Position numbers and translations under genes: made by a program. The notes under the pieces were generated by a model. It was not told the origin of the DNA. It did no database searches and was given only the letters and a program-made list of their open reading frames with translations. A DNA stretch of 63,799 bases, filler included, from Candidatus Fermentibacterota bacterium (GTDB lineage: Bacteria > JAFGKV01): the NCBI GenBank assembly GCA_016928395.1. It is 5 parts of 5 records of this genome, joined end to end, with 100 filler letters (N's around TTAATTAATTAA, not from the genome) between each part and the next. Parts side by side here need not be neighbours in the genome. Positions count along the whole stretch, not along the records: positions 1 to 28,537 come from JAFGKV010000154.1; 4 more parts are not named here. The stretch is one strand, 5' to 3'. Of this stretch, positions 1-63,799 are shown one piece after another; positions within the stretch are counted from its first letter, which is position 1, and each line of letters opens with the position of its first letter.

Positions 1-716
1 CGGCGCACAGAATCCACTTGGTCGGCAATGTCATGATCGACACTTTGACGAGGTTGCTGCCTCAAGCCGCGGAGCATTGGAGTGCCGCAGGGACTCAAGA
101 GCAAAGACTCCAGGCAGGCGATGGCGGTGGCAAGGGGGATTTGGGGCGGGTGCTCACGACCCGCCCGTACTGCCTCGTCACCCTGCATCGCCCTTCCAAT
201 GTCGATGACCCCCCGATGCTGGGCGCCATCATTGACGCTCTCGGTGACATCAGTCGCCACATCCCCGTCATCTTTCCGGTACACCCGCGTACGATGGCCA
301 TCCTCTCACGCATCGGTGATTCTCGCTTTGTGTCCGGGGGTGCGCATTTCGTCTCCGGCGCGATCGCGGCGGCCTTGGCCCCGACTTCGGACAGTGTTCC
401 TCAGCTTCGCCTCCTTCCTCCCCTGGGATATCTCGACTTCCTGGCATTGCAGATGCACGCGACGGTTGTGATCACCGACTCCGGGGGCATGCAAGAGGAA
501 ACGACTTACTTAGGGGTTCCCTGTCTCACGGTTCGAGCGAACACCGAGCGCCCGATCACGGTGAGCATGGGCACGAATACCCTGATAGGTCGCGACATGA
601 TTCGTCTCCGGGCTGAGGTGTCGCACATTCTTGGCGGGCACGGCAAGCGGGGCGAGATCCCTCCGCTCTGGGACGGCCGGGCAGCGGAGCGTATCGCTTC
701 GATCATCGTTGAATAG
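1..716 (+). CDS. wecB: UDP-N-acetylglucosamine 2-epimerase (non-hydrolysing), 5'-truncated by the window edge
   Basis: Motifs IHLVGNVMIDTL, LVTLHRPSNVD, FPVHPRT, ITDSGGMQEE, TERP and PLWDGRAAERI; the frame is open to the window start. Confidence 0.93.
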   Translation, partial: AHRIHLVGNVMIDTLTRLLPQAAEHWSAAGTQEQRLQAGDGGGKGDLGRVLTTRPYCLVTLHRPSNVDDPPMLGAIIDALGDISRHIPVIFPVHPRTMAILSRIGDSRFVSGGAHFVSGAIAAALAPTSDSVPQLRLLPPLGYLDFLALQMHATVVITDSGGMQEETTYLGVPCLTVRANTERPITVSMGTNTLIGRDMIRLRAEVSHILGGHGKRGEIPPLWDGRAAERIASIIVE

Positions 717-896
717 CGTGACTGTGTGGCGACTCAGAATCCACGAGACCAAAGCGGCGGGCCCCAGGTTCTCAGATCGGGGCAGATTGGGTCGCGCCGG
801 TCATGACGCGGGAGACTCGATCAATGCGGAGGTCACGCCGAGGGCGGGAAACACCCTCTGCAGTGCGCCTCTCCGAGGTCCCCAGAGAGACTCGCG

Positions 897-2102
897 ATGA
901 CCGTTGAGAAAGCAGGGGATGTACGTCATACGATGCCAGCTTCCGCGTATCTGTCGCCATGCCAGGCTGCCTCGCCGCCCTATTTCTGGGTGGATTCGAC
1001 AGACGACTTCGCGACCATGGCGGCCGCGCTGGCGCACGCTCCGCGAATGGCCATCGACACTGAAGCCGATAGTCTCTATCACTATGTGCAGAAAGTCTGC
1101 CTGCTCCAAATCTCCACCGACTCCACAACCTACATAGTGGACCCCTTGGCAGTCACTGATCTCTCGCTCTTGCAGCCGATGATGGCTGATTCTGCCGTGG
1201 AGAAGGTGTTTCACGCCGCCGGATCAGACATCGCGGGCCTGCGCCGAGATCATGCCCTGAGCTTTTCCGGAGTGTTTGACACGCACATAGCCGCACAGCT
1301 CGTGGGGCTTCCTGCAGTAGGTCTGAGTGCACTCCTGGAACAAGAATTCGACATTGTGCACTCAAAACGTCGACAGCGCGATGACTGGTCGCAACGTCCG
1401 CTGAACCCGGAGCAACTAAGGTACGCCGCCATGGATACCCACCATCTCCTCGCCCTGCGGGATGCCCTTGAACAGCGGCTTCAGGCAAAGGGAAGACTCA
1501 CCTGGGCTCAGGAGGAGTTCGACATAATCGCCTTCTCTCGCGAGGAGGAGCGAGTCTTCGATCCCCAATGCTTCCGCAGAATCAAAGGCTCACGGGATTT
1601 GGCGCCCCTCCAGCAGGCCATGCTCCAGGCCCTTTTCGTGCTTCGTGACCGGCTGGCACGGCAGATGGACGTGCCGCCGTTCAGGGTCATGAGCGATTGG
1701 GTTCTTGTGGATCTCGTCCGGCATCCGCCCCGCGCGACCACTGAGCTTGCCGGCCGACGAGGCGTTTCCCCCCGCCTGGCGAGGAATCACGGGGCTTTGG
1801 TGCTGCAGGTCTTGAAGCATGCGAGCCACGGCAACCCTGTGAGCCCCGCGCCGCGACCCAAGGGTACCCGCCCACCGGTGGAGGCGCGGATACGACTGGA
1901 GAATCTCAAGAGGTGGCGAGACGGCAAAGCCGCCGAGCTAAAGCTCCCTGTGGGCATCGTGTTCCCGAATAGCCAGCTTGAAGCCATGTCCCTGGCGGCG
2001 CCCGCTGACAGAGCAGCCTTGGGCGCCATTCCCGGCATGCGGCGGTGGCGAGTTCGCGAATTCGGCGAGGAGGCTCTGCGCGCGCTCCGGCTCTCATCGT
2101 AG
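897..2102 (+). CDS. rnd: Ribonuclease D (DEDDy 3'-5' exonuclease with HRDC domains)
   Basis: AIDTEAD, KVFHAA, FDT, DWSQRPL and YAAMD motifs, followed by two HRDC-like regions. Confidence 0.9.
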   Translation: MTVEKAGDVRHTMPASAYLSPCQAASPPYFWVDSTDDFATMAAALAHAPRMAIDTEADSLYHYVQKVCLLQISTDSTTYIVDPLAVTDLSLLQPMMADSAVEKVFHAAGSDIAGLRRDHALSFSGVFDTHIAAQLVGLPAVGLSALLEQEFDIVHSKRRQRDDWSQRPLNPEQLRYAAMDTHHLLALRDALEQRLQAKGRLTWAQEEFDIIAFSREEERVFDPQCFRRIKGSRDLAPLQQAMLQALFVLRDRLARQMDVPPFRVMSDWVLVDLVRHPPRATTELAGRRGVSPRLARNHGALVLQVLKHASHGNPVSPAPRPKGTRPPVEARIRLENLKRWRDGKAAELKLPVGIVFPNSQLEAMSLAAPADRAALGAIPGMRRWRVREFGEEALRALRLSS

Positions 2103-2165
2103 AGGAGTGCGGCCCTGATCCCTCCTCTCTCCGGTGTTCCGCGGTCAGCGAACATGCGCAGAAGA

Positions 2166-3671
2166 CTATCGGATGACCACTACCTGGCGAGACATGGCCG
2201 AATCGTCACCTACCGGACGAATCATGTAGGTGCCAGGGGGCACTGGTCTGCCGCGACCGTCCCGGCAATCCCAGGTCAGAAGTGAGGATCCCGCCAGGGT
2301 TCTGATTCGCCGCCCCACCAAATCGAACACACCGACTTCCAGGAGCTCTGAGCTCGGATTCAGAATCCCAAGCCGCACCATGGTTCGAGCCGGATTCGGA
2401 TACGCGGGGCCCAAGACCATTGTGCCCGGCAGGGGTTCACCGATACCGGTCGTCTCCGGACCCCAGCAGGGGTAGCGGATGTCTGCAGGGCCGTAGAGGG
2501 GGGTCGTCTGGTAGTCGGAGAGCCTGATCGTGACCAGATTGGTCTCATCCCACGCGTCAGAAGGGTACATTGAGAGGCAGATGTACTGCATGGTCGGATC
2601 CCATCCGCCGAACTCAGCATACCAACCCTCATCGAATGCGACTCCACCGGAGAACGCCCCTTCGGACGTGTAGAACAAGACTCCCTCGACGGTCTGCCCC
2701 TGTTGGTTCTGCACCATGGTGATGTAGCCGAACAGCGAACCATCGGGCGACCAATGTAGTCTCTTGGCGCTGAGGTACTGGTCTTCCACGATCTGACGCA
2801 TGTCCGATCCGTCAGGATTGCACCGCCAGATGCCTTCCAGACTCTCATCGCCCCACCATACCGACGTCATGAGCAGCACGGGGCCGCCGGAGGGGTGGGC
2901 TGCCAGCGCGGTGAACTTCGATACTCCTTGGGGAACGGGCACCAGGTCGACCAGTCCAGTGCCGTCAGGGCCTATTCGGTTGGCTCCACCCGCATTGTCT
3001 ATGAACAACAACTCCTCGCCCGAGGGCATCCAGGCTACGTCGCCCACGCCCTGCTGGTTGTCCCAGTCCCAGGTGAGAGTGACGTCGCACGTGCTGGTCA
3101 CGCCCGGGTACACCGTCACCGGCATGAAGCCGAAGTCCTCGGCATCATACAGGATGACGGGGTCATAGGCGGTCACATACTGGTCACCCACGGGCACGTC
3201 ATCGAAACGGAATCGCCCCCATGTGTCGGCAGTGACGCTGTTGGGTTTGGAGCTGATATAGACCCATGCGCCCGATTTGGCATATCCATCCTCCCAGACA
3301 GTTCCCTCCACCGATCCGGTGGGTGAACCAGGGGGAAAGCTCCCCGGCGTCTTGTGGGTAACAGAATATCGCTGCTGGCCTTGGCGATCCGTGATCCAGA
3401 GGTTGGATCGCCAGGGCGTGTTCATGAGATCTTCCTCGCTGGAGAAGGCGATCCACTGCCCATTGGGGGAAAATGACGGCGCGCGCAACACACCGAAGGT
3501 GTGGCCCGTGAGATCGACCAAAGGCAACGGCGTGGGGGATGGAGGATCGAGGCGGTAGAGAATGTCCTCGCTGTCCTGCACACGCACGGTGAAACCGATA
3601 CTGGCGGCATGGAGTGAATGAACCGCACAGGCCATTCCTGCCACGACGGAGACAAACCCGGATACGCGCAT
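2166..3671 (-). CDS. Secreted TolB-like propeller protein with a carboxypeptidase-regulatory-like domain and a C-terminal FlgD-Ig/T9SS-type domain
   Basis: Strong RBS (GAAGGAGG) before ATG 3671 and a signal peptide; PSFSPNG and WSPDG repeats; C-terminus YPNP...VFDLVGRRIR...WDCRDGRGRPVPPGTY. Confidence 0.75.
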   Translation of the reverse strand: MRVSGFVSVVAGMACAVHSLHAASIGFTVRVQDSEDILYRLDPPSPTPLPLVDLTGHTFGVLRAPSFSPNGQWIAFSSEEDLMNTPWRSNLWITDRQGQQRYSVTHKTPGSFPPGSPTGSVEGTVWEDGYAKSGAWVYISSKPNSVTADTWGRFRFDDVPVGDQYVTAYDPVILYDAEDFGFMPVTVYPGVTSTCDVTLTWDWDNQQGVGDVAWMPSGEELLFIDNAGGANRIGPDGTGLVDLVPVPQGVSKFTALAAHPSGGPVLLMTSVWWGDESLEGIWRCNPDGSDMRQIVEDQYLSAKRLHWSPDGSLFGYITMVQNQQGQTVEGVLFYTSEGAFSGGVAFDEGWYAEFGGWDPTMQYICLSMYPSDAWDETNLVTIRLSDYQTTPLYGPADIRYPCWGPETTGIGEPLPGTMVLGPAYPNPARTMVRLGILNPSSELLEVGVFDLVGRRIRTLAGSSLLTWDCRDGRGRPVPPGTYMIRPVGDDSAMSRQVVVIR

Positions 3672-3785
3672 GCTTGCTCCTCCTTCGGATGGGGCTACAT
3701 CTAAATCAGCACGGAGGTCAACCCGAAGTCTCTGTCTGTCCCCCAAAGTAGAACGACTCCCCCGCACGCGCAACCGCCATTCAGT

Positions 3786-4901
3786 TCACGGCAGGAACTC
3801 CAGGGGCAGACGATCAGCGATGGCCAAACCCGCAAGAGTCACAGTGACGCGATCCTGACCGCACACAAGGAATCCTCCTGCCTGCAGACGTTCCAACGTC
3901 ACCTCCCACCCCGCGTATCGGGTGAGTGCCGACAAGGGTACACCTCTCGCCGTTCGCATGCCCAGCATGACCCGCTCCAGCGCAAGCTGCTCGTCAGTCA
4001 GAGTTTCCGACTCCTCCATGGGTACAGCGTTCCGGCTGAGACGCGCGACATACTCTTCCACGGACCGCACGTTCCATGACCGGGTTCGTCCATCAAAGGA
4101 GTGGGCAGCTGGCCCGAGACCGCAGTAGGGGGCGTGGTGCCAGTAGAGCGCGTTGTGGCGCGCCCGGAAGCCGGGCAGGGCGAAGTTCGAGACTTCGTAG
4201 TGCTCGTACCCATGATCCGTAAGCAGCCGCGAGGTAAAGAGGAAGAAGTCGTACTCCTTCGCCTCGGGAGACCGAATCAGACTCGGCGGACGGCGGCTGA
4301 GCGGTGTGTTCGGCTCGATGGTGAGCTGATAGCAGGAGAGGTGCGCCGGCCGCCATCTGAGGGCTTCGTCCAGGGTGGTGCGCCACCGCTCGCGGCGTTG
4401 GCCGCGGAAGCCGTACATGAGATCAATGCCGATATTCGTAAAGCCGGCATCCTTTGCCAAATGGATTGCCGCACGCGCTTGGGATGCGGTGTGGCGCCTA
4501 CCCAAGAAGCGCAGCTCATCATCCCGGAACGACTGCACCCCGATGCTGAGCCGATTGGCGCCATTTTTTCGCAGAGTCTCCAACAAGGGCGTGGTGATAT
4601 CGTCTGGATTGGCCTCCACCGTTACTTCGGCATCTTTGGTCAGCGGCCACGGGGTATCGGGACCACGCAGCAATCGTGCCAGCAGCTCCGGAGGGAGCAC
4701 GGTTGGGGTTCCGCCACCCACATAGAGGGTCGTGAAGGTTTGGCCGGCGCGCAGTCGAGCCTCTACGGCCAGGCTTTCAGCATACGCGTCGATGGGCGAG
4801 AGATCGGTCTGGGAGCAGAACCCGCAGTAGGCACACTTGGTGCGACAAAACGGGACGTGCACGTACAGCCCGGCGTCAGGCGGCACTTCCCGCGCCTTCA
4901 T
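3786..4901 (-). CDS. hemW: Radical SAM heme chaperone HemW (HemN family)
   Basis: LYVHVPFCRTKCAYCGF, GGGTPT, YEVSNFA and HNALYW; lies directly downstream of lepA with an ATGA overlap. Confidence 0.9.
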   Translation of the reverse strand: MKAREVPPDAGLYVHVPFCRTKCAYCGFCSQTDLSPIDAYAESLAVEARLRAGQTFTTLYVGGGTPTVLPPELLARLLRGPDTPWPLTKDAEVTVEANPDDITTPLLETLRKNGANRLSIGVQSFRDDELRFLGRRHTASQARAAIHLAKDAGFTNIGIDLMYGFRGQRRERWRTTLDEALRWRPAHLSCYQLTIEPNTPLSRRPPSLIRSPEAKEYDFFLFTSRLLTDHGYEHYEVSNFALPGFRARHNALYWHHAPYCGLGPAAHSFDGRTRSWNVRSVEEYVARLSRNAVPMEESETLTDEQLALERVMLGMRTARGVPLSALTRYAGWEVTLERLQAGGFLVCGQDRVTVTLAGLAIADRLPLEFLP

Positions 4902-6694
4902 TCCTCCTTCGTCTTCAGCACTGATACGAAGGCACTCTGGGGAATGACAACATCCCCGACCATCTTCATCCGCAGCTTGCCACGCTTCTGTTTCTCCAGG
5001 AGCTTGCGTTTACGGGTTACGTCGCCTCCGTAGCACTTGGCTGTCACGTCCTTACGGAAGGGCTTGATGGTCGATCGGGCGATGATCTTGCCTCCAATAG
5101 CGCCCTGGATGGCGATGCGGAACTGGTGGCGTGGGATCTCCTCTGCCAATCGCTCACAGGCATGAAGCGCCCGCTCCCGGGCCTGGCTCTCATGCACGAT
5201 AAGCGAGAGTGCATCCACCCGCTCGCCATTGACCAGTATGTCAACCTTGACGACGCGCCCTGGACGGTAGTCGGTGAGATCATAGTCAAACGAGCCGTAC
5301 CCCTGCGTGACGCTCTTGAGCCGGTCGTAGAAGTCGAACAAGACCTCGGCCAGCGGCATGTCGCAGGCAAGCTCTATGCGCCCCGGCGTGGGATAGTGAA
5401 ACGACGTGCCCTCGGCGCGCCGCTCCAGGCACAGCTTCATGACGACGCCCAAGTACCGTTCAGGCATGAGGATAGTAGCGTGGATATAGGGTTCGTGGGT
5501 GGTAGCGACATCCATGGGATCTGGAAAGTGAGCCGGGTTGTCTACCACCAGAGCCGTACCATCCTTCAGGGTGAAATGATACTCCACGCTGGGAACCGTC
5601 ATGATGATACTCTGATCGAACTCCCGCTCGAGCCGCTCCTGCACGATCTCCAGATGCAGAAGCCCTAGAAAGCCGCAGCGGAAACCCTGACCCAAGGCAG
5701 CCGAGGAGTCCTTCTCGAAGATCAACGAGGCATCGTTGAGTGCATACTTTTCCATGGCATCGACCAAAGGTCGGTAGTCATCAGAGGACACCGGATAGAT
5801 GGACGAAAAGACCACGGGTTTGGCCACCTTGAAACCGTGAAGCGCCGTGGAGGCAGGGCATTCATCGTGAGTGATAGTGTCGCCGATGCGGGTGTCACTC
5901 ACGGTTTTGATATTGGCGATGAGATAGCCGACTTCGCCGGCTGACAGCGCCGGCCGCTTCACCCTTCGAAGTTGGAAGATGCCGACCTCCTCAACCTTGA
6001 ATGTGCGGCCATTGGACATGGTCATTATGGTATCGCCCGGACGGACTGCCCCGTCTATCACGCGGATGCTGACAACAGTACCCCGGTAGGCATCGTAACT
6101 CGCATCGAATATGAGCGCACGAAGGGGCTTGCTGGGCTCTCCCCGCGGAGGGGGAACTCGTCCTACGATAGCCTCGCGTATCGCGTCAATGCCAACTCCT
6201 TCCTTCGCCGAACACAGAATGGCCTCCGAGGGATCGATCCCCAGTTCGACCCGCATCTCCTCTTTGGTACCGGCGATGTCCGCCGCGGCCAGGTCGATCT
6301 TGTTGATGACCGGTATGATGGCCAAGTCATGCTCCATGGCGGCATAGAGATTGGCCAGAGTCTGAGCCTGGACTCCTTGCGCCGCATCAACCAGGAGGAG
6401 AACACCTTCGCAGGAGGCCAGCGCCCGGGAGACTTCATAGGAGAAATCAACGTGACCGGGCGTATCGATGAGGTTGAGCACGTAGTCGTGGCCGTCAGGC
6501 CCCCTATAGGGCAGCGTGCATGTCTGGCTCTTGATCGTAATCCCGCGCTCACGCTCGATATCCATGGAATCGAGAATCTGCTCGCGAAAGTCTCGATCCG
6601 CCACGAGGCCGGCGTGTTGAATGAGGCGGTCGGCCAGCGTTGACTTGCCGTGATCGATATGGGCGATGATACTGAAGTTGCGGATATCGGCCAT
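4898..6694 (-). CDS. lepA: Elongation factor 4 (LepA)
   Basis: IRNFSIIAHIDHGKSTLADR, DTPGH, NKID and KCYGGDVTRKRKLLEKQK; start placed at MADIRNF (6694). Confidence 0.98.
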   Translation of the reverse strand: MADIRNFSIIAHIDHGKSTLADRLIQHAGLVADRDFREQILDSMDIERERGITIKSQTCTLPYRGPDGHDYVLNLIDTPGHVDFSYEVSRALASCEGVLLLVDAAQGVQAQTLANLYAAMEHDLAIIPVINKIDLAAADIAGTKEEMRVELGIDPSEAILCSAKEGVGIDAIREAIVGRVPPPRGEPSKPLRALIFDASYDAYRGTVVSIRVIDGAVRPGDTIMTMSNGRTFKVEEVGIFQLRRVKRPALSAGEVGYLIANIKTVSDTRIGDTITHDECPASTALHGFKVAKPVVFSSIYPVSSDDYRPLVDAMEKYALNDASLIFEKDSSAALGQGFRCGFLGLLHLEIVQERLEREFDQSIIMTVPSVEYHFTLKDGTALVVDNPAHFPDPMDVATTHEPYIHATILMPERYLGVVMKLCLERRAEGTSFHYPTPGRIELACDMPLAEVLFDFYDRLKSVTQGYGSFDYDLTDYRPGRVVKVDILVNGERVDALSLIVHESQARERALHACERLAEEIPRHQFRIAIQGAIGGKIIARSTIKPFRKDVTAKCYGGDVTRKRKLLEKQKRGKLRMKMVGDVVIPQSAFVSVLKTKEE

Positions 6695-6800
6695 GGAGTA
6701 GATGGTTACCCTATTGATGGAGGAGACACGCGCCACCGAGATGGTCCGCGCCGTGTGGTGAATGCCGACCTGGATGTCAGGGAAGGTACGGACGTCGCGG

Positions 6801-8036
6801 TCACACGACAATGGGCGTGACGTGCTTGAACGCGCAAAACGCCAGTGCGCGCTCCCGCACATCACCATGGAGGACTATCTGATGGTTGCCCGGAGCATGC
6901 TCGAGCCATGACTCAACGCTGCCGGCCAACTCCACCTGTGCCATGACGTGGCCGGCCTCGATCCCGGAGGCGACAATCCGGCCCGGCGCGATAAGCAGAC
7001 TCCCGAATCCCGCGCCGAAACGGAGAATGGTCACGGGGCCTTCCCGAAGGCTGCCTTGTAAGGCGGCACCCCGGCGGACATCCGGCTGCATCGCCACCTT
7101 CAATGACATGGGATCATGCAGCATGGTACACGGTGCCGTGCAGTGCGAGAGAGTGAGGGCGTTCGCCGACCGGTCTATCCGCAGGGCGTCAGCAGTCCAA
7201 CTGGGGCCCGAGTTGAGGGCTGAAGCCAGGACCATGGTGAACACCGCCTCCAGGTCACCCTCGCAGCCGGCAACGATGCCCTCATCGTTGAGGAGGCTGA
7301 TGCCCAGGCAGGGAGCGATCCCGCTGTCGAGCAGGTCGTAGCAACGAACCGTCAATGCGGTGAGCTGGTGCGCTTCAATCATGTCTCGCATGGCAAGGTA
7401 GAGCCGCGCCGAATCAAGGAAGTCGGCATCGGTGGTCTCAATGACTGCGGCCTGGGACGCGAGCGAGTGAACCACGGCGTGCGCCTGGGAGGCGGAAACG
7501 AGATCATAGCGTTCCAGCAGCTTTTCCAGCTTGAAGTTGGCGATGCGTGTCTTGAATTCCCTGAAGGAGTGAATCCCATGGGACGTCAGTAGCCATGGGG
7601 CGGGCGCACCAAAACAGCCGATGACTCCCTCGTCGATGCGCGCGATGGCCGCGGCGATGTGGGCGAACCCATCAATGACCGACACCGCCTCGTCGCCGCC
7701 CAGCGGCGCATATGCGACCTTCAGGGGAAATCGAGTCTTCAGGGCGGCATAGGCTTCCAGAGTCGCGGCCAGTGAGTTATTGTCGGGATTCGCCCACAAG
7801 AGAACTGGCTTGGCAGTCTGGAAGACAATTTGGTTGATTATGGCCTCGGTCCCTCCGCTGGCCACCAGGATGACCGCGCCGTCGATGGCATCCCTTCGGG
7901 CGGAGACCGCCCGTTCCGCCTGGAGGATGTTGCTTACGTAGTCGATGACACCAAGCCCTCCTGCGGCCGCGGCAACCCTCTGCCGTAGGGTCTCCATATC
8001 CTCAAGCTCTGAGAAGACTGCGAAGAAGCCTAGCAT
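6801..8036 (-). CDS. L-fucose/L-arabinose isomerase-like protein
   Basis: SGGTE, NSLAA, PWL, VRC, AGCEGD, HCT and GNHQ motifs; RBS GAGGTGG before ATG 8036. Confidence 0.7.
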   Translation of the reverse strand: MLGFFAVFSELEDMETLRQRVAAAAGGLGVIDYVSNILQAERAVSARRDAIDGAVILVASGGTEAIINQIVFQTAKPVLLWANPDNNSLAATLEAYAALKTRFPLKVAYAPLGGDEAVSVIDGFAHIAAAIARIDEGVIGCFGAPAPWLLTSHGIHSFREFKTRIANFKLEKLLERYDLVSASQAHAVVHSLASQAAVIETTDADFLDSARLYLAMRDMIEAHQLTALTVRCYDLLDSGIAPCLGISLLNDEGIVAGCEGDLEAVFTMVLASALNSGPSWTADALRIDRSANALTLSHCTAPCTMLHDPMSLKVAMQPDVRRGAALQGSLREGPVTILRFGAGFGSLLIAPGRIVASGIEAGHVMAQVELAGSVESWLEHAPGNHQIVLHGDVRERALAFCAFKHVTPIVV

Positions 8037-8468
8037 GGGTACCACCTCATTGTGAAGCGCCGCCCCTGTCTCTCCCGAAGAACGTCGTATGTGCGCACCG
8101 TAGCACACCACGCCGGAAAATGACGATGCGGAGGAGGATCTATTCAGTATCAATCGCTCAATACCGTATCAAGAAGTCCACTTGTCAACGATCATCACTG
8201 TATTTCGGTTGTTGTGGATCGATTCTGTTTATCCGAAGATCCGGCAGACACGGAGAACCCGTCTTCTTGCGCATAGACCGACTTTTGGCATTCTAACGAA
8301 ACGCAGATAACCTACATCAAGATAGAGACGAGATCCATGGAGGTATCGTACGGGGGATGCATTCACACGGTGATAGCGCGGGTGCCTACGGTGCTCTGTC
8401 GTGACTCACAATGCCCGCTATCGTGGAGTCGTCTGCAAGCCCTCGGCCCACTCAAGACTCGAAAGGTA

Positions 8469-8496
8469 TTGACATAGGTAACAGGCATGGTAAACT
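8469..8496 (+). promoter_or_regulatory. sigma70-type promoter of the ATP-grasp/GNAT/KamA operon
   Basis: TTGACA (8469-8474), 16-nt spacer, TAAACT (8491-8496) with an extended -10 TG. Confidence 0.7.
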
Positions 8497-8502
8497 AGAG
8501 GC

Positions 8503-8614
8503 GATTAAAGAGGAGTTGACGGCGTTGCGAGAGCCGCTGCTGCCCCACCGGGCGAAGAGTCTCCGCGGCCCCTCAGACTGCCGTCCTGCTCAAGAAGACG
8601 GAGACTCTTCGGTG
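8503..8614 (+). promoter_or_regulatory. Structured 5' leader with a perfect 13-bp stem sequestering the RBS (candidate cis-regulatory RNA)
   Basis: CGAAGAGTCTCCG (8553-8565) is the exact reverse complement of CGGAGACTCTTCG (8599-8611), which contains GGAG and abuts the GTG start; additional nested stems are present. Confidence 0.55.
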
Positions 8615-9697
8615 CGCCTTGCCCTTGCGTATAATGCCAAACCAACTGCCAGAAGCGCCATCGAGGCTGTACACCCTGAAACGGTCCTCGACGAGGAGGA
8701 GGAACCTCCGCCGCTGACTGCGGGCGTCGGTAGCAACGACGACGCCTACGCCGAATGGGATGATGCGCCCACAATTCTGGCGCTGGCGGGGGCTCTTGCC
8801 AATCAATTCGATGTTTCACTGGTTGAAGCTGATGCACGCTTCCCTTCCCGCGTACAACGCCTCAAGCCGGACATTGTGTTCAATGTTGCCGAAGGAATGG
8901 TCGGTCCGGCCCGGGAGGCCCACGTGCCCGCAATCCTGGAGATGCTGCGCATCCCGTATAGCGGGTCAGACTCTCTCACCCTGGCGGTGTGCCTCCACAA
9001 GGCGTGGGCAAATGTTATCCTCGCTGCCAACGGTGTGCCCACACCGCGCCATCGAGTGATTGAAGGCATTACTGATCTTGATAGCCCGTGGGAGATATTG
9101 TTTCCGATTATCCTCAAGCCGCTGCACGAAGGATCCAGCAAGGGCATTCGAGATGATCAGGTGGTGGGCTCCCTCTTCGATTTGAGGGTGAGGGCCGCGC
9201 GCCTTCTCCGGGATTACCATCAGCCCGTTCTGGCCGAGCAGTTCCTTCAGGGCCGCGAGTTCACCGTGGCAATTTTAGGGAATCCTCCTGACGTGCGAGT
9301 ACTGCCGCCGGTGGAACTGCGGTTCGATGCCTTTCCGCCGGGCACAACCCCGATCTACTCCTGGGAGGCGAAGTGGTTATGGGATCGACCCGATTCTCCG
9401 CTTGACGTGTTCCAATGCCCCGCCGGCCTGTCTTTTGCCCAGCAGGCGGAGATCGAACAAGTCTGTCAGGCTACGGCGAGGATTCTGCGCATCAGGGATT
9501 GGGCGCGAATCGACGTTCGCATGGATGCGGCCGGGGTGGTACACGTCATGGAAGTCAATCCCCTCCCGGGGATGCTGCCCGATCCCGACGCTCATTCCTG
9601 CTATCCCAAAGCCGCCCGAGCCGCCGGGATGACTTATGACGACGTGGTCTTGGCTGTGGTCGACGCGGCGTGCCGACGATGGGGGCTTCGCTCATGA
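8612..9697 (+). CDS. D-Ala-D-Ala ligase-like ATP-grasp enzyme 1
   Basis: DIVFNVAEG, IPYSGSD, KPLHEGSSKGI, GREFTV, YSWEAKW and RID...EVNPLPG; true start probably GTG 8612 (MRLALAYN), downstream of the promoter. Confidence 0.88.
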   Translation: MRLALAYNAKPTARSAIEAVHPETVLDEEEEPPPLTAGVGSNDDAYAEWDDAPTILALAGALANQFDVSLVEADARFPSRVQRLKPDIVFNVAEGMVGPAREAHVPAILEMLRIPYSGSDSLTLAVCLHKAWANVILAANGVPTPRHRVIEGITDLDSPWEILFPIILKPLHEGSSKGIRDDQVVGSLFDLRVRAARLLRDYHQPVLAEQFLQGREFTVAILGNPPDVRVLPPVELRFDAFPPGTTPIYSWEAKWLWDRPDSPLDVFQCPAGLSFAQQAEIEQVCQATARILRIRDWARIDVRMDAAGVVHVMEVNPLPGMLPDPDAHSCYPKAARAAGMTYDDVVLAVVDAACRRWGLRS

Positions 9698-10698
9698 GAC
9701 CGCAGGTAGTCCTGCTCTTCAATGAACCAGTGAATACCGAGGAACCGTCTGAGGTAGGAGTCATCGGTGAAGCCGAGGATATTGTCTCAGCACTGGAATC
9801 CAAAGGACACGCCGTGGAATCAAGGCCAGTCTCGCGCCAGACGCTGCTTCCGACCCTGAGTGAGTTGGAAGACCGCCGGGAATCAGTGGTCGTGTTCAAC
9901 CTGTGCGAAGGACTCAACGGTCATTCCCACCACGAGCCGCTGCTGGCGGGTCTCTTGGAGCTTCACAGGCTCCGCTTCACGGGGAGTCCCTCATCGACGC
10001 TCTCGTGGGCACTGGATAAGCGCGTTGCCAAGGCCATTCTTGGCTTCGCGGGAGTCCGCACTCCGGGAGCACAGGCGTTCTGCACCGCAGGCTCCATGGA
10101 CGAGATAAAGGAGTTCGCTCTGCCGGCCATCGTGAAGCCTGTCCGAGAAGACGGCAGCCTGGGCATCACCGCCGACTCGGTGGTGCATACCGCAGATGAA
10201 CTTCATGCCCGCATTCGCTGGGTCCTGGAGACCTATCGCCAGCCAGCTTTGGTGGAAGGATATCTGACGGGCCGGGAATTCAACATGTCTATCCTGGGCG
10301 AAGGAGACGACGCCAGACTTCTGCCGGTGGAGGAGATCCTGTTTGAGGGGTATTCGCCGGGAGAACCGCGCCTGCTCTCCTACGACGCCAAGTGGCGCGT
10401 GGGAAGCCATGATGATGTCCGTACCATCCCGAAATGCCCCGCCGCAGTGGATGGCAACCTGCGTGATGCGATGGAATCGCTGGCACTCACCACGTACCAA
10501 GCTTTCGGATGCAGGGACTATGCCCGAATCGACATCAGACTCGACGGCGGTGGAACACCCCATGTGCTGGATGTGAACCCAAACCCCGATATCTCACGGG
10601 TGGCCGGCATGGCCCTGGCGGTCACACAATCGGGCATGTCCTATGAAGAGTTTGTGGACAGTGTCGTGGAGGCAGCATGGAACCGAACGCCGTACTAG
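9694..10698 (+). CDS. D-Ala-D-Ala ligase-like ATP-grasp enzyme 2
   Basis: VFNLCEG, FTGS, KPVREDGSLGI, GREFN, SYDAKW and RIDIR...DVNPNPD; ATGA overlap with the previous gene. Confidence 0.88.
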   Translation: MRPQVVLLFNEPVNTEEPSEVGVIGEAEDIVSALESKGHAVESRPVSRQTLLPTLSELEDRRESVVVFNLCEGLNGHSHHEPLLAGLLELHRLRFTGSPSSTLSWALDKRVAKAILGFAGVRTPGAQAFCTAGSMDEIKEFALPAIVKPVREDGSLGITADSVVHTADELHARIRWVLETYRQPALVEGYLTGREFNMSILGEGDDARLLPVEEILFEGYSPGEPRLLSYDAKWRVGSHDDVRTIPKCPAAVDGNLRDAMESLALTTYQAFGCRDYARIDIRLDGGGTPHVLDVNPNPDISRVAGMALAVTQSGMSYEEFVDSVVEAAWNRTPY

Positions 10699-11168
10699 GC
10701 CCTTTGCACTCTGACCTTGTCGAGGACGTCGTGGCGATGGTAAGGGACACGGGCGTGTTCCGTCCCTGCGAGGTAGACGTGGCCGAGGAACTGCTCGAAG
10801 CGGCTGCCCTGGAGGGAGACGAGTCGGGTTACCTCGTACGGGTTGCTCTGGTGCAGGACAAGGTGGCGGGGTATGCATGCTGGGGCGCCACGCCGTGCAC
10901 GGAAGGCACCTTCGACCTGTACTGGATCGCCGTATCACCCGCCTATGGTCGACGCGGCGTCGCCGGGGCGCTCCTAAATGAGGTCGAGCAGGATGTAGTC
11001 TCACGCGGAGGCCGGCTGCTCATCGCCGAGACATCGAGCACCGAGCCGTACGAGGCTGCGCGTTCGTTTTACGTTCGAAGGGGCTTCCGGGAGGAGGCCC
11101 GGATTCCCGACTTCTATAAGCCGGGAGATGCGAAAGTGGTTTTCGTCAAAACTCTCTTGCAAAGCTAG
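10677..11168 (+). CDS. GNAT family N-acetyltransferase
   Basis: DLYWIAVSPAYGRRGVAG acetyl-CoA motif A, ETSS, FYVRRGF and IPDFY. Confidence 0.9.
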   Translation: MEPNAVLGPLHSDLVEDVVAMVRDTGVFRPCEVDVAEELLEAAALEGDESGYLVRVALVQDKVAGYACWGATPCTEGTFDLYWIAVSPAYGRRGVAGALLNEVEQDVVSRGGRLLIAETSSTEPYEAARSFYVRRGFREEARIPDFYKPGDAKVVFVKTLLQS

Positions 11169-11193
11169 AGAGTCAGGAGGGAGTGGAGGAACG

Positions 11194-12315
11194 ATGGAAC
11201 TCTGGCAGGAGTTCCTTGCCTCGGCGATTCGTACGCCCGCACAGCTCAGGCGATACTTCCCTGAGATCGATGTGGCGGCATTGGAGCGGGTTGCCGAGGT
11301 GTATCCTATGTGTGTCACCCCGTACTATCTGGGCCTTGTCCAGCGGATTGACGATCCCATAGCGAGACAGTGTATACCTGATCCCGTCGAGCTGGATTCG
11401 TTCGGTCTGGTGGCTGACCCGCTGGCGGAAGAGAGCATGAGCCCCGTGCCCTGCGTCGTGCATCGGTACCCGGATCGCGCGCTGTTTTTGGTCTCATCCC
11501 AGTGCGCCATGTACTGCCGGTTTTGCACGAGAAAGCGAAAGGTGGGCACGGACTGGGCCATCACCGATGAGTTGCGTCGCGAGGGCCTCGCGTACATTGC
11601 GCGAACCCCCGAAATCCGTGATGTGGTGGTCTCCGGGGGGGATCCGCTCATGCTGTCGGACGGCCTCATCGAAGGCGTTCTGAGCGGTCTACGGCGAATC
11701 CCCCACGTGGAGGTCATCCGCCTTGGCACTCGGACGCCCTGCACCCTGCCCCAGCGGATCACGCCTCGGCTAGTGCGCATGTTGCGGAAGTACCATCCGC
11801 TCTACGTGAACACGCATTTCGAGCACCCCAGGGAACTCACACCGGATGCGGTTCGGGCATTGACGCGTCTTGCGGATGCCGGCATTCCTCTGGGGAATCA
11901 GTCCGTGCTCCTGCGCGGCGTGAACGATGACCCCGCCGTGTTCCTGGAACTCAACAGAAGACTGCTGAGCGCGCGGGTGAAGCCCTACTACATGTTCCAA
12001 GCCGATCTCGTAGACGGGACCGCCCATTTCTGCACCCCGATTGAGACCGGCCTTGATGTGATACGCGGTCTCCGAGGCCACACGTCGGGGATGGCTGTTC
12101 CCCATTTCGTCATCGACTCGCCGGGAGGCGGCGGCAAGATTCCGATCCTCCCCCAGGAGTACGTCCGTCGGGAGGGGCGGCAACTCATTCTTCGGAACTA
12201 CCGTGGGCAGATCCACCTCTACTCGGATCGCACCGCAGAGCCGAACCCGTGTGAGGAGATCGCCGGGATGCCTGACCTGATCGAAGCCTTTGAGCCCTTG
12301 GCGGCCATAGGCTAG
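11194..12315 (+). CDS. kamA: KamA-family radical SAM/PLP aminomutase (lysine 2,3-aminomutase-like)
   Basis: HRYPDR, CAMYCRFC, SGGDPL, NQSVLL, YYMFQAD and VIDSPGGGGKIP (PLP lysine); RBS GGAGGA before ATG 11194. Confidence 0.9.
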   Translation: MELWQEFLASAIRTPAQLRRYFPEIDVAALERVAEVYPMCVTPYYLGLVQRIDDPIARQCIPDPVELDSFGLVADPLAEESMSPVPCVVHRYPDRALFLVSSQCAMYCRFCTRKRKVGTDWAITDELRREGLAYIARTPEIRDVVVSGGDPLMLSDGLIEGVLSGLRRIPHVEVIRLGTRTPCTLPQRITPRLVRMLRKYHPLYVNTHFEHPRELTPDAVRALTRLADAGIPLGNQSVLLRGVNDDPAVFLELNRRLLSARVKPYYMFQADLVDGTAHFCTPIETGLDVIRGLRGHTSGMAVPHFVIDSPGGGGKIPILPQEYVRREGRQLILRNYRGQIHLYSDRTAEPNPCEEIAGMPDLIEAFEPLAAIG

Positions 12316-12327
12316 ACCTTTTCAGAT

Positions 12328-12363
12328 CACAGGGCGCCCGAACGTTTGTTCCGACGCCCTGTG
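12328..12363 (+). terminator. Stem-loop after kamA (possible terminator or 3' stabiliser)
   Basis: 9-bp inverted repeat CACAGGGCG/CGCCCTGTG; no U-tract. Confidence 0.35.
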
Positions 12364-12406
12364 CGTGTCTGGCCGACTCTGAGCGACGCCAACCCGCAGG
12401 TAAGGC

Positions 12407-12435
12407 TTGCACTCACCCCCTGAGGTGCCTATCCT
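12407..12435 (+). promoter_or_regulatory. Putative sigma70 promoter
   Basis: TTGCAC, 17-nt spacer, TATCCT, upstream of the SH3 gene. Confidence 0.5.
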
Positions 12436-12469
12436 CGGTGGATTCGGTCTTCAGCTCCTTTTCTGAGAG

Positions 12470-12793
12470 GTGCCAGTGCGATTCGGAGGAGTGACAGCGG
12501 TGGCGGTGATGCTGGCATGCGCCCCGCCGGCGGCGGTGCTGCCGCCTCAGTCGGCGGCGCCGGCCCAGGGCGACGTCGTCGCGCCGCCACAAGCTCCCAC
12601 CATTGCGGTGGCGGCGAAAAAGGGACGTACGTACGCCAATATCCGCCTATTCGCGGACAGCAGAAGCCCAGTAATCGCGAAAGTGCCCGTGGGGACCGTG
12701 CTCAACACCTTTGGCTGTGATGGCCCGTGGCATCAGGTCCAAGTTCCCGCCACAGGGGCCCTTGGCTGGATTCACTCAGTCTACCTCGAGTAG
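12470..12793 (+). CDS. Small lipoprotein with a bacterial SH3 domain
   Basis: MLAC lipobox-like signal, Pro/Ala linker, ANIR...S.VI..V..G..L...G.W..V...GWI pattern; start uncertain. Confidence 0.75.
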   Translation: MPVRFGGVTAVAVMLACAPPAAVLPPQSAAPAQGDVVAPPQAPTIAVAAKKGRTYANIRLFADSRSPVIAKVPVGTVLNTFGCDGPWHQVQVPATGALGWIHSVYLE

Positions 12794-12799
12794 CCACTC

Positions 12800-13138
12800 G
12801 TGGCTCATTGTCCTGCGTGCAGCCGTGCAGCGCCCCTGCGCCAAGTGCTACAACTATCTCCCGCCGGCGCATTTATCTGCCCGGCGTGCAAAGCAGAATC
12901 ATGTATGGATCAGGGAAGGTTCCGGTTGGCCGCAGGGGCCTGCGCCTACCTGACATGTATCGTGCCGTTGTGCGCCTGGCTCATCTCGGGCCGGCTGGGC
13001 ATCACCGTGGGAGCCTTGGCGCTGTGGGGCCTCTTGAGCCCCTCGGCGTATGCGTCGTGGACTATCCTGCGGCTGGCTCCTCGCCCCCCCATGGCCCATT
13101 CTCTTCGAGGAGAGGATGCGGATCGCCAAGGAGCGTGA
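12800..13138 (+). CDS. CxxC-x19-CxxC zinc-ribbon membrane protein (cxxc_20_cxxc-like)
   Basis: CPAC-x19-CPAC followed by two hydrophobic segments. Confidence 0.6.
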   Translation: MAHCPACSRAAPLRQVLQLSPAGAFICPACKAESCMDQGRFRLAAGACAYLTCIVPLCAWLISGRLGITVGALALWGLLSPSAYASWTILRLAPRPPMAHSLRGEDADRQGA

Positions 13139-14267
13139 GAAGCCGAACCATCGTTTCTCCCACCTCTGCATCCGGAGTCGATGCGCCGCCCGCAAAACCT
13201 ACGACGCGCTGAGGTCTTCCCGCGAGCCATGAAATGTCTGCCTCGATTGCATCCCGGCTCCCCTGCGGCTGGTGCCGGACTCTCCTCAGGGATAGTAGGC
13301 CCTCCGGGCCTTCCACGTGCACTGTGCGCACGTAGCCAGCGGCAAGCTCCGCCAGATGACGCGTATTGCTGCTCTCATGCCCTCCCACCACAATCATCAG
13401 ATCCAGCGAGCGTTCGGCCAGATGGCGCACGGCATCCTGATGCTCTTGGGTGGCGCGGCAGATGGTGCCGAAGCTTCGAAAGTATGTCGCTGCGTCGGCG
13501 CCGAATTGCCCCCTGGCAGCCGCACGGAGCACGTCGGCTATTTCCAGTGATTCGCGCGCCAGCATCGTGGTTTGGTTGACGAGACCAAGACGCTGAAGAT
13601 CGCGAGCCGGATCAAGACCCGGGCTGTGAAACCCGGGGGCAAGGAATTGGCCGGGAAGGGTGGAGTCCCCTCGAATTATGGCCTCCGCCAGAGCCTGTGC
13701 CCCCGCCACGTCGGGCACCACCACGTAGTGCCCTCCTCCTGCCGTGGCCCGCGACAGGGTGGCGCGTGTCTCGGGATGATCCGGCCTTCCGTGGAGCACG
13801 GTGGTGAATCCATCCCGGGCATAGGCCGCCACTCTCACCCACACGGCACGGACGCTGGGGCATGTGGTATCCACGATCCCTACGCCCGCATCACGGAGCT
13901 GTGCCTCTTCGGTCACGGTTGCCCCAAAGGCCGGTATGATGACCGTGTCGGATACGGAAAGGGCTGCCCACCAGCAGGGAGACTCCGCGTCAACGGTCTC
14001 TACTCCCTCGGCTTTAAGCCAGCGCCCGACAGTAGGATTGTGAATGATGGGGCGCAGGAGCAGGAGCCCGCGGCCGGAAGAAAGCGACACGTGGGCACGG
14101 TCGACCATTGCAAGGGCGCGTCGCACGCCCTTGCACATTCCCGTTTCCCGTGCCAGAACCAACTCCGTGGCCCCGGCCTGGACACACCCATGGCGCCGAA
14201 GATACGCGATGAGGGGATTGGGGCCGAGGGGGCTTTTCACGGCGGTGGAAGCGGTTGCGCCTCCCAT
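13062..14267 (-). CDS. ispH: 4-hydroxy-3-methylbut-2-enyl diphosphate reductase
   Basis: GMCKGV, IIHNP, PAFG, DTTCP, HPET, NQTT, TICRATQE and SSNT. Confidence 0.9.
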   Translation of the reverse strand: MGGATASTAVKSPLGPNPLIAYLRRHGCVQAGATELVLARETGMCKGVRRALAMVDRAHVSLSSGRGLLLLRPIIHNPTVGRWLKAEGVETVDAESPCWWAALSVSDTVIIPAFGATVTEEAQLRDAGVGIVDTTCPSVRAVWVRVAAYARDGFTTVLHGRPDHPETRATLSRATAGGGHYVVVPDVAGAQALAEAIIRGDSTLPGQFLAPGFHSPGLDPARDLQRLGLVNQTTMLARESLEIADVLRAAARGQFGADAATYFRSFGTICRATQEHQDAVRHLAERSLDLMIVVGGHESSNTRHLAELAAGYVRTVHVEGPEGLLSLRRVRHQPQGSRDAIEADISWLAGRPQRVVGFAGGASTPDAEVGETMVRLLTLLGDPHPLLEENGPWGGEEPAAG

Positions 14268-15559
14268 GCGGGCACAACGGAGTCAGCCGGCGACGGCAGC
14301 AGGCAGACCAGCGGCGGCGTCAACGGATTGCCAGCCAGATCCCGGGCCCCCGATAAGACGGCCAGCAGGCGCCGATCGGGCGGGAGGAGCCCCGAGGCTG
14401 ACCAGGCCAGTACCTGCATATCACGCCACACGGCCACACCAGGCACAGGCCTAAGTCCCGGCGCCTCTAAGATTGTCAGGCTGTCTCTTCCCGACTCCTC
14501 CATTGGTTCAGTGAACATAATCCACAGCCGCCCCGGCTGCGCGTCGTAGAGCAGGCGATACACTGCCGGGGGGACGGTATCGGCAAGGCTCGTCCCCACA
14601 AAGGTGAGCGCCGTGTCGGCAAGAGAGAGGCCCGCGGAGTCGAGCACGTCGGATGCGGTGACGACCATGAGGTCGTCACGAAGTGACCCACGCAGCAGGA
14701 GACGGACCGCGGCGGGATCGGCCGCCGACAGGTTCACCGACTGGATAGGATAGCCAAGGCCGGCGGTGTCGTGGAGCGCGAATGCTGCACTTCGAGCTTC
14801 CCTGAGTGCTTCAGAGAACCCAATGCGGATAGAACGCGAATGGTCTACGCGTACATCCCTGGCCACGGGAGGCGCCGTGTCTTCCGGCGCCAATGCCAGA
14901 CGTACGAACGCGGCTGAGTCCGGCGGCACCTCCACCGTCAGTGCCGCCCACGGTTCTATGCCACGACGATATGCGCGGTCGCCGTCATTATCGGCGAAAG
15001 CCTCTATGTGCCACATCCCCGGGGCAAGGCCGGCGGCAACAAATCCGCCGGAGGCGTCGGTGAGGCAGGTCCACCGGAGGGCAGAGTCATCTCTTGTGGC
15101 CGTGACCACCGCCCCGGCCGCCGGGCTGGCCCCCGTCACCGCGGTTCCCTCGACCCGCGTCGAAAGCCCGGTGCCTGTGGAAAACCAGAGCCCAAACGCC
15201 TCCTCCATGGGGAGGCCGTGTCGATCCAGCGCTCCCGGCCCGATCCATACCCAATGGACGACATCGGGAAGCCATCCCCTACGGGGGAGCAGCGTGAGCG
15301 TGGTCCCATCCCATGTCTTGTCGACGCGGACCGTGTCCGGACTGACGATCACGCGGTCCTCAACGGTAGACCGCTGCACGGGCTCACTCCACGTAAGGGT
15401 CACGGCGGAGTGAGCCGTGACGCTGTCCGCGCCGGCCACAGGGCTCCACAGCGTCACAAAGGGGCCGGTCTTGTCTTCAGGGCCTCCGCCTGGGCGCCCC
15501 TTCTTGGCGCAGCCTAGCAGCAACGCCACAAGAAGCAGCCCGACGACGGCGTGTTTCAC
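14237..15559 (-). CDS. Ig-like (Big_5) domain lipoprotein
   Basis: Lipobox LLGC followed by PGGGPEDKTGP, with repeated D..PP...FSE Ig modules; GTG 15559 overlaps the argF stop. Confidence 0.8.
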   Translation of the reverse strand: MKHAVVGLLLVALLLGCAKKGRPGGGPEDKTGPFVTLWSPVAGADSVTAHSAVTLTWSEPVQRSTVEDRVIVSPDTVRVDKTWDGTTLTLLPRRGWLPDVVHWVWIGPGALDRHGLPMEEAFGLWFSTGTGLSTRVEGTAVTGASPAAGAVVTATRDDSALRWTCLTDASGGFVAAGLAPGMWHIEAFADNDGDRAYRRGIEPWAALTVEVPPDSAAFVRLALAPEDTAPPVARDVRVDHSRSIRIGFSEALREARSAAFALHDTAGLGYPIQSVNLSAADPAAVRLLLRGSLRDDLMVVTASDVLDSAGLSLADTALTFVGTSLADTVPPAVYRLLYDAQPGRLWIMFTEPMEESGRDSLTILEAPGLRPVPGVAVWRDMQVLAWSASGLLPPDRRLLAVLSGARDLAGNPLTPPLVCLLPSPADSVVPAWEAQPLPPP

Positions 15560-16473
15560 CGCGTACCCATCAGAACATGCAGGAGGGCGCGCTGGAGGTG
15601 GAGCCTGTTCTCCGCCTGTTGGAACACGATGGCCCGGGTCCCGTCCATGATGGAGTCGGTGATTTCCTCCCCGCGATGGGCGGGCAGGCAATGCATGACC
15701 ACCGCGCCAGGCGAGGCGGCGTCCACCAGCGCATCGTTCACCTGGAACCCGACGAAACGTGCGAGCCGCTCCTGGCGCTCTGCCTCTTGGCCCATGGATG
15801 CCCATACGTCGGCATAGACCACATTGGCACCTTTCACTGCCTCGGCGGGGTCATTCCCCACCACCAGCCGGTTGCCGATCTCCCCATGGGCCGCGTCCAC
15901 AATCTCCCGCGTGGGCTCATACCCCGGGGGCGTGGCAATGGCCAGAGAGATGGGGGTCCTGCGGGCGCTGTTTATGAGGCTGTGGGCCACATTGTTCCCG
16001 TCGCCGATATACGCCACCCGTATGCCCTCCAAGGTGCCGAAGTGCTCGTCGATTGTCATGAGATCGGCCAGGGCCTGACAGGGGTGGTAGAGATCGGTCA
16101 GCCCATTGATGACCGGGATCGTCGCGTGAAGTGACAGCTCCTCGACTTCGCTGTGGGCAAAGGTACGAATCATGATACCGTCGATCATCCTGGACAGCAC
16201 ACGGGCAGCATCGGAGACCGCTTCGCGTTTGCCCAACCCCACCTCTCCGTGGGTGATGTACATGGCATGTCCGCCCAGCTGGACCGCGGCCACCTCGAAG
16301 GACACGCGGGTTCTGAGGCTAGGCTTGGCGAAGACCATGCCCAAGACCTTGCCCTTGAGTGAGTCTACCCTGCCCCCGTGACGGTAGACAGCCTTCAGGT
16401 CTTTGGCCAAGGCCAAGAGATCCGCAACATCCCCGTTTGTCAGGAGATCAATGGAAACTAAGTCCTTCTGCAT
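15556..16473 (-). CDS. argF: Ornithine carbamoyltransferase
   Basis: SLRTR, HPCQ, GDGNN, DVWASMG and HCLP; strong RBS before ATG 16473. Confidence 0.95.
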   Translation of the reverse strand: MQKDLVSIDLLTNGDVADLLALAKDLKAVYRHGGRVDSLKGKVLGMVFAKPSLRTRVSFEVAAVQLGGHAMYITHGEVGLGKREAVSDAARVLSRMIDGIMIRTFAHSEVEELSLHATIPVINGLTDLYHPCQALADLMTIDEHFGTLEGIRVAYIGDGNNVAHSLINSARRTPISLAIATPPGYEPTREIVDAAHGEIGNRLVVGNDPAEAVKGANVVYADVWASMGQEAERQERLARFVGFQVNDALVDAASPGAVVMHCLPAHRGEEITDSIMDGTRAIVFQQAENRLHLQRALLHVLMGTR

Positions 16474-17623
16474 CGCATCCTCCTTCTTCGTGCGCGTCGT
16501 CGTTGACGTAGGCATTTGTGTTGTGAGTCAGAATCCTTTGCACTGCCGCAGGCAGGTTCTCCACCACTACGACATCCCCGGCGCCTTCCCGCGCCCAGGT
16601 CACTCCGTGTCCGGTCTTCACGAGAATGCCGGTAGCCCCGATGCGGGCGGCGGCCTCCATGTCACTCTGGTGATCGCCAATCACCACCGAACGGGCAAGA
16701 TCAAGGCCCAGATCGTCCCGGGCGAGGAAGAAGAGCCCGGGACGGGGTTTCCTGCACCCGCATCCGTCCTCGGGCCGGTGGGGACAGACATACACTGCCG
16801 CAACACGTCCACCCGCATCTCGGATGCGTTCCTCCATGAGACGGTGAATGGTGCGAACCTCCTCGTAGGAGGCCAGTCCGCGTCCGATGATGCTCTGGTT
16901 CGTGACGATAACCACCGGAAGGTCATGGCGAGCCAGTTCGGCCAGTGCCTCGAGAGCACCGGGAAGGAACTGGAACTGCTCCCATCGGGTGACATACCCA
17001 TCGCCCGGGCCCAGAGCATTAATGACACCGTCACGGTCAAGGAACACGGCGGGTCGAAAGACGGGCGCCCGCCTCACCCGTTCCCGCAGTGCCACCGCTG
17101 CGGCATGCCCGATGACCAGATGCGCGTCTTCAATGCGTTCCATGCAATCATCGGGGACGATCACCGCAAGATCCACCATGCCGGCCAACCGGCCTCCCTG
17201 GAATCCCGTGAGGCCCGCAGTCACGGCGCCCATCGCCGCGGCATGCTCCACCGCACGCAGCACATTAGGAGAGTTACCGCTGCCGCTTATGGCGATCACC
17301 AGATCACCCGGCCGCACCAACCCCGCCAGTTGTTCCACAAAAACCCGCTCGTAGGAGGTGTCATTGGCCCACGCCGAGATCAAAGGCACATTATCCACCA
17401 GGGAAATCACCCTCAGGCGGCGATGCCCCGGGCTGGCTGTTCCCTTGCCGAGATCACATGCGAGGTGAGCCGCCGCTGCCGCCGAGCCGCCGTTGCCCAG
17501 CAGGAAAACGGTGGCATCGCGGCGCCAGGCTTTCTCCAGTTCTTCCACCAGGCGATCGATGTCGTCTCGCGGCATGTCCTCCAAGACTCGCGCCACGGCG
17601 CGAAGGTAGCTCTCACTGTTCAC
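16448..17623 (-). CDS. gmhA-gmhB: Fused phosphoheptose isomerase (GmhA, SIS) and heptose-1,7-bisphosphate phosphatase (GmhB, HAD-IIIA)
   Basis: N-half GNGGSAA, ANDTSY and ISGSGNS; C-half FLDRDGVIN, TNQS, CPH..CGCRKP and IGD. Confidence 0.88.
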   Translation of the reverse strand: MNSESYLRAVARVLEDMPRDDIDRLVEELEKAWRRDATVFLLGNGGSAAAAAHLACDLGKGTASPGHRRLRVISLVDNVPLISAWANDTSYERVFVEQLAGLVRPGDLVIAISGSGNSPNVLRAVEHAAAMGAVTAGLTGFQGGRLAGMVDLAVIVPDDCMERIEDAHLVIGHAAAVALRERVRRAPVFRPAVFLDRDGVINALGPGDGYVTRWEQFQFLPGALEALAELARHDLPVVIVTNQSIIGRGLASYEEVRTIHRLMEERIRDAGGRVAAVYVCPHRPEDGCGCRKPRPGLFFLARDDLGLDLARSVVIGDHQSDMEAAARIGATGILVKTGHGVTWAREGAGDVVVVENLPAAVQRILTHNTNAYVNDDAHEEGGCDAEGLSFH

Positions 17624-18627
17624 TCACAACCTCCACCTCTTCCCATCTGCAGGGCCAGGGCTCGCTGCACCACGTCAATCTCGGCGTAAGGACGCCCCAT
17701 GAGCCGTGCAAGATTGGCGCGAACAAGCCTCGCAAGGAGCAAGCCGGACAAAAGGAGACGATGCGCCAGCAGGGCGTTGCGCCCATAGTGCTTCCGTATG
17801 AACCGATGCTTTCCCTTGTAGAACTGCAGCACCAAACCTCTGCCCCAAAGCTTGCTCACCGTCTGGCTGCCGAAGTGGGTCACCAGAGCATCAGAGAGAA
17901 ACCACGTCTCCCATCCTGCTTGACGAAACCGGTAGCACCAGTCGGTCTCCTCGTGGAAAATCGGGTATCCCTCGTCCTTGAGACCGATCTGCTCTACTGC
18001 ACTCCGGCGCACCAAGATGCAGGCGCCAATCACCCAATCAACCCCGCACGGGCTGTCGTGATCCCAGTACTCCAGTACCGCATGCCGGCGCCACGAGTTG
18101 GGCATACGCCGCCAGGGTAGCAGATGCTGCAGCACCAGACGCCTGTTGGTCAGGAAGTTCCGGCAGGAAGGTTGCAGCGTACCGTCGCCGTTGAGAAGCC
18201 GCGGGCCGACCACAGCGACCCGGGGATTCTCCCGTAGGAAGGCCACCAACCGATCCACGGCACCGGCATGGAGGACTGTGTCGGGGTTAAGGCAGAGAAG
18301 GAACTCCCCGCGGCTAACCAGAATCGCCTGATTGGTGGCGCCCGTGAACCAGTTGTTGAACCGATTGGCGATGAGCATCACATCCCGGGCATGCTCCAGG
18401 GCCTCCACCGAACCATCGGTGGAGCCGTTGTCCACCACGATGATCTCGTACGGAATCTCCACGGTGTCCCGCACGGAACCCAGGCATCCCAGCAGAAGGT
18501 CTCTGCTATTGGTGTTCACGATCAGGATAGAGAGGGGGAGTGAGGGGGTTATCCGGGGCAGTGCCTCCTCCGGCGCACAGGGAGAGGAGCCCAAGGTCGC
18601 GGCAGTGATGGGACGAGCTGACGGCAT
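17620..18627 (-). CDS. Glycosyltransferase family 2 (WbbL/GT2-like)
   Basis: VVDNGSTDGS, LNPDT, GACILVRR and EETDWCYR. Confidence 0.92.
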   Translation of the reverse strand: MPSARPITAATLGSSPCAPEEALPRITPSLPLSILIVNTNSRDLLLGCLGSVRDTVEIPYEIIVVDNGSTDGSVEALEHARDVMLIANRFNNWFTGATNQAILVSRGEFLLCLNPDTVLHAGAVDRLVAFLRENPRVAVVGPRLLNGDGTLQPSCRNFLTNRRLVLQHLLPWRRMPNSWRRHAVLEYWDHDSPCGVDWVIGACILVRRSAVEQIGLKDEGYPIFHEETDWCYRFRQAGWETWFLSDALVTHFGSQTVSKLWGRGLVLQFYKGKHRFIRKHYGRNALLAHRLLLSGLLLARLVRANLARLMGRPYAEIDVVQRALALQMGRGGGCE

Positions 18628-18646
18628 TCCCTATGGCCTGCCTTCT

Positions 18647-19717
18647 TTACGAGTGAATCAAGGCCGGAACGTACCGTCGCCATCGGCGAAGGCGCTCGCC
18701 AGGAGTCGGGCTGAACGTGCAGTTCATGATGCTGCAGCCCCTGGTGCAGGCCCGCACCAGCGCGCGCCCTCTGGCGGCTTCATCCCCGAACCACTGGCGG
18801 CGGATAGGGCCGTCATTCACATGGCCGAACGGCGGGAGATAGGGACAGAAGCGGAGATCGCCGGAAGGGCTGATTCCCAAAGATGCAACGCCAACGGTGC
18901 AGGGGACGATTTGCCGTTCCGGGTCCTCATAGTAGCGAGGCAAGAGGGCCAGCTGCCGCCAAGGATTCAGCACAGGCCAACCGCTGCGAGAACCCGCGCG
19001 AAGCTGCTCCACCACGGCTCTGACCCGGGCCGGTTCCACCCCCAAGCCTAGCGCGCGATACCATGATGAATCGCGGGCCGACCCAAACGGCTCTCCTAAG
19101 GGCTGCACCGTGAACCCACCGATTCCCTGGGCGGCGGTCCATTGGGCCAGGGGGGCTATCTGATCCACGTTCAGACTGGTCAGCACCGCGGCAATCCGAA
19201 GCCGGCGGCCCATGCCGGCCGCGCACAGATCCTTGGCCAGATCCATGACGCGCCGGTGGGCGCCGGGGGCACGGTGCAAGGCATCATGGGGGCCGGAATC
19301 CAGAGAGTCGAGAGAGAGCGTAAGCGATACCAGGGGCCACGCGACGACGTCGGCCGGGTCAATATCCGGCGCACCATTGGTCACTACCGAAGGAAGAAGC
19401 CCACAGTCGGCGGCGATCTGTACGATGTCGCCCAGGTCGGAGCGGAGGAATGGCTCTCCTCCGGCCAGCCCGACGTGCGTTGGCCCCATCCACACCGCCA
19501 GTTCATCGAACACCTCTCGCCACTTTTCCGGGCCGAACTCATCATGCTGTTCGCGCCAGACCTGGCAATGCATGCAGCGATACGTGCAACGACTGGTGAG
19601 GCCTATGGCCACCGACAGGGGAGGCCCAAAAGGGGTCAGTCTCGTGCGGCACGCCCACGCCAGCATGCTGTGCCACAGGTGAGTCACCCCCGCCGCGGCC
19701 ATGGTGCGGCGGTTCAC
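18647..19717 (-). CDS. Radical SAM protein with SPASM/Twitch-like C-terminus
   Basis: CTYRCMHC, GGEPFL and TNG; C-terminal CTVG...GDLRFCP...CTRGCSIMNC. Confidence 0.88.
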   Translation of the reverse strand: MNRRTMAAAGVTHLWHSMLAWACRTRLTPFGPPLSVAIGLTSRCTYRCMHCQVWREQHDEFGPEKWREVFDELAVWMGPTHVGLAGGEPFLRSDLGDIVQIAADCGLLPSVVTNGAPDIDPADVVAWPLVSLTLSLDSLDSGPHDALHRAPGAHRRVMDLAKDLCAAGMGRRLRIAAVLTSLNVDQIAPLAQWTAAQGIGGFTVQPLGEPFGSARDSSWYRALGLGVEPARVRAVVEQLRAGSRSGWPVLNPWRQLALLPRYYEDPERQIVPCTVGVASLGISPSGDLRFCPYLPPFGHVNDGPIRRQWFGDEAARGRALVRACTRGCSIMNCTFSPTPGERLRRWRRYVPALIHS

Positions 19718-21486
19718 CTGATATACCCGAGAACCCGTAGCTGCTCGATGATGGCGGCGTCGCCCGACTCTCCGCTCTCCGCAGTCCGCCTGCCGACACG
19801 GGGTCCATAGCTTGGAACGGTGGGGATCTGCTGGCGAGCAAATCGCGGTGAGAATGCGTCACTCAACACTTTTCCCTCCAGGTCATCGGCCACAGGAAGC
19901 CCCAGGACGGCCAAAACAGTGGGCGCGATGTCATGAAGGCGGGCGCCGACAAGCCGAGCGCCTCGCTTGAACGGGGCGCCATGAAGAATCACGATGCCCG
20001 GCGGCCCCTCGGTGTGCTGCCCTGAGGCTCCGGGCTGCCATCGGTTCCATCGGGTGAGCCCGAAGCATTGAGGGCCGAGTTGAAGGGAATCCGACAGCGG
20101 TGCATGCAGGTTGATGGTCGCGGCCACATCCGCCTGGGCGAAGACATAGACCACGAACTCCCCGGCCTTGTAGCTCTTGTCGTGGGCGGTGAGCATCCGC
20201 ACATCCTTGAAGATCGGCTCGCCCGAGGGCATGGCCTGGAGAGCGGCCAGATCGGCGGTCAGCTTCGCCGCCGTTGGCTCCAGATCTGCGGCAGCGACTG
20301 TCCCGTCGGGTTCACGACCCACTACGGAGACAGTGAGCAGGCGCATCTGGCGAGACTCGGCATGAACATAGGCGCGGGATCGGGCAAGATCGGGGCTGCC
20401 GTCAGGCTTTAGGGTGAGCCACCCCATGTCTTGCAGCAGACCCTCAACATCGAAGAGATCGTTGATACACCGTTCGGCCGTGCTGCTCTCCATTCCGTGG
20501 TCTGATAGGATCACCACGGGCGCAGACCTGTGCCTGCAGAGCCGGCCAACTACGCCGTCCAGAAACCGATAGTACTCCGGCACCAGCGGCGCAAAGATGC
20601 GCTGCTCTTCGGGATCCAGCGTGAAATCCTGGGGCCGCCAGTACTTCCACAGCAGGTGTTGACATACATCCAAATACCAGAAGTACGGTGCCACGACCCG
20701 CAGGGACCGATCACGATCCATGAGATAGTGCGTGATGCGCTCTGTCGCATAGTCCATTGCCATGATGCGGCGATACGCGCTAATGCGCTCACCCAGATCA
20801 TCCAGATACCGTGCCACATCTGGCACTGAGCCGCGCCACGGCACCGAGCCTTCCTCGACGCCACGCCGCCACGCAGCGAACTGGGCGCGAACCTCCCTGA
20901 TAAGCCGTTCCTGCTCCGGGGGCAACGCACCGTCAAACACGCCGGCCTGGGCCAGGTCCTCTCGAAGACCCGGGGGAAAGGCGGTGTGCTCGACTGCCGC
21001 GTCATGCACGCGGTCTGTCACCATGTACCCGTCAATGGTCTCCGCCGGCCAGGTGGCCCACCATCCCACGAATGCAGATCGCACGCCGTGATCCGTGCAG
21101 ACGTTCCACAGCGCCGGAACCAGACGTTCGTTGGAGGATAGGGCCGACAGCATCTCATGCTCTCCCCGTTCATCCAATTTGAGAACCCGGAAGGAGATTC
21201 CGTGCTTGTCAGGAGACTGCCCGGTAGCGATGGTGGTCCAGAGGGCTGGCGAGGCCGTGGGCACATAGGTCGCGAGCTCCCCGGCCGTACCGGTTCTGAC
21301 GAACTCGGCAAGGTTCGGCAGTTGGCCTTGGGCCATCAACTCATCCATTGAATCCCAGTTGGCGGCATCCAAACCGATGATCAGGAGCGGGCCTCGTTCG
21401 CCCCCACAGCGGGCGCACAAGACGAGCGCAGCCAGCATGGCAGCGCGCAACAAGCCACACCGAAACGGTTTCAGTGGATGGGCCAT
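19714..21486 (-). CDS. Alkaline-phosphatase-superfamily phosphodiesterase/phosphotransferase, exported (lipoprotein-like)
   Basis: IIGLDAA, SPALWTTIATG, WWATWP, D..QH, SDHG and DIAPT; C-terminal LRVLGYI; RBS GAGGAGG. Confidence 0.85.
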   Translation of the reverse strand: MAHPLKPFRCGLLRAAMLAALVLCARCGGERGPLLIIGLDAANWDSMDELMAQGQLPNLAEFVRTGTAGELATYVPTASPALWTTIATGQSPDKHGISFRVLKLDERGEHEMLSALSSNERLVPALWNVCTDHGVRSAFVGWWATWPAETIDGYMVTDRVHDAAVEHTAFPPGLREDLAQAGVFDGALPPEQERLIREVRAQFAAWRRGVEEGSVPWRGSVPDVARYLDDLGERISAYRRIMAMDYATERITHYLMDRDRSLRVVAPYFWYLDVCQHLLWKYWRPQDFTLDPEEQRIFAPLVPEYYRFLDGVVGRLCRHRSAPVVILSDHGMESSTAERCINDLFDVEGLLQDMGWLTLKPDGSPDLARSRAYVHAESRQMRLLTVSVVGREPDGTVAAADLEPTAAKLTADLAALQAMPSGEPIFKDVRMLTAHDKSYKAGEFVVYVFAQADVAATINLHAPLSDSLQLGPQCFGLTRWNRWQPGASGQHTEGPPGIVILHGAPFKRGARLVGARLHDIAPTVLAVLGLPVADDLEGKVLSDAFSPRFARQQIPTVPSYGPRVGRRTAESGESGDAAIIEQLRVLGYIR

Positions 21487-21497
21487 CCGCGACCTCC

Positions 21498-22466
21498 TCA
21501 CCCGGTAGAATCCACCCAGAGACGCCGCCCTGCGACCCGCCACAGAGCTCGTCGAATATCATGTACGATGGGATGATACTTCCACCACACTGCATCGCAG
21601 GATGCGCACAGAGGAAGACCCTCGCGGCGATTGGATGCGACACGTTGCCGTACCTCCATAAGCCGGTCACCGTGCCACACATCCGTGAGGCTCTGGCGGA
21701 CGAGATCGCCCACCGGATGCGCCCCGTTCAGGTCGGCGCAGCACAGGAACACTCGCCCATCCCAGCCCACGCTCATGCCCTGCCACAGGGGTTGGCATGG
21801 GTGGTAGCGGCGGCCTCGGAGCACGACTTCCTCACTGCGAAGCTGTCCTCCCCACCCGTGGGGCGCAAGACGGAGTATGCGATCCGGTCCCGGAGAACCA
21901 AGGAGCGCAGCCACGCGGGAGTCCGAGATGACTGCCTCATCAGGAGGCTGGATGATCTGGAGCGTGGTGCGCGGCCCGCGCCCGCCCAAGCGACGGCGCA
22001 TCTCGTGAAAACCGCGAACGTTCTCAACCATCGTATCCAGATCCGCACCGCGCTGGACTTGGCGAATCCGCTCATTGTCCACGCCATTGATGCTGAACGA
22101 CACATCGTCCAGTCCTGCCTCGATGAGGGATCGGGCCCGATCCCCGTCCAGCAGCATCGCATTGGTGTGCAGCACGGTGCGCAATCCCCGTGCTGAAGCA
22201 GCGGCAACCAGGTCTCCAATGCTCGGATGCAGGAGCGGTTCTCCCGCGAGGAAAAACCTGATTTCACCCACCCCGGCATCCGCGGCCTGGGCCAGGATGG
22301 ATTCCGCCAGAGAAAGCTCAAGAAGCCCTCCCGGCCGCGCCGAAGAGGCAACACACCACCTGCACGAGAGATTGCACCGATTGGTGGGCTCCAGGTTCAG
22401 GTAGGCCGGCGCGCCGAGAATACCAGACCGATGGAGATACCACTGGAGACGCCAGGCAACGGCCAC
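21498..22466 (-). CDS. Radical SAM/SPASM(Twitch) domain protein
   Basis: EPTNRCNLSCRWC, GEPLLHP and TNA; CQPLW...DGRVFLCCAD...CASC. Confidence 0.9.
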   Translation of the reverse strand: MAVAWRLQWYLHRSGILGAPAYLNLEPTNRCNLSCRWCVASSARPGGLLELSLAESILAQAADAGVGEIRFFLAGEPLLHPSIGDLVAAASARGLRTVLHTNAMLLDGDRARSLIEAGLDDVSFSINGVDNERIRQVQRGADLDTMVENVRGFHEMRRRLGGRGPRTTLQIIQPPDEAVISDSRVAALLGSPGPDRILRLAPHGWGGQLRSEEVVLRGRRYHPCQPLWQGMSVGWDGRVFLCCADLNGAHPVGDLVRQSLTDVWHGDRLMEVRQRVASNRREGLPLCASCDAVWWKYHPIVHDIRRALWRVAGRRLWVDSTG

Positions 22467-22469
22467 GGT

Positions 22470-24326
22470 TCAGGGCGCGGCGTCGGCGCCTGTCATCAGA
22501 CAGGCCGCTACCACGCGCACAGCCGCAACGTCAAGGGGAGCACCGCCCTGTCCCACCACCCTGCACAGAGTGAGATCGGCGTCACCGACGTGCACCTGGC
22601 TGACCGTGACATCAGCACGCACCTGGAGATCGGATATGCACGACGGGATGCCGTGCCCCTGTTCCATGGCAACGGCCATGAGGGCAGCCACGGGAGTACC
22701 TTCGTCGTTCTGCGTGAATTCGTATGCCACTACGGGGTTGGTCGTTGGCTGCCCGAGATCGGCAATCCCCTCCACAACCTGGCTGGCCAAACGGGTGAGC
22801 GACACCATGTCCTGCTGGCTCATGCCCAGGCGGGAAAACTCGTCCATGGAGTAGAAAACTTGGTCAGCCAAGGCCTTCTGGCGATCGGAAAGGCTGGCTT
22901 CTATGCCTTTCAACCGGGTAGTTTCCATCCGGCGCATACCCTCATCGAAGTCCCGGAACGCGGGGAAGACCTCGCGGATCCTCTCCTTGATAGCCAGGTA
23001 CACCCCCTCGGTGTCCTCAAACTGCCCAAGATCGACAGAGATGTTCATGATGAAGAAACGCTGGTCTCGCACTGTTCGGGCGGGCACTACCGACCCGATG
23101 CTCACGCCTGGAATGCTCTGCAGCAGTTCCGGCAACCTTTGTGCGGGCCTGATTTCGGCCTGGGCCGCAGCATACACCACTATGACCTTGAACCCGGCAG
23201 TGGTCGTTTCCCGGGAAGTAAGGGCAATGTAGACCTGGGTGAGACCACTGGTGCCCTGTTCCTTCATGAGAAAGGGAATGACCGCACGGGCATACTGCTC
23301 GAATCCGCCCCGGGATTCGATGCGCTTTGCCCAGGCTGCTCGCCGCCCGGTAATCAACTCGGTGAGTTTGCGTTCCAACTGGGCATGGTGGAGTTCGGTC
23401 AGGGTCCGCCCCTGCCCTGCGCCAATCTCGAGCCGGATAAAGACCAGTGCGTCTCTGGTGGTGAAGTCAATGAGGTGATACTGCTCGTAGAACCCCAGCG
23501 TCTCGCCTACCACCCGGAGACAATCCTCCACTGATACGTCGCCTCTGAGGCCAACCACCGTGATGCAGGTGCGGGTTTCCCGCATGGCGCTGCGGGGCTC
23601 GACACTGACCACGCCGAGGCCGCCCGAGTGTCGGACCTTCTCCAGGAGCCGATAGTTGGAAACCACCTGATAGGCCAACTCCTGGGGCGGCCACGCCATC
23701 ATGTACTCGTCTGACCGTCCTCCAAAGAACTTCGCGCACTCTCCCATGGGGTCGGTGATCTCCTGGAGCTCATGGTCGTTACACATGCGTTCCAGCTCTT
23801 CGATGACATGTGTCAGGACCTTGAGCTTCTTTGCCTCCCTCGCCAACAGAATTGCCTTTGCCCGCCGGCCTACGCTCAGCTTTCTCAGGTGCGCTACAAT
23901 GTCGTCCAATTCCCCATCCAGCCGCGCGATCTCCTCGTCGCTGGAAAGGCCCAGCGCCATGACGAAGACGCCGATTTCGACCTTCTTGTCTTGAAGCACG
24001 AAGCCATGAGCGAATTGGACATTCCAGCCTCGCTCGTGGACGACACCCAGACACACTTCGCCCATGCCCGGCCAGTCATCGGACATAGCCGCCAGGGCCA
24101 CGACGTGCCGGAACCGTCCCTTGACCAAGGGTCGATAGCGCAGGATCTCCACCGCGACGCCTCGGGGACTCGCCCGCCACGTGGCATATGCCGACCGCAA
24201 GAGTTTGATCTCGCGGCGTGACGGAAAGAAGGCCCGCGGAGCCTCCAGCGTCAGCTCGCTGACACAATCAAGGGGCGAGTCAGGCGGGGAGCCTTGACGT
24301 GTCACAGGCATCTCCTCGCAGGTCAT
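22470..24326 (-). CDS. Hypothetical protein with probable repeated ACT-like modules
   Basis: 618-aa ORF in an operon; DDWPGM...GWNV and FFGGRSDEYMMAWPPQEL segments resemble GlnD/NAD-GDH ACT regions. Confidence 0.55.
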   Translation of the reverse strand: MTCEEMPVTRQGSPPDSPLDCVSELTLEAPRAFFPSRREIKLLRSAYATWRASPRGVAVEILRYRPLVKGRFRHVVALAAMSDDWPGMGEVCLGVVHERGWNVQFAHGFVLQDKKVEIGVFVMALGLSSDEEIARLDGELDDIVAHLRKLSVGRRAKAILLAREAKKLKVLTHVIEELERMCNDHELQEITDPMGECAKFFGGRSDEYMMAWPPQELAYQVVSNYRLLEKVRHSGGLGVVSVEPRSAMRETRTCITVVGLRGDVSVEDCLRVVGETLGFYEQYHLIDFTTRDALVFIRLEIGAGQGRTLTELHHAQLERKLTELITGRRAAWAKRIESRGGFEQYARAVIPFLMKEQGTSGLTQVYIALTSRETTTAGFKVIVVYAAAQAEIRPAQRLPELLQSIPGVSIGSVVPARTVRDQRFFIMNISVDLGQFEDTEGVYLAIKERIREVFPAFRDFDEGMRRMETTRLKGIEASLSDRQKALADQVFYSMDEFSRLGMSQQDMVSLTRLASQVVEGIADLGQPTTNPVVAYEFTQNDEGTPVAALMAVAMEQGHGIPSCISDLQVRADVTVSQVHVGDADLTLCRVVGQGGAPLDVAAVRVVAACLMTGADAAP

Positions 24327-24449
24327 GGTAGGGGCCGTTCAGGAAGGACGTCGCTGGCCGGGATCCGCTCAATGTGGTGCGTCGTTGCCTGGGGACCGAC
24401 GTTCCAGCATATCTTGCTGACATGATGATTCCCGGCCGATTGCATGCGA

Positions 24450-25265
24450 TCACCGTTTCGATGAAAACAGGAACCGATCGAGGTTTTCGTCAAGTATTAC
24501 GGCCAGCGCCTCATCGTCCATCCCATGGACCGCCGCCAAGGCATGGACGATGCGAGGTATCCATGCCGGCCTGGAGGGCTCCCCCCCATACGGCACAGGA
24601 GAATCCGTCTCCACGAGCAGACGATCTAGTCTGACGGTCGCGGCAACCGACAGAATCGAGGGGTTGATGAGAACTGACGGACCGGCTGATACATAGATGC
24701 CGGACGCGGCGCAGGCGTGACCGATCAGCTTCGTCGAATGGGTAAACCAATGGAGTAAGGCGGGCACTCCCCATACCTTGCGAAACTGCGCGGCGATCGT
24801 CAATGTCTCCCGTTGGGCCCGACGGGAGTGAAGACACACGGGCAATCGGTTCCGGCCCGCTACATCAAGCTGCCGCATAAGGACCTCGTGCTGCCGCTGC
24901 CGCTGGGCAGGGGTTGCCGCATGGAGATAGTCGAGGCCGACTTCGCCTACGAAGGCAACTCGGTGAAGATTGGCGCAAAGGAAGGCTAGTCCCGCCTCAA
25001 CAGCCGCATCGCTCTGCTGCACTAGCGCCGCGGGATGCAGGCCAATGCCCGGCACCACAGTCTCAGGAAAGCGGTCTGCCAAGTGGAGAGTTGCCCGCAT
25101 GGATGCCTCGTCCTCGCTGCACGCAAGCATGCGCATGACGCCCACGTCGGTTGCGGCAGCCATCGCGGCATCCAGGTCAGGGAGTTGATCGAGATGGCAA
25201 TGGGCGTCTGCCAGGACGATGCGGTTCGGTGGGGAGGTCACGGGTGTGGCGGGGTCATTCCCCAT
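24450..25265 (-). CDS. tatD: TatD-family hydrolase
   Basis: DAHCHL, GLHP, GEVGLDY, LHSR, HWF and ETDSP. Confidence 0.92.
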   Translation of the reverse strand: MGNDPATPVTSPPNRIVLADAHCHLDQLPDLDAAMAAATDVGVMRMLACSEDEASMRATLHLADRFPETVVPGIGLHPAALVQQSDAAVEAGLAFLCANLHRVAFVGEVGLDYLHAATPAQRQRQHEVLMRQLDVAGRNRLPVCLHSRRAQRETLTIAAQFRKVWGVPALLHWFTHSTKLIGHACAASGIYVSAGPSVLINPSILSVAATVRLDRLLVETDSPVPYGGEPSRPAWIPRIVHALAAVHGMDDEALAVILDENLDRFLFSSKR

Positions 25266-25321
25266 GGCGCCGGCCTCGAATGTGCCGGGGCAGGCGCCAC
25301 GGGAGGAGAAGAACGCCAGTG

Positions 25322-25762
25322 CTATCCGGCAAGACGTTGCCGGCGCGCGGCCGCCAATCGTTCGCCGAGCCGGTTGTCGAGCGCCGTCTTGCGCCGCTGT
25401 GCGGAAAGCTGGCGAGCAACCAGTGGTTGCCGCTTTGAGAATCCCCACTTGGCACGATACTCAAGAGGGGTAAGCCCGTGGGTTGTAAGGTGACGCGAGG
25501 TAAGCTGCTTGAACTTCATCCCGCATTCCAGGCAAAAGACCAGGTTTCGAGTCACAGATTTCTGAGGATTGGCGCGAAGATAGCCAAGGCCCGTCGCCTC
25601 TCCCTCAGTCTCAGTCTTCGCACACTGCTCTCTTTCTTGTACTTCTACCAAAGCAGCATACACCTGATGAATTGAAGCAGCCAGCTCATCGGGAGAGACG
25701 CGCCCCGACCCAGCTTGTGCCGCAACGATCTCTGAGGTCATTTGTACGAGAGTCTTTTCCAT
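25322..25762 (-). CDS. mucR: MucR/Ros-family transcriptional regulator
   Basis: T.EIV.A N-terminus, CLECG..FK.L..HL..HGLT..EYR.KWG zinc finger and PLVA; RBS AGGAGG before ATG 25762. Confidence 0.92.
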   Translation of the reverse strand: MEKTLVQMTSEIVAAQAGSGRVSPDELAASIHQVYAALVEVQEREQCAKTETEGEATGLGYLRANPQKSVTRNLVFCLECGMKFKQLTSRHLTTHGLTPLEYRAKWGFSKRQPLVARQLSAQRRKTALDNRLGERLAAARRQRLAG

Positions 25763-26204
25763 TGGAGAACCTCCTGTTAGCCTTTGTGCGAAGACACGAA
25801 ATCGGTACTGAACAGACAAGGTTACACTATGCACACCCAGCAAGGTGTGCTGCATCGTATAAATGTAAACAGGGAACTCTAATGCAACAATATTGTAGCA
25901 TACTACAAGCATGTCAAGTTCTGTTCTGACTACTCGGGTCTCGGCGACAAGAAGGAGCACAACGGCGCGCAAATTGGCAGCACAATTCGGCATGCAAGAG
26001 AGGAGGATCTTCAGGACTGTCGGAATCTGAATCCTTGAGGCAGACGCAACTCGCACACATCAAGTGGCGGCGGGCGAGAATGAGACGAGGTGGTGCCATG
26101 GTAGGCGTGGAATCGAGACTCCCGTCATGGGCCGACAGCCGAAAGCCCGAGGCTTCGGGCGAGACTCTGACTGTGAACCGGGGATTTCGGCAACGCGAGG
26201 GTCC

Positions 26205-26232
26205 TTGACGCCCAGGGCCGTGGGCCTATACT
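26205..26232 (+). promoter_or_regulatory. Putative sigma70 promoter
   Basis: TTGACG, 16-nt spacer, TATACT, about 60 nt upstream of the lipoprotein start. Confidence 0.55.
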
Positions 26233-26292
26233 CCCTTGTACCGAGGCCTGACGCGTCATGCCTGGAACGCCCGGGCAAGGGAGGAAACGATT

Positions 26293-27621
26293 ATGCGATG
26301 CAAGCGCTTGACGATTCTTTCGGTCGGCGGCGCGTTACTGACGGTGTTCGTTACGGCGTGCACTACCACTCCAGAGAACGATGAGAGGGACCTGGGAATA
26401 CCGGGCGCCGTGGTGAGGACAGACCAGGACGTGACAATCCGGCACCCGGATGGCTGGACGATCCACGCCCCCGTGGGGTCCGTGCCGTCTGACGAGGCTG
26501 GGGAGAGCGGTGAAATGCTCTTCACTATCGAGCTGGGCAACTTGGCGACCTTGGCCATGCCTGCCACCCCGCCTCCAGGGTGGACCATCGTGGGTGACCC
26601 GGCGGACTTGGGCCCCTCGTGGTTCACCCTGGCCATTCCTGTGACCGCCTCCCTACCCATTTCGCCTTCGCTGGATCTCGGCGCCGTTCATGCCTGCGTG
26701 TTTGCCTATGACGGCGCTACGGCCAGCTGGGTGGCGCGAGGCGGCGAGGTGCAACAGGGTCTGGTATCCGTCGATGCAGTACGGCTTGGGCCCCATCTCA
26801 TTATGACCCGGCCGCTCTCGGCCCAAGGGTGGGGAGCCTTGGCCTTCGATGCCATTGCCGGCTACCAGTTCGTCGTGTCCATCGTGGATGTTCGCCTCGG
26901 CTACTTCCCCGAGGATGCGGCCTTCGATCCGGCGTGGTGTCATGCGCGCGTCCGTTCATTGGAGGAACATGGCACACCTGCCGGCGCCCGGTCATACCTA
27001 CCGGTTCCTCAGGGCATCTATCACCTGGCCCTCGGAGTTTACCGCACTATGGATGGCGCCTACATGGGCTACGGAGAAACCACGGTCACGGTGGGGCAGC
27101 CTCACTGCGACTGGACAAATCCTGACCACGCGATCTATGCCAACGCGGTTTCCGTGGGGGATCTCACCCGGTGGACCGATCCATCCCGCCTGCGCCCCGG
27201 CGCACAGCCCGGAGTCCCCTCGCCGACTCCCCCGGTGGGCATCGGTGCCATCAATGTTCGCCTCGAGTGGACAGCCGAGGCCGATCTGGATCTCTGGGTG
27301 ATGGATCCATGCGGTAACCGCCTCTACGATGGGGCTCCCGAGGCAGTCTGTGGCGATGCTGTCGGGCGGCTGGACATGGAGAATCAGTGCGCACGGTTCG
27401 TCGTCGGCAAGCCCGAGAACGCCTTCTGGGCTGCGCCCGCCCGGGGGCTCTACACGGTGTACCTGGACTACTATGCCGACTGCGGCGGCGCGGGGCGTAT
27501 TCCCTACACCCTTCGTTGGATGACCCGCGGTGTGGTCCACGTTCTCCGCGGAACGGTGATGCCGCCGGAGTGGGAGGGCGTGGTCGGGGACGAGGTGAAG
27601 CTGGTGGAGTTCCGCTACTGA
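26293..27621 (+). CDS. Lipoprotein with a ZU5-like N-domain and a YfaP/DUF2135-like C-domain
   Basis: Lipobox VTAC; VRLEW...DLDLWVMDP.G...LD.E...PEN..W...G.Y.V pattern; RBS GGGAGG. Confidence 0.7.
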   Translation: MRCKRLTILSVGGALLTVFVTACTTTPENDERDLGIPGAVVRTDQDVTIRHPDGWTIHAPVGSVPSDEAGESGEMLFTIELGNLATLAMPATPPPGWTIVGDPADLGPSWFTLAIPVTASLPISPSLDLGAVHACVFAYDGATASWVARGGEVQQGLVSVDAVRLGPHLIMTRPLSAQGWGALAFDAIAGYQFVVSIVDVRLGYFPEDAAFDPAWCHARVRSLEEHGTPAGARSYLPVPQGIYHLALGVYRTMDGAYMGYGETTVTVGQPHCDWTNPDHAIYANAVSVGDLTRWTDPSRLRPGAQPGVPSPTPPVGIGAINVRLEWTAEADLDLWVMDPCGNRLYDGAPEAVCGDAVGRLDMENQCARFVVGKPENAFWAAPARGLYTVYLDYYADCGGAGRIPYTLRWMTRGVVHVLRGTVMPPEWEGVVGDEVKLVEFRY

Positions 27622-27682
27622 GATTGGCCATTCTCGATGCAACGATTCCACATTGTGCAGCGCGGTCCCATGGGGCGTGCCC

Positions 27683-28537
27683 ATGATCGCCGACATCACT
27701 GCCAAGAGCATGTTGTCATCGGTTCGCCAGCCGGATCCGTGGTTTGGCCTGCGCTACTCTATGAATCTCTACCGTGGCTGCCAGCACCAGTGCATCTATT
27801 GTGACTCCCGGAGCGCATGCTACGGCATCGAGAACTTTAGCGACATCGTAGTCAAGACCAACGCCATCGAGCTGCTCCGTCGGGAATTGCCTCGCAAGCG
27901 CGTGAAGGGCACCATCGGCACCGGCTCCATGCACGACCCCTACATGCCTCTGGAAGCCGAGCGCCGGCTCACCCGCGGCGCGTTGGAGGTCATCGCCCAG
28001 CACCGGTTTTCAGTTCACGTCATCACCAAGAGTGACTTGGTTCTGCGGGACACTGATGTGCTCGGCTCCATCGGGTCAGTCTACGCTGCCGTCAGTTTCA
28101 GCATCACGACAGCCGACGACTCGCTGGCTGCCAAAATCGAGCCCAACGCGCCGCCTCCGTCGCGCCGCCTCCGCGCCATGCAGACACTCGCGGGCCTGGG
28201 AGTGCTGACCGGCGTGGTTATGATGCCCCTACTGCCCTTCCTGGAGGACACCGAGGCCAATGTCCGGGCTATTGTAACCCGGGCGCATGAGGCCGGCGCG
28301 GCCTACATCGTTCCAGCCTTCGGCATGACGCTGCGGGACCGGCAACGGGACTACTACTACGCGCAGCTCGACCGCCTGTTCCCAGGGCTGAGAAAGCGCT
28401 ATGAACGGCGATTCGGCGAGCGCTACTCTTGTGGCGCCGCCAATGCCCGGCGTCTAAAGGAGTGCCTCAGCAACCGCTGCGCCGACGTGGGCCTGGTCAC
28501 GCGCATGCCGGTCTACTCCCCGCACACAGCAGAGCAG
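27683..28537 (+). CDS. Radical SAM protein, SplB/Rv2578c-like; runs into the gap
   Basis: NLYRGCQHQCIYCD, DPY.P.E, ITKS and EP..PPP..RL. Confidence 0.88.
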
Positions 28538-28637
28538 NNNNNNNNNNNNNNNNNNNNNNNNNNNNNNNNNNNNNNNNNNNNTTAATTAATTAANNNNNNN
28601 NNNNNNNNNNNNNNNNNNNNNNNNNNNNNNNNNNNNN
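28538..28637. other. Artificial contig spacer
   Basis: N-run, TTAATTAATTAA (stops in all six frames), N-run; 100 nt in total. Confidence 0.98.
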
Positions 28638-28822
28638 CGGAGGAATCCTGTGCCCTTGCCGTGGACGATCCTGACCTCGAGGATACCCCGCTCTCGGCAC
28701 AAGGCAAGGTAGTCCTGCACAAGGCTCTTCACTTCGCGGGGCGCGAATGCGTGAAGGTCAAGTTCGTCCGTAATGGGCATTTCATACGCATCGTCCGCAG
28801 AGAGCATTTCATCCTCGGACAT
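28638..28822 (-). CDS. Smr-domain protein (3' truncated)
   Basis: ELDLH and VRIVHGKGTG. Confidence 0.9.
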
Positions 28823-28966
28823 CCCAGTCCTCCTTCCGCATAGGGCAACAAGGTACCGGGATATCCACTTGGTTCCAGTGCGCAGCGCCCCCTTTCTCCA
28901 GGGATGCGACCAGGTATATTGGCAGGCACGTGATAAGGATCATGGAGTCTTGTCCAGGAGCAGCCC

Positions 28967-29563
28967 ATGCATGTCGGGATTTTCGGCGGCACCTTTGACC
29001 CGCCCCATTTAGGCCACCTGATCATCGCCCAGGAGGCGCACGCCCAGGCAGGGCTCGACTCCGTCGTGTTCGTGCCGGCCATGGCGCCCCCGCACAAGCG
29101 CGGTTTCGCCGTCTCGCCTTTTTCCGTACGATTGGCCATGGTGCAGGCGGCGATTGAGGACAACTCTGCGTTTGAGGTCTCAGACATAGAGGGGCGGCTG
29201 CCCGTCCCAAGCTTTACGGTGGATACGCTGCGGGCGCTGCGACGACTCAGGCCCGAGTGGGATGATATCGACCTCATCATGGGATCCGACTCCATGCTCG
29301 AGCTGCCCACATGGAGAACCCCCGGGGAGCTAGTCGCCATGGCGCGGCTCGTGGTGTATCCGAGGCAGGGCGCTCCCGTGCCGGAGGCGAGACCGGAATT
29401 CTCGTCGGCCGCTCTGGTCTTGGATGTGCCAGAGCTTCCCTTCTCGTCCACCGCCATCCGGGGGCGCGTATCTCAGGGTCGGAGCCTGAAGTACTGGGTT
29501 CCTGAGGGCGTGATGCCGCTGATCGCCCGGCACGGGCTCTACCGGCCGGAAAGGGAGAACTGA
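28967..29563 (+). CDS. nadD: Nicotinate-nucleotide adenylyltransferase
   Basis: FGGTFDPPHLGH, PPHK, GSD, W and SSTAIR. Confidence 0.96.
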   Translation: MHVGIFGGTFDPPHLGHLIIAQEAHAQAGLDSVVFVPAMAPPHKRGFAVSPFSVRLAMVQAAIEDNSAFEVSDIEGRLPVPSFTVDTLRALRRLRPEWDDIDLIMGSDSMLELPTWRTPGELVAMARLVVYPRQGAPVPEARPEFSSAALVLDVPELPFSSTAIRGRVSQGRSLKYWVPEGVMPLIARHGLYRPEREN

Positions 29564-29564
29564 G

Positions 29565-32243
29565 GTGGGCCGTGCACCAACCTACATCCTTGACGGCACC
29601 GCCATGGCGTACCGCGCCTTCCATGCCCTCAGGCGGCAGGATCTCTCCAGCAGCAGCGGCCAGGCCACGGGCGCGGTCTACGGCTTTGTGCAGATTCTGG
29701 AGACGGTTCTTCGAACCGCGGGCGACGACCGGGTGGTCGCCACCTTCGACGCCGCTGCCCGCACCTTCCGCCACGAGATGTTCCCCGACTACAAGGCAAC
29801 GCGGGAACGCATGCCTGAGGAGTTGCAGGCCCAGATGCCTTACATGCAACGAATCCTGGAAGCCAAGGGGATACGGGTCGTCATTCTGCCCGGGTACGAG
29901 GCGGATGATATCATGGCAACCCTTGCCCTTCGCCTGGTGTCGGAGGATGAGGACTGCATTCTGGTGACGTCGGACAAAGATATGGCGCAACTGGTCAGCG
30001 ACCGGATTCGTCTCATGCCGCCACCCAAAGCCGGCATCGTATCCCTGTTGGGACCGGCCGAAGTGGAGGAGAAGTACGGGGTGCCGCCGAGCCTGATCCG
30101 TGATTTCATGGCGCTTACCGGCGATACGAGCGACAACGTGCCTGGCGTGCCGGGGGTAGGTCCGAAAAGGGCCGGGGAGCTTCTTCGGGAGTTCGGAAAC
30201 CTGGACGGGGTCTTGGCCCACGCCGCAGAGGTACGGCTTCCGTCTGTCCGGGCGGCGCTGCTGGAACACGGTGAGAAGGCGTGGCTGGCGAGGGACTTGG
30301 TGACGGTGTGCACCGATGTGCCGGGATTGCCCGAAGACGTTCTCCAACCTGGTGTTCCCGATCCCAAAGGATTGCGGGATCTCTTCACCGAACTGGAGTT
30401 CGCCTCGCTGGCGGCACAGGTGGAAGTGCCTGATGACTCAGCTCCTGCTGCGGACTATGTCACAGTGACCACCGAGGCTGGACTTGAGGCCGCATTGGAG
30501 GAACTGGCCGGGGCCGAGGTGCTGGCGTTTGATCTGGAAACCACCTCCCTTGACCCGCTGGCGGCCAGACCGGTTGGCATCTCGCTGTGCGGGCGGCCGC
30601 TCCGGGCCTTTTATGTGCCACTGGGCGACCAGGGCGTGCCGATTGAGACAGCGGTGTCTCGCCTCCGACCACTTCTGGAGGACTCTCGGCGTCCCAAGGG
30701 TGGGCAGAACAGTAAGTATGATATTCAGGTGCTTCGATCCATGGGGATCGATGTTCGCGGCCTGACCTTCGACACTATGGTGGCATCGTATCTGATTGAC
30801 CCCAACTTAAAGCAACGCAATCTGGATTTTCTGGCCTTGCGCTACCTCGGGGTCAAGAAGATCCCGACGTCTAGCCTCATCGGTAATGGTCGAGAGATTA
30901 CCATGGACTTGGTACCGGTCGATCAGGTGGCTCGGTATGCCTGCGAAGACGCGGATGTGGCGCTTCGGCTTCACCTCCACTTCGCTCCCATGCTTGCGGC
31001 CATGGGGCTGGACAGGTTGTACCGGGAGGTGGAAGTGCCCCTTGTCCCGGTACTTGCCGCTATGGAGCGCACGGGGATCTGTCTCGACGTATCCTATGTG
31101 AGTCTCTTGGGTAGGGAGCTTGACTCCCAACTGGCTGACCTGCGCCACGACATTCACACGCGGGCCGGCGAGGAATTCAACATCAACTCGCCCCAGCAGT
31201 TGGGATACATCCTGTTTGACAAGCTCGCCGTGCATACCGCATTGGGAATCAAGCGGCTGCGCAAGACGAAATCGGGATACTCCACCGATGCCGCCGTTTT
31301 GGAGACCATGGCCGAGCATCCTCTGGTCGCTCTGGTCCTGGAATACCGCAATGTGGCCAAACTGAAGAATACCTATGTTGACGCGCTGCCGAAGCTCGCC
31401 GACTCCGTCACGGGCCGCATCCATACCAGCTTCAACCAGACGGTGACCGCCACGGGGCGGCTGTCGTCCAGCAACCCGAATCTGCAGAATATTCCGATTC
31501 GCACGGAACTCGGCCGCCGTCTACGGCGGGCCTTTGTCGCACCGCCGGGCCATGTTCTCATGTCGGCCGACTACTCTCAGATCGAACTGCGGATCCTGGC
31601 GCATCTCTGCGGCGATGAAGGCCTGGCGGAGGCCTTTGCGTCGGATGAGGATATCCACCGCTCCACCGCGGCCAGAATACTCGATATCCCCGTGGCGGAA
31701 GTGACGCATGAGCAGCGCTCCCGGGCAAAGGCGATCAACTATGGCCTCATCTACGGCATGGGACCCCGGCGTCTCGCCAGGGACAGCGGCATTAGCATGG
31801 CCGAAGCGGAGACCTTCATCGCCCGCTATTTTTCCAGGTTCCCCGGCGTGAAGCGTTACATGGACTCGGTACTTCAGAAGGCCAAGACTGAGGGCGGGGT
31901 TCGCACCATGCTGGGTCGGTGGCGCCCGATCCCGGAGATTGCCTCATCCGATGGAGGCGCCCGCCAGGCAGCGGAGCGCGCCGCCATGAATACCCCAATT
32001 CAGGGCAGTGCTGCGGATCTGATGAAGGTTGCCATGCTCAAGGTATTCGAAGCTCTGGCGCCGTACGGCGACGCTGCCAGCATGCTGTTGCAGGTACATG
32101 ATGAACTGGTGCTGGAGATCGCCGCTGACGTGGCCGAACCTGTACGGCGAGTGGTAACCGAAGCCATGGAGAACGCCCTGCCGCTCTCAGTGCCTCTTCG
32201 GGTTGACATCGGCGTGGGGCCGACGTGGTTTGATACCAAATGA
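29565..32243 (+). CDS. polA: DNA polymerase I
   Basis: 5'-3' exonuclease (EADD, GDTSDNVPGVPGVG), 3'-5' exonuclease (FDLET) and polymerase motifs (DYSQIELR, KAINYG, QVHDEL). Confidence 0.98.
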   Translation: MGRAPTYILDGTAMAYRAFHALRRQDLSSSSGQATGAVYGFVQILETVLRTAGDDRVVATFDAAARTFRHEMFPDYKATRERMPEELQAQMPYMQRILEAKGIRVVILPGYEADDIMATLALRLVSEDEDCILVTSDKDMAQLVSDRIRLMPPPKAGIVSLLGPAEVEEKYGVPPSLIRDFMALTGDTSDNVPGVPGVGPKRAGELLREFGNLDGVLAHAAEVRLPSVRAALLEHGEKAWLARDLVTVCTDVPGLPEDVLQPGVPDPKGLRDLFTELEFASLAAQVEVPDDSAPAADYVTVTTEAGLEAALEELAGAEVLAFDLETTSLDPLAARPVGISLCGRPLRAFYVPLGDQGVPIETAVSRLRPLLEDSRRPKGGQNSKYDIQVLRSMGIDVRGLTFDTMVASYLIDPNLKQRNLDFLALRYLGVKKIPTSSLIGNGREITMDLVPVDQVARYACEDADVALRLHLHFAPMLAAMGLDRLYREVEVPLVPVLAAMERTGICLDVSYVSLLGRELDSQLADLRHDIHTRAGEEFNINSPQQLGYILFDKLAVHTALGIKRLRKTKSGYSTDAAVLETMAEHPLVALVLEYRNVAKLKNTYVDALPKLADSVTGRIHTSFNQTVTATGRLSSSNPNLQNIPIRTELGRRLRRAFVAPPGHVLMSADYSQIELRILAHLCGDEGLAEAFASDEDIHRSTAARILDIPVAEVTHEQRSRAKAINYGLIYGMGPRRLARDSGISMAEAETFIARYFSRFPGVKRYMDSVLQKAKTEGGVRTMLGRWRPIPEIASSDGGARQAAERAAMNTPIQGSAADLMKVAMLKVFEALAPYGDAASMLLQVHDELVLEIAADVAEPVRRVVTEAMENALPLSVPLRVDIGVGPTWFDTK

Positions 32244-32899
32244 TCACCCGTCAGCGAGGCCAAGCGCCTTGCCTCATCGGCATCACCGGGCTGCCGGGCA
32301 GCGGCAAGTCGGCATGCGCCTCAGCGTTTGCCGCCTCCGGCGCCAGAGTCGTTTCCGGCGACATTGCGGGGCACGAGGCCCTGACGAAGACGAGTGTCTA
32401 CCAGGAGCTGCTCAGGGTCTTCGGCAAGGAGATCGGCTCGGCCGATGGCATCATTGATAGAGCCGCCTTGGGCCGTCAACTGACCGGGCGCGAGAAGGTT
32501 GCCATGCTGAACCGCATCGTGCATCCTCCGCTGCTTGAGATTCTTGCCGAGCGGGTGCGGGCGGCGCTGGATGAGCCACAGTGCCCCATGGTCGCGGTGG
32601 ATGCGGCGCTCATTCCGGAGTGGGGCATAGAACCGTACTTTGACCTCGTGATCTATGTCGCATCCCCCCCGGAGCTTCGGGGCCCTCGCCTGGAAGCATC
32701 GGGCCGGGATCTTGTGATGATCGGAGTTCTGGAACAGAGTCAACTGGCCGAAGACGCCAAGAGAAAGCGGAGTCACATCGTTGTCGATAATCTATGGAGT
32801 TTGGAAGAGCTCAACCGGCGCGTCCATGCGCTGTTCTCCGCGCTGACGCGCATTCGCCACGAGGAGGCATCATGTCCAAGGAGACTGTGGAACGATTAG
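32240..32899 (+). CDS. coaE: Dephospho-CoA kinase
   Basis: IGITGLPGSGKS, IDR..L and LNRIVHP; directly after polA. Confidence 0.93.
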   Translation: MITRQRGQAPCLIGITGLPGSGKSACASAFAASGARVVSGDIAGHEALTKTSVYQELLRVFGKEIGSADGIIDRAALGRQLTGREKVAMLNRIVHPPLLEILAERVRAALDEPQCPMVAVDAALIPEWGIEPYFDLVIYVASPPELRGPRLEASGRDLVMIGVLEQSQLAEDAKRKRSHIVVDNLWSLEELNRRVHALFSALTRIRHEEASCPRRLWND

Positions 32900-33964
32900 C
32901 AGAAGCGCGGGAGCGAGTTCGAGTGCTTCGAGGTTTTCTTTGATGCGGAATCGCTGAAGGTCAAAGCTGCCGAGTTGGAGGTTCGCGCCGCCTCGCCTGA
33001 GTTCTGGTCAGATCCCTCCGCGGGGAAGCTACTGAAGGAGCTCACCAGAACCCGGGAGCAACTTACGAGCATCGACACGCTCTGCGCCGATGTGGAGGAA
33101 TTGGCCGAGCTATCTCGCATCGCCGATGCCGAGGGCGACGAATCCATCGAGGCGGAGTTGGATGCCAGTCTGGCCGAACTCGCCGGTCGCATCCGCGAGA
33201 AGGAGCTGGAGCAAATGCTCAGCGGGCCAGATGACCACCGGGATGCCATAATGACCATTCATCCCGGTGCCGGCGGCGTCGAGTCCATGGATTGGACAGC
33301 TATGCTGGCGAGAATGTACCAACGATGGGCCGAGCGACGAGGATACCAGTGGCAGGTCCTCGATATGCTTCCCGGTGACGAGGCCGGTGTGAAGAGCCTC
33401 ACCGCCGAGATCTCCGGCACTCACGCGTATGGATACCTCAAGGCGGAGTGCGGAGTCCATCGGCTGGTGCGCATCTCTCCCTTTGATGCCAGCAGCAGGC
33501 GTCATACGTCGTTCGCCTCGGTCAATGTGCTCCCTGAGGTTGATGATGCCATCGCGATCGAGATCGATGAACGCGATATCAGGGTGGACACGTACCGGGC
33601 TTCGGGCGCGGGCGGGCAGCACGTGAACAAGACGAGTTCCGCGGTGCGGATCACCCATATCCCGTCCGGTATTGTGGTCCAGTGCCAGAGCGAACGATCC
33701 CAGCATCGAAACCGAGAGAATGCCATGAAGATTCTCATGAGCCGGCTGTACCGGAAGCGAGTCGAGGAAGAGGAGGCCCGGCAGGCACAGATCCAGGGGG
33801 AGAAGACCGAGATCGCGTGGGGCAATCAGATCAGATCATACGTGCTCCAGCCCTACTCCTTGGTCAAGGACCATCGGACGGATGCCAGTACGGGGAATGT
33901 CCAGGCGGTGCTCGACGGGGAGATCGACGACTTCATCGAGGCATTCCTGTTGCACAGGGCGTAG
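32872..33964 (+). CDS. prfB: Peptide chain release factor 2, programmed +1 frameshift at CTT-TGA (32938-32943)
   Basis: RBS GAGGAGG and ATG 32872 open MSKETVERL...LRGFL, then TGA; the +1 frame continues DAESLK... into the ORF carrying SPF and GGQ. Confidence 0.96.
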
Positions 33965-34031
33965 GCGCTCCAGGGCCCGATTCCGAGACGCAGGAGTGTG
34001 CCTATCGTGGCGTAGTCATGTCGCGCAATGC

Positions 34032-34060
34032 TTGACAGCGGAGGGCGTGGTGCCCATCCT
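34032..34060 (+). promoter_or_regulatory. Putative sigma70 promoter
   Basis: TTGACA, 17-nt spacer, CATCCT. Confidence 0.5.
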
Positions 34061-34178
34061 GGGCATGTTGACATTCCTCGATCTGGCCACCGGTGACGGA
34101 GATTCGATGGAGACGTATCGTGTATGAGCCACGGAGACGCCTTCGCTATCCGAGGCGCCAGGAGATTTGGAGAGAATC

Positions 34179-35570
34179 GTGACACCGAGCTTCTACTCAT
34201 GGGGAGCCTGTCAGGAAGTCACAGGCTCGAAGCATTTCGTAGATACGGGGCGGCACACGCTTATGATCGACTGCGGAATGTTCCAGGGTCGCAGACAGGA
34301 AACCTACGAGCGAAACGCAACATTCCCGTTCGACCCGTCGGCCGTCGATGCACTGATCCTGACCCACGCCCACTTCGACCATTCGGGCAATCTCCCCACT
34401 CTGGTGAAGGAGGGGTTTGCCGGCACGGTGTACTGCACGCCTGCAACGCGAGATCTGACCAATCTCATTCTGCTGGACTCCGCCCATATCCAGCGCAAGG
34501 ACGCTGAGTTCGCTCACAAGAGAAGCAAGGGGTTTGTCCCTGATCCTCTGTACGACGAGGAGGATGTTGCCGCCGTCATGGATCGCATGGTCACCATAGG
34601 GTATGACCGCCCATTCCCTGTGCCCGGCGGAACAGCGACCTTTCTTGATGCAGGGCACATTTTGGGCTCGTCGCTGGTGGTGCTTTCATTGGACGGGGGG
34701 CCAATCATCGGCCTGACAGGGGACATCGGCCGACCTCATCTGCCGATTCTCCGCGATCCACAACTATTCCCGCGTCTTGACTTCCTGGTCAGCGAGAGTA
34801 CCTATGGTGATCGCCTTCACGGTTCCCTGCCGGATCTCCAGAGGCGTCTGGCCGAGGTTCTGAACAGAGCGGTAACCAGGGGAGGGAAAGTGATCATCCC
34901 TGCGTTCGCGGTGGAGCGTACGCAGGAGATCATCTACTGTCTTCACCTTCTCAAAGACCAGCATGCCATTCCTGTTGATTTGCCCATGTTCGTTGACAGT
35001 CCGATGGCAATTAGCGCTACGGGCATTTTCCGGATGCACCCGGAGTGCTTTGACAAAGAAACCCGGCAGCTTTTCCGCACGCATGAGCGCAATCCCTTCG
35101 GCTTCGAAGGGTTGCACTACATCAGGCATGTGGAAGACAGCAAGGCCTTAAACAACATGTCAGGTCCCATGGTCATAATATCAGCCAGCGGCATGTGTGA
35201 GGCTGGGAGAATCCTTCATCATCTTCGCAACAACATAGCAAATCCGGCCAACATCATACTCATCGTGGGGTTCATGGCTGAAAACACTCTAGGCCGAAGG
35301 CTCGTTGAGGGTCACAAGGAAGTAAACATATTCGGTGAACCCCACGCCGTTGAGGCGGAGGTGGAGATCATGGATGCCTTCAGCGCCCATGCCGATTATC
35401 GAGAGATGGGGGAGTACTTGGGGAGGCTCGATCGTTCGCGGCTCAAGGAGATATTCCTGGTGCATGGTGAGGAGAGCGCGCAAGAACCCTTGAGGAAGCG
35501 ACTGGTGGAGCAGGGCTTCCCATTGGTGACCATCGCGCAGTACGAGTCCACGTACTCCCTGGATCGATAA
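34179..35570 (+). CDS. MBL-fold beta-CASP RNase (YSH1/TTHA0252-like)
   Basis: GACQEVTGS, THAHFDH, AGHILGS, ESTYG, SASGM and FSAHAD. Confidence 0.92.
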   Translation: MTPSFYSWGACQEVTGSKHFVDTGRHTLMIDCGMFQGRRQETYERNATFPFDPSAVDALILTHAHFDHSGNLPTLVKEGFAGTVYCTPATRDLTNLILLDSAHIQRKDAEFAHKRSKGFVPDPLYDEEDVAAVMDRMVTIGYDRPFPVPGGTATFLDAGHILGSSLVVLSLDGGPIIGLTGDIGRPHLPILRDPQLFPRLDFLVSESTYGDRLHGSLPDLQRRLAEVLNRAVTRGGKVIIPAFAVERTQEIIYCLHLLKDQHAIPVDLPMFVDSPMAISATGIFRMHPECFDKETRQLFRTHERNPFGFEGLHYIRHVEDSKALNNMSGPMVIISASGMCEAGRILHHLRNNIANPANIILIVGFMAENTLGRRLVEGHKEVNIFGEPHAVEAEVEIMDAFSAHADYREMGEYLGRLDRSRLKEIFLVHGEESAQEPLRKRLVEQGFPLVTIAQYESTYSLDR

Positions 35571-35580
35571 GCATCCCCAC

Positions 35581-37782
35581 GTGGCAAACCTGTCTCTCGG
35601 TGTCACGCGGGCACGATGCTTGACCTCCTTGTGCTGGGGGCGTGATGTGATACGACGAGGTTTTGGCCCGCTGCTCTTGTGCCCGCTCGTCGTGACTGCG
35701 TCGTGGCTTGGGTGCTGCCGCAGGGCAACCGAGTTGAGGCTCGCGGACGTGTGGCCCCTCTGCTGGATCGAGGAAGATACTCGGGTGATTCCAATCGGAC
35801 TCGGCTCCGGTCGTCACTACATCGAAGGGTTCTTTGCGCCGGGTGATACCGGTCGCGCCATGAAGGGTGGCATGGCTGCCCTGCGAATCGATGCCGTATC
35901 GGGGGGGCCACGATCGCTGGTTTTCGAGTTGACCGCGCCTCCTGCCGGAGGGGAACTTCGGGTCACCGGCCCCCGGGGTCACGTAGTGGTGAGCTCGTCA
36001 GTCGACTCAGGCAGGCGGCTGGTGTCCGGAGTCGTTCCTGCAGGGGCCCTGGCGGACGGAGAGAACCGATTCATCGTGATGTGGAGATCGGCTGCACAGG
36101 GGCCGGCGGGCGGGATGGCCATTCGGGAGGCGTGGGTGAATCCGGTAGGGGAGGGGAAACTCTCCTATGTGGACTACGATAGTCTCCGCGATGATCTTCA
36201 TATTGGTGCAGGGGCCTCGGTCGAAGTGTTTCTGGTGCCTGACCGCAAGGCCTCCTTAGGCTTTCGAACTCGGGGTGACGGTGTGGCGGCCATCGAAGTC
36301 GCGCACGATGGCCACGAACCGGAGATGGTCCTGGTCAAGGATGCAGCATCTCGCCCTCTGAAGTGTTCTGTGCCTGTTCCGACGAGGAAGAACTCGAATC
36401 TGATGGGAGTCAGGCTCATGACTACCGAGCGAAGCCTCACCTCGTGGAGCAACGTAGTCTTTTCTGGCCTGGCTTCTCCTGAGTGGATGGTCATTCCTTC
36501 GGCATCGCCTGGGCGATCTCGCGCCGACCCATTGAGGTCGTCGAACATTCTCGTCTATGTTGTCGACACGGTTCGAAGGGATCATCTTCAAATCTACGGA
36601 TACGACCGTCCGACGACCCCCTACCTGGCCGATCACGTCAACGAGTGGTCCATATGGGACAATTGCCAGAGCCTTTCCTCATGGACACGGCCTTCCACCG
36701 CGACCATTCTGACCGGTCTTGACCCTATCGCGCACGGCGCAATCACGGAGGCCAGTTCACTGGCGCCCGGCGTGCCATCCATTTGGGATCCTTACCGGCT
36801 CAAGGGCTGGGAGGTCGCCTATTTGACGACCAACGACCACGTGGACACACGGTGGGGGTTTGCCAGGAACGTCGATTTCTACCGCCATTTCGAGACATCC
36901 CCGATTCGTCGGACAATCCATCTTGCCGCGGACTCGCTGCACCTAGCCTTCCTGGCCTGGCTCGACCACAGGGAATCGCCAGAGAGGCCTTTCTTCGCCT
37001 ACCTGCACGCGACCGATCCGCACGGGCCGTATACGCCGCCAAAGGATCTGATCCCCCTCTTCTATCCTGAAGGCTGTCCGAGTATCGAATCCATTTCGTC
37101 TGAGCGCCTCAAGTTGATGGTATGCCCGGGTAACGTCGAACCTTGGGAGCGGGATGCCGCTGAGGCGCTGTACGATGCGGAAATCGCGGCGTGGGATGGA
37201 GAGTTCGCCCGTTTGCTCCGTGAGCTGGATGGACGCGGCATTCTGGAAAAGACGGTCATTCTTCTGACCAGCGATCACGGGGAGGAGTTCGGGGAGCATG
37301 GGTCGTTTTCCCATGGCCTGACGCTGTATCGCGAGCAACTCGAGGTTCCGTTTCTCGCCCGCATCCCCGGAGTAGGCGGCACCAGGCGACATGAGCCCGT
37401 GGACCACCGTGATGTCCCTGGGCTGCTTGGCTGGATCATGGAAGATCACGATCAGTTGTGGACGCCCCCCATGCGGCCGAATCGACCATCGCACTTGAGC
37501 CTGCGAGGCTTCGAGAAGGCGCGGCTTCAGACCGATGAATTTGCTCTGATTTGGCACACATGCCCCATTGGATCCTGTGGCATCCCTGTGCCCGAGTTTG
37601 AGCTGTTCCTGAAGGATAGCGCAGAGACAGCAGATGTTGCGGATCACCATGCCGTGTTGTGTCGCGCAGGGAGAGCAATGCTGGACGGGTGGATCCGGTC
37701 TGCCGCGTACTCAGAGCCGCGCTCACTTGACGAGCGAACCATGGATCATCTGCGGCTCCTGGGCTACATCACGGATGAATGA
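35581..37782 (+). CDS. Exported sulfatase-like (AlkP superfamily) protein, Thr at the nucleophile position
   Basis: VDTVRRDH, WTRPSTATILTG, DPHGPY and SDHGEEF; C-terminal LRLLGYI; start uncertain. Confidence 0.85.
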   Translation: MANLSLGVTRARCLTSLCWGRDVIRRGFGPLLLCPLVVTASWLGCCRRATELRLADVWPLCWIEEDTRVIPIGLGSGRHYIEGFFAPGDTGRAMKGGMAALRIDAVSGGPRSLVFELTAPPAGGELRVTGPRGHVVVSSSVDSGRRLVSGVVPAGALADGENRFIVMWRSAAQGPAGGMAIREAWVNPVGEGKLSYVDYDSLRDDLHIGAGASVEVFLVPDRKASLGFRTRGDGVAAIEVAHDGHEPEMVLVKDAASRPLKCSVPVPTRKNSNLMGVRLMTTERSLTSWSNVVFSGLASPEWMVIPSASPGRSRADPLRSSNILVYVVDTVRRDHLQIYGYDRPTTPYLADHVNEWSIWDNCQSLSSWTRPSTATILTGLDPIAHGAITEASSLAPGVPSIWDPYRLKGWEVAYLTTNDHVDTRWGFARNVDFYRHFETSPIRRTIHLAADSLHLAFLAWLDHRESPERPFFAYLHATDPHGPYTPPKDLIPLFYPEGCPSIESISSERLKLMVCPGNVEPWERDAAEALYDAEIAAWDGEFARLLRELDGRGILEKTVILLTSDHGEEFGEHGSFSHGLTLYREQLEVPFLARIPGVGGTRRHEPVDHRDVPGLLGWIMEDHDQLWTPPMRPNRPSHLSLRGFEKARLQTDEFALIWHTCPIGSCGIPVPEFELFLKDSAETADVADHHAVLCRAGRAMLDGWIRSAAYSEPRSLDERTMDHLRLLGYITDE

Positions 37783-37995
37783 GCACTAATTCAGCATGAG
37801 GCTCTTCAAGGGTTCAGTGCTGATTGGGAGCCGAAGCTCTCGCACCCTGATCGTGGGTTGGTACGCCTACACGCCACGCGCAGCGATACGATCGTGGAAT
37901 ACCTCTTGATCGTGGAGGGCACTGAACCCCGCAGTGCTGTGGCGGATGCGCGCCGGTTACGAATAGTGGATGTCCACTCTCGGAAGGGAACGGAT

Positions 37996-39792
37996 GTGAA
38001 AACGATACGAGCCTTTGTCTGTCTACTGTGCCTACTCGTGGCAGCGTGCCATACTGACACTGCCAAACCTTCCGTCTGGAGCACGGAGATTGCCCACCTC
38101 CCGGGAGTCTGGAGGGTTGTGCCCCGGCCGCGGAGACCTCACGTGGTGTGGTCGGAGATGGCGAGGGCTCGCGATCCGTCCGCGGCCACGTGGCGGCAGA
38201 GACCCGCATGCCGCGGTGATGAGGCCATTGTCTTTTCCTGGGGTCTTCGGGGAGGCGCGACGATTCACGGCACTCTTGCGGGACGAGGGCTCACAAACGC
38301 CAAGGTAATGGTGCGTCTCATCGGCAGGGGCGAGGATGAATTCTGGCCTCTCTGGGTGTGGCGGCCTGAAGCGGAAGAAAGCAGGGCAACCTTCACCGCG
38401 TCGGTACCCCAGGGCGGCCGGTGGGTCGGTGGGGTGATTACGATAAGCTGTCAGAATCCGGCGGACGCGTCCATTGAGGTAGCACGTCTGTCCATAGAGG
38501 AAGTCCGCCCTCCACAACCACGCCCCAACCTGATCTTGGTGACACTGGATACCTTCAGGGCCGACCACCTGTCCTGCATGAACCATGAGTCGGCGCCAAC
38601 GCCAACGCTCGACTCCTTGGCTTCTGCCGGCGCTTTGTTCGAGCAGGCGGTGTCTACAAGCCAATGCACCGGTCCATCCCATGCCAGCATGCTGACCGGG
38701 CTGTACTGCTTCGCTCACGGGGTATACCGGAATGAAGACGGGCTTTCTCCAGACGCGACCACCCTGGCGGAAGTGCTGTCATCGGAAGGCTACCGAACGG
38801 TGGGCGCAGTCAGCATCGCCCACCTCAACCCCGCAACGAGCAATCTGGGTCAAGGGTTCGATGTCTTCCTCGAAAGCCAATGGCCACGGCTTGGTGGCGA
38901 ACCGGCTGATGTTCGGACCGCCGAAGTGCTGCGGACCCTGCAGTGTGCGTCCGCTGATGACTCTCCATTGTTCATGTGGCTTCACTACTTCGATCCCCAT
39001 ACTCCCTATACGCCCCCGGATGAATACACGCACGGTTGCCCCCGAAAGGTCATGCCGGACGTTCGATATCTTCGAGGCATGGGGAGCGTAGCCTACGATC
39101 CTGCACGCGGACTGGTCAACGATCCCGCAGGAGAAGTGGAACGCTATTGCGGAGAGATCCTGTTCCTCGACCACCACCTGGGCGAGCTGTTCGCCGGCCT
39201 GCGTGTGCTGGGCATTCTGGAACATGCTGTGGTGATTGTCATGGCCGACCACGGAGAGGGTCTGGGCGAACACGGAATATACTTCGAACACGCGGGCATG
39301 TTCCAGGAGGTCCTCCATGTGCCGCTGATCATCAGTGGAGCGGGCGTCGCCGCCGGTGGGCGTGTTTCGGTCAGGGCCAGCGGCGTGGATGTCTTTCCAA
39401 CGATGCTGGCTCGGGCGCGTAGTAAGAGCATGCCTCAGAACTACGGACGAGACGTGCTCCCGCTCACGACCGGCACGCGAAGGAGTCACCATGCGGTGAT
39501 TTTCGCTGAGTCGGTAAACAGGGCGATCTGCGCAGCATGGAAAGGCGACGGGAAGCTGGTGTGGATACCTGATGACAAACCGCAAGACTGGAGCGTACCC
39601 GAACGCATCATGTGGTTTGACATCGCACAGGACCCGTCCGAGGTGAACAACCTCATTGCTGCGCACTCAAATCAGGCGCAACGACTCAAGGACGAATTCG
39701 ACAAAGCGGCGGCTCGGCCGGTGGTGTCCTTGAGAGCCCATCAAGGCTCAGCGGATACGGATCGGCTTCGGGCGTTGGGCTATGTGGAGTAG
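37996..39792 (+). CDS. Sulfatase-like (AlkP superfamily) lipoprotein, Thr at the nucleophile position
   Basis: Lipobox VAAC; LDTFRADH, TGPSHASMLTG, DPHTPY and ADHGE; C-terminal LRALGYV. Confidence 0.87.
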   Translation: MKTIRAFVCLLCLLVAACHTDTAKPSVWSTEIAHLPGVWRVVPRPRRPHVVWSEMARARDPSAATWRQRPACRGDEAIVFSWGLRGGATIHGTLAGRGLTNAKVMVRLIGRGEDEFWPLWVWRPEAEESRATFTASVPQGGRWVGGVITISCQNPADASIEVARLSIEEVRPPQPRPNLILVTLDTFRADHLSCMNHESAPTPTLDSLASAGALFEQAVSTSQCTGPSHASMLTGLYCFAHGVYRNEDGLSPDATTLAEVLSSEGYRTVGAVSIAHLNPATSNLGQGFDVFLESQWPRLGGEPADVRTAEVLRTLQCASADDSPLFMWLHYFDPHTPYTPPDEYTHGCPRKVMPDVRYLRGMGSVAYDPARGLVNDPAGEVERYCGEILFLDHHLGELFAGLRVLGILEHAVVIVMADHGEGLGEHGIYFEHAGMFQEVLHVPLIISGAGVAAGGRVSVRASGVDVFPTMLARARSKSMPQNYGRDVLPLTTGTRRSHHAVIFAESVNRAICAAWKGDGKLVWIPDDKPQDWSVPERIMWFDIAQDPSEVNNLIAAHSNQAQRLKDEFDKAAARPVVSLRAHQGSADTDRLRALGYVE

Positions 39793-39907
39793 GGGAGAGG
39801 GTGTCCGCAAGAACGCGGGGTTCGGATGTCAGTCGTGGGTGCCCGTTCTTTCCCCATACCCCGGGGAAGAATTCTCGCGCGATTCAATGCAATCGAGACA
39901 CGCTATT

Positions 39908-40441
39908 CTAGAGAACGGTTACGGAGACCCGGAGGGGCTTGACACCCTTCGATTCAAACCACGCCACCTTTTCCTCGATCATGTCCCACACCAGTCGGTA
40001 TCTGCCCGGGGTCGCGGGAGCCTTTACTCGGCATTGGAAGAACACTGCTGCTTCCGGTGGGGTGTCCTTTCTCAGCAATGCGCGCCCCTCTTCGCCTCGT
40101 AGTCTCTTGTTCTCCTCATTTGTCCAGTAGAATCCCAACTTGGTCGGACCTTCGGTGGACCACGCACGGTCGCTGGTGTTCCGCACCTTGACCAAGACTG
40201 TTACGGTGGAATCGGCGAACATCTCGTGAGGAGTTGCGTGTTCGACAATCGAATAGGAGTAGGCCGCAGTCTTTGCCTCGGGGGGACGCGGTCGTGCGAC
40301 CATCGAGTCTCTCGTGGTGGCTTCCTGCCCGGCCGGCTGCTCCTTCACGAGGACCTGTCGTTCCATGGGAGCCTCGGTGCGAGGTTTCGAGCATGCGCCG
40401 ATGACCAAGAACGTGCAGAGTACCGCTACGCAATCCTTCAT
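39908..40441 (-). CDS. Lipoprotein with an NBR1-Ig-like domain
   Basis: Lipobox IGAC; V.V.VRN....W...APATPGRYRL.WDM.....WF pattern. Confidence 0.7.
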   Translation of the reverse strand: MKDCVAVLCTFLVIGACSKPRTEAPMERQVLVKEQPAGQEATTRDSMVARPRPPEAKTAAYSYSIVEHATPHEMFADSTVTVLVKVRNTSDRAWSTEGPTKLGFYWTNEENKRLRGEEGRALLRKDTPPEAAVFFQCRVKAPATPGRYRLVWDMIEEKVAWFESKGVKPLRVSVTVL

Positions 40442-40675
40442 CAAGACTCTCCCTTCGTGTCGGTGAAGGCGACTACGCCCATAGAAGACAACCAAGGTAG
40501 GCACCAGGGACTTGGGGATCAAGGCGGGGCTTCAAGATCGAGGGGCAGGCAGGAATGTCGAACCCAAAGATGTACCCCAGATCCCATCGAACCCGTCGGG
40601 AGACCGCTCTGTTGCGGAGACCGCTCCGTTCGCACATCTTCCGTGGATTGATCCCTCGCATTCTGGAGGAACTCC

Positions 40676-42295
40676 GTGATTCTCAGCCTGCTCCGGGCCA
40701 CCATGCTCGGTTTCACAATGACGCTGCTCGCAGTGTCATCCCCGTCTGATCCGTCCCTGAGGGAACGGCTTCGAGACTTCTCTTCCATTCTCAGGATGAT
40801 ACGGGACGACTATGTCGACAGCGTGGACACACATCGTCTCATTCTTCACAGCATCGAGGGCATGCTCAATAACCTCGATCCGCACAGCGATTTCCTGGAT
40901 GCCGACACCTACTCGAAGATGACGGAGGAACACCGGGGGTCCTTCTTCGGGGTCGGAATGACAATCGCTGTCCAGAACGGCAAACTGACCGTCATATCAC
41001 CCATTGAGGGGACACCCGCAGCCCGTGCAGGGATCTTGACGGGTGATCATGTCGCCGCGATTGACGGCACACGCACTGAGGGCATCACTTCGGATCGGGC
41101 CGCAGAGCTTATCAGGGGGCCCAAAGGATCTCGCGTCACCATGACCGTCCGCAGGGAAGGCGTCGATCAGGATATGACATTTGAGCTCGTGCGTGACGAG
41201 ATACCCATTTCCAGCGTTCCCTATGCGTTTTTTTTGGACGAAGGCATCGCCTACATCAGGCTGGCGCGATTCGCGAAGAACACTGCTGCTGAAATGGACG
41301 AAGCCCGGCAACGACTACTGGCTCGGGGGGAGATTACGGGGGTCATACTCGACTTGCGCGGTAACTCGGGGGGACTACTCTCCTCCGCCGTTGAAGTGTC
41401 TGATCGTTTCCTCGAAGGAGGGCGGCTCGTCGTCTATACCTCAGGTCGTATTCCCCGCAGCAATCAGAAGGAGATTGCCACGGGTTCGCGGACATGGCCG
41501 GCTGAGCCTCTGGTGGTAGTGGTCGATCGAGGGAGCGCCAGCGCCTCAGAGATAGTGGCAGGCGCCGTACAGGATTGGGATCGCGGCATCGTGGTAGGTC
41601 GAACCACGTTCGGCAAGGGGTTAGTTCAGAATGTCTACGAGCTGGCCGAAGGCAATGCGCTGAAACTGACGACTGCCCGTTACTATACGCCCAGCGGACG
41701 AAGCATTCAGCGGGAGTACAACGGCACCCGACTTGACTACTATCGGCGGGCCGGGCACGCAGAGGAGGACTCGCTGCTTCCAGTCACCCGTAGCCACGGC
41801 GGGCGACTATTGCGGGGAGGAGGAGGGATTGTCCCGGATGTGATCCTGCCGGAACCGCGCCGGCTCTCCCGTTTGGAAGTTGAAGCCCAGCGACGAGGGA
41901 TAGTCTTCGAGGAAGCTTCTCACCACTTGGCCCGCACTCCCGGGATGCGTGACGAGTTCGGGACTTTTGAGGAGTTCGATGCTATCTTCAGTCCTTCCGA
42001 GGGTCTGGAGGACTCGTTGAAGGCCTCGTTCGAGCGTGCAGAGGTATTGATAGACCAGGTTGAGTGGGATGCCGCCCGAACCGCGCTGCTCCAAGCGCTC
42101 AAGGCTGAGATCGCCGGACATTTGTGGAGTCCTTCGGAACGATTTCGAGTCTTGATTCGGGATGACGACGACCTCCTGGCCGCTATGGAGCGTATCGACG
42201 ACGCCCGTACACTGCTGGAGGGCGTTTTGCTGCCCGGTCGCCCCGACTCGGTCCAGTGGCCCGGAGAACGTCTTGACATGCCGCAGGCAGGCTGA
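40676..42295 (+). CDS. ctpA: Carboxyl-terminal processing protease (S41, PDZ)
   Basis: LDPHS, PDZ domain, DLRGNSGG, SASASEIVAGA, TFGKG and YYTPSGRSI. Confidence 0.95.
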   Translation: MILSLLRATMLGFTMTLLAVSSPSDPSLRERLRDFSSILRMIRDDYVDSVDTHRLILHSIEGMLNNLDPHSDFLDADTYSKMTEEHRGSFFGVGMTIAVQNGKLTVISPIEGTPAARAGILTGDHVAAIDGTRTEGITSDRAAELIRGPKGSRVTMTVRREGVDQDMTFELVRDEIPISSVPYAFFLDEGIAYIRLARFAKNTAAEMDEARQRLLARGEITGVILDLRGNSGGLLSSAVEVSDRFLEGGRLVVYTSGRIPRSNQKEIATGSRTWPAEPLVVVVDRGSASASEIVAGAVQDWDRGIVVGRTTFGKGLVQNVYELAEGNALKLTTARYYTPSGRSIQREYNGTRLDYYRRAGHAEEDSLLPVTRSHGGRLLRGGGGIVPDVILPEPRRLSRLEVEAQRRGIVFEEASHHLARTPGMRDEFGTFEEFDAIFSPSEGLEDSLKASFERAEVLIDQVEWDAARTALLQALKAEIAGHLWSPSERFRVLIRDDDDLLAAMERIDDARTLLEGVLLPGRPDSVQWPGERLDMPQAG

Positions 42296-42366
42296 TAACT
42301 ACGTGTTCGAGTGTTCCGTGACTGGCATTGCCAGGCGAACCTTTCCTACATGACCGGAGGTGATCC

Positions 42367-43359
42367 ATGGTTCGTGTGCTGGTGACTCTCGTGCTGCTCG
42401 TGAGTGGGGCAGCCGCAACTACAATCCAGGACGTTCAGACGAATCCCGGCCTCGTTGGCACGATCGTCACCGTGGAAGGCGTGGTGACAGTGCCCAATTC
42501 CGTGTATTCGTCAGCGCCCAACAAGATTGCCGTAATTCAGGACGGTACAGGTTCCTGGAGCGGCATTATGATCTACTGCAATGCCGGCTTACCCACCGTC
42601 AATCTAGGCGAACGGCTGGAGGTAACGGGGACGGTAGCCGAGTATTACGACCGCACCGAGCTAGACCTTGCCGATCCGAGCGATGTGACGGTTCTGGGGT
42701 ATGAGGGCGTGCCTCCTGTAACCTGGATCACCGCCCACGACATCTCTGACGCGAATCCCAGCGTCGCAGAGGGATACGAAGGCGTTCTGGTAGGCATCGA
42801 GAACTTCACCGTGGCGGAGATTGGGCCATACGAATACACTGCCCAGGATGGCAGCGGTTCATGTCTGATCGGATGGTGGTCGGTTGAGTGGAGCGAGTGT
42901 CCGGTCAATCTCGGCGACATGTACTCCTCAGTCGTGGGTACGGCGGATTACTCATACAGCGCGTACAAGCTGCAGCCCCGTTTCTCCAGCGATTACAACT
43001 TTCCGGTTCCCGTGGAGTTCGCGACCCTCAGCGCTCAGTCTCGCGGCACCGAAGTGGTCATCCGCTGGAGCACTATCACGGAGTCCGACAACTTCGGATT
43101 CAACGTACTCAGGAGCGAAGCCGTCAGCGGTCCGTTTGCCCGCGTGAATGAACAGCTTCTCCCCGGCGCAGGTACTACCATGGTGCCCCAGGTCTATCTG
43201 TTTGCCGATCGGCATGTAACACCAGGTGTGACCTACTTCTACATGGTTCAGGACATCGCCACCGACGGCGCGACCCAGGATCATGGACCTGTCTCGTGTA
43301 CGTTCACGCCCCAGTCCACATCGTCGTGGGGTGCTATCAAGGCGCAATTCGCGGATTGA
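42367..43359 (+). CDS. Secreted OB-fold protein with a PVEF... Ig-like domain and a C-terminal SWGAIKA motif
   Basis: Signal peptide; VTVEGVVT, IQDG.G.WSGI, E.YEG.LV and PR...D; PVEF...W.T.TE.DN.GFN. Confidence 0.72.
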   Translation: MVRVLVTLVLLVSGAAATTIQDVQTNPGLVGTIVTVEGVVTVPNSVYSSAPNKIAVIQDGTGSWSGIMIYCNAGLPTVNLGERLEVTGTVAEYYDRTELDLADPSDVTVLGYEGVPPVTWITAHDISDANPSVAEGYEGVLVGIENFTVAEIGPYEYTAQDGSGSCLIGWWSVEWSECPVNLGDMYSSVVGTADYSYSAYKLQPRFSSDYNFPVPVEFATLSAQSRGTEVVIRWSTITESDNFGFNVLRSEAVSGPFARVNEQLLPGAGTTMVPQVYLFADRHVTPGVTYFYMVQDIATDGATQDHGPVSCTFTPQSTSSWGAIKAQFAD

Positions 43360-43373
43360 TTTTGCGTGAGTGA

Positions 43374-43402
43374 GCAGGCGGCCCGCATGCGGGGCCGCCT
43401 GC
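43374..43402 (+). terminator. Intergenic GC hairpin
   Basis: 11-bp stem GCAGGCGGCCC/GGGCCGCCTGC; no U-tract. Confidence 0.4.
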
Positions 43403-43457
43403 GTGCGTCACCCCCCGAGCCCGTCACCCGGCCTTTCCCTCGAATAAGGAGTTCCCC

Positions 43458-45878
43458 ATGGCGAGGATTCTGTGGTCCCTGGCGGTAGTCCTGCTGGCGG
43501 CCGTCCCGAGTCAAGCCATTGACATCGGTGATCTGCATACAAACAACTCCCAAGGTCAGACGCTCTGGAACGGAAGCATCGTCACCGTCTCCGGAGTGAT
43601 AACCGTCGGAGTTGGAACCTTCTCAACCACCTACACGGACGCCTATGTTCAGGATGTCACTGGTGGTATCATGGTCTACCATCCCGCCATTCCCGTGAAC
43701 TTCGCCTTGGGCGACAGCGTGACCTTGACGGGCGAGATTCAGCAGTACAGGGGCATGCTCGAACTCGTGCCGGACAGTGCCCAGGTAGAGTTGCATGCCT
43801 CCAATGTGCTCGTTCCCGATACGACTGTAGTGACCTGTCTGGGGGTGACCCAGACGTTCCAGCCCGACTACAGCGAGCCGAATGAAGGCAGGCTGGTACT
43901 GATCGAGAATGTGACCTACTCGGGCATATGGCCGTCGCCGGGCAACTCCGGCGGTGTCACCATCAACGACGGTACCGGAAGCTGTGTGCTCTATATAGAC
44001 CGTGATACGGATTTGGACGAGATGACCCCTCCCGCGGGTACTTTCTCCGTTGTCGGCGTCATCAAGCAGTACGGAGGGTTCAACCCGCCATGGACTGGCG
44101 ACTACGAGGTGCTTGCTCGTTACAGCCAGGATATCATCTTTCCCAATGCACCAAGGATTCTGACAGGCCCCGTTGAAACAGCTATTCAACCGACTTCCGT
44201 GACTGTTGTCTGGACAACAGACGTGCCGTCCAGCAGTGTCGTGGAGTATGGGCTCACCACGACGTACGGAACCACCGTGACCGATGCAACCCTGGTGACG
44301 GATCATGCGGTCGATTTGACCGGTTTGACTCCCGGCACCATCTATCATTTCAGGGTGAAATCGGCAGATGCCAATGGAACTACGGTGAGCGGCGACCGAG
44401 TGTTCTCGTCGGGATCTGCGGCCGGCTCCACCGGAGAGATGCAGGTCTACTTCAATAAGAGTGTCGAAACAGCCTACTCCACCGGTGTCCCCGCCCAGAC
44501 CGTGGCAGACCTTTCATCAGTGGTGGTGCCGAGGCTCGATGCGGCGACCCACACCATCGATGCGTGTCTCTACAGCTTCAGTCTGATCAATGTGCGGGAT
44601 GCCCTGATCGCGGCGCACAACCGGGGTGTGCTCGTCCGCTTCATCTACGAGACGGAGAATTACTCATCATACATCGGCAACCTCATATCGGCCGGCATTC
44701 CCTGTATTGCGGATGACTACGGTTCTAACGATGGCGCAGGCATCATGCACAACAAGTTCTTTGTCATCGACGCCGATGCCAGGGGCGAGGCAGACCCGGC
44801 CAATGACTGGGTTCTGACCGGAAGCTGGAACGCAACCATCTCCGGCAACAACCCGGGGCAGAATCATCAGAACATGGTGTTCATTCAGGACCAGGCCCTG
44901 GCGGGCACCTATACCCGGGAGTTCGAGGAGATGTGGGGATCCACCACCATGACTCCTTCTCCGGTGAACTCCCGTTTTGGCGCCAACAAGACGAACAACA
45001 CGCCGCATCGCTTCGTCATCAACGGGATCGGTGTGGAGTCGTACATGAGCCCTTCGGATGCCGTATCCCAGATGATGGCGGACGCCATTCTCGCTGCGCA
45101 GAAATCCTGCTTCTTCGCCCTTATGTCGTTTACCCGCTGGACGCAACATGATGCACTGCAGTACCAGTGGTACAATGCAGCGCCTTGTTTCCAACTCCGC
45201 GGGGTGTTCGACAGCGCACAAGGCGGCCCTACCAGCGGCAGCAGATATCACGACATGATCGCAGACGCGTATGCCGTCGATCCGTGGGATCCCCCTGCTG
45301 ACGACATTCAGCTTGATGCCGAGGGCGGAACTCTCCATCACAAGTATGCGATTCTAGACGCCAATGACACGGCGGGCAATCCGACGGTCATCACAGGTTC
45401 GCACAACTGGTCCAGTGCCGCAGAGACGATCAATGATGAGAACACCCTGTTGATCCATTCGCCGTTGATCGCCAATCTCTACCTCCAAGAGTTCGCGGCC
45501 CGCTATCACGCCGCCGGTGGGGTTCAGCCATTGGTTCCGGTGGATGACCTGGCGGTGACCCTGAACGCGCAAGGGTCGGATCTGGTGATGACGTGGGATC
45601 CTGTTGCCTGCGGGTACAGCTATGCGCTGTATCGTTTTACCACCGCCCATGGAGATACGACCGGAGCCACGCCACACGCGATCATTCCCATGCAGCCGAC
45701 GACCTACACCGATGTCGGAGCTCTGGGGAATCCTTCGGTGAACTACTTTTACTACGTGGTGCCGCGGAACATGGGTGGCGATCCGTTCGGGACCGGCGCC
45801 CGTTTCGGCGAGTTCGATTACGGCGCAGACATCCCGGCGAGCATGAGGATTGTTGTGGGAAATGAGCAGTCCCGCTGA
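43458..45878 (+). CDS. Secreted phospholipase D-family (Nuc-like) protein with OB-fold and FN3 domains
   Basis: Two HKD motifs (HNKFFVID, HHKYAILD) with TGSWN/TGSHN; FN3 segment WTTD...VEYG...L.GLTPGT.YHFRV. Confidence 0.85.
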   Translation: MARILWSLAVVLLAAVPSQAIDIGDLHTNNSQGQTLWNGSIVTVSGVITVGVGTFSTTYTDAYVQDVTGGIMVYHPAIPVNFALGDSVTLTGEIQQYRGMLELVPDSAQVELHASNVLVPDTTVVTCLGVTQTFQPDYSEPNEGRLVLIENVTYSGIWPSPGNSGGVTINDGTGSCVLYIDRDTDLDEMTPPAGTFSVVGVIKQYGGFNPPWTGDYEVLARYSQDIIFPNAPRILTGPVETAIQPTSVTVVWTTDVPSSSVVEYGLTTTYGTTVTDATLVTDHAVDLTGLTPGTIYHFRVKSADANGTTVSGDRVFSSGSAAGSTGEMQVYFNKSVETAYSTGVPAQTVADLSSVVVPRLDAATHTIDACLYSFSLINVRDALIAAHNRGVLVRFIYETENYSSYIGNLISAGIPCIADDYGSNDGAGIMHNKFFVIDADARGEADPANDWVLTGSWNATISGNNPGQNHQNMVFIQDQALAGTYTREFEEMWGSTTMTPSPVNSRFGANKTNNTPHRFVINGIGVESYMSPSDAVSQMMADAILAAQKSCFFALMSFTRWTQHDALQYQWYNAAPCFQLRGVFDSAQGGPTSGSRYHDMIADAYAVDPWDPPADDIQLDAEGGTLHHKYAILDANDTAGNPTVITGSHNWSSAAETINDENTLLIHSPLIANLYLQEFAARYHAAGGVQPLVPVDDLAVTLNAQGSDLVMTWDPVACGYSYALYRFTTAHGDTTGATPHAIIPMQPTTYTDVGALGNPSVNYFYYVVPRNMGGDPFGTGARFGEFDYGADIPASMRIVVGNEQSR

Positions 45879-46413
45879 TTCGGTATGGGAGCGAATCCAA
45901 CTGACGTGCGGTGACATCACCGCATGGCACGGCGACGCCATCGTGAATGCGGCCAATAGGTCGTTGCTGGGCGGTAAAGGAGTGGACGGCGCCATCCACC
46001 GCGCAGCAGGCCCAAGGCTCACGGATGAGTGCCGGGCGATAGGTGGCTGCATGACCGGAGATGCGAAGCGCACGGGGGCCTACGAGCTGCCCGTGCGCTG
46101 GGTCATTCACACGGTCGGCCCTGTCTGGCGAGGCGGCGGCAGGGGAGAGGAGGCGTTACTCTCCCGGTGCCACCGCAGGAGCCTTGAGCTGGCGGCCGAG
46201 GTCGGGGCCCAGACTGTGGCGTTTCCCGCCATCAGCACCGGCGCATATGGGTATCCCGTCGATGAGGCCGCCCGGGGTGCGCTGCCTACCGTTGCCGACT
46301 TCCTGTCCCGTCACCCGATTCCCCAGCACGTGACCTTCATGCTGTTTAGCACTGCGGCTTTGGATGTGTGGCGGCGGGTGTTGGAGGAACTCAAGCAGGA
46401 GTCTATGCCATGA
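45862..46413 (+). CDS. ymdB: Macro-domain O-acetyl-ADP-ribose deacetylase
   Basis: GDIT, AIVNAAN, GGKGVDGAIH, IHTVGP and FPAISTG.YG. Confidence 0.92.
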   Translation: MSSPADSVWERIQLTCGDITAWHGDAIVNAANRSLLGGKGVDGAIHRAAGPRLTDECRAIGGCMTGDAKRTGAYELPVRWVIHTVGPVWRGGGRGEEALLSRCHRRSLELAAEVGAQTVAFPAISTGAYGYPVDEAARGALPTVADFLSRHPIPQHVTFMLFSTAALDVWRRVLEELKQESMP

Positions 46414-46763
46414 TGCGTCGAATGCTTCGCGCGAAGATCCACCGAGTCCGGATAACGGCTACCTATCTGGACTATGAGGGCAGTCTTGGTATTGCCCGCG
46501 AGCTCATGGAAGCCTCAGGCATCCTTCCTTGGGAGGAAGTATACGTCGCCAATGTCACCACAGGTGAGCGATTCACAACCTACGCGTTCGAGACACCTCC
46601 GAAAACAGGAGTTGCACTCTACGGCGCGGCGGCTCGACTCGGTGCGGTGGACGATTTGGCCATCGTCATGACATATGCCGGTGTCGACGACGCCAACGCT
46701 GCGTCACATCGGCCCGTGGTGGTACGGATGGAGGACGACGGGATTACGATGCGAGGGTTGTAG
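46410..46763 (+). CDS. panD: Aspartate 1-decarboxylase (pyruvoyl enzyme)
   Basis: MLRAKIHR, YEG/S cleavage site, GERFTTY and GAAAR. Confidence 0.93.
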   Translation: MMRRMLRAKIHRVRITATYLDYEGSLGIARELMEASGILPWEEVYVANVTTGERFTTYAFETPPKTGVALYGAAARLGAVDDLAIVMTYAGVDDANAASHRPVVVRMEDDGITMRGL

Positions 46764-48537
46764 GAGCAATAGCTTCGCCAAACTGCTGCGACCAGAAGCG
46801 CCGGAAGGGCTCGCAGCGCCGAAGCAGCTCGGTGCAGTTGCCCTCGTCCAGTACCCTGCCCCTCTCCATGACGACGATGCGATCTACGGCGCGGATGGTG
46901 CCGATGCGATGTGCGATGGTGATGGATGTACGGCCGTGCAGGAGTCTGCGGAGCGCCTCCTGCACTAACCGTTCCGACGTTGAATCCAACGCGCTGGTGG
47001 CTTCATCGAATACAATGATCGGCGCGTCACGCAGGATGGCCCGGGCAATGGAGATTCTCTGCTTCTCGCCCCCTGACAACCGGGCACCCTGCTCGCCCAA
47101 GACCGTGTCATAGCCATCCGGCAGATGCTGGATGACATCATGGATGAGCGCCGCCTTGCAGGCGGCTTCGAGGTCAGCAAGCGTAGCCGAGGGACGGGCG
47201 AACTGGAGATTCTCCGCCACCGAAGCATTGAACAGAAACGTATCCTGATCCACGTAGGCAATGTGGGAGCGGAGATCATCGAGCCTCAACTCCCGCAGGT
47301 CTACCCCGTCCACCAAGACCGCGCCTTCCTGGGGATCGTAGAACCGGCAGAGCAGGTTCAACACTGTGGTCTTGCCCGCACCAGATGGGCCGAACATGGC
47401 AACGGCCTCACCTGGTCGTACCTCCAGAGAAAAATCGCGCAGTACCGGCGTCTCCTGCTCATACGAGAAGGTAATGCCGCGGAACGATACGTGGCCGCGC
47501 ACATTCGTGAGCCGGCGGGCGTCGGGTGCATCGACGATCAGCGGTGTGGCATCAAGCACTTCCAGGATGCGATCCAGGCAGGCGAGTGACGACTGGATTT
47601 GAATGTTGAGCGAAGCAAATGCCGTGACCGGCCCATAGAACGCTCTCCCCAGGACAAAGAAGAAGCCGAACAATGTGCCGGGTGTCATAGCACCGGTCTG
47701 AATTTCCCGCACGCCGGCAATGAGAACCACGATACCTCCGGCAGCCACCAGCATGGCAGTGGCCTGCGAGTGGTATGCCTCGACCATCCCCCGTTTGACG
47801 GAGAGGCTGAACAGGGTTTGCACCTGATCCGTGAACCTGGCCACTCTGAGCGACTCGCGGCTGAGGGTCTTGATGAGACGCATGCCTGCCATAGCTTCCT
47901 GCAGTGAGCGCGTCACCACCGCCAGTTGCTCCTGAAGCCGCATGGACAATACGCGGGCCCTACGGTTGAAGAAGCGGGTGACGAGGATAATGAACGGCAC
48001 CAACAGGGCGCTGAGCAGCGTCAGTTTCCATGAACGGCTCACTACGAGGTAGATGGCGCTGAGTCCCAGGATGAGTTGGCTCAAGACCGTGAGAACTGTC
48101 GAGGTGAGCAAACCCTGTACACCCCCGACATCGTTGAGCACCCTCGAAATCAGGTCTCCAGCCGGATGGTACTGCACGAAGGATAGATCGAGTTCATGTA
48201 TGTGACGGTACAGGTCCCGTCTGAGGTCGCGGACTATTCCGGATCCTACTGTGTAGATGAGGTAGCGATTCAGCAGGTACGCGCCGACCGCGACGAGGAA
48301 GAGAACGCCGTAGATGCCCCCCAGCTTCATGAGCCTTGACCAGTCCTTCTCCAGAAGAACCTTGTCCACCGCGTAGATGGTAAGCAGAAACGGAATCCAC
48401 AGCGATGCCAGGGTTTGCAGAAGAAGAAGCACTGTCAGGCCACCCATCCTCAGCCGATAGGGCTTCAGGTAGGGGAGTACCCGGCGGGCGATAGACCACG
48501 GAGATCGGGGATACTGAGGATGATGCACGGACGCCAC
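46744..48537 (-). CDS. ABC transporter, fused permease/ATPase (MsbA-like exporter)
   Basis: Multi-TM N-domain; GPSGAGKT, LSGGEKQR and DEATSALD. Confidence 0.95.
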   Translation of the reverse strand: MASVHHPQYPRSPWSIARRVLPYLKPYRLRMGGLTVLLLLQTLASLWIPFLLTIYAVDKVLLEKDWSRLMKLGGIYGVLFLVAVGAYLLNRYLIYTVGSGIVRDLRRDLYRHIHELDLSFVQYHPAGDLISRVLNDVGGVQGLLTSTVLTVLSQLILGLSAIYLVVSRSWKLTLLSALLVPFIILVTRFFNRRARVLSMRLQEQLAVVTRSLQEAMAGMRLIKTLSRESLRVARFTDQVQTLFSLSVKRGMVEAYHSQATAMLVAAGGIVVLIAGVREIQTGAMTPGTLFGFFFVLGRAFYGPVTAFASLNIQIQSSLACLDRILEVLDATPLIVDAPDARRLTNVRGHVSFRGITFSYEQETPVLRDFSLEVRPGEAVAMFGPSGAGKTTVLNLLCRFYDPQEGAVLVDGVDLRELRLDDLRSHIAYVDQDTFLFNASVAENLQFARPSATLADLEAACKAALIHDVIQHLPDGYDTVLGEQGARLSGGEKQRISIARAILRDAPIIVFDEATSALDSTSERLVQEALRRLLHGRTSITIAHRIGTIRAVDRIVVMERGRVLDEGNCTELLRRCEPFRRFWSQQFGEAIAPTTLAS

Positions 48538-48614
48538 CAGAGGTGAGGATTGTGGAATCGGAATTTGACATCAGGTTAGAGCAGACAGACGGTGAGGTCA
48601 AGACTGAGGATGAC

Positions 48615-49880
48615 GTGGCGAGGGCCTGGGGTGTGCTCCACAAAATCGCCAGGGCCGCATTGGAGGCGGTCCAACCCTGTCGTCTGATGTCTCGAATTCT
48701 CGCGCCGAGCCCTGCGGGCACGGTGATGCTGCGCCGCGGAACATCCTTGACCGGCCTGTCATACCGAAGGCTTTTCGTCGTGGCTTTGGGCAAGGCCGCC
48801 CCCGCCATGGCCGCTGCCGCGTCCACATATCTCTCGGCCCCGTTTGTGGGAATTGGCGTTGCCCCAAAGGGTGTGGTTTCCACGCTGCCCGGCTGGTTGT
48901 GGCTTCAAGGTGATCATCCTATCCCAACATGGAGGAGCGTACGTGGCGCTTTGGCTATCAGGTCAACCCTGACAGAGGCCACACGGGAAGACCTCGCTCT
49001 GGTTCTTCTGTCCGGAGGGTCATCGGCTCTCGCCGCTCTTCCTGTCGACCGGGACACGACTCGGCTGCGAACCCTTACGCAACGACTCCTCGAAGAGGGT
49101 GCCTCCATCTACGAACTGAACGAGGCTCGCCGACAGATCGATCTCATGAAAGGGGGAGGCATGGCGAGGTGGGCCTGCCCCGCACAGGTGGTTGGCCTGA
49201 TCCTTTCGGATGTTCCCGGAAATCCTTTGTGGGTAATCGGCTCCGGACCAACGACAGGCGCGACCCCTGTCGCGGTACAACGATCCCCTCTAGTCATCTC
49301 TGCCCTTGATGCGTTCTCTTCACCACAACGCATGCCGCGACCACGTTGCCCGTTCCCATCGCCGCTGAATTTCATCGTAGGATCCAATGAAACCGCGCTT
49401 GAGGCTGCCGCCCATGCGGCCCGTGCACACCGTTGTCAGGTGGATATGCGCCCGGGAGGGCTCCGAGGCGAAGCCCGCGAGATTGGTCGCCGTCTCGGCC
49501 ACGAAGCGCTCCAGCGTGCGGCTGCGCATCATCGCCATTGCATCGTCCTGGGTGGGGAGACCACGGTGACCGTACGAGGTAGGGGAGTGGGAGGACGAAA
49601 CACCGAACTGGCTATGGCCTTTGCGATGACGGTGGCGTATCAGCGTTCAGTGTGGCTGCTCACACTGGCCACCGACGGAGTCGATGGGATATCGCCTGCT
49701 GCAGGGGCACTGGTTGGTCCACAGACAATGCAGCAGGCAATGAACGCAGGCATGGATCCCCAGCGGGCGATGGAAGACAATGCCAGCTATGACTTCCTGA
49801 GCGCCGCCGGGGCCACCCTGCGTACAGGCCCCACAAACACCAATGTGGCAGATATCGCGCTCGTCCTCATCAATCCCTAA
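48615..49880 (+). CDS. Glycerate kinase type 2 (MOFRL family)
   Basis: GKAA..MA, HPIP, LSGGSSAL, SDVPG, GGETTV, GGRN, TDG.DG and TGPT.TNV.D; start 48615 (RBS GAGGA) or 48543. Confidence 0.9.
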   Translation: MARAWGVLHKIARAALEAVQPCRLMSRILAPSPAGTVMLRRGTSLTGLSYRRLFVVALGKAAPAMAAAASTYLSAPFVGIGVAPKGVVSTLPGWLWLQGDHPIPTWRSVRGALAIRSTLTEATREDLALVLLSGGSSALAALPVDRDTTRLRTLTQRLLEEGASIYELNEARRQIDLMKGGGMARWACPAQVVGLILSDVPGNPLWVIGSGPTTGATPVAVQRSPLVISALDAFSSPQRMPRPRCPFPSPLNFIVGSNETALEAAAHAARAHRCQVDMRPGGLRGEAREIGRRLGHEALQRAAAHHRHCIVLGGETTVTVRGRGVGGRNTELAMAFAMTVAYQRSVWLLTLATDGVDGISPAAGALVGPQTMQQAMNAGMDPQRAMEDNASYDFLSAAGATLRTGPTNTNVADIALVLINP

Positions 49881-49910
49881 GGAATCAAATCGCCTCCCGC
49901 GGGTCTCTGA

Positions 49911-50010
49911 NNNNNNNNNNNNNNNNNNNNNNNNNNNNNNNNNNNNNNNNNNNNTTAATTAATTAANNNNNNNNNNNNNNNNNNNNNNNNNNNNNNNNNN
50001 NNNNNNNNNN
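49911..50010. other. Artificial contig spacer
   Basis: N-TTAATTAATTAA-N. Confidence 0.98.
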
Positions 50011-50265
50011 CTTCCTGCACACCGGGCACGTGGGCTTGAGGATCGCCACCACCCAGCAGGAAACCCCGGGCGTGTCGTAGGTCAGCGAATCGAGGGTACC
50101 ATCTTGGGCAGTGAACACGATCGGGGGAACCACTTCGTCCTGCTCCAGCACCGGCGGCTTCGCCTGCATGCGGTTGACGATGCGCTTCAACTGGTGGTTC
50201 TGCCAGGCAAGCACCACGCACAGCAGCGCCAGCAGCACGATCAGCACCCGTTCAACACGTCTCAT
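50011..50265 (-). CDS. Membrane-anchored thioredoxin-fold (TlpA/MauD-like) protein, 3' truncated
   Basis: N-terminal TM helix, VPP..F...DG and PTCPVC motif. Confidence 0.7.
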
Positions 50266-50275
50266 CGTCTCGTAC

Positions 50276-52687
50276 CTACCTGACTACCACGACTTCTCTC
50301 TGGTCGCGGACCTTCGCATCCTCAGACTCGATCCGTACCACATAGGCACCCGCTCCCACCTCGGACTCTTTGATCTTCCACGCAACAGATTGCCGGCCCG
50401 GCCCGCCCGCCCCCGCCGACGGAACCGCAACCAGCCTGCCCGCGAGATCGTAGACCCGCAGTATGACCCGATCAGGTTCTCCTCCGGAATACACGATGGA
50501 GACTCGGTCCCGTGCGGGGTTTGGGCAGATGGAGAGCAGTCGTACGTCATTCGACACAGGGTAGGGGCCCTCGACCCCTACCCCCGTCGAATGCGTGTAC
50601 AGCAGGTCGTACCGGTCGCGGTCCGTGTGCGCGATATGCGCCACCCCGTCCGGCCCGATCCCCAGGCTTGGGCAACACCCCGCGCCCTGTGACGAATCCG
50701 CCACCTCGATCCGCCATCCACCATCCTCACGCCGCGCAAACCAGAGGCCCCCCTCAACTCCCGAGAAGGCGATGCACGGGTGCCCTGCTCCGTCCAGCCT
50801 GATCGACGTGTTTGAGTAGCCTCTCGATTGATCCACTACCTCGATCTCCCATCCCGCCTCACCACGATATGCGTGCTTCACCCACGCCAGGATCGGGCAC
50901 GTATTCGCAATGATCTCCAGGTAGCTGATGTGCGGCCGCCCTGCAGCGTCCAACGCGATGCTGCTGCAACTCCCCACGTTCCCCGGCTTGTCTAACGCCT
51001 CAGTCGTCCACCCTCCTCCTGTCTTGCAGGTGTACTTGAGATCCTGTTGTGACAGGTGGTAGTGACTGATATGCGGCATACCGGTCTGGTCCAGCGCCAC
51101 CGAGGTGTACCTCCCTCCTGCCGCGGCCGCCTGCTCGATCTCCCAGCCTCCGGCTCCCCGCCTGGCGTACTTCAGTGCATCGTTAGATTCATCGTAGTAG
51201 CTGATGCAGGGCGCTCCCGAACCATCGACCGCCAGCGAGGTGTACCGCCCCACGTTCCCGCCCGCGTCCACGGTCTCGATCCGCCATCCCGTCCCGTCCT
51301 CCCACGCACGCTTCAGATCCTTGTTCCCCCAGTCGCAGTAGCTGACATGTAGCGCCCCGTCCTGACCCACCCCGATGCTCGGATCGTCACCGGTCTCGCC
51401 CTCCGCATCCACCACCTCTATCACCCACCCATCGCGATTTTGGCGGGCGCATCGCAGATCGGTGGAACTCTCATCATGGTATGCGACAACCGGGCCGTCA
51501 CCGGCCTCAGAAGCCAACGCGAGGCCGTTGTAGATCATGCCAGAACGATCCAGGGAGTCGAATGCCCATGTCGGACCTTCCTGACGTGCGCAGAGAAGCC
51601 AGCTGCTCTCCACATCGAAGAAGCTGATGATCGTGCCGCTTTGGTCGCACACCAGGGAGGTGCCATTGGGGTAGGCGCCCGGCAGCACGGTCTCGACTTC
51701 CCAGATACCGTTGCGTTTGGTGGCATGCTTGAGTGAGGGGGGCGAAGCATCGAGATAGCTGATGTGGGGGCAGCCCTCGGGGTCCAGCACGAGAGAGGTG
51801 TACTGCCCGACGGAACCCAACGAGTCGACAGCCTCGATGACCCACGTCGTGCCGAGGAGTTGGGCGTACTTGAGGTTGCGCGCGCGGCCATCGTAGTAGC
51901 TGACACGGGGATCATCGCTCTCCGTTAAGGCGATCGAGCAATCCTGCCCTACGAATCCCGTGTCGACTACTTCGACATCCCAGGCAATCTCGTCGAAGTA
52001 TGCATACATCAGTCGGAGGTTTGCCTGGTCGAAGTACGAGATATGAGGGCAATCGTAGGAGTCGATGGCGAGAGAGAACCAGGCTCCTGGGTCTGTGGCC
52101 CCGCCGATGGACTCGAACTGCCAGCAGCTCTCATCGAGGACCGCGTAGACGAGCGTCGTGCCCGACCACGTCTGATCATGCCGGTGATAGACGGCATGAA
52201 GCCTTCCTCGGCTGTCGATTGTCGCGGACGGCCAGTACCCTGTATTGCCGACCGTGTCCACCACAGTGACTGTCCAGCCTGAAGGTCCTTCGCACGCGTA
52301 ACCAAGACAGAAATCCGACGGGCCCGATGCTTCGTCCAGGGAGAACACTATATGGGGTCTGTCCTGCCCGTCAATCGCCAATGCCGCGGAGTTCACCTCT
52401 CGGCCCCCCGTGTAGGGGATCTGCCACACCGCCCACTCTGAGCCGATTCCCTGAAAGTAGAAGAGGCCGTCCTGCCCACCACACGCGAGACGGAGTACCC
52501 CGTCTGACCCCCTTCTGAGAGCATGGTCAGTCACAGATCCGATCAGGTGCGGCGTATCCACGCCCTGTGTTTGCCAGACCGCCTCGCCACCCCGCAGCCG
52601 CACGTTGGCGATGAGCAGAATCGCCATGCTAACAAGAGGCAAGACTGGCCACCGTCTTGAGGAACCCGTTACCGAGTTTGCCTTCAT
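50276..52687 (-). CDS. Secreted repeat (beta-propeller) protein with a C-terminal FlgD-Ig/T9SS-type domain
   Basis: About a dozen ~47-aa repeats SLALD..G.PHISY.D....LKYA....W..E.VD..G.VG; C-terminus PNP...VYDLAGRLV...GAYVVR; RBS before ATG 52687. Confidence 0.8.
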   Translation of the reverse strand: MKANSVTGSSRRWPVLPLVSMAILLIANVRLRGGEAVWQTQGVDTPHLIGSVTDHALRRGSDGVLRLACGGQDGLFYFQGIGSEWAVWQIPYTGGREVNSAALAIDGQDRPHIVFSLDEASGPSDFCLGYACEGPSGWTVTVVDTVGNTGYWPSATIDSRGRLHAVYHRHDQTWSGTTLVYAVLDESCWQFESIGGATDPGAWFSLAIDSYDCPHISYFDQANLRLMYAYFDEIAWDVEVVDTGFVGQDCSIALTESDDPRVSYYDGRARNLKYAQLLGTTWVIEAVDSLGSVGQYTSLVLDPEGCPHISYLDASPPSLKHATKRNGIWEVETVLPGAYPNGTSLVCDQSGTIISFFDVESSWLLCARQEGPTWAFDSLDRSGMIYNGLALASEAGDGPVVAYHDESSTDLRCARQNRDGWVIEVVDAEGETGDDPSIGVGQDGALHVSYCDWGNKDLKRAWEDGTGWRIETVDAGGNVGRYTSLAVDGSGAPCISYYDESNDALKYARRGAGGWEIEQAAAAGGRYTSVALDQTGMPHISHYHLSQQDLKYTCKTGGGWTTEALDKPGNVGSCSSIALDAAGRPHISYLEIIANTCPILAWVKHAYRGEAGWEIEVVDQSRGYSNTSIRLDGAGHPCIAFSGVEGGLWFARREDGGWRIEVADSSQGAGCCPSLGIGPDGVAHIAHTDRDRYDLLYTHSTGVGVEGPYPVSNDVRLLSICPNPARDRVSIVYSGGEPDRVILRVYDLAGRLVAVPSAGAGGPGRQSVAWKIKESEVGAGAYVVRIESEDAKVRDQREVVVVR

Positions 52688-52883
52688 GCTGATGTCCTCT
52701 TGAGTGATAGAGTCCCTGACACCTTTCGCACAGAGTAGGGGGGCCCGGCATTCGCCCGGTCGGTCCGCACCCAACTGGTTGCTTTGGCCATGCCGTCCCA
52801 ACCGCGGGTCGCCTGCATGTGCCGAGGCCGGCCGTACACCGTGGCATGCACGCCGAGTAGCTGGGCCTTTCGACCGCGGCTGT

Positions 52884-53165
52884 TCATCTGTCACCACACG
52901 GGACGCCGCAATCCGTCCAGCACGTTTGCTGGTTCTGGAAGTAGGAGTAGTCGTCACAAAGGTAGTCTCCGTCGTGGGCTCCGCCGCAGGTCCATTGGCA
53001 TGACCAATCGTTCTGCGCGCCGACGCAATCGGCGCACCAGTCCATATCGTATGGATCATCGGTCCACCAGTCCTCCGTCATCGCGGGGGCACTGAAGACG
53101 GCGATGATGCCGATGGTCGCAGCGAGAACTGCGAGCGTAACCGAGATGCCTTGGATGGTTCTCAT
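52884..53165 (-). CDS. Small secreted Cys/Trp/Asp-rich protein (93 aa)
   Basis: RBS AAGGA and a ~30-aa signal peptide; the mature part has 8 Cys and 6 Trp and is strongly acidic. Confidence 0.75.
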   Translation of the reverse strand: MRTIQGISVTLAVLAATIGIIAVFSAPAMTEDWWTDDPYDMDWCADCVGAQNDWSCQWTCGGAHDGDYLCDDYSYFQNQQTCWTDCGVPCGDR

Positions 53166-53276
53166 GAGAATCTCGTCCTTCAGTTTTGGCACCGCTGTCT
53201 CCGGGTGACGCATCATCCCGGCAGGATCGCTCGTCGGCTGTTCCGTGGAGCGTGGTCGCCTCTCTGTCGGCTCCGA

Positions 53277-53545
53277 CTAATCCACCAGCACCACTACGGG
53301 GACGGACCTGCTCGCGCCGCAGGAGGTCAGCTTCACGACGTAGAAGCCGTTCGCGACCCTCTGTCCCGTATCACCTGTTCCATCCCACGTCACGCTCAAC
53401 CGCCCAGGTCCCCGCTCATCGTCGATCAGTCTCCGTACCTCGCGCCCCATCAGGTCATAGACCCCCAGCCTCGTCTCGCTCCTTGTCGGCAGGTCATACC
53501 GTATGGTTACCTCATCCCCAAACGGATTCGGGCTCGGCCCGTGCA
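53277..53545 (-). CDS. C-terminal FlgD-Ig/T9SS-type domain of a secreted protein (5' part lost in the gap; absent from the ORF track)
   Basis: Manual translation: HGPSPNPFGDEVTIRYDLP...VYDLMGREVRRL...VTWDGTGDTGQRVANGFYVVKL...VVVLVD*. Confidence 0.85.
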
Positions 53546-53645
53546 NNNNNNNNNNNNNNNNNNNNNNNNNNNNNNNNNNNNNNNNNNNNTTAATTAATTA
53601 ANNNNNNNNNNNNNNNNNNNNNNNNNNNNNNNNNNNNNNNNNNNN
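53546..53645. other. Artificial contig spacer
   Basis: N-TTAATTAATTAA-N. Confidence 0.98.
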
Positions 53646-53868
53646 CGGTATCGGCATTGCCATCGGAATCGACAAGCTGGGCATTCGAGTACGAATACGA
53701 ATACGAGCCTTCCCATGTTCTCTCAAACAAGTTCCGGCCCGGGCTTTGCCCTGCTCATACATATGGAAACTTCTGATGTGAAGGCTGCCGCGTGAAGTTA
53801 CAGGTTAGTCTGGCCGCTGAGGTCGCGGGGCTCCCTCAGATTTCTCAGGGTTGAGAGTACGGCGCAGC

Positions 53869-53945
53869 GGGCGGGCACAGAGTCCCGCCCCTACGGCAAT
53901 GATGGGCACCAACCGTCGTAGGGGCGACCGCCCCTGGTCGCCCGC
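53869..53945. repeat. Pair of oppositely oriented GTAG-type REP elements
   Basis: GTAGGGGCGGGACTCTGTGCCCGCCC on the - strand (53869-53894) and GTAGGGGCGACCGCCCCTGGTCGCCC on the + strand (from 53918). Confidence 0.7.
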
Positions 53946-53949
53946 CGGG

Positions 53950-54032
53950 GGCTCGGGGTCGGCATCGATAACGGGAATGACGCACGAACTCGATTGCGAT
54001 GACGATAGCGATAGCGAGAGCGATGGGATAGC
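53950..54032. repeat. Degenerate hexamer repeat tract
   Basis: GATTGC GATGAC GATAGC GATAGC GAGAGC GATGGG; similar tracts at 53646-53708 (e.g. TACGAA TACGAA TACGAG). Confidence 0.6.
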
Positions 54033-54361
54033 AGAACCATCTACTCTCCCACACGATGCACGAAGGTCATCACATGTCATGACCCTGAGCAACGTCGAGG
54101 GGGCGTGGCCGGGTGTGATCGAGATCTCTTATCCGGAGTCCATGGATTGCCCGAACGCGTCGGGCAATGACAAGAGCACAACCACGTGTCACACACATGG
54201 AGATAGGATGAAGAAGGGATTGCAGCGAATGCGACCGCCCGGAGGCGGAGCGACCGGGATCTGTTGGACATCCAGATCCGTCAGATATCGGGCTCCTGCA
54301 TACCCCTCGCTCTGTCATTCCCCCTTGCGTGAGGTCTGACCGACGTGGCGCGCAGCGGTGC

Positions 54362-56428
54362 CTATGGCGTCAGTTCTGACACCCCCTCGATTGCGCGCTC
54401 GTCGTCGAGTCGACCGCGTTGTTCCTCAAGTTCCTGCAGCTCCTTCTCCCGCAGCTCAGGGAATAGGTAGGAATCGGTCTCCGCGGCCTTGCAGTAGTCG
54501 AGCCGCTTCGCCTCGAAGCCCTGGCGTTTGGCGACCACGCGGTAGTCGAATGTCCCGTTGGACCGTCCCGCTTTGCGTTCCACCACGTCGAATCCGGTGT
54601 GGCCCTTCTTCACGGCCACGCCCTCGCATGACTCGTCGTGCAACTCCACGAATACCTTCATGGGATTGGCCTCATCGATGGTTACCGTCTCCAGGAACAG
54701 CGGGTCCAGCTCGATGTGGCTTCTCCCGTTGACCAACTGCCCCTCCCCGAAGTCCTCGAACCAGTTCTCGGGGCTCTCCTGGCAGTACATAAGCGTCGGC
54801 CCCTGCGAGGTCTTCACCACGCAGCTCTTGGAACCCGTGCCAGCGAGGCCACCCGAGTAGTAGACCGCTACGCCGGTTGTGCTCAGAACCTTGCCATAGA
54901 CCCCATAGGTGGCGCCGCTGGCTGAGAGGGCCCACCCACGGACGCCTGTTCCCTGGGGGCCACCAGCCCATCCGTCCATTCCCATGCTCTCGCCCACGCT
55001 GTTCAGAGCCCATCCAAAGACGCCCCATCCGTCCCTGGCATCGGTCCATCCCTCAACGCCCTTCCCTTCGCTACCGACCGTTGAGGCGTCAGCCCAGCCA
55101 AAGATGCCACTGCCATAGGTGGACTCGGTCTTGCCGTAGATGCCGCTGTCGGGAGCTTTGCCGTAGACTCCCACTCCGGTTGGAGAAACGCTCGTTCCGT
55201 ATACGCCCATGGGCTGCCAGGGTGCGCCTCCAGTGTAGGTGGCCTCTCCGTACGCGCCAATCATGGGAGCCTGCCCACGCGCACCGCACGAGGCGCCCGC
55301 CGTGGAACAACTCTGCCCGTACACCCCATAGGTCGTGCCGGAGACCGCCGACGCCAGTCCATAGATCCCAGTTCCCCCGGTTGAGGAACTCTGCCCGTAC
55401 ACCCCATAGGTCGCGCCCGTCGCCGACATCGCATACCCGAACACCCCTCGGCCGGATGACGAACTGCTTCGTGCGTTCACGCCGTATGTCGCGCCGGACG
55501 TCGAGGTCGCGTAGCCGAATACCCCACTTCCGCCGTTTGAGGAACTGGTCCCATAGATTCCCATGGTATTCCCCGAGGCTGCGGTCGCGGCACCCCAGAC
55601 ACCGGTTCCTGCGGTTGAAGGGCTCTGCCCGTACACGCCATAGGTCGTGCCGGTGGAAGCCGTGGAGTAACCGTAGACACCGATTCCTGCCGTCGACACT
55701 GCCTGCCCATACACCCCATAGGTGGTGCCCGTCCCCGACGTCGCATACCCGAACACCCCTCGGCCGGATGACGAACCGCTTCGTCCGTTCACGCCGTATG
55801 TCGTGCCGGACGTCGAGGTCGCAAAGCCGAATACCCCGCTCCCTGCGGTGGAGGCGGCGGATCCGTATACTCCATTGGTGTTCCCGGAGGAGGCAGCAGC
55901 CTCGCCATAGGCGCCGGATCCTTCAGTTGAAAGACTCCGACCGAACAAGCCATAGGCCGTTCCGGAACCCGCCGTGTTGGTGCCCTTGACGGCGGCGGAT
56001 GTTCCGCTCGTCACCGATCCGCTCACCTCCGTCCCCGGCACTAGCCCGCTTGCCATGTAGGCATACCCCGTCGACGCCAGGCGTTGGCGGGGAGACTGAT
56101 CCACACCCGCAAAGGTCACGAGAAGCCAGCAGTCGGCATCGAAGGCCAGGTTCAAGGCCGGCTGCGGGCTCTCGCCCAACAGCACGCTGAACACCCCGCC
56201 CGAGACCGAGATCGACTGGTTCCCGCTGTCCCACAGCATGGTGCCACCGGAGGCGGCATTGTAGATGCGGAAGCGCATGGTGTAGGTGTTGTCAGCCACC
56301 GGGGTGCCCGCGGTGTTCGATACCTTGCCCTGGTAGCTGATCATGGTGGGGATCTCGGCATGGCTCATGGATCCCACGACCACGAGCAGAATCAGGACCG
56401 ATAGAAGGACACTACGCGACCGTTCCAT
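54362..56428 (-). CDS. Secreted Gly/Ser/Thr-rich repeat (beta-solenoid, adhesin/tail-fibre-like) protein
   Basis: Signal peptide; IP..ISYQG N-domain; ~13/26-aa GVYG repeats; C-terminal YCQESPENWFEDFGEG domain; RBS AGGAG before ATG 56428. Confidence 0.8.
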   Translation of the reverse strand: MERSRSVLLSVLILLVVVGSMSHAEIPTMISYQGKVSNTAGTPVADNTYTMRFRIYNAASGGTMLWDSGNQSISVSGGVFSVLLGESPQPALNLAFDADCWLLVTFAGVDQSPRQRLASTGYAYMASGLVPGTEVSGSVTSGTSAAVKGTNTAGSGTAYGLFGRSLSTEGSGAYGEAAASSGNTNGVYGSAASTAGSGVFGFATSTSGTTYGVNGRSGSSSGRGVFGYATSGTGTTYGVYGQAVSTAGIGVYGYSTASTGTTYGVYGQSPSTAGTGVWGAATAASGNTMGIYGTSSSNGGSGVFGYATSTSGATYGVNARSSSSSGRGVFGYAMSATGATYGVYGQSSSTGGTGIYGLASAVSGTTYGVYGQSCSTAGASCGARGQAPMIGAYGEATYTGGAPWQPMGVYGTSVSPTGVGVYGKAPDSGIYGKTESTYGSGIFGWADASTVGSEGKGVEGWTDARDGWGVFGWALNSVGESMGMDGWAGGPQGTGVRGWALSASGATYGVYGKVLSTTGVAVYYSGGLAGTGSKSCVVKTSQGPTLMYCQESPENWFEDFGEGQLVNGRSHIELDPLFLETVTIDEANPMKVFVELHDESCEGVAVKKGHTGFDVVERKAGRSNGTFDYRVVAKRQGFEAKRLDYCKAAETDSYLFPELREKELQELEEQRGRLDDERAIEGVSELTP

Positions 56429-57168
56429 GGCGGCACTCCTCTCGGGTTGGGGCATGCGCGGCAACCTTCCAGCCATTGGTGGTCGTCGGCAGGCGGAACC
56501 GGCCCAGCTAAGGGCAGAACGGAATGTAGGGCGACGTGGAGACGACACCAAGAGTTCTGACCGCCATGCACCGGGCAGATGCAGACTGGCCGGGAATGAG
56601 GCGGTGACCTGCATTCTCTGCACGCCATGTCACCATGCCGCCGGTGGCGGGGGCTCCAGGCGTCCGAGCTATTAGACCCGCCTTCTTGCCGTGGCGCCTT
56701 GTCATCGCCGTGTCGCACAATCCGATGCCAGAAGGAACGTCAACGGATTGTTCCGCTCGCCGGCCCGTGAGACCTCCCCTCCTCACGACCAGATGTAGAC
56801 GCATCGGCACCCCGCGCTCCGCGACCGCGCGCGGGGGAACTCCCTCGCGGCATCAGCAATGCCCGAGTTCGGGCAGGCATGACGTGGAGCGCCCCCGACG
56901 AACACACGATATCGACGAGGGATGACGACCCCACACCGCAGCCCAGTGGCGCGGGACACAGCCGAGGCTCTGGTCAAGAGCACGGATGGTGACAGGGCAG
57001 GAATCGGCGCTTTCTTGGAGTGCCATGCGGAGAGATCCGCGGCCGGCCCGCGGCCCGAGGATCATCAGAACCGAGGCTAGGCATATTCCCATCCGGCCGG
57101 CGCTCGCCGCTGATGCCGCCTTCAGGCATACGGTTGTCGTTCCCGAGAGATGGTGAGGGAGAGGTATC

Positions 57169-58032
57169 GTGGCGCAGATGATCCTATTGGCGTATGTCAT
57201 GGCATCCTTGGGCACCTTCATCATTGGAGCAACCGTGCAGCCCATTTTGACTGAGAGGGCGCCAATGGACAGGGCAATGTCAGACTCGGGGCAGTTTTCT
57301 TGGATCGTGGGCCGCATCGCCAGGATTCCTTGGCAGCACTTGGTAAAACCACCACCAGGCAAGATCCCGATTTACGTGGACACGGAAGGCGGCGGGCAGA
57401 CGGTCGCCTACGCAGCGGAGGAACCCGTCTGCTCGGGAGTCCTTCTCATGGAAGGTAGAACCCTGCTCGCCGAGGGGCCTGCGAAGCGCCCAGGTTCCGA
57501 CGAGCGTTTCGCGGAACGCCAACTCGATGTGACCTCGTGGACCTGTCTTGACACCACCGGCATTCTTCTGCTCTTGGAGCGAATGGTTGACCAGTCAGTC
57601 CCATGGGAGCGCAAGGAGGCCGCGGAGCACGGTATCATCGGCGCCGGGCTTGACGCGATCCCCGTGTTGCTCGGGCGCTTGGAAGACCGGCGAGTCTGTC
57701 GGCATGATCAGGTCTTGCACAACGAGGGGGAACTCCCGAATCATCCCCCCCATGGGTCCTCGCCGGGCGAGACCAACCGTGACCTCGACGTCACGCTGGG
57801 TCGGTTTTGCGATGACATGCTCCGGTGGATCATCACGCCGCATGGCTATCAATCGCCCTACGCGAGCGATCCCGTGTCGCACCGCAGGGAAGATGTCTTC
57901 TTCACCACCGAGGATTGGCATGCCTGGTGGGTGACCCGCCGCGGGATGACACTCTCGCAGATCCGTGACCAGATGAAGCCCGTTATCGACGCGTACTGGC
58001 AATCAAACGGAGAGATCCAGACTGTACGGTAG
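57169..58032 (+). CDS. Hypothetical exported protein
   Basis: 287-aa ORF with a hydrophobic N-terminus, RBS GAGG and a HEAT-like AIPVLLGRLED segment. Confidence 0.55.
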   Translation: MAQMILLAYVMASLGTFIIGATVQPILTERAPMDRAMSDSGQFSWIVGRIARIPWQHLVKPPPGKIPIYVDTEGGGQTVAYAAEEPVCSGVLLMEGRTLLAEGPAKRPGSDERFAERQLDVTSWTCLDTTGILLLLERMVDQSVPWERKEAAEHGIIGAGLDAIPVLLGRLEDRRVCRHDQVLHNEGELPNHPPHGSSPGETNRDLDVTLGRFCDDMLRWIITPHGYQSPYASDPVSHRREDVFFTTEDWHAWWVTRRGMTLSQIRDQMKPVIDAYWQSNGEIQTVR

Positions 58033-58437
58033 GATGGGGGCACTGCACGGCGGAAGGCCGTCTGCTTTCATTGTATGAGGCGGCGCACGTCAATGTTCAT
58101 CGTGGTGCGTCAGCGCACGCGGGAGGGATGACCGCCACGGGCGACACCCTACAGCGGCGGTGAGCGGGGCCCACCTCATGGTACCTCGGGGAGAGGGGCG
58201 AGCCATGAGGCCGGGCCTCCCCGTGCCGGCGTGCGTTCTGAGGGCTTGCTGGCGCGCCGGGGGGATTCTCCCTGCTCCGCACCGAACGGTCGGGAACCTT
58301 GGAGGCGATGCCTGGGGCAGGGATACTTGACCGAGGCGGTTGAGCGTAGTTTATGGCGCGGGTGCCGAAACCACTCTCAGGCGGTTGCCGTAAGAGAGCA
58401 TGATCGCCCGCGGGGCGACACCCTGAAAGGAGAAACC

Positions 58438-58959
58438 ATGGCAGTGAAATCGATTCGAGTGGTGATGGTGATTGGGGTTCTGGCGGCATGCTGGGCCTGC
58501 GTTGTCGCGTGTGGTGGCAAGTCCACGGGGGAGCGATTGGCGGAGAAGGCCATGGAGAAGGCCATGGAGCGGGGTGGGGTCAAGGATGCCGATGTCGACA
58601 TGAAGAGCGGGAAGGTTCGCTTCAAGACCGAAGAGGGCGATGGCGAAATCTCCTATCAGGAGGAAGGTTGGCCCAAGGATCTTCCACACAGCGTGCCTGA
58701 ATTCTCCCTGGGGAAGGTGAAGGGAGTCATCCGCACGGAACGCGCCGAGAAGCAGTCATGGAACATTGTGCTGGAGTCTCTCGAAGACGGTGCGGTGGCG
58801 AAGTACGCCAAGCAGCTCGAGGGCAAAGGGTGGGCCATCATGAGCCAGATGACCACGCAGGAGGGCGGAATGGTTCAGGCCACCAAAGACGACCTCCTCC
58901 TCATCGGCATGTTCAACACCGAGGACGGAGAGGGAAGTCTCAGCATCGGGCATCAGTAG
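58438..58959 (+). CDS. Hypothetical lipoprotein
   Basis: RBS AAGGAG, lipobox VVAC, EKAMEKAME helix and WP.D.P..VP domain. Confidence 0.75.
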   Translation: MAVKSIRVVMVIGVLAACWACVVACGGKSTGERLAEKAMEKAMERGGVKDADVDMKSGKVRFKTEEGDGEISYQEEGWPKDLPHSVPEFSLGKVKGVIRTERAEKQSWNIVLESLEDGAVAKYAKQLEGKGWAIMSQMTTQEGGMVQATKDDLLLIGMFNTEDGEGSLSIGHQ

Positions 58960-59033
58960 GGGGGGTTCAGGCTCGCTTTGCGAGCGGGGCACACGGGTGA
59001 GAGCGGGCAATGATGGACCGGTGGAACGCCGCC

Positions 59034-59061
59034 CATCAGTTGTCAGTCATCAGTTGTCAGT
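59034..59061. repeat. Heptamer tandem repeat
   Basis: (CATCAGT TGTCAGT) x2. Confidence 0.7.
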
Positions 59062-59144
59062 GGGGCCTCTGGATGCAACTGCACCCAGGTCTTTCGAGGT
59101 GGAGAGTACGGCGCATCGGACGTGCGCGGTGCCGCGGCTTCTCT

Positions 59145-59166
59145 GTAGGAGCGGCTTCAGCCGAGA
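59145..59166 (+). repeat. GTAG-type REP element
   Basis: GTAGGAGCGGCTTCAGCCGAGA, with hairpin CGGCT/AGCCG. Confidence 0.65.
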
Positions 59167-59189
59167 CACGCAACCCCCGTCGGGCCTGA

Positions 59190-59289
59190 NNNNNNNNNNN
59201 NNNNNNNNNNNNNNNNNNNNNNNNNNNNNNNNNTTAATTAATTAANNNNNNNNNNNNNNNNNNNNNNNNNNNNNNNNNNNNNNNNNNNN
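59190..59289. other. Artificial contig spacer
   Basis: N-TTAATTAATTAA-N. Confidence 0.98.
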
Positions 59290-59441
59290 ACAGCACTTCC
59301 CCGGGGGTGTGCGCCCAGGATGTCCTCCGCCTTGGACACAGTCCTGGAGGCTACCGTAACCGTCACACCTTCGCAGTTCAGAAGGTAGCGGACCAGTGGT
59401 CGTGAGACGAGCCCGGCTCCCAGTACCAGTACATTCTTCAT
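59290..59441 (-). CDS. Saccharopine dehydrogenase, N-terminal fragment
   Basis: KNVLVLGAGLVSRPLVRYL...VTVASRT..KA Rossmann start; directly downstream of the LKR gene. Confidence 0.85.
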
Positions 59442-59481
59442 GGTGATTCCTTTCTCGGAGAGTGCCTGCGACTGCAGCGTA

Positions 59482-60807
59482 CTATGTTGATTTCAGATGT
59501 CGCGCCACGTGGCGCTCCAGGTAGGCGAAAGGCGGCGTGAGCTTTCCATGCCACAGGATTGTGGCGCGGCGAACCTCGATAGGAAGGCCGCTTTCCTCCA
59601 AAGAGGACCCGTAGTCTGCATCGGCAAAGGCTGGCACAAAGGGGTTCAGCGCGCGGCTGAACGCCTCTGATGCCTCCCGCGGGAACTCGCACGGGAGATT
59701 ATCCACCGCCATGACCACCGGCCCGCACCCAGCCACACCCAAAACGGTGACATGATGAATGGGATCGTACACATAGATGGGTTCATCGGGATCTGTTGCC
59801 TTCACCGTGAACTCAACCGATCCTTCTATGTCACAGCTGACATCCCCGACAACTCGGAGTCGTGGTCGCACTGGGCCGGTGACCTCACGCTGAAGCTGAT
59901 CCTTGGTGATGAGGCGGGGGTATCGGCTGTCCCAGTAGATGCCGTTGAGCAGAACAGTCAGGGAAGTCCAATAGTTGGCGAATACAGATCGATAGTTCTC
60001 CGGGTGGCCGAAGTAGTCGTTCAACTCGAAGCTGTGGGACGCGTCCACCGGTTCCACGAGATGCTCCTCCCGGAACACGACTTTGTAGATACGGTCACGG
60101 GCTCCCCGCGTCCTTATCAGACGAGCCAACTCCGCCGGAGCAAGCTCCTCTACCGGGAAGCACGCGAGCATCTCCTGTGCCCCTGTTGACACATTCCCAT
60201 ACCCTGCGAAGCCTATCACGACGGGGCAGAGAGCCTCGGGGAGGCCATCCTGTATGGTCGAACCGATGGCGCACAATTCCTCCTTGGCCCGCAGGGTTGT
60301 GCCGTAGTGATGGGCGGGCATCACCCGTTCTAGGGGAGTGTGCCATCCCTCCCACTTGAGCCGCTTGCCCAGAGCCCAGAGGGTGTCGACCATGCCCGCT
60401 TTGCCGGCGAAGCTCCCGAAGAAGATCAGCCTCCTTCCGCTTTCGTCGACCATTCTCTCGTAGTCGATGAGGTTGCACTTCTGCTCCATCAATCGCGCGA
60501 GCATCGGCATGTTGTGGGTCTGGCCCTTTATGACGTGGGAAAAGAAGACATAGGTCTTGCCCGCGGTGATGAAATCTATGGGGATTTCCTTCACCGCGAA
60601 GACCACATTGCATGGCGAGAGATCTTCGTCGATACGAGCACCGGCTTCACGGTACTCCTCGGCAGCGCATGCGCGGATCGGCGACGGCTGCACCACGAAG
60701 AGTATGCCATGTTCTGCGGCCAGCGTCTGTATGTCTGAGGGCACAATGGGGGCTCTTCGCTCCCATCTGTTCTTGTCTTCTCTTCGTACTCCGATGGTTG
60801 CACGCAC
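59482..60807 (-). CDS. Lysine-ketoglutarate reductase (LKR, AlaDh/PNT fold)
   Basis: RREDKNRWERRAP, VKE, FFSHVIKGQ..NM, IDYE, GNVS.GA, NGIYW, DVSCD..GS and VDNLP.E. Confidence 0.88.
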   Translation of the reverse strand: MRATIGVRREDKNRWERRAPIVPSDIQTLAAEHGILFVVQPSPIRACAAEEYREAGARIDEDLSPCNVVFAVKEIPIDFITAGKTYVFFSHVIKGQTHNMPMLARLMEQKCNLIDYERMVDESGRRLIFFGSFAGKAGMVDTLWALGKRLKWEGWHTPLERVMPAHHYGTTLRAKEELCAIGSTIQDGLPEALCPVVIGFAGYGNVSTGAQEMLACFPVEELAPAELARLIRTRGARDRIYKVVFREEHLVEPVDASHSFELNDYFGHPENYRSVFANYWTSLTVLLNGIYWDSRYPRLITKDQLQREVTGPVRPRLRVVGDVSCDIEGSVEFTVKATDPDEPIYVYDPIHHVTVLGVAGCGPVVMAVDNLPCEFPREASEAFSRALNPFVPAFADADYGSSLEESGLPIEVRRATILWHGKLTPPFAYLERHVARHLKST

Positions 60808-61232
60808 GTTTCTGCCTCCAGAACACCACGCCGGGGATGGTGGTAGTGGGAGTGGGCGGGAATCCGAACCTCTTGGGACAATCTGCGGGGAAAGCCAAAC
60901 CCACAGAAGTTCGGAGGATTTACCGCCCAGTCAAGGGTTGAAGAGGAAGTCGGCTGACCCGCAGTTGGCACTCAGGGACTGATGGTGCCGCCGATCTCAA
61001 GCACCCAGCAGGAGGCTCGACCAAGGGGAGGTTCTCTCTCCCCATGAATGGGGCGTGGAGTCTACGAAAGAGACGCGCAACAGGGAAGGGGTGTTGCCCG
61101 CCACACTCCAATGGCGAATCAAGCATGGCCGAGCGCCGATACCCCACGGCTTCCCGTGAGGCAATCAAGACCTACACCGCCAAGCGTCACAGTACCGGCC
61201 TCGCGATGCCGGATTCCAGGCAGCGTCCGATA

Positions 61233-62441
61233 TCAGGCCCCGGCATGCTCCTTCAGCGAGGCTGCCAGACGCCCGCCGAACTCACGGCAGCGCGCCAGTT
61301 CCTCCGGGCCGGGCACGTATTTCACCCGGAAGGGCGGCTCCGAAATCTCCACACCCATGTCCTTGAGGATCGTTTCCACATGGCCCGCTGCCTCGCCGCT
61401 CCATCCGAACGAACCGAAGGCCGCGCCGATCTTGTTCGCGGGCTTCAAGCCTTTCAGATAGGTCAGGGTGTCGGAAACAGTCGGAAACATGTTGCTGTTG
61501 ATGGTCGGTGTTCCCACGATCAAAGCCCCCGCATCGAGGAGGGCAGTGGCCACGTCGCTGCGGTGGCTGCCCGAGAGCGGCATCACCTTGGGCAGGGCTC
61601 CCCCCCCGGTGAGCCCTTCGGCGATGGCGCGGGCCATGAGCGCGGTGCTGTTCCACATGGTGTCGAAGAAGACGACGGCCTTCATCGTCGGCTTCTGAGC
61701 CGCCCATTTCTGATACCACCCCATCACGGTACCCACGTCCTGCCTCCAGACAGGACCATGGTCCGGCGCAATGATCCGGATGCTCCATCCGGTCTGCCGG
61801 ACACGATCCAGGGCCTTCTCAACGATCCGGGACAGAGGCATCAGGATGTTCGCGTAGTACTTGATCCCTTCGTGCTCCACAACCCACGGGTCGATTTCGT
61901 CGGCGAAGAGCCTGGAGGTGGCGAGATGCATGCCGAAGCCGTCTTGGGAGAAGAGAATGCCCTCGTCTGGCAGGAAAGTCATCATGCTGTCCGGCCAGTG
62001 GAGCATACGAGTCTCCAGAACAGCGAGCGACATGTTCCCCAAACTCAAGGTTTCTCCATCCTTGAGCGCCGTGAGCTGTTCACCCAGATCAAAGTGACTA
62101 TTCAGAGCCGTCACGCCCATGGGAGAGGCAAAAACCCTCTCGGGTTTGACCGCCTCGATGATGTACGGAAGGGAACCGCTATGGTCCATCTCCGCGTGAT
62201 TGGAGACTATGTAGTCGATACGGGAGGGATCTATGACAGATCGAATGCGTGAGAGCAGCTCATCCCTGAAGGGCGCCTTGACGGTGTCAATCAGCGTCAC
62301 CTTGTCCCCCAGGACAAGGTAGGCATTATAGGTAGACCCCCGGGACGTGGCGTACCCGTGGAAGTCACGCAATCCCCAATCGATCGCTCCAACCCAGAAT
62401 GTGCGCTCGCCAATCTGCATGGCTCGAAATGCCGTGCTCAT
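61233..62441 (-). CDS. fprA: Flavodiiron protein (FprA/ROO; O2/NO reductase)
   Basis: DFHGY, HAEMDH, HWPD, SQDGFG.H, PDHG and flavodoxin AFGSFGWSGE. Confidence 0.95.
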   Translation of the reverse strand: MSTAFRAMQIGERTFWVGAIDWGLRDFHGYATSRGSTYNAYLVLGDKVTLIDTVKAPFRDELLSRIRSVIDPSRIDYIVSNHAEMDHSGSLPYIIEAVKPERVFASPMGVTALNSHFDLGEQLTALKDGETLSLGNMSLAVLETRMLHWPDSMMTFLPDEGILFSQDGFGMHLATSRLFADEIDPWVVEHEGIKYYANILMPLSRIVEKALDRVRQTGWSIRIIAPDHGPVWRQDVGTVMGWYQKWAAQKPTMKAVVFFDTMWNSTALMARAIAEGLTGGGALPKVMPLSGSHRSDVATALLDAGALIVGTPTINSNMFPTVSDTLTYLKGLKPANKIGAAFGSFGWSGEAAGHVETILKDMGVEISEPPFRVKYVPGPEELARCREFGGRLAASLKEHAGA

Positions 62442-62451
62442 GATGTCCCCC

Positions 62452-62946
62452 TCAAGGCGTGAGTTCGCCGAGCTTGTCGCTGAGCAGCGCGATATGGCGG
62501 AATTCCTCCTCAATGATGTCGTCGAGCCGCTCCTTGCCCAGATTGGGACCGATGGCCGATCTCAGCCCAAGGTAGAAGATGATGGAGTCTTTCTCCAGGC
62601 CTATGGCCGTCTTCAGGATTTCCCGCAGCGTTTCCTCACCCGTAAGGCTCTCGGAGGGATCCTTGCGCGTATCGAACACATGGGTGCTGGCCATGGTTTT
62701 GAGATACATCTCTGATTCGCCGAAGGGATCGAACACCGGGCTTTCCTGTTCGCGGGTGCTCAGACCGTCTTTCATATCGGTGAAGGTCGCCAGGTGGTCG
62801 TCCTCCATCGCGGCGAGACTCAGCAGCATCTCCCTTGCCGGCTGGCCAGTGAATCCCTGGGCAGCCTTCCTGTAGAAGCGTGCGCCGTTGCGTTCGATGT
62901 CTTGTGCCATCTGGAACACTTCGCCCGCGCTGAACTTGACGCTCAT
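62452..62946 (-). CDS. Rubrerythrin-like ferritin-family protein (no rubredoxin domain)
   Basis: IE..G..FY, LA..E..H, EKDSI.FY and EE..H. Confidence 0.88.
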   Translation of the reverse strand: MSVKFSAGEVFQMAQDIERNGARFYRKAAQGFTGQPAREMLLSLAAMEDDHLATFTDMKDGLSTREQESPVFDPFGESEMYLKTMASTHVFDTRKDPSESLTGEETLREILKTAIGLEKDSIIFYLGLRSAIGPNLGKERLDDIIEEEFRHIALLSDKLGELTP

Positions 62947-62959
62947 GGATTCCTCCGTG

Positions 62960-63454
62960 TTATGCGGTTCGCTTCCCGAGGTTGTGGTCCATCATGAAGA
63001 GACCGTTCTTGGATTCTCCCATCATACGAAGGCGCTTCACCACTGAATCGGCGGTTGATTCTTCCTCGACCTGCTCGTTCACAAACCACTGGAGGAAGAA
63101 CTCGGTGGCATGGTCATTTTCCGCGCGTGCCAGGTCAACGAGACCGTCAATGCGAGAGGTGATGTGCTGTTCGTGGGCCAGCGCAGCCTCGAAGGCTGCC
63201 AAAGGTGACCCCCACTCCCGGGTAGGCTCCGCTATGGCGCCCAGCACTGGCCGGCCACCTCGCTCCTGGATGAAGTCAAACAGCTTCATCGCATGGGTCT
63301 CCTCTTCTTTTGCCTGGGCTCTCATCCATGCCGAGAAGCCCGGAAGATCCAGGGAGTTGTAATAGGCCGCCATGGCCAGATACAGGTAGGAGGAGAATAG
63401 CTCCTCATTGATTTGGTCGTTCAGGGCCTGTTCCATCTTCGGGGTCATCATCAT
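62960..63454 (-). CDS. ftnA: Non-heme ferritin
   Basis: LN.QIN.E..SSY.Y, EE..HA, HE..IT and LQWFV.EQVEEE. Confidence 0.95.
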   Translation of the reverse strand: MMMTPKMEQALNDQINEELFSSYLYLAMAAYYNSLDLPGFSAWMRAQAKEEETHAMKLFDFIQERGGRPVLGAIAEPTREWGSPLAAFEAALAHEQHITSRIDGLVDLARAENDHATEFFLQWFVNEQVEEESTADSVVKRLRMMGESKNGLFMMDHNLGKRTA

Positions 63455-63571
63455 GTTCCTCCTGGCATGACTTCAGGGAATGCAGAAGTCAGTTTCGATT
63501 CCATGGGCCATTTAGGCATGGGGAATGTCGACATGGTCGAGACCGAAGCGACATGTTCCACACGTCTCAGA

Positions 63572-63600
63572 TTGGTAGCAAGACCCGGGCCGTGTGTCAA
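63572..63600 (-). promoter_or_regulatory. Putative sigma70 promoter of the ftn operon
   Basis: On the - strand: TTGACA, 17-nt spacer, TACCAA, with a TG extension. Confidence 0.55.
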
Positions 63601-63799
63601 GGCCTTGCGAAGCGAGGGTCTGCAGCGTGCGATTCGATTGCTGATCTCCCACGTCAGTTCCCTCTCTTCCGTCGTTGCATCGCTCCCTCCGGGCAATTCC
63701 GGCTTTGGAGACTGGCAGTCGGGGGAACGCGAAAGCGGGCATACGCCACAACGGCATATGCCCGCCTCACACCGACCGTGTATGCTCGCTCTTGCCTAG

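Follow-up and report, generated by a model that had tools for sequence, protein, structure and literature searches.

The window, the whole 63.8-kb stretch of DNA analyzed here, carries on its plus strand an operon of four genes preceded by a short 5′ untranslated leader. Gene 1 (8612–9697) encodes a Ddl-like ATP-grasp ligase (Pfam Dala_Dala_lig_C, 3.6e-28) that begins with GTG at 8612, and its N-terminal sequence VRLALAYNAKP... is read as MRLALAYNAKP.... Genes 2 to 4 follow on the same strand (together 9670–12315) and encode a second Ddl-like ATP-grasp ligase (9670–10698), a GNAT acetyltransferase (10677–11168), and a KamA-family radical-SAM 2,3-aminomutase (ORF 11128–12315). The aminomutase scores 432 bits against the NCBIfam AblA model, under that model’s cut-off of 525 bits. 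The same four-gene order (ATP-grasp, ATP-grasp, GNAT, aminomutase) is found in three related loci, L001, L036 and L037, to which the operon comparison is limited, the remaining contigs being too short. The initial annotation of this DNA had described an aminomutase operon; an aminomutase is indeed present, but as the fourth gene, and the gene that the leader directly precedes is that of the Ddl-like ligase.

Upstream of gene 1 lies a sigma-70-type promoter (8469–8496, plus strand), with a −35 box TTGACA at 8469–8474, a 16-nt spacer, and a TG-extended −10 box TAAACT at 8491–8496. A promoter scan recovered this TTGACA-16-TAAACT arrangement, already annotated at the same position, with 10 of 12 matches and the TG extension. 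Judged from the position of the promoter, the transcription start (TSS) would lie near 8503, giving an untranslated leader of ~109 nt (8503–8611). We found no terminator-like site (a GC-rich stem with a U-tract) between 8000 and 8900, and the sequence right after arm C, the 3′ arm of the leader repeat described below, is GGUGCGCC. Transcription attenuation was rejected for this leader, which has no terminator.

Sequence comparison places the translation start of gene 1 at GTG 8612, where the initial annotation had put it. Homologs align with the GTG-8612 protein from residue 1, and homologs from many phyla start MR(I/V/L).... Two of the related loci, L037 and L039, have in-frame stops five codons upstream of the start, and no ATG, GTG or TTG occurs in the last 112 nt of the L039 and L040 leaders or in the last 80 nt of the L038 leader. 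These in-frame stops and start-less leaders exclude an upstream start as the main mode of initiation. Of the upstream ATG codons in the window, ATG 8487 is out of frame and reaches a stop after three codons. ATG 8411 is in frame, and 8411–9697 is a single open frame whose conserved portion runs from GTG 8612 on, but this codon precedes the whole conserved promoter, −35 box included, and the surrounding DNA shows no conservation in L001. The reading of the leader as coding sequence, with an N-terminal extension initiated at ATG 8411 or at TTG 8516/8525, has in its favor that the main frame stays open as far back as 8411 in the window and 1107 in L001. Against it stand the stops in L037 and L039, the common N terminus of the homologs, the position of ATG 8411, and a 4-nt indel, owing to which the conserved 5′ block of the leader changes frame between the window and L001; we regard it as extremely improbable.

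We scanned the whole window for inverted repeats (seed 11, arms no more than 100 nt apart), setting aside the artificial N/TTAATTAATTAA contig linkers. The sole natural perfect inverted repeat of at least 13 bp lies in the leader: CGAAGAGTCTCCG at 8553–8565 and CGGAGACTCTTCG at 8599–8611 are 100% complementary and 33 nt apart, just as first reported for this RBS. We refer to the 11-nt cores of this repeat as arm B (GAAGAGUCUCC, 8554–8564, plus strand; 13-nt form 8553–8565) and arm C (GGAGACUCUUC, 8600–8610, plus strand; 13-nt form 8599–8611). Arm C holds the SD sequence GGAG (8600–8603), 8 nt upstream of GTG 8612, and the entire spacer to the GTG, making arm B the anti-SD strand. Pairing of the two arms defines what we call the OFF fold, in which the SD is sequestered and the post-B stretch (8565–8591, plus strand) forms an apical hairpin, in the window CGGC 8566–8569 with GCCG 8580–8583.

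The same post-B stretch can instead supply the 3′ strand of a second fold, ALT, by pairing with the 5′ segment of the leader. In the window ALT consists of P0 (8510–8515/8586–8591), P1 (8518–8523/8580–8585), P1b (8524–8526/8576–8578), P1c (8529–8531/8572–8574) and P2 (8533–8537/8565–8569). The 5′ strands, all on the plus strand, are GAGGAG for P0 (8510–8515), GACGGC and GUU for P1 and P1b (8518–8526), and GAG and GCCGC for P1c and P2 (8529–8537). The P0 strand GAGGAG resembles an SD, a character not kept in relatives. These helices enclose a small hairpin, P3 (GCCC-CACC-GGGC, 8542–8553, plus strand; pairs 8542–8545/8550–8553), which lies immediately 5′ of arm B, and they leave arm B as an 11-nt single strand in the junction between P2 and P3. 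The nested helices P1, P2 and P3 proposed in the initial annotation are all present at the positions assigned to them, and all three form jointly in two best-fold predictions, one with arm B held single-stranded and one for RNA that ends before arm C. A further pairing proposed there, CCGUC with GACGG (8581–8585/8597–8601), is part of the window’s MFE structure but is not kept in relatives, L035 having CCAUC and L037 having CCCUC with GUCGG; for this lack of conservation we reject it. The folding energy of the whole leader is ordinary for its composition in the window (z −0.9 to −1.2), and z ranges from −0.7 to −1.7 for five leaders including the window’s, with −2.2 for L040 and −2.9 for L038.

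Two protein-guided scans for homologous ATP-grasp genes, the first with one genome per species, gave 34 and 58 loci, 92 in total. A sequence-profile search found the leader in seven of the 92 (L001, L035, L036, L037, L038, L039 and L040), in each case directly upstream of the orthologous ATP-grasp gene. As L035 and L036 are identical over the leader, the sample comprises six distinct sequences from about three lineages. A covariance model searched against 38 sources returned the same seven loci and the window, and nothing else convincing. The closest named relative is L001, a MAG labelled Candidatus Eisenbacteria, whose gene 1 protein is 68–69% identical to that of the window. These two agree base for base in the −35 box, the −10 box, a 57-nt block spanning arms B and C, and a further 17-nt block in the 5′ half of the leader, with the 4-nt indel between the blocks. 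Conservation of the leader between the window and L001 far exceeds that of the coding sequence. The leader occurs once in the window and once in the genome of L001 (G001), and gave no match in the second genome of G001’s two-genome phylum set.

In all seven sequences, the window’s included, arm B reads GARGRGUCUCC followed by C(G/C)CGGC, the B–C spacer measures 32–37 nt, and arm C reads GGAGACUCU(U/C)C and ends 1 nt ahead of the start codon. In the six leaders for which upstream DNA is available, a promoter of the form TTGACN-16/17-TAAACT/TAAAAT/TATCAT is always the same distance away from arm B. The sequences fall into two subclades. Subclade 1 (window, L001, L035/L036 and L037) also has the 5′ half of the leader and the first half of the spacer in common; in subclade 2 (L038, L039 and L040) both of these regions are of different sequence. 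P3 recurs in subclade 1 with a G-C, G.U or A-U closing pair and a loop of 4–6 nt, and other small hairpins take its position in L038, L039 and L040.

Beyond these loci, an exact-pattern scan of metagenome contigs gave no match to a pattern with 21 specified spacer bases, a spacer later found to be variable. Among public sequencing runs, three DNA runs and no RNA run were listed, and run contigs gave no coverage of 8350–8689, adding neither leader variants nor transcripts. Three matches to the arm pattern in viral contigs, a number near chance by rough estimate, were not accepted as family members; they score weakly with the covariance model (E 0.0005–0.01, over the arms only), and one of them, L102, precedes an unrelated 415-aa ORF. 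Other clades of the gene 1 ligase have leaders unrelated to that of the window. In the outgroup L041 (57% identical), the SD is also hidden, within a local 8-bp hairpin, and a 5′ element, GCGCAAUCUCC, is complementary at 10 of 11 positions to L041’s own GGAGACUGCGC. The L041 hairpin hints that SD masking at gene 1 predates the two-state leader motif.

The OFF helix is found in every member: arms B and C pair over 11–13 bp in all seven sequences, burying the SD. Eight of its 11 core pairs are invariant, and the other three change on one side only, to G.U; there are no double changes, and a single A.C break occurs in L040. Folding predictions give this helix a probability of 0.89 for the window, 0.78–1.0 for L035, L037, L038 and L039, 0.33 for L001 and 0.00 for L040. 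The domain from arm B to arm C has a folding energy of −23.3 kcal/mol in the window and −20.1 to −26.7 kcal/mol in the relatives.

A competing fold that uses the neighbors of the anti-SD strand is found in all six full-length leaders, so that both the RBS-locking helix and the nested fold of the initial annotation recur in relatives. In each of the six, the ALT duplex begins at the first nucleotide after arm B, and ALT is the MFE structure of the RNA truncated before arm C. The sequences of the helices differ considerably. The outer strands AGUGUC/GGCACU in L037 and GAGGAG/CUGCUC in the window both pair; L039 pairs CGG-A-GCGCCG with CGGCGC-C-CCG; and L040 forms a 20-bp helix of wholly different outer sequence. 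The P1 pair 8520/8583, C-G in the window, corresponds to U.G in L001, U-A in L035 and a U.C mismatch in L037. The G-to-A change in L035 keeps P1 and breaks the apical hairpin of the OFF state. The P1c and P2 pairs show no variation among the four subclade-1 sequences.

To gauge the ALT duplex we compared its energy with that of dinucleotide shuffles, 1000 for each strand, and in all six full-length leaders this energy was reached by only 2–27 shuffles (it beats 97–99.8% of them). With the 5′ and the 3′ strand shuffled, respectively, the counts were 21 and 25 for the window, 11 and 6 for L001, 7 and 15 for L035, 11 and 27 for L037, 19 and 2 for L039, and 8 and 4 for L040. As to column-wise covariation, one of 38 ALT pairs in a four-sequence MAFFT alignment shows a double change, a level that 316 of 500 shuffles reach and that is not significant. 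ALT pairing holds in 94.7% of alignment cells vs 38–48% in slid controls, for a structure derived from the same four sequences. In L037, L039 and L040, where whole helices have been rewritten, the changes do not lend themselves to column-wise alignment. A covariance model of subclade-1 ALT misses L039 and scores L040 at E 0.17, and subclade 2 is not alignable to it, so ALT in subclade 2 is a result of per-sequence folding only. Since the spacer and the 5′ half cannot be aligned between the subclades, no shared ligand pocket is evident beyond arm B. The initial annotation had staked its proposal on conservation or covariation in homologous leaders: conservation is borne out by the leader in seven of 92 loci, but covariation amounts to one double change in 38 ALT pairs and none in the B/C helix.

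The two folds compete for the same nucleotides. Of the spacer nucleotides, ALT takes up 28–36 out of 35–36 in subclade-1 leaders, 31 out of 32 in L039 and 29 out of 35 in L040, and a linker of just 0–7 nt separates its outer helix from arm C. With a linker this short and a helix of more than 20 bp, arm C cannot reach arm B unless ALT opens. Of the two arrangements originally offered, pseudoknotted or mutually exclusive, the short linkers thus favor mutually exclusive OFF and ALT folds over a single pseudoknot. Predicted OFF and ALT energies are −40.6 and −39.3 kcal/mol in the window, −38.8 and −40.5 in L001, −35.0 and −36.2 in L035, and −40.1 and −38.4 in L037, a gap of no more than 2 kcal/mol in all four subclade-1 leaders. 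The balance is lopsided in L039 (−45.1 vs −33.9 kcal/mol) and in L040 (−43.9 vs −48.9 kcal/mol). Direct-path estimates of the refolding barrier are 25–39 kcal/mol.

We compared the leader with known RNA families. Lysine, SAM, SAH, guanidine, c-di-AMP and Na+-I/DUF1646 riboswitches are all families in Rfam. In a cmscan of 7900–9000 of the window against Rfam 15, with E up to 10, the only match was a chance snoRNA hit inside the coding sequence, at 11.3 bits against a threshold of 45. Rfam likewise gave no match at E up to 1 in L035, L038, L039 and L040 or in 2600–3200 of L037; in 53 other loci with homologous ATP-grasp genes, searched at gathering thresholds, it gave only two tRNAs, both in L033, and no riboswitch. 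As no Rfam family matches, the description of the leader as a new motif, outside the known riboswitches, stands. Our full-text literature search found no description of the leader motif and nothing joining aminomutase, ATP-grasp, β-lysine and acetyltransferase, nothing joining riboswitch candidate, ATP-grasp and motif, and nothing joining acetyl-β-lysine and ATP-grasp. The leader is a new motif of the SD-sequestering two-state type, with a narrow distribution.

Since six related uncultured bacteria share this design, the leader is probably a new cis-regulatory translational switch. More specifically, we would put it at slightly better than even that the ~109-nt 5′ UTR acts in cis as a bistable RNA controlling translation initiation at gene 1, as the predicted folds suggest. 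In this model, pairing of arm B (8554–8564) with arm C (8600–8610) would, in the OFF state, bury the GGAG of the SD together with all of the spacer before the GTG. In the ALT state, 8510–8537 would zip with 8565–8591 into the long interrupted helix P0-P1-P2, with arm B held in the junction; the SD would then be free or in a weak local hairpin, and translation would be ON. ALT should form first on the nascent RNA, because it is complete before arm C is transcribed, and the choice of fold would be made during or soon after transcription. A signal, perhaps a small ligand or ion bound at the conserved junction, perhaps a protein, would shift the balance between ALT and OFF. Analogy with ablA operons suggests Na+/K+, c-di-AMP, lysine, β-lysine or the pathway product as candidate signals.

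Arms B and C are near-invariant while the outer helices have been rewritten, which indicates that arm B is constrained as a sequence beyond its pairing. This constraint fits the junction strand of a putative binding core, and arm C, as the complement of arm B plus the SD, would be conserved as a consequence. That the leader is a ligand-binding riboswitch in the strict sense is nevertheless a tentative suggestion, in our estimate less likely than not. Equally speculative is a new riboswitch class in which GARGRGUCUCC doubles as part of a ligand core and as anti-SD, possibly sensing an ion or metabolite of an undescribed β-amino-acid peptide or osmolyte pathway.

The simplest competing explanation is a static translational damper or mRNA-stabilizing hairpin, in which only the B/C helix matters, nothing is sensed, and ALT simply follows from the GC richness of the sequence. 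In five of seven leaders B/C is the prevailing predicted fold, the whole-leader energies are ordinary, and the ALT fold is neither alignable across subclades nor formally significant in its covariation, all of which this explanation would accommodate. It does not readily account for an ALT duplex that outperforms nearly all shuffles in six of six leaders at a constant register, for strands that are rewritten in L037, L039 and L040 with pairing retained, or for the L035 change that spares P1 at the expense of the OFF apical hairpin. Moreover, a static hairpin needs no invariant arms, no conserved leader length and no conserved 5′ half. We favor a switch over a plain hairpin on account of the sequence constraint on arm B, of the conservation seen in leader length, promoter spacing and competing-helix register, and of precedent, since ablA operons are known riboswitch targets, as in Dehalobacter (PMC9337991). 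A static hairpin seems unlikely to us, though it is far from negligible. A second possibility invokes the leader’s own coding potential: a uORF (MALREPH...) in L001, L035 and L037 would be translated, its ribosomes would melt the B/C helix, and gene 1 would be turned on. L001 and L035 have GAGGAGGAG and then ATG, three of four substitution events between them are synonymous in the uORF frame by hand count, and the short ORF of L037 ends at a TGA overlapping arm B. Yet the window has ACG in place of the ATG, and that base covaries with its P1 partner (C-G, U.G, U-A). The length of the uORF differs (43 codons in L001 and L035, 13 in L037), as does its frame, which in the window is joined to the main frame by the 4-nt indel; L037 lacks an SD at this place, the start-less leaders of L038, L039 and L040 leave no place for a uORF, and the putative SD and ATG are themselves paired in ALT. 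A start codon, an SD and a conserved frame are not found in all members, and we consider leader-peptide coupling improbable.

RNA thermometers of the ROSE and fourU type are built from short, mismatched, marginally stable helices. Temperature was among the signals first suggested for this leader, and a thermometer or a purely ionic melting of the SD helix could draw on the sequestration of the SD in a hairpin and on the resemblance of the operon to salt-responsive, ablAB-like osmolyte pathways (PMC9337991). But the SD helix is neither short, imperfect nor marginally stable: the window has a perfect duplex of 13 bp, the family has one of 11–13 bp, the domain that contains it folds at −20 to −27 kcal/mol (37 °C), and the conserved competing fold would be left unexplained, which makes temperature sensing unlikely and this explanation as a whole very improbable. 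Near-invariance of both arms, in place of covariation, is also what would be seen if the feature acted at the DNA level, as two inverted copies of an 11-bp operator at which a repressor forms a roadblock, and each arm does contain a short palindrome, GAGNCTC. Counted from the putative TSS, however, the two sites would lie at about +50 and +97, away from the promoter; in seven of seven sequences the extent of arm C matches the SD plus spacer exactly; and three of the four changes in the arms replace A by G on the transcribed sense strand and so yield G.U pairs. The competing RNA helix is significant, and the arm motif is found nowhere else in the window or in genome G001. We give an operator very little credence, and of these explanations a bistable RNA switch acting on translation is the one we carry forward.

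Several known systems resemble this proposed switch in part. The E. coli thiM TPP riboswitch is translational and sequesters its SD through alternative pairing. Like switches of this type, the leader has two 5′ UTR folds predicted to be exclusive and no terminator, and a single strand, here arm B, belongs either to the upstream domain or to the SD helix. Unlike them, it shows no conserved pocket common to both subclades apart from arm B, has no Rfam match, and is known from six distinct representatives, all before one operon. The 5′ UTR of the MS2 maturation-protein gene and the hok mRNA are kinetically trapped leaders. The likeness here is that the SD would be closed by long-distance pairing at equilibrium, that the nascent fold would allow a window of translation, and that the estimated barriers are large (25–39 kcal/mol). 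The subclade-1 folds, in contrast, are near-isoenergetic, neither being clearly final, and the leader belongs to a chromosomal biosynthetic operon and not to a phage or toxin gene. The lysine riboswitch (L-box) is a five-helix junction; our leader shares its tie to lysine-related metabolism but is ~109 nt long, with one long interrupted helix, one hairpin and no Rfam match.

The closest parallel in gene content comes from Dehalobacter, where a lysine-2,3-aminomutase gene (ablA) is under the control of tandem Na+-I and c-di-AMP riboswitches (PMC9337991). The Na+-I (DUF1646 motif)/c-di-AMP pair and our leader are alike in that RNA would control an operon with a KamA/AblA-type aminomutase, and both operons are probably tied to osmolyte or β-amino-acid synthesis. 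The Dehalobacter riboswitches act through intrinsic terminators and have consensus folds of their own, whereas the leader has no Rfam match and acts, if at all, on translation.

The narrow distribution of the leader limits its broader impact. If the switch is real, an uncultured lineage would contribute a new family of cis-regulatory RNA, of a compact design in which one invariant strand serves both the junction and an 11-bp anti-SD helix. With its shared strand, near-isoenergetic folds and high barrier, the leader would offer a clean system for testing how a fold is chosen co-transcriptionally. A real switch would also flag a conserved four-gene operon (ATP-grasp, ATP-grasp, GNAT and 2,3-aminomutase) with an undescribed product, and the identity of the signal would help to place the role of that product in the organism, for example in osmoadaptation.

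The proposed two-state leader that would hide the Shine-Dalgarno (SD) sequence of the first ligase gene is located in the first piece of the window. The N runs around TTAATTAATTAA at window positions 28537-28638, 49911-50010, 53546-53645 and 59186-59293 appear to be artificial six-frame-stop linkers between several contigs, so the window as a whole probably represents a concatenated MAG.

Upstream of the homologous ligase gene in the outgroup locus L041, whose protein is 57% identical, the leader (965-1102) places the SD within a local 8-bp hairpin. This leader also carries a 5′ element, GCGCAAUCUCC, that is complementary at 10 of 11 positions to GGAGACUGCGC at the SD. In a soil clade of homologous ligase genes (L056, L065, L079 and L092), the region upstream of the ligase gene contains an insert of ~65 nt (~2930-3000) as compared to loci L054, L055, L058 and L072. 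The 3′ end of the insert is a GC-rich hairpin followed by a T-run, resembling a terminator, and lies immediately 5′ of AGGAGG and the ATG. The insert may act as an attenuator or riboswitch-like leader in its own right; an Rfam search with the leaders of these four loci returned no match. In a 4.5-kb viral contig recovered by our arm-pattern scan (L102), a hairpin at the contig end (1498-1563, minus strand) lies immediately 5′ of a 415-aa ORF, and its 3′ arm, GGAGACUCUU, contains an SD. We rejected this hairpin as a member of the two-state leader family, considering it an unrelated, chance match to the pattern.

LepA lies upstream of the operon in divergent orientation in both the window and the related locus L037 (536-2341, minus strand). 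In the window, where this upstream region spans 4898-8153 (minus strand), LepA and the operon are separated by a gene encoding a 450-aa protein with weak similarity to sugar isomerases (AraA_central, sulfoquinovose-isomerase-like). The operon itself, comprising two Ddl-like ATP-grasp ligases, a GNAT protein and a KamA-family 2,3-aminomutase, is conserved in the window (8612-12315), in L001 from a genome labelled Candidatus Eisenbacteria (1266-4972), and in the related loci L036 (1034-4740) and L037 (3001-6677). Counted from its first ATG, the window aminomutase ORF (11128-12315) encodes 395 aa and shares 41 nt with the GNAT gene. Since its homologs are 371-374 aa long, translation probably starts at a codon after this first ATG. 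The operon's aminomutase scores below the NCBIfam cut-offs of the AblA, glutamate-2,3-aminomutase and arginine-2,3-aminomutase models. The product of the four-gene operon may be an acetylated β-amino-acid peptide or osmolyte.

Follow-up and report, generated by a model that had tools for sequence, protein, structure and literature searches.

The four genes and their boundaries

The window, that is the whole stretch of 63,799 nucleotides (filler included) of Candidatus Fermentibacterota bacterium DNA that was analysed, carries four translationally coupled genes on the plus strand at positions 8612-12315. They encode successively two Ddl-like ATP-grasp ligases, named here lig1 (8612..9697, 361 amino acids; PF07478, 2.4e-28) and lig2 (9694..10698, 334 amino acids; PF07478, 1.5e-26), a GNAT acyl-CoA N-acyltransferase (10677..11168, 163 amino acids; PF00583, 9.7e-12) and a KamA-family radical-SAM/PLP aminomutase with LAM_C and Radical_SAM domains (11194..12315, 373 amino acids). 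The longest open reading frame of lig1 covers 8411..9697. The GTG at 8612, which gives the protein of 361 residues, agrees with the N-termini of the orthologues (consensus MRVALAYN) and is preceded by GGAGA 9-13 nucleotides upstream; moreover, a promoter candidate is located inside the long frame opened by ATG 8411, which argues for the GTG as start codon. The frame of lig2 spans 9670..10698 and its ATG (9694) overlaps the lig1 stop codon as ATGA, whereas the GNAT gene overlaps lig2 by 22 nucleotides. The aminomutase frame is open from 11128 and the ATG at 11194 leaves a gap of 25 nucleotides after the GNAT gene; the start MELWQ is conserved in at least 80% of the 64 alignment rows. Every junction figure given in the preliminary description for these coupled genes was reproduced by ORF analysis.

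The promoter candidate is sigma-70-like (8469..8496, plus strand; TTGACA-16-TAAACT with a TG extension) and was recognized by consensus match only. The single promoter first proposed for the four genes finds a candidate site here, but the claim is weakened by the number of such sites, which barely exceeds that of shuffled sequences (2 versus 1.0 +/- 1.0). A stable stem-loop without U tract (12323..12371, plus strand; -27.9 kcal/mol, z -3.13) follows the aminomutase stop codon; one of 200 shuffles folds equally well, and this structure is likely the end of the operon. The flanking genes are lepA and a hemW-like gene upstream, and an SH3 gene and ispH downstream. No mur/dcw cluster surrounds the four genes in the window.

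Conserved residues of the four proteins

The aminomutase passes the family model TIGR00238 (277.6 bits for a cut-off of 199.2) and remains below each more specific NCBIfam model: AblA (432.5 versus 525.4, the best score), the glutamate (396.4 versus 650) and arginine (321.1 versus 600) aminomutases, and EpmB (231.4 versus 369.3). It aligns with the solved lysine 2,3-aminomutase 2A5H (4e-111), of which it retains the motifs GGGGK and CxxxCxxC. The motifs QCD and VVDAP are replaced by QAD and VIDSP, so that both substrate Asp residues are retained; these two residues reportedly bind the epsilon-amine of lysine. The consensus sequences QAD and VID.PGGGGKIP are conserved in at least 95% of the 64 rows. 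These residues support a lysine-type assignment of the putative aminomutase, and the acidic pair on which the preliminary description had insisted is present throughout the alignment at this level. The absence of the Zn ligands could also be verified against 2A5H, as VNDC is replaced by VNDD and the C-terminal Cys cluster is missing.

The only structures of the PDB matched by lig1 and lig2 are Ddl and Van ligases. They have in common with DdlA, DdlB and the Van ligases the PF07478 fold, the ATP- and Mg-binding positions and the catalytic Arg, Asp and Asn positions, and the catalytic motifs are conserved at 95% or more in both ligases (80 rows for lig1). A canonical Ddl identity was rejected, since both score below the cut-off of 243 bits of the Ddl subfamily model (162.6 for lig1 and 125.7 for lig2). 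Their omega loops are longer than in Ddl and contain Trp instead of Tyr216 (EAKW in lig1, within SWEAKWLWD, and DAKW in lig2), and their genes are in an operon with KamA and GNAT genes rather than with mur/dcw genes. The description of the two ligases as divergent Ddl paralogues outside any cell-wall cluster thus holds. Ddl enzymes bind their two amino acids through the Glu of the AEWD motif and the Ser-x pair. The catalytic set including these residues is retained in lig1, with an insert of about 30 residues before the AEWD motif and another of four residues before the Ser-x pair. The second ligase evolves faster and differs from E. coli DdlB by the substitutions Y216 to W, G276 to D, S281/L282 to A/G and S150 to G. 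Such a remodelled acceptor site would fit a substrate other than a simple alpha-amino acid.

The GNAT protein displays the CoA-binding motif RRGVAG. Its best NCBIfam model is RimI, with a score (38.6 bits) below the cut-off of 86.4. An identity with AblB was rejected (15.8 bits versus 205.1); as first described, the protein is shorter than AblB, with 163 residues for a model of 266 positions. It matches PDB 2R7H over residues 20-156 (E 1.7e-36), a clear relative deposited as a "putative D-alanine N-acetyltransferase of GNAT family". This name suggests that the 2R7H gene also adjoins Ddl-like genes. We know of no functional data on 2R7H, which presumably comes from a Desulfovibrio strain.

Synteny, fusions and neighbouring genes

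The gene neighbourhoods were compared in 80 loci, the best-scoring among at least 579 species genomes encoding a relative of lig1. In these loci, which contain the closest lig1 relatives, the order lig1, lig2, GNAT, KamA on one strand is found 63 times. Two loci contain the four genes in another order, two have the order lig1, GNAT, KamA and a divergent ligase, and six are interrupted by contig ends. The last seven lack one or more of the four genes despite room to spare, which indicates that KamA and GNAT are dispensable in some lineages. Where all four starts could be placed (50 loci), the lig2-GNAT and GNAT-KamA gaps are both of 50 nucleotides or less in 48 cases. The carriers span about ten phylum labels, and according to the record titles the loci belong to MAGs of groundwater, soil, peat and lake origin, with no obviously saline sites. 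Among these closest relatives the four genes constitute a co-conserved unit; the neighbourhood survey, one of the checks proposed in the preliminary description, did not refute its reading.

Natural fusions link every component, lig1 being paired with KamA and lig2 with GNAT. Among the 120 listed "longer" matches of lig1, two are lig1::KamA proteins, one is a lig1::lig2 protein and 116 are related tandem double ATP-grasp proteins. Of 30 "longer" GNAT matches, 21 are ATP-grasp::GNAT proteins, in the order ligase then GNAT, and nine are fused to a domain of the acetylpolyamine-amidohydrolase/HDAC type. In 20 of the 21, the ligase half has its higher score with lig2, the exception (P0150) scoring higher with lig1; locus L070 contains one additional lig2-like::GNAT ORF. 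Counted by protein cluster, these lig2-GNAT pairs of other organisms number at least 20. A ligase tree, obtained by a quick rather than a careful search, places lig1 and lig2 on opposite sides of one branch (SH-aLRT 94) with matching sub-clades. The KamA-fused ligases group with lig1. Of the seven GNAT-fused ligase domains in the tree, five are inside the lig2 group, together with the C-terminal half of the lig1::lig2 fusion P0157. The GNAT-fused ligase of L070 is also in the lig2 group, on a long and unsure branch, and P0150 is found with the tandem C-terminal halves, on a long branch.

The recurrent neighbours across the 80 loci are recG (29 loci), plsY, gpsA, dnaG, V-ATPase genes and, downstream, an M24 peptidase (8 loci); priA and queA are also found nearby. 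These sets differ by lineage, and such unrelated and variable housekeeping flanks indicate that the module stands alone. No conserved partner or target gene adjoins the cluster in the 80 loci, and neither a conserved transporter or regulator nor a riboswitch was found nearby. In KamA-less variants an N-methyltransferase occupies the corresponding place (L042, L072, L049 and L057). A pyruvoyl arginine decarboxylase is directly upstream in L017, L042, L049 and L057, accompanied in L042 by an agmatinase. L049 and L057 also carry a RimK-like third ligase, the only one matched, weakly, by the cyanophycin synthetase model. The fusion pairings, the N-methyltransferase variants and the recurrent arginine decarboxylase extend what had been described before.

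Proposed pathway and comparison with known systems

The gene set, the domains, the conserved catalytic residues, the synteny and the fusions are observed; the substrates, the succession of reactions, the end product and its role in the cell are inferred. With slightly less than even confidence, we propose that the four genes form a self-contained cytoplasmic pathway for a small N-acetylated beta-lysine pseudo-di- or tripeptide. The KamA-type enzyme would convert L-lysine to beta-lysine by 4Fe-4S/SAM radical chemistry with PLP, as its conserved residues suggest. Because it is fused to KamA elsewhere and retains the Ddl catalytic set, lig1 may then use ATP to form an acyl-phosphate and join beta-lysine to a second amino acid by an amide bond. 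Finally, lig2 and GNAT would work as a pair, one forming another amide bond and the other transferring an N-acetyl (acyl) cap from acyl-CoA. The product would stay in the cytoplasm, most likely serving as compatible solute or as a basic metabolite resembling polyamines. The small basic-amine theme of the N-methyltransferase variants, the arginine decarboxylase/agmatinase neighbours (a decarboxylase link limited to four of 80 loci) and the amidohydrolase-fused GNATs counts for this pathway, as do the conserved gene order, the fusions, the ligase tree, the preserved catalytic motifs and the absence of a conserved partner or target gene in the 80 loci. Against it count the not obviously saline sources of the loci, the lack of a conserved transporter, regulator or riboswitch nearby, the missing genes in seven loci, the position of P0150, and the constitutive housekeeping context, which is equally compatible with an osmolyte and with a cofactor-like or modifying function. 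Neither a description nor a product of the four-gene set was found in the open literature, in agreement with the preliminary description. From its overall reading the co-conserved unit, the lysine-type aminomutase, the non-AblB GNAT and the non-canonical ligases stand; its product type and the successive or heterodimeric action of its ligases are hypothetical.

The module could instead decorate a macromolecule, by adding beta-lysine or a short acetylated peptide to a protein carboxylate or lysine (as with RimK, LysX and EpmA), a peptidoglycan stem or a surface polysaccharide. We consider this rather unlikely, since the neighbourhoods of the 80 loci share no gene that could be a target, no extra target-recognition domain was detected in any of the four proteins, lig1 keeps the Ddl residues holding two free amino acids, and the EpmB model is missed with no EpmA-like gene among the recurrent neighbours. 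In its favour are the apparently unregulated housekeeping context, with translation and replication functions nearby (lepA in the window; recG, dnaG, priA and queA in the loci), the RimI model as best GNAT match, albeit below cut-off, and the RimK-like ligase of L049 and L057. In addition, passages of PMC13419641 describe a fimbrial modification for which a TupA-like ATP-grasp enzyme is required, and cite members of this family whose predicted role is the attachment of amino acids to polysaccharides. Repeated action of the ligases, giving an oligomer or polymer of beta-lysine, alone or alternating with another residue, as a polycation capped or regulated by GNAT, appears improbable. With its single carboxylate and two amines, beta-lysine can in principle be ligated head to tail by ATP-grasp chemistry. 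The resulting chain, resembling cyanophycin or the streptothricin side chain, could then serve as polyamine surrogate or nitrogen store, consistent with the polyamine links of the neighbours and of the GNAT fusions, with the large family of tandem ligases and with the M24 peptidase, which could degrade such a chain. However, no primer-binding or polymerase-type extra domain is present, the weak match to the RimK-like ligase of L049 and L057 is the only one of the cyanophycin synthetase model, and the peptidase is lineage-restricted.

A little less probable again is the same pathway logic with an aminomutase acting on ornithine or arginine and a beta-ornithine or beta-arginine product. The enzyme is indeed below every substrate-specific cut-off, lacks the Zn site of the clostridial lysine aminomutase, and arginine-derived agmatine is implicated in variant loci; but its top scores are with lysine enzymes (AblA and 2A5H), and both Asp residues binding the lysine epsilon-amine are conserved. 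That two unrelated functions lie side by side, the ligases being spare D-Ala-D-Ala or D-Ala-D-X cell-wall ligases, seems very improbable. AblA is the best model for the aminomutase, the PDB matches of both ligases are confined to Ddl and Van, and the neighbouring KamA and GNAT genes are arranged like ablA and ablB (such a pair, Pcar_1401/1402, is described in the available text of PMC3543383). Nevertheless, the lig1::KamA and lig2::GNAT fusions cross the supposed boundary, the gene order is widely conserved, GNAT fails the AblB model in score and length, and the ligases fail the Ddl model, contain Trp for Tyr216 and have no mur/dcw context, lig2 having also lost the Ser binding the second D-Ala and the Gly276 position.

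Among known systems, EpmA/EpmB, which beta-lysylates elongation factor P, also uses a KamA-family enzyme without the clostridial Zn/C-terminal domain to supply beta-lysine for an ATP-dependent ligation. The present enzyme fails the EpmB model, the ligases are ATP-grasp rather than LysRS-like, and neither efp nor epmA is among the recurrent neighbours. The AblA/AblB system, which makes N-epsilon-acetyl-beta-lysine in methanogens and some bacteria, has likewise a lysine-type 2,3-aminomutase adjoining a GNAT. It differs by its aminomutase, whose cut-off is not reached here, by its longer and unmatched acetyltransferase, and by the two ATP-grasp ligases, which are integral here and fused to KamA or GNAT in other organisms. 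The logic of the proposed product would be that of N-acetyl-beta-lysine and of N-acetylglutaminylglutamine amide (NAGGN). In NAGGN synthesis, Ngg is a bifunctional GNAT and ATP-grasp enzyme acting with AsnO. An acetyltransferase and an ATP-grasp ligase thus form a unit, sometimes one polypeptide as in the lig2::GNAT fusions, yielding an N-acetylated dipeptide-type osmolyte. The ligases of the present module are of the Ddl type, unlike that of Ngg; the module further comprises a second ligase and an aminomutase, and the fusions are ordered ligase then GNAT.

Conservation and organization of the four-gene set

A search of a large protein collection with the first Ddl-like ATP-grasp ligase of the operon (lig1) recovered 6851 matches among 8000 scored candidates. 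The named matches come from Eisenbacteria, Deferrisomatales, Thermodesulfobacteriota, Acidobacteriota, Bacteroidota and Kryptonia, and all are annotated as Ddl or as ATP-grasp proteins. An alignment of 16 lig1 sequences (A1) was scanned against one genome per species; at least 593 stretches were matched and at least 579 of them were confirmed. The carriers of lig1 thereby amount to at least 579 species-level genomes, belonging to Bacteroidota, Ignavibacteriota, Acidobacteriota, Myxococcota, Thermodesulfobacteriota, Planctomycetota, Nitrospinota and others. Gene content was established in the best 80 of these at least 579 matches, to which the rates of four-gene co-occurrence apply, by tblastn with the four proteins of the window followed by classification with a script.

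The preliminary description had made its reading depend on the co-conservation of the four genes, and the result is in its favour: the order lig1, lig2, GNAT acetyltransferase, KamA aminomutase is found on one strand in 63 of the 80 loci. Two further loci contain all four genes in another order (L017 and L070), two display lig1, GNAT, KamA and then a divergent ligase (L036 and L058), six reach a contig end less than 3.4 kb past lig1, and seven are incomplete despite sufficient room. The pair lig1-lig2 is present without GNAT and KamA in L042, L066 and L072, and lig1-lig2-GNAT without KamA in L049 and L057; L007 has lig1 alone and L050 has KamA-lig1. The identities to the proteins of the window are of 46-69% for lig1 (median 50), 32-62% for the regions assigned to lig2, 34-76% for GNAT (median 43) and 46-85% for KamA (median 56). 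The lig2-GNAT and GNAT-KamA spacings are both of 50 nt or less in 48 of the 50 loci where all four starts were placed, these starts being chosen heuristically by script. The four-gene feature is real and strongly non-random. The closest of the 80 loci is L001, from a Candidatus Eisenbacteria MAG, whose flanks are also syntenic with the window; a related organism is therefore the probable source of the window. Genes of the cluster are split or contain an in-frame stop in some long-read-style MAG loci (L002:9065-11621, L060:9269-10360, L019:10498-11528 and the GNAT regions of L027 and L051), and these may be pseudogenes or assembly errors.

In the window, the four genes are on the plus strand. 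The frame of lig1 is open from 8411, and the gene was taken as 8612-9697 with a GTG start, on the basis of the orthologue consensus MRVALAYN, of a GGAGA located 9-13 nt upstream and of a promoter-like site (8469-8496) that would otherwise be intragenic. The 67 open codons 5' of this GTG (8411-8611, plus strand) have no counterpart in orthologues and, since they also contain the promoter-like site, are probably non-coding. This site is a consensus match only, two sites being found for 1.0 +/- 1.0 expected. The frame of lig2 is open from 9670 and its start was taken as ATG 9694 (9694-10698); GNAT occupies 10677-11168; the frame of KamA is open from 11128 and its start was taken as ATG 11194 (11194-12315). 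With ATG 9694 and ATG 11194, the junctions described earlier (an ATGA overlap, a 22-nt overlap and a 25-nt gap) are reproduced exactly. Past the last stop is a stable hairpin (-27.9 kcal/mol, z -3.1) that has no U tract.

The flanks in the window are unrelated to the operon. Upstream, the opposite strand encodes a 450-aa isomerase-like protein, lepA and a HemN/HemW-like radical-SAM gene; downstream are found a small SH3_3 protein, ispH, a Big_5 protein and ornithine carbamoyltransferase. The divergent 450-aa protein (6801-8153, minus strand) is weakly similar to sulfoquinovose isomerase and to the central domain of L-arabinose isomerase (69.6 bits for a cut-off of 700), and it is found upstream of the cluster elsewhere in L001 only. 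The small SH3_3 protein (12470-12793, plus strand), with a hydrophobic N-terminus, lies past the hairpin; it also follows KamA in L001 (76% identity) and is absent from other lineages. A run of genes at 17620-24326 (minus strand) encodes a GT2 glycosyltransferase, a radical-SAM protein, a type I phosphodiesterase-like protein, a radical-SAM/SPASM protein and a 618-aa protein without Pfam match; it could represent a separate biosynthetic or modification cluster.

The neighbours were surveyed by clustering 1041 ORFs from the 80 loci, the spurious opposite-strand ORFs (components 7 and 8) being ignored. The commonest neighbour outside the four families is recG (29 loci). The other recurrent neighbours are housekeeping genes, all of them lineage-specific: plsY, gpsA, dnaG, an M24 aminopeptidase (8 loci), V-type ATPase subunits (Aminicenantes), ispD, priA, queA and tatC. 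No Rfam family, riboswitch or other RNA, reached the gathering score in the whole window, nor an E value up to 1 in the region 8100-8700, and none was detected in the 16 loci tested out of 80. A role in anti-phage defence was rejected, PADLOC giving 0 families for all four proteins.

The two ligases, their fusions and their phylogeny

Both ligases match Dala_Dala_lig_C (PF07478) in Pfam (2.4e-28 for lig1 and 1.5e-26 for lig2), and their only relatives in the PDB are Ddl and Van ligases. Alignment with the PDB entries 5D8D and 2DLN reveals a Ddl-type ATP-grasp fold where the catalytic Lys, Arg, Asp and Asn positions are kept in both proteins and conserved in their orthologues. With E. coli DdlB as reference, lig2 retains the lysine of VKP, the omega-loop Lys, Arg255, Asp257 and Asn272, while Tyr216 is replaced by Trp, Ser150 by Gly, Gly276 by Asp and Ser281-Leu282 by Ala-Gly. 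In DdlB, Tyr216 belongs to the omega-loop Lys-Tyr, and Ser150 and Ser281-Leu282 are substrate contacts. The position of Glu270 is occupied by Asp in the window; of 48 orthologues, at least 90% have Glu there. The divergence of the omega loop, already noticed in the sequence, was confirmed: Trp is present at the position of Tyr216 in both ligases, invariant in the 48 lig2 rows and conserved in at least 95% of lig1. The ligase lig1 retains EGSS, RID, E.N and PG, with a Ser-Cys pair after a 4-residue insert, and displays an invariant AEWD at the place of the substrate-binding Glu of Ddl. From the retention of these motifs, both proteins look like active amide-forming enzymes, lig1 with what looks like a Ddl-like two-amino-acid site and lig2 with an apparently remodelled acceptor site.

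Membership of the canonical Ddl families was rejected for both ligases, with scores of 162.6 (lig1) and 125.7 (lig2) for a cut-off of 243 in NF002378, and of 128.6 and 107.7 for a cut-off of 245.65 in TIGR01205. Their location outside any mur/dcw cluster, as previously stated, is also observed, with lepA, the hemW-like gene, the SH3 gene and ispH as neighbours in the window and housekeeping genes at the other loci. Both ligases depart from Ddl on three counts, namely scores under the cut-offs, altered substrate-contact residues and a genomic context without cell-wall genes. They appear unlike plain D-Ala-D-Ala ligases, the role that the preliminary description had named as the one contradicting its reading.

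Among the 30 longer relatives of GNAT listed, 21 are ATP-grasp::GNAT fusions of 487-556 aa, and in 20 of these 21 the ligase half scores higher against lig2. A further lig2-like::GNAT ORF of 579 aa is present in L070, so that acetyltransferase and ATP-grasp domains are physically coupled, as in NAGGN-type synthesis. The nine others among the 30 (P0124, P0133, P0136, P0142, P0143, P0145 and P0147-P0149) associate GNAT with PF00850, of the histone-deacetylase/acetylpolyamine-amidohydrolase type. Their GNAT part is 39-47% identical to GNAT, and the named sources include Leisingera thetidis and Hyphococcus; the forms of ~750 aa have an extra N-terminal region that is GNAT-like by eye. Such proteins would bring acetylation and deacetylation together in a single chain. 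The longer relatives of lig1 gave 231 matches, and architectures were counted on the 120 that were listed (P0151-P0270): 116 are tandem double ATP-grasp proteins of ~660-790 aa, two are lig1::KamA fusions (P0191 and P0268, with ~49-52% identity per half), one is a lig1::lig2 fusion (P0157) and one has another architecture. The tandem proteins constitute a large family; each half shows 35-43% identity to lig1, and the sources that have a name are MAGs of Myxococcota and Bdellovibrionota.

A quick tree of 77 ligase domains was obtained with IQ-TREE, four long branches being unreliable. One branch (SH-aLRT 94) separates lig1 from lig2, and the same sub-clades are found on both sides: the window with L001, L003 and L004; L018, L024 and L076; L042, L066 and L072; L049 and L057; L055 and L061; L030 and L039. 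The KamA-fused ligases group with lig1. The lig2 group contains five of the seven GNAT-fused ligase domains included and the C-half of the fusion P0157; the GNAT-fused ligase of L070 also falls there on a long, unsure branch, and that of P0150 groups with the tandem C-halves on a long branch. The N- and C-halves of the tandem proteins constitute two separate clades of their own. Taken together, the tree and the fusions indicate an ancient duplication, the co-inheritance of the ligase pair and a putative functional link between lig1 and KamA and between lig2 and GNAT.

The aminomutase and the acetyltransferase

KamA contains the Pfam domains LAM_C and Radical_SAM, and its sole solved relative is the Clostridium lysine 2,3-aminomutase 2A5H (4e-111). 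The radical-SAM motif CxxxCxxC (CAMYCRFC for CSMYCRHC in 2A5H) and the PLP-Lys motif (PGGGGKIP for PGGGGKTP), where the Lys of GGGGK is the PLP-binding residue, are both conserved in at least 95% of 64 rows. The two acidic residues of the lysine type, reported from the sequence, are indeed kept: QCD and VVDAP of 2A5H become QAD and VIDSP, and both Asp are conserved in at least 95% of the 64 rows. In lysine 2,3-aminomutase these Asp bind the epsilon-amine of lysine, and Lys and Asn replace them in glutamate 2,3-aminomutase. The Zn site was said to be missing, and VNDD in place of VNDC and the absence of a C-terminal Cys cluster agree with this; the alignment stops at residue 368 of 2A5H and leaves a tail with one Cys. 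The Cys of VNDC and the C-terminal cluster constitute the Zn site of the clostridial enzyme.

The only NCBIfam model passed by KamA is that of the general KamA family, TIGR00238 (277.6 for a cut-off of 199.2). Membership of the canonical AblA (432.5/525.4), glutamate (396.4/650) and arginine (321.1/600) aminomutases was rejected, all scores being under the cut-offs. This was also the case of EpmB, with 231.4 for a cut-off of 369.3, and neither EpmA nor efp recurs as a neighbour in the 80 loci.

The acetyltransferase matches PF00583 (9.7e-12) and contains the sequence RRGVAG, the CoA-binding motif of GNAT proteins being R/Q-x-x-G-x-G/A. Its one strong solved relative is 2R7H (1.7e-36), deposited as "putative D-alanine N-acetyltransferase of GNAT family", for which we know of no functional data. 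The top NCBIfam match is RimI (38.6 for a cut-off of 86.4), and only generic GNAT clusters were found in the ESM Atlas. An identity as AblB was rejected (TIGR03827, 15.8 bits for 205.1); in agreement with the earlier remark that it is shorter than AblB, the protein has 163 aa for 266 positions in the AblB model.

Candidate pathway and relation to known systems

The observations on which a pathway can be drawn are four co-inherited enzymes, intact catalytic motifs and fusion pairings. That the four genes constitute one pathway is highly probable, and beta-lysine is a likely intermediate judging by the residues of the aminomutase. KamA would convert lysine into beta-lysine, lig1 would couple beta-lysine with another amino acid through an acyl-phosphate mechanism, a second amide bond and an N-acetyl group would come from lig2 and GNAT, and the product would be a small acetylated basic pseudo-peptide kept in the cytoplasm. 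Taken as a whole, from the aminomutase step to the cytoplasmic product, this scheme is proposed tentatively, its chances falling slightly short of even.

Several loci contain additional enzymes. A SAM methyltransferase is encoded after lig2 in L042 and L072 and after GNAT in L049 and L057, where its top match is a PmtA-like N-methyltransferase (144.5 bits, under the cut-off). A third ATP-grasp protein, RimK-like, is located 5' of lig1 in L049 and L057. L017, L042, L049 and L057 each have a gene for a pyruvoyl-dependent arginine decarboxylase directly upstream, in the same orientation, and L042 has an agmatinase-family gene as well. From these genes, the module seems to accompany enzymes that supply or modify unusual basic amines (beta-lysine, agmatine, N-methylation). 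The segments L049:1458-6560 and L057:6298-11176 encode the arginine decarboxylase, the RimK-like protein, lig1, lig2, GNAT and the PmtA-like protein, KamA being absent from both loci; in L057, another GNAT is encoded at 11268-11792.

A more far-reaching proposal, which we regard as unlikely, is that the product represents an undescribed class of metabolites, N-acetylated beta-lysine-based cationic oligo-amides made without ribosome or NRPS by the two Ddl-like ligases of ancient duplication. In ten phyla or more, its role would be that of a polyamine surrogate, a nucleic-acid counter-ion or a stress protectant; sister pathways would use agmatine in place of beta-lysine, or would include N-methylation. 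The same enzymes could modify a macromolecule, which has a similarly low probability in our opinion; no conserved fifth gene (transporter, regulator or candidate target) recurs among the 80 loci. An oligo- or poly-beta-lysine polycation is less probable still, and slightly below it we place an aminomutase acting on another basic substrate, an option that overlaps with the small-amide pathway. Two unrelated functions, an AblAB system and a spare Ddl, are very improbable, because the fusions cross the boundary between them and the cut-offs of these families are failed.

We rate the operon as a candidate pathway for small amide metabolites, of the type built from ATP-grasp, GNAT and aminomutase enzymes, widespread and consistently mis-annotated, its genes being currently named "D-alanine--D-alanine ligase", "GNAT" or "KamA family". 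To our knowledge, beta-lysine is known so far in few niches, namely one osmolyte, the modification of EF-P, lysine fermentation and some antibiotics. In this operon, an aminomutase of the lysine type stands in fixed association with two non-canonical Ddl-like ligases and a short GNAT. Once the product is identified, hundreds of "Ddl" genes that share a common mis-annotation could be renamed, and a new small molecule or modification would enter the known physiology of many uncultured lineages from the environment. It would also provide ATP-grasp ligases active on beta-amino acids, of use in the synthesis of beta-peptides.

The statement that the gene combination has no established product holds in the open full-text literature searched, where the set is not described; outside that scope, the comparative genomics of amidoligases by Iyer et al. 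2009 may describe related neighbourhoods. PMC3543383 reports a classical ablA/ablB pair in Pelobacter, and the ATP-grasp enzyme of PMC13419641 is unrelated to the ligases of the operon. The operon would work in the manner of the AblAB osmolyte pathway with two ligations added, but it is not a member of it. With Ddl, lig1 and lig2 have the fold in common but not the Ddl scores, the contact residues or the mur/dcw context. The synthesis of N-acetylglutaminylglutamine amide (NAGGN) combines GNAT and ATP-grasp logic with an asparagine-synthetase-like amidotransferase partner and salt induction. The operon has this GNAT and ATP-grasp logic in common with NAGGN synthesis, but it is not a member of that system.
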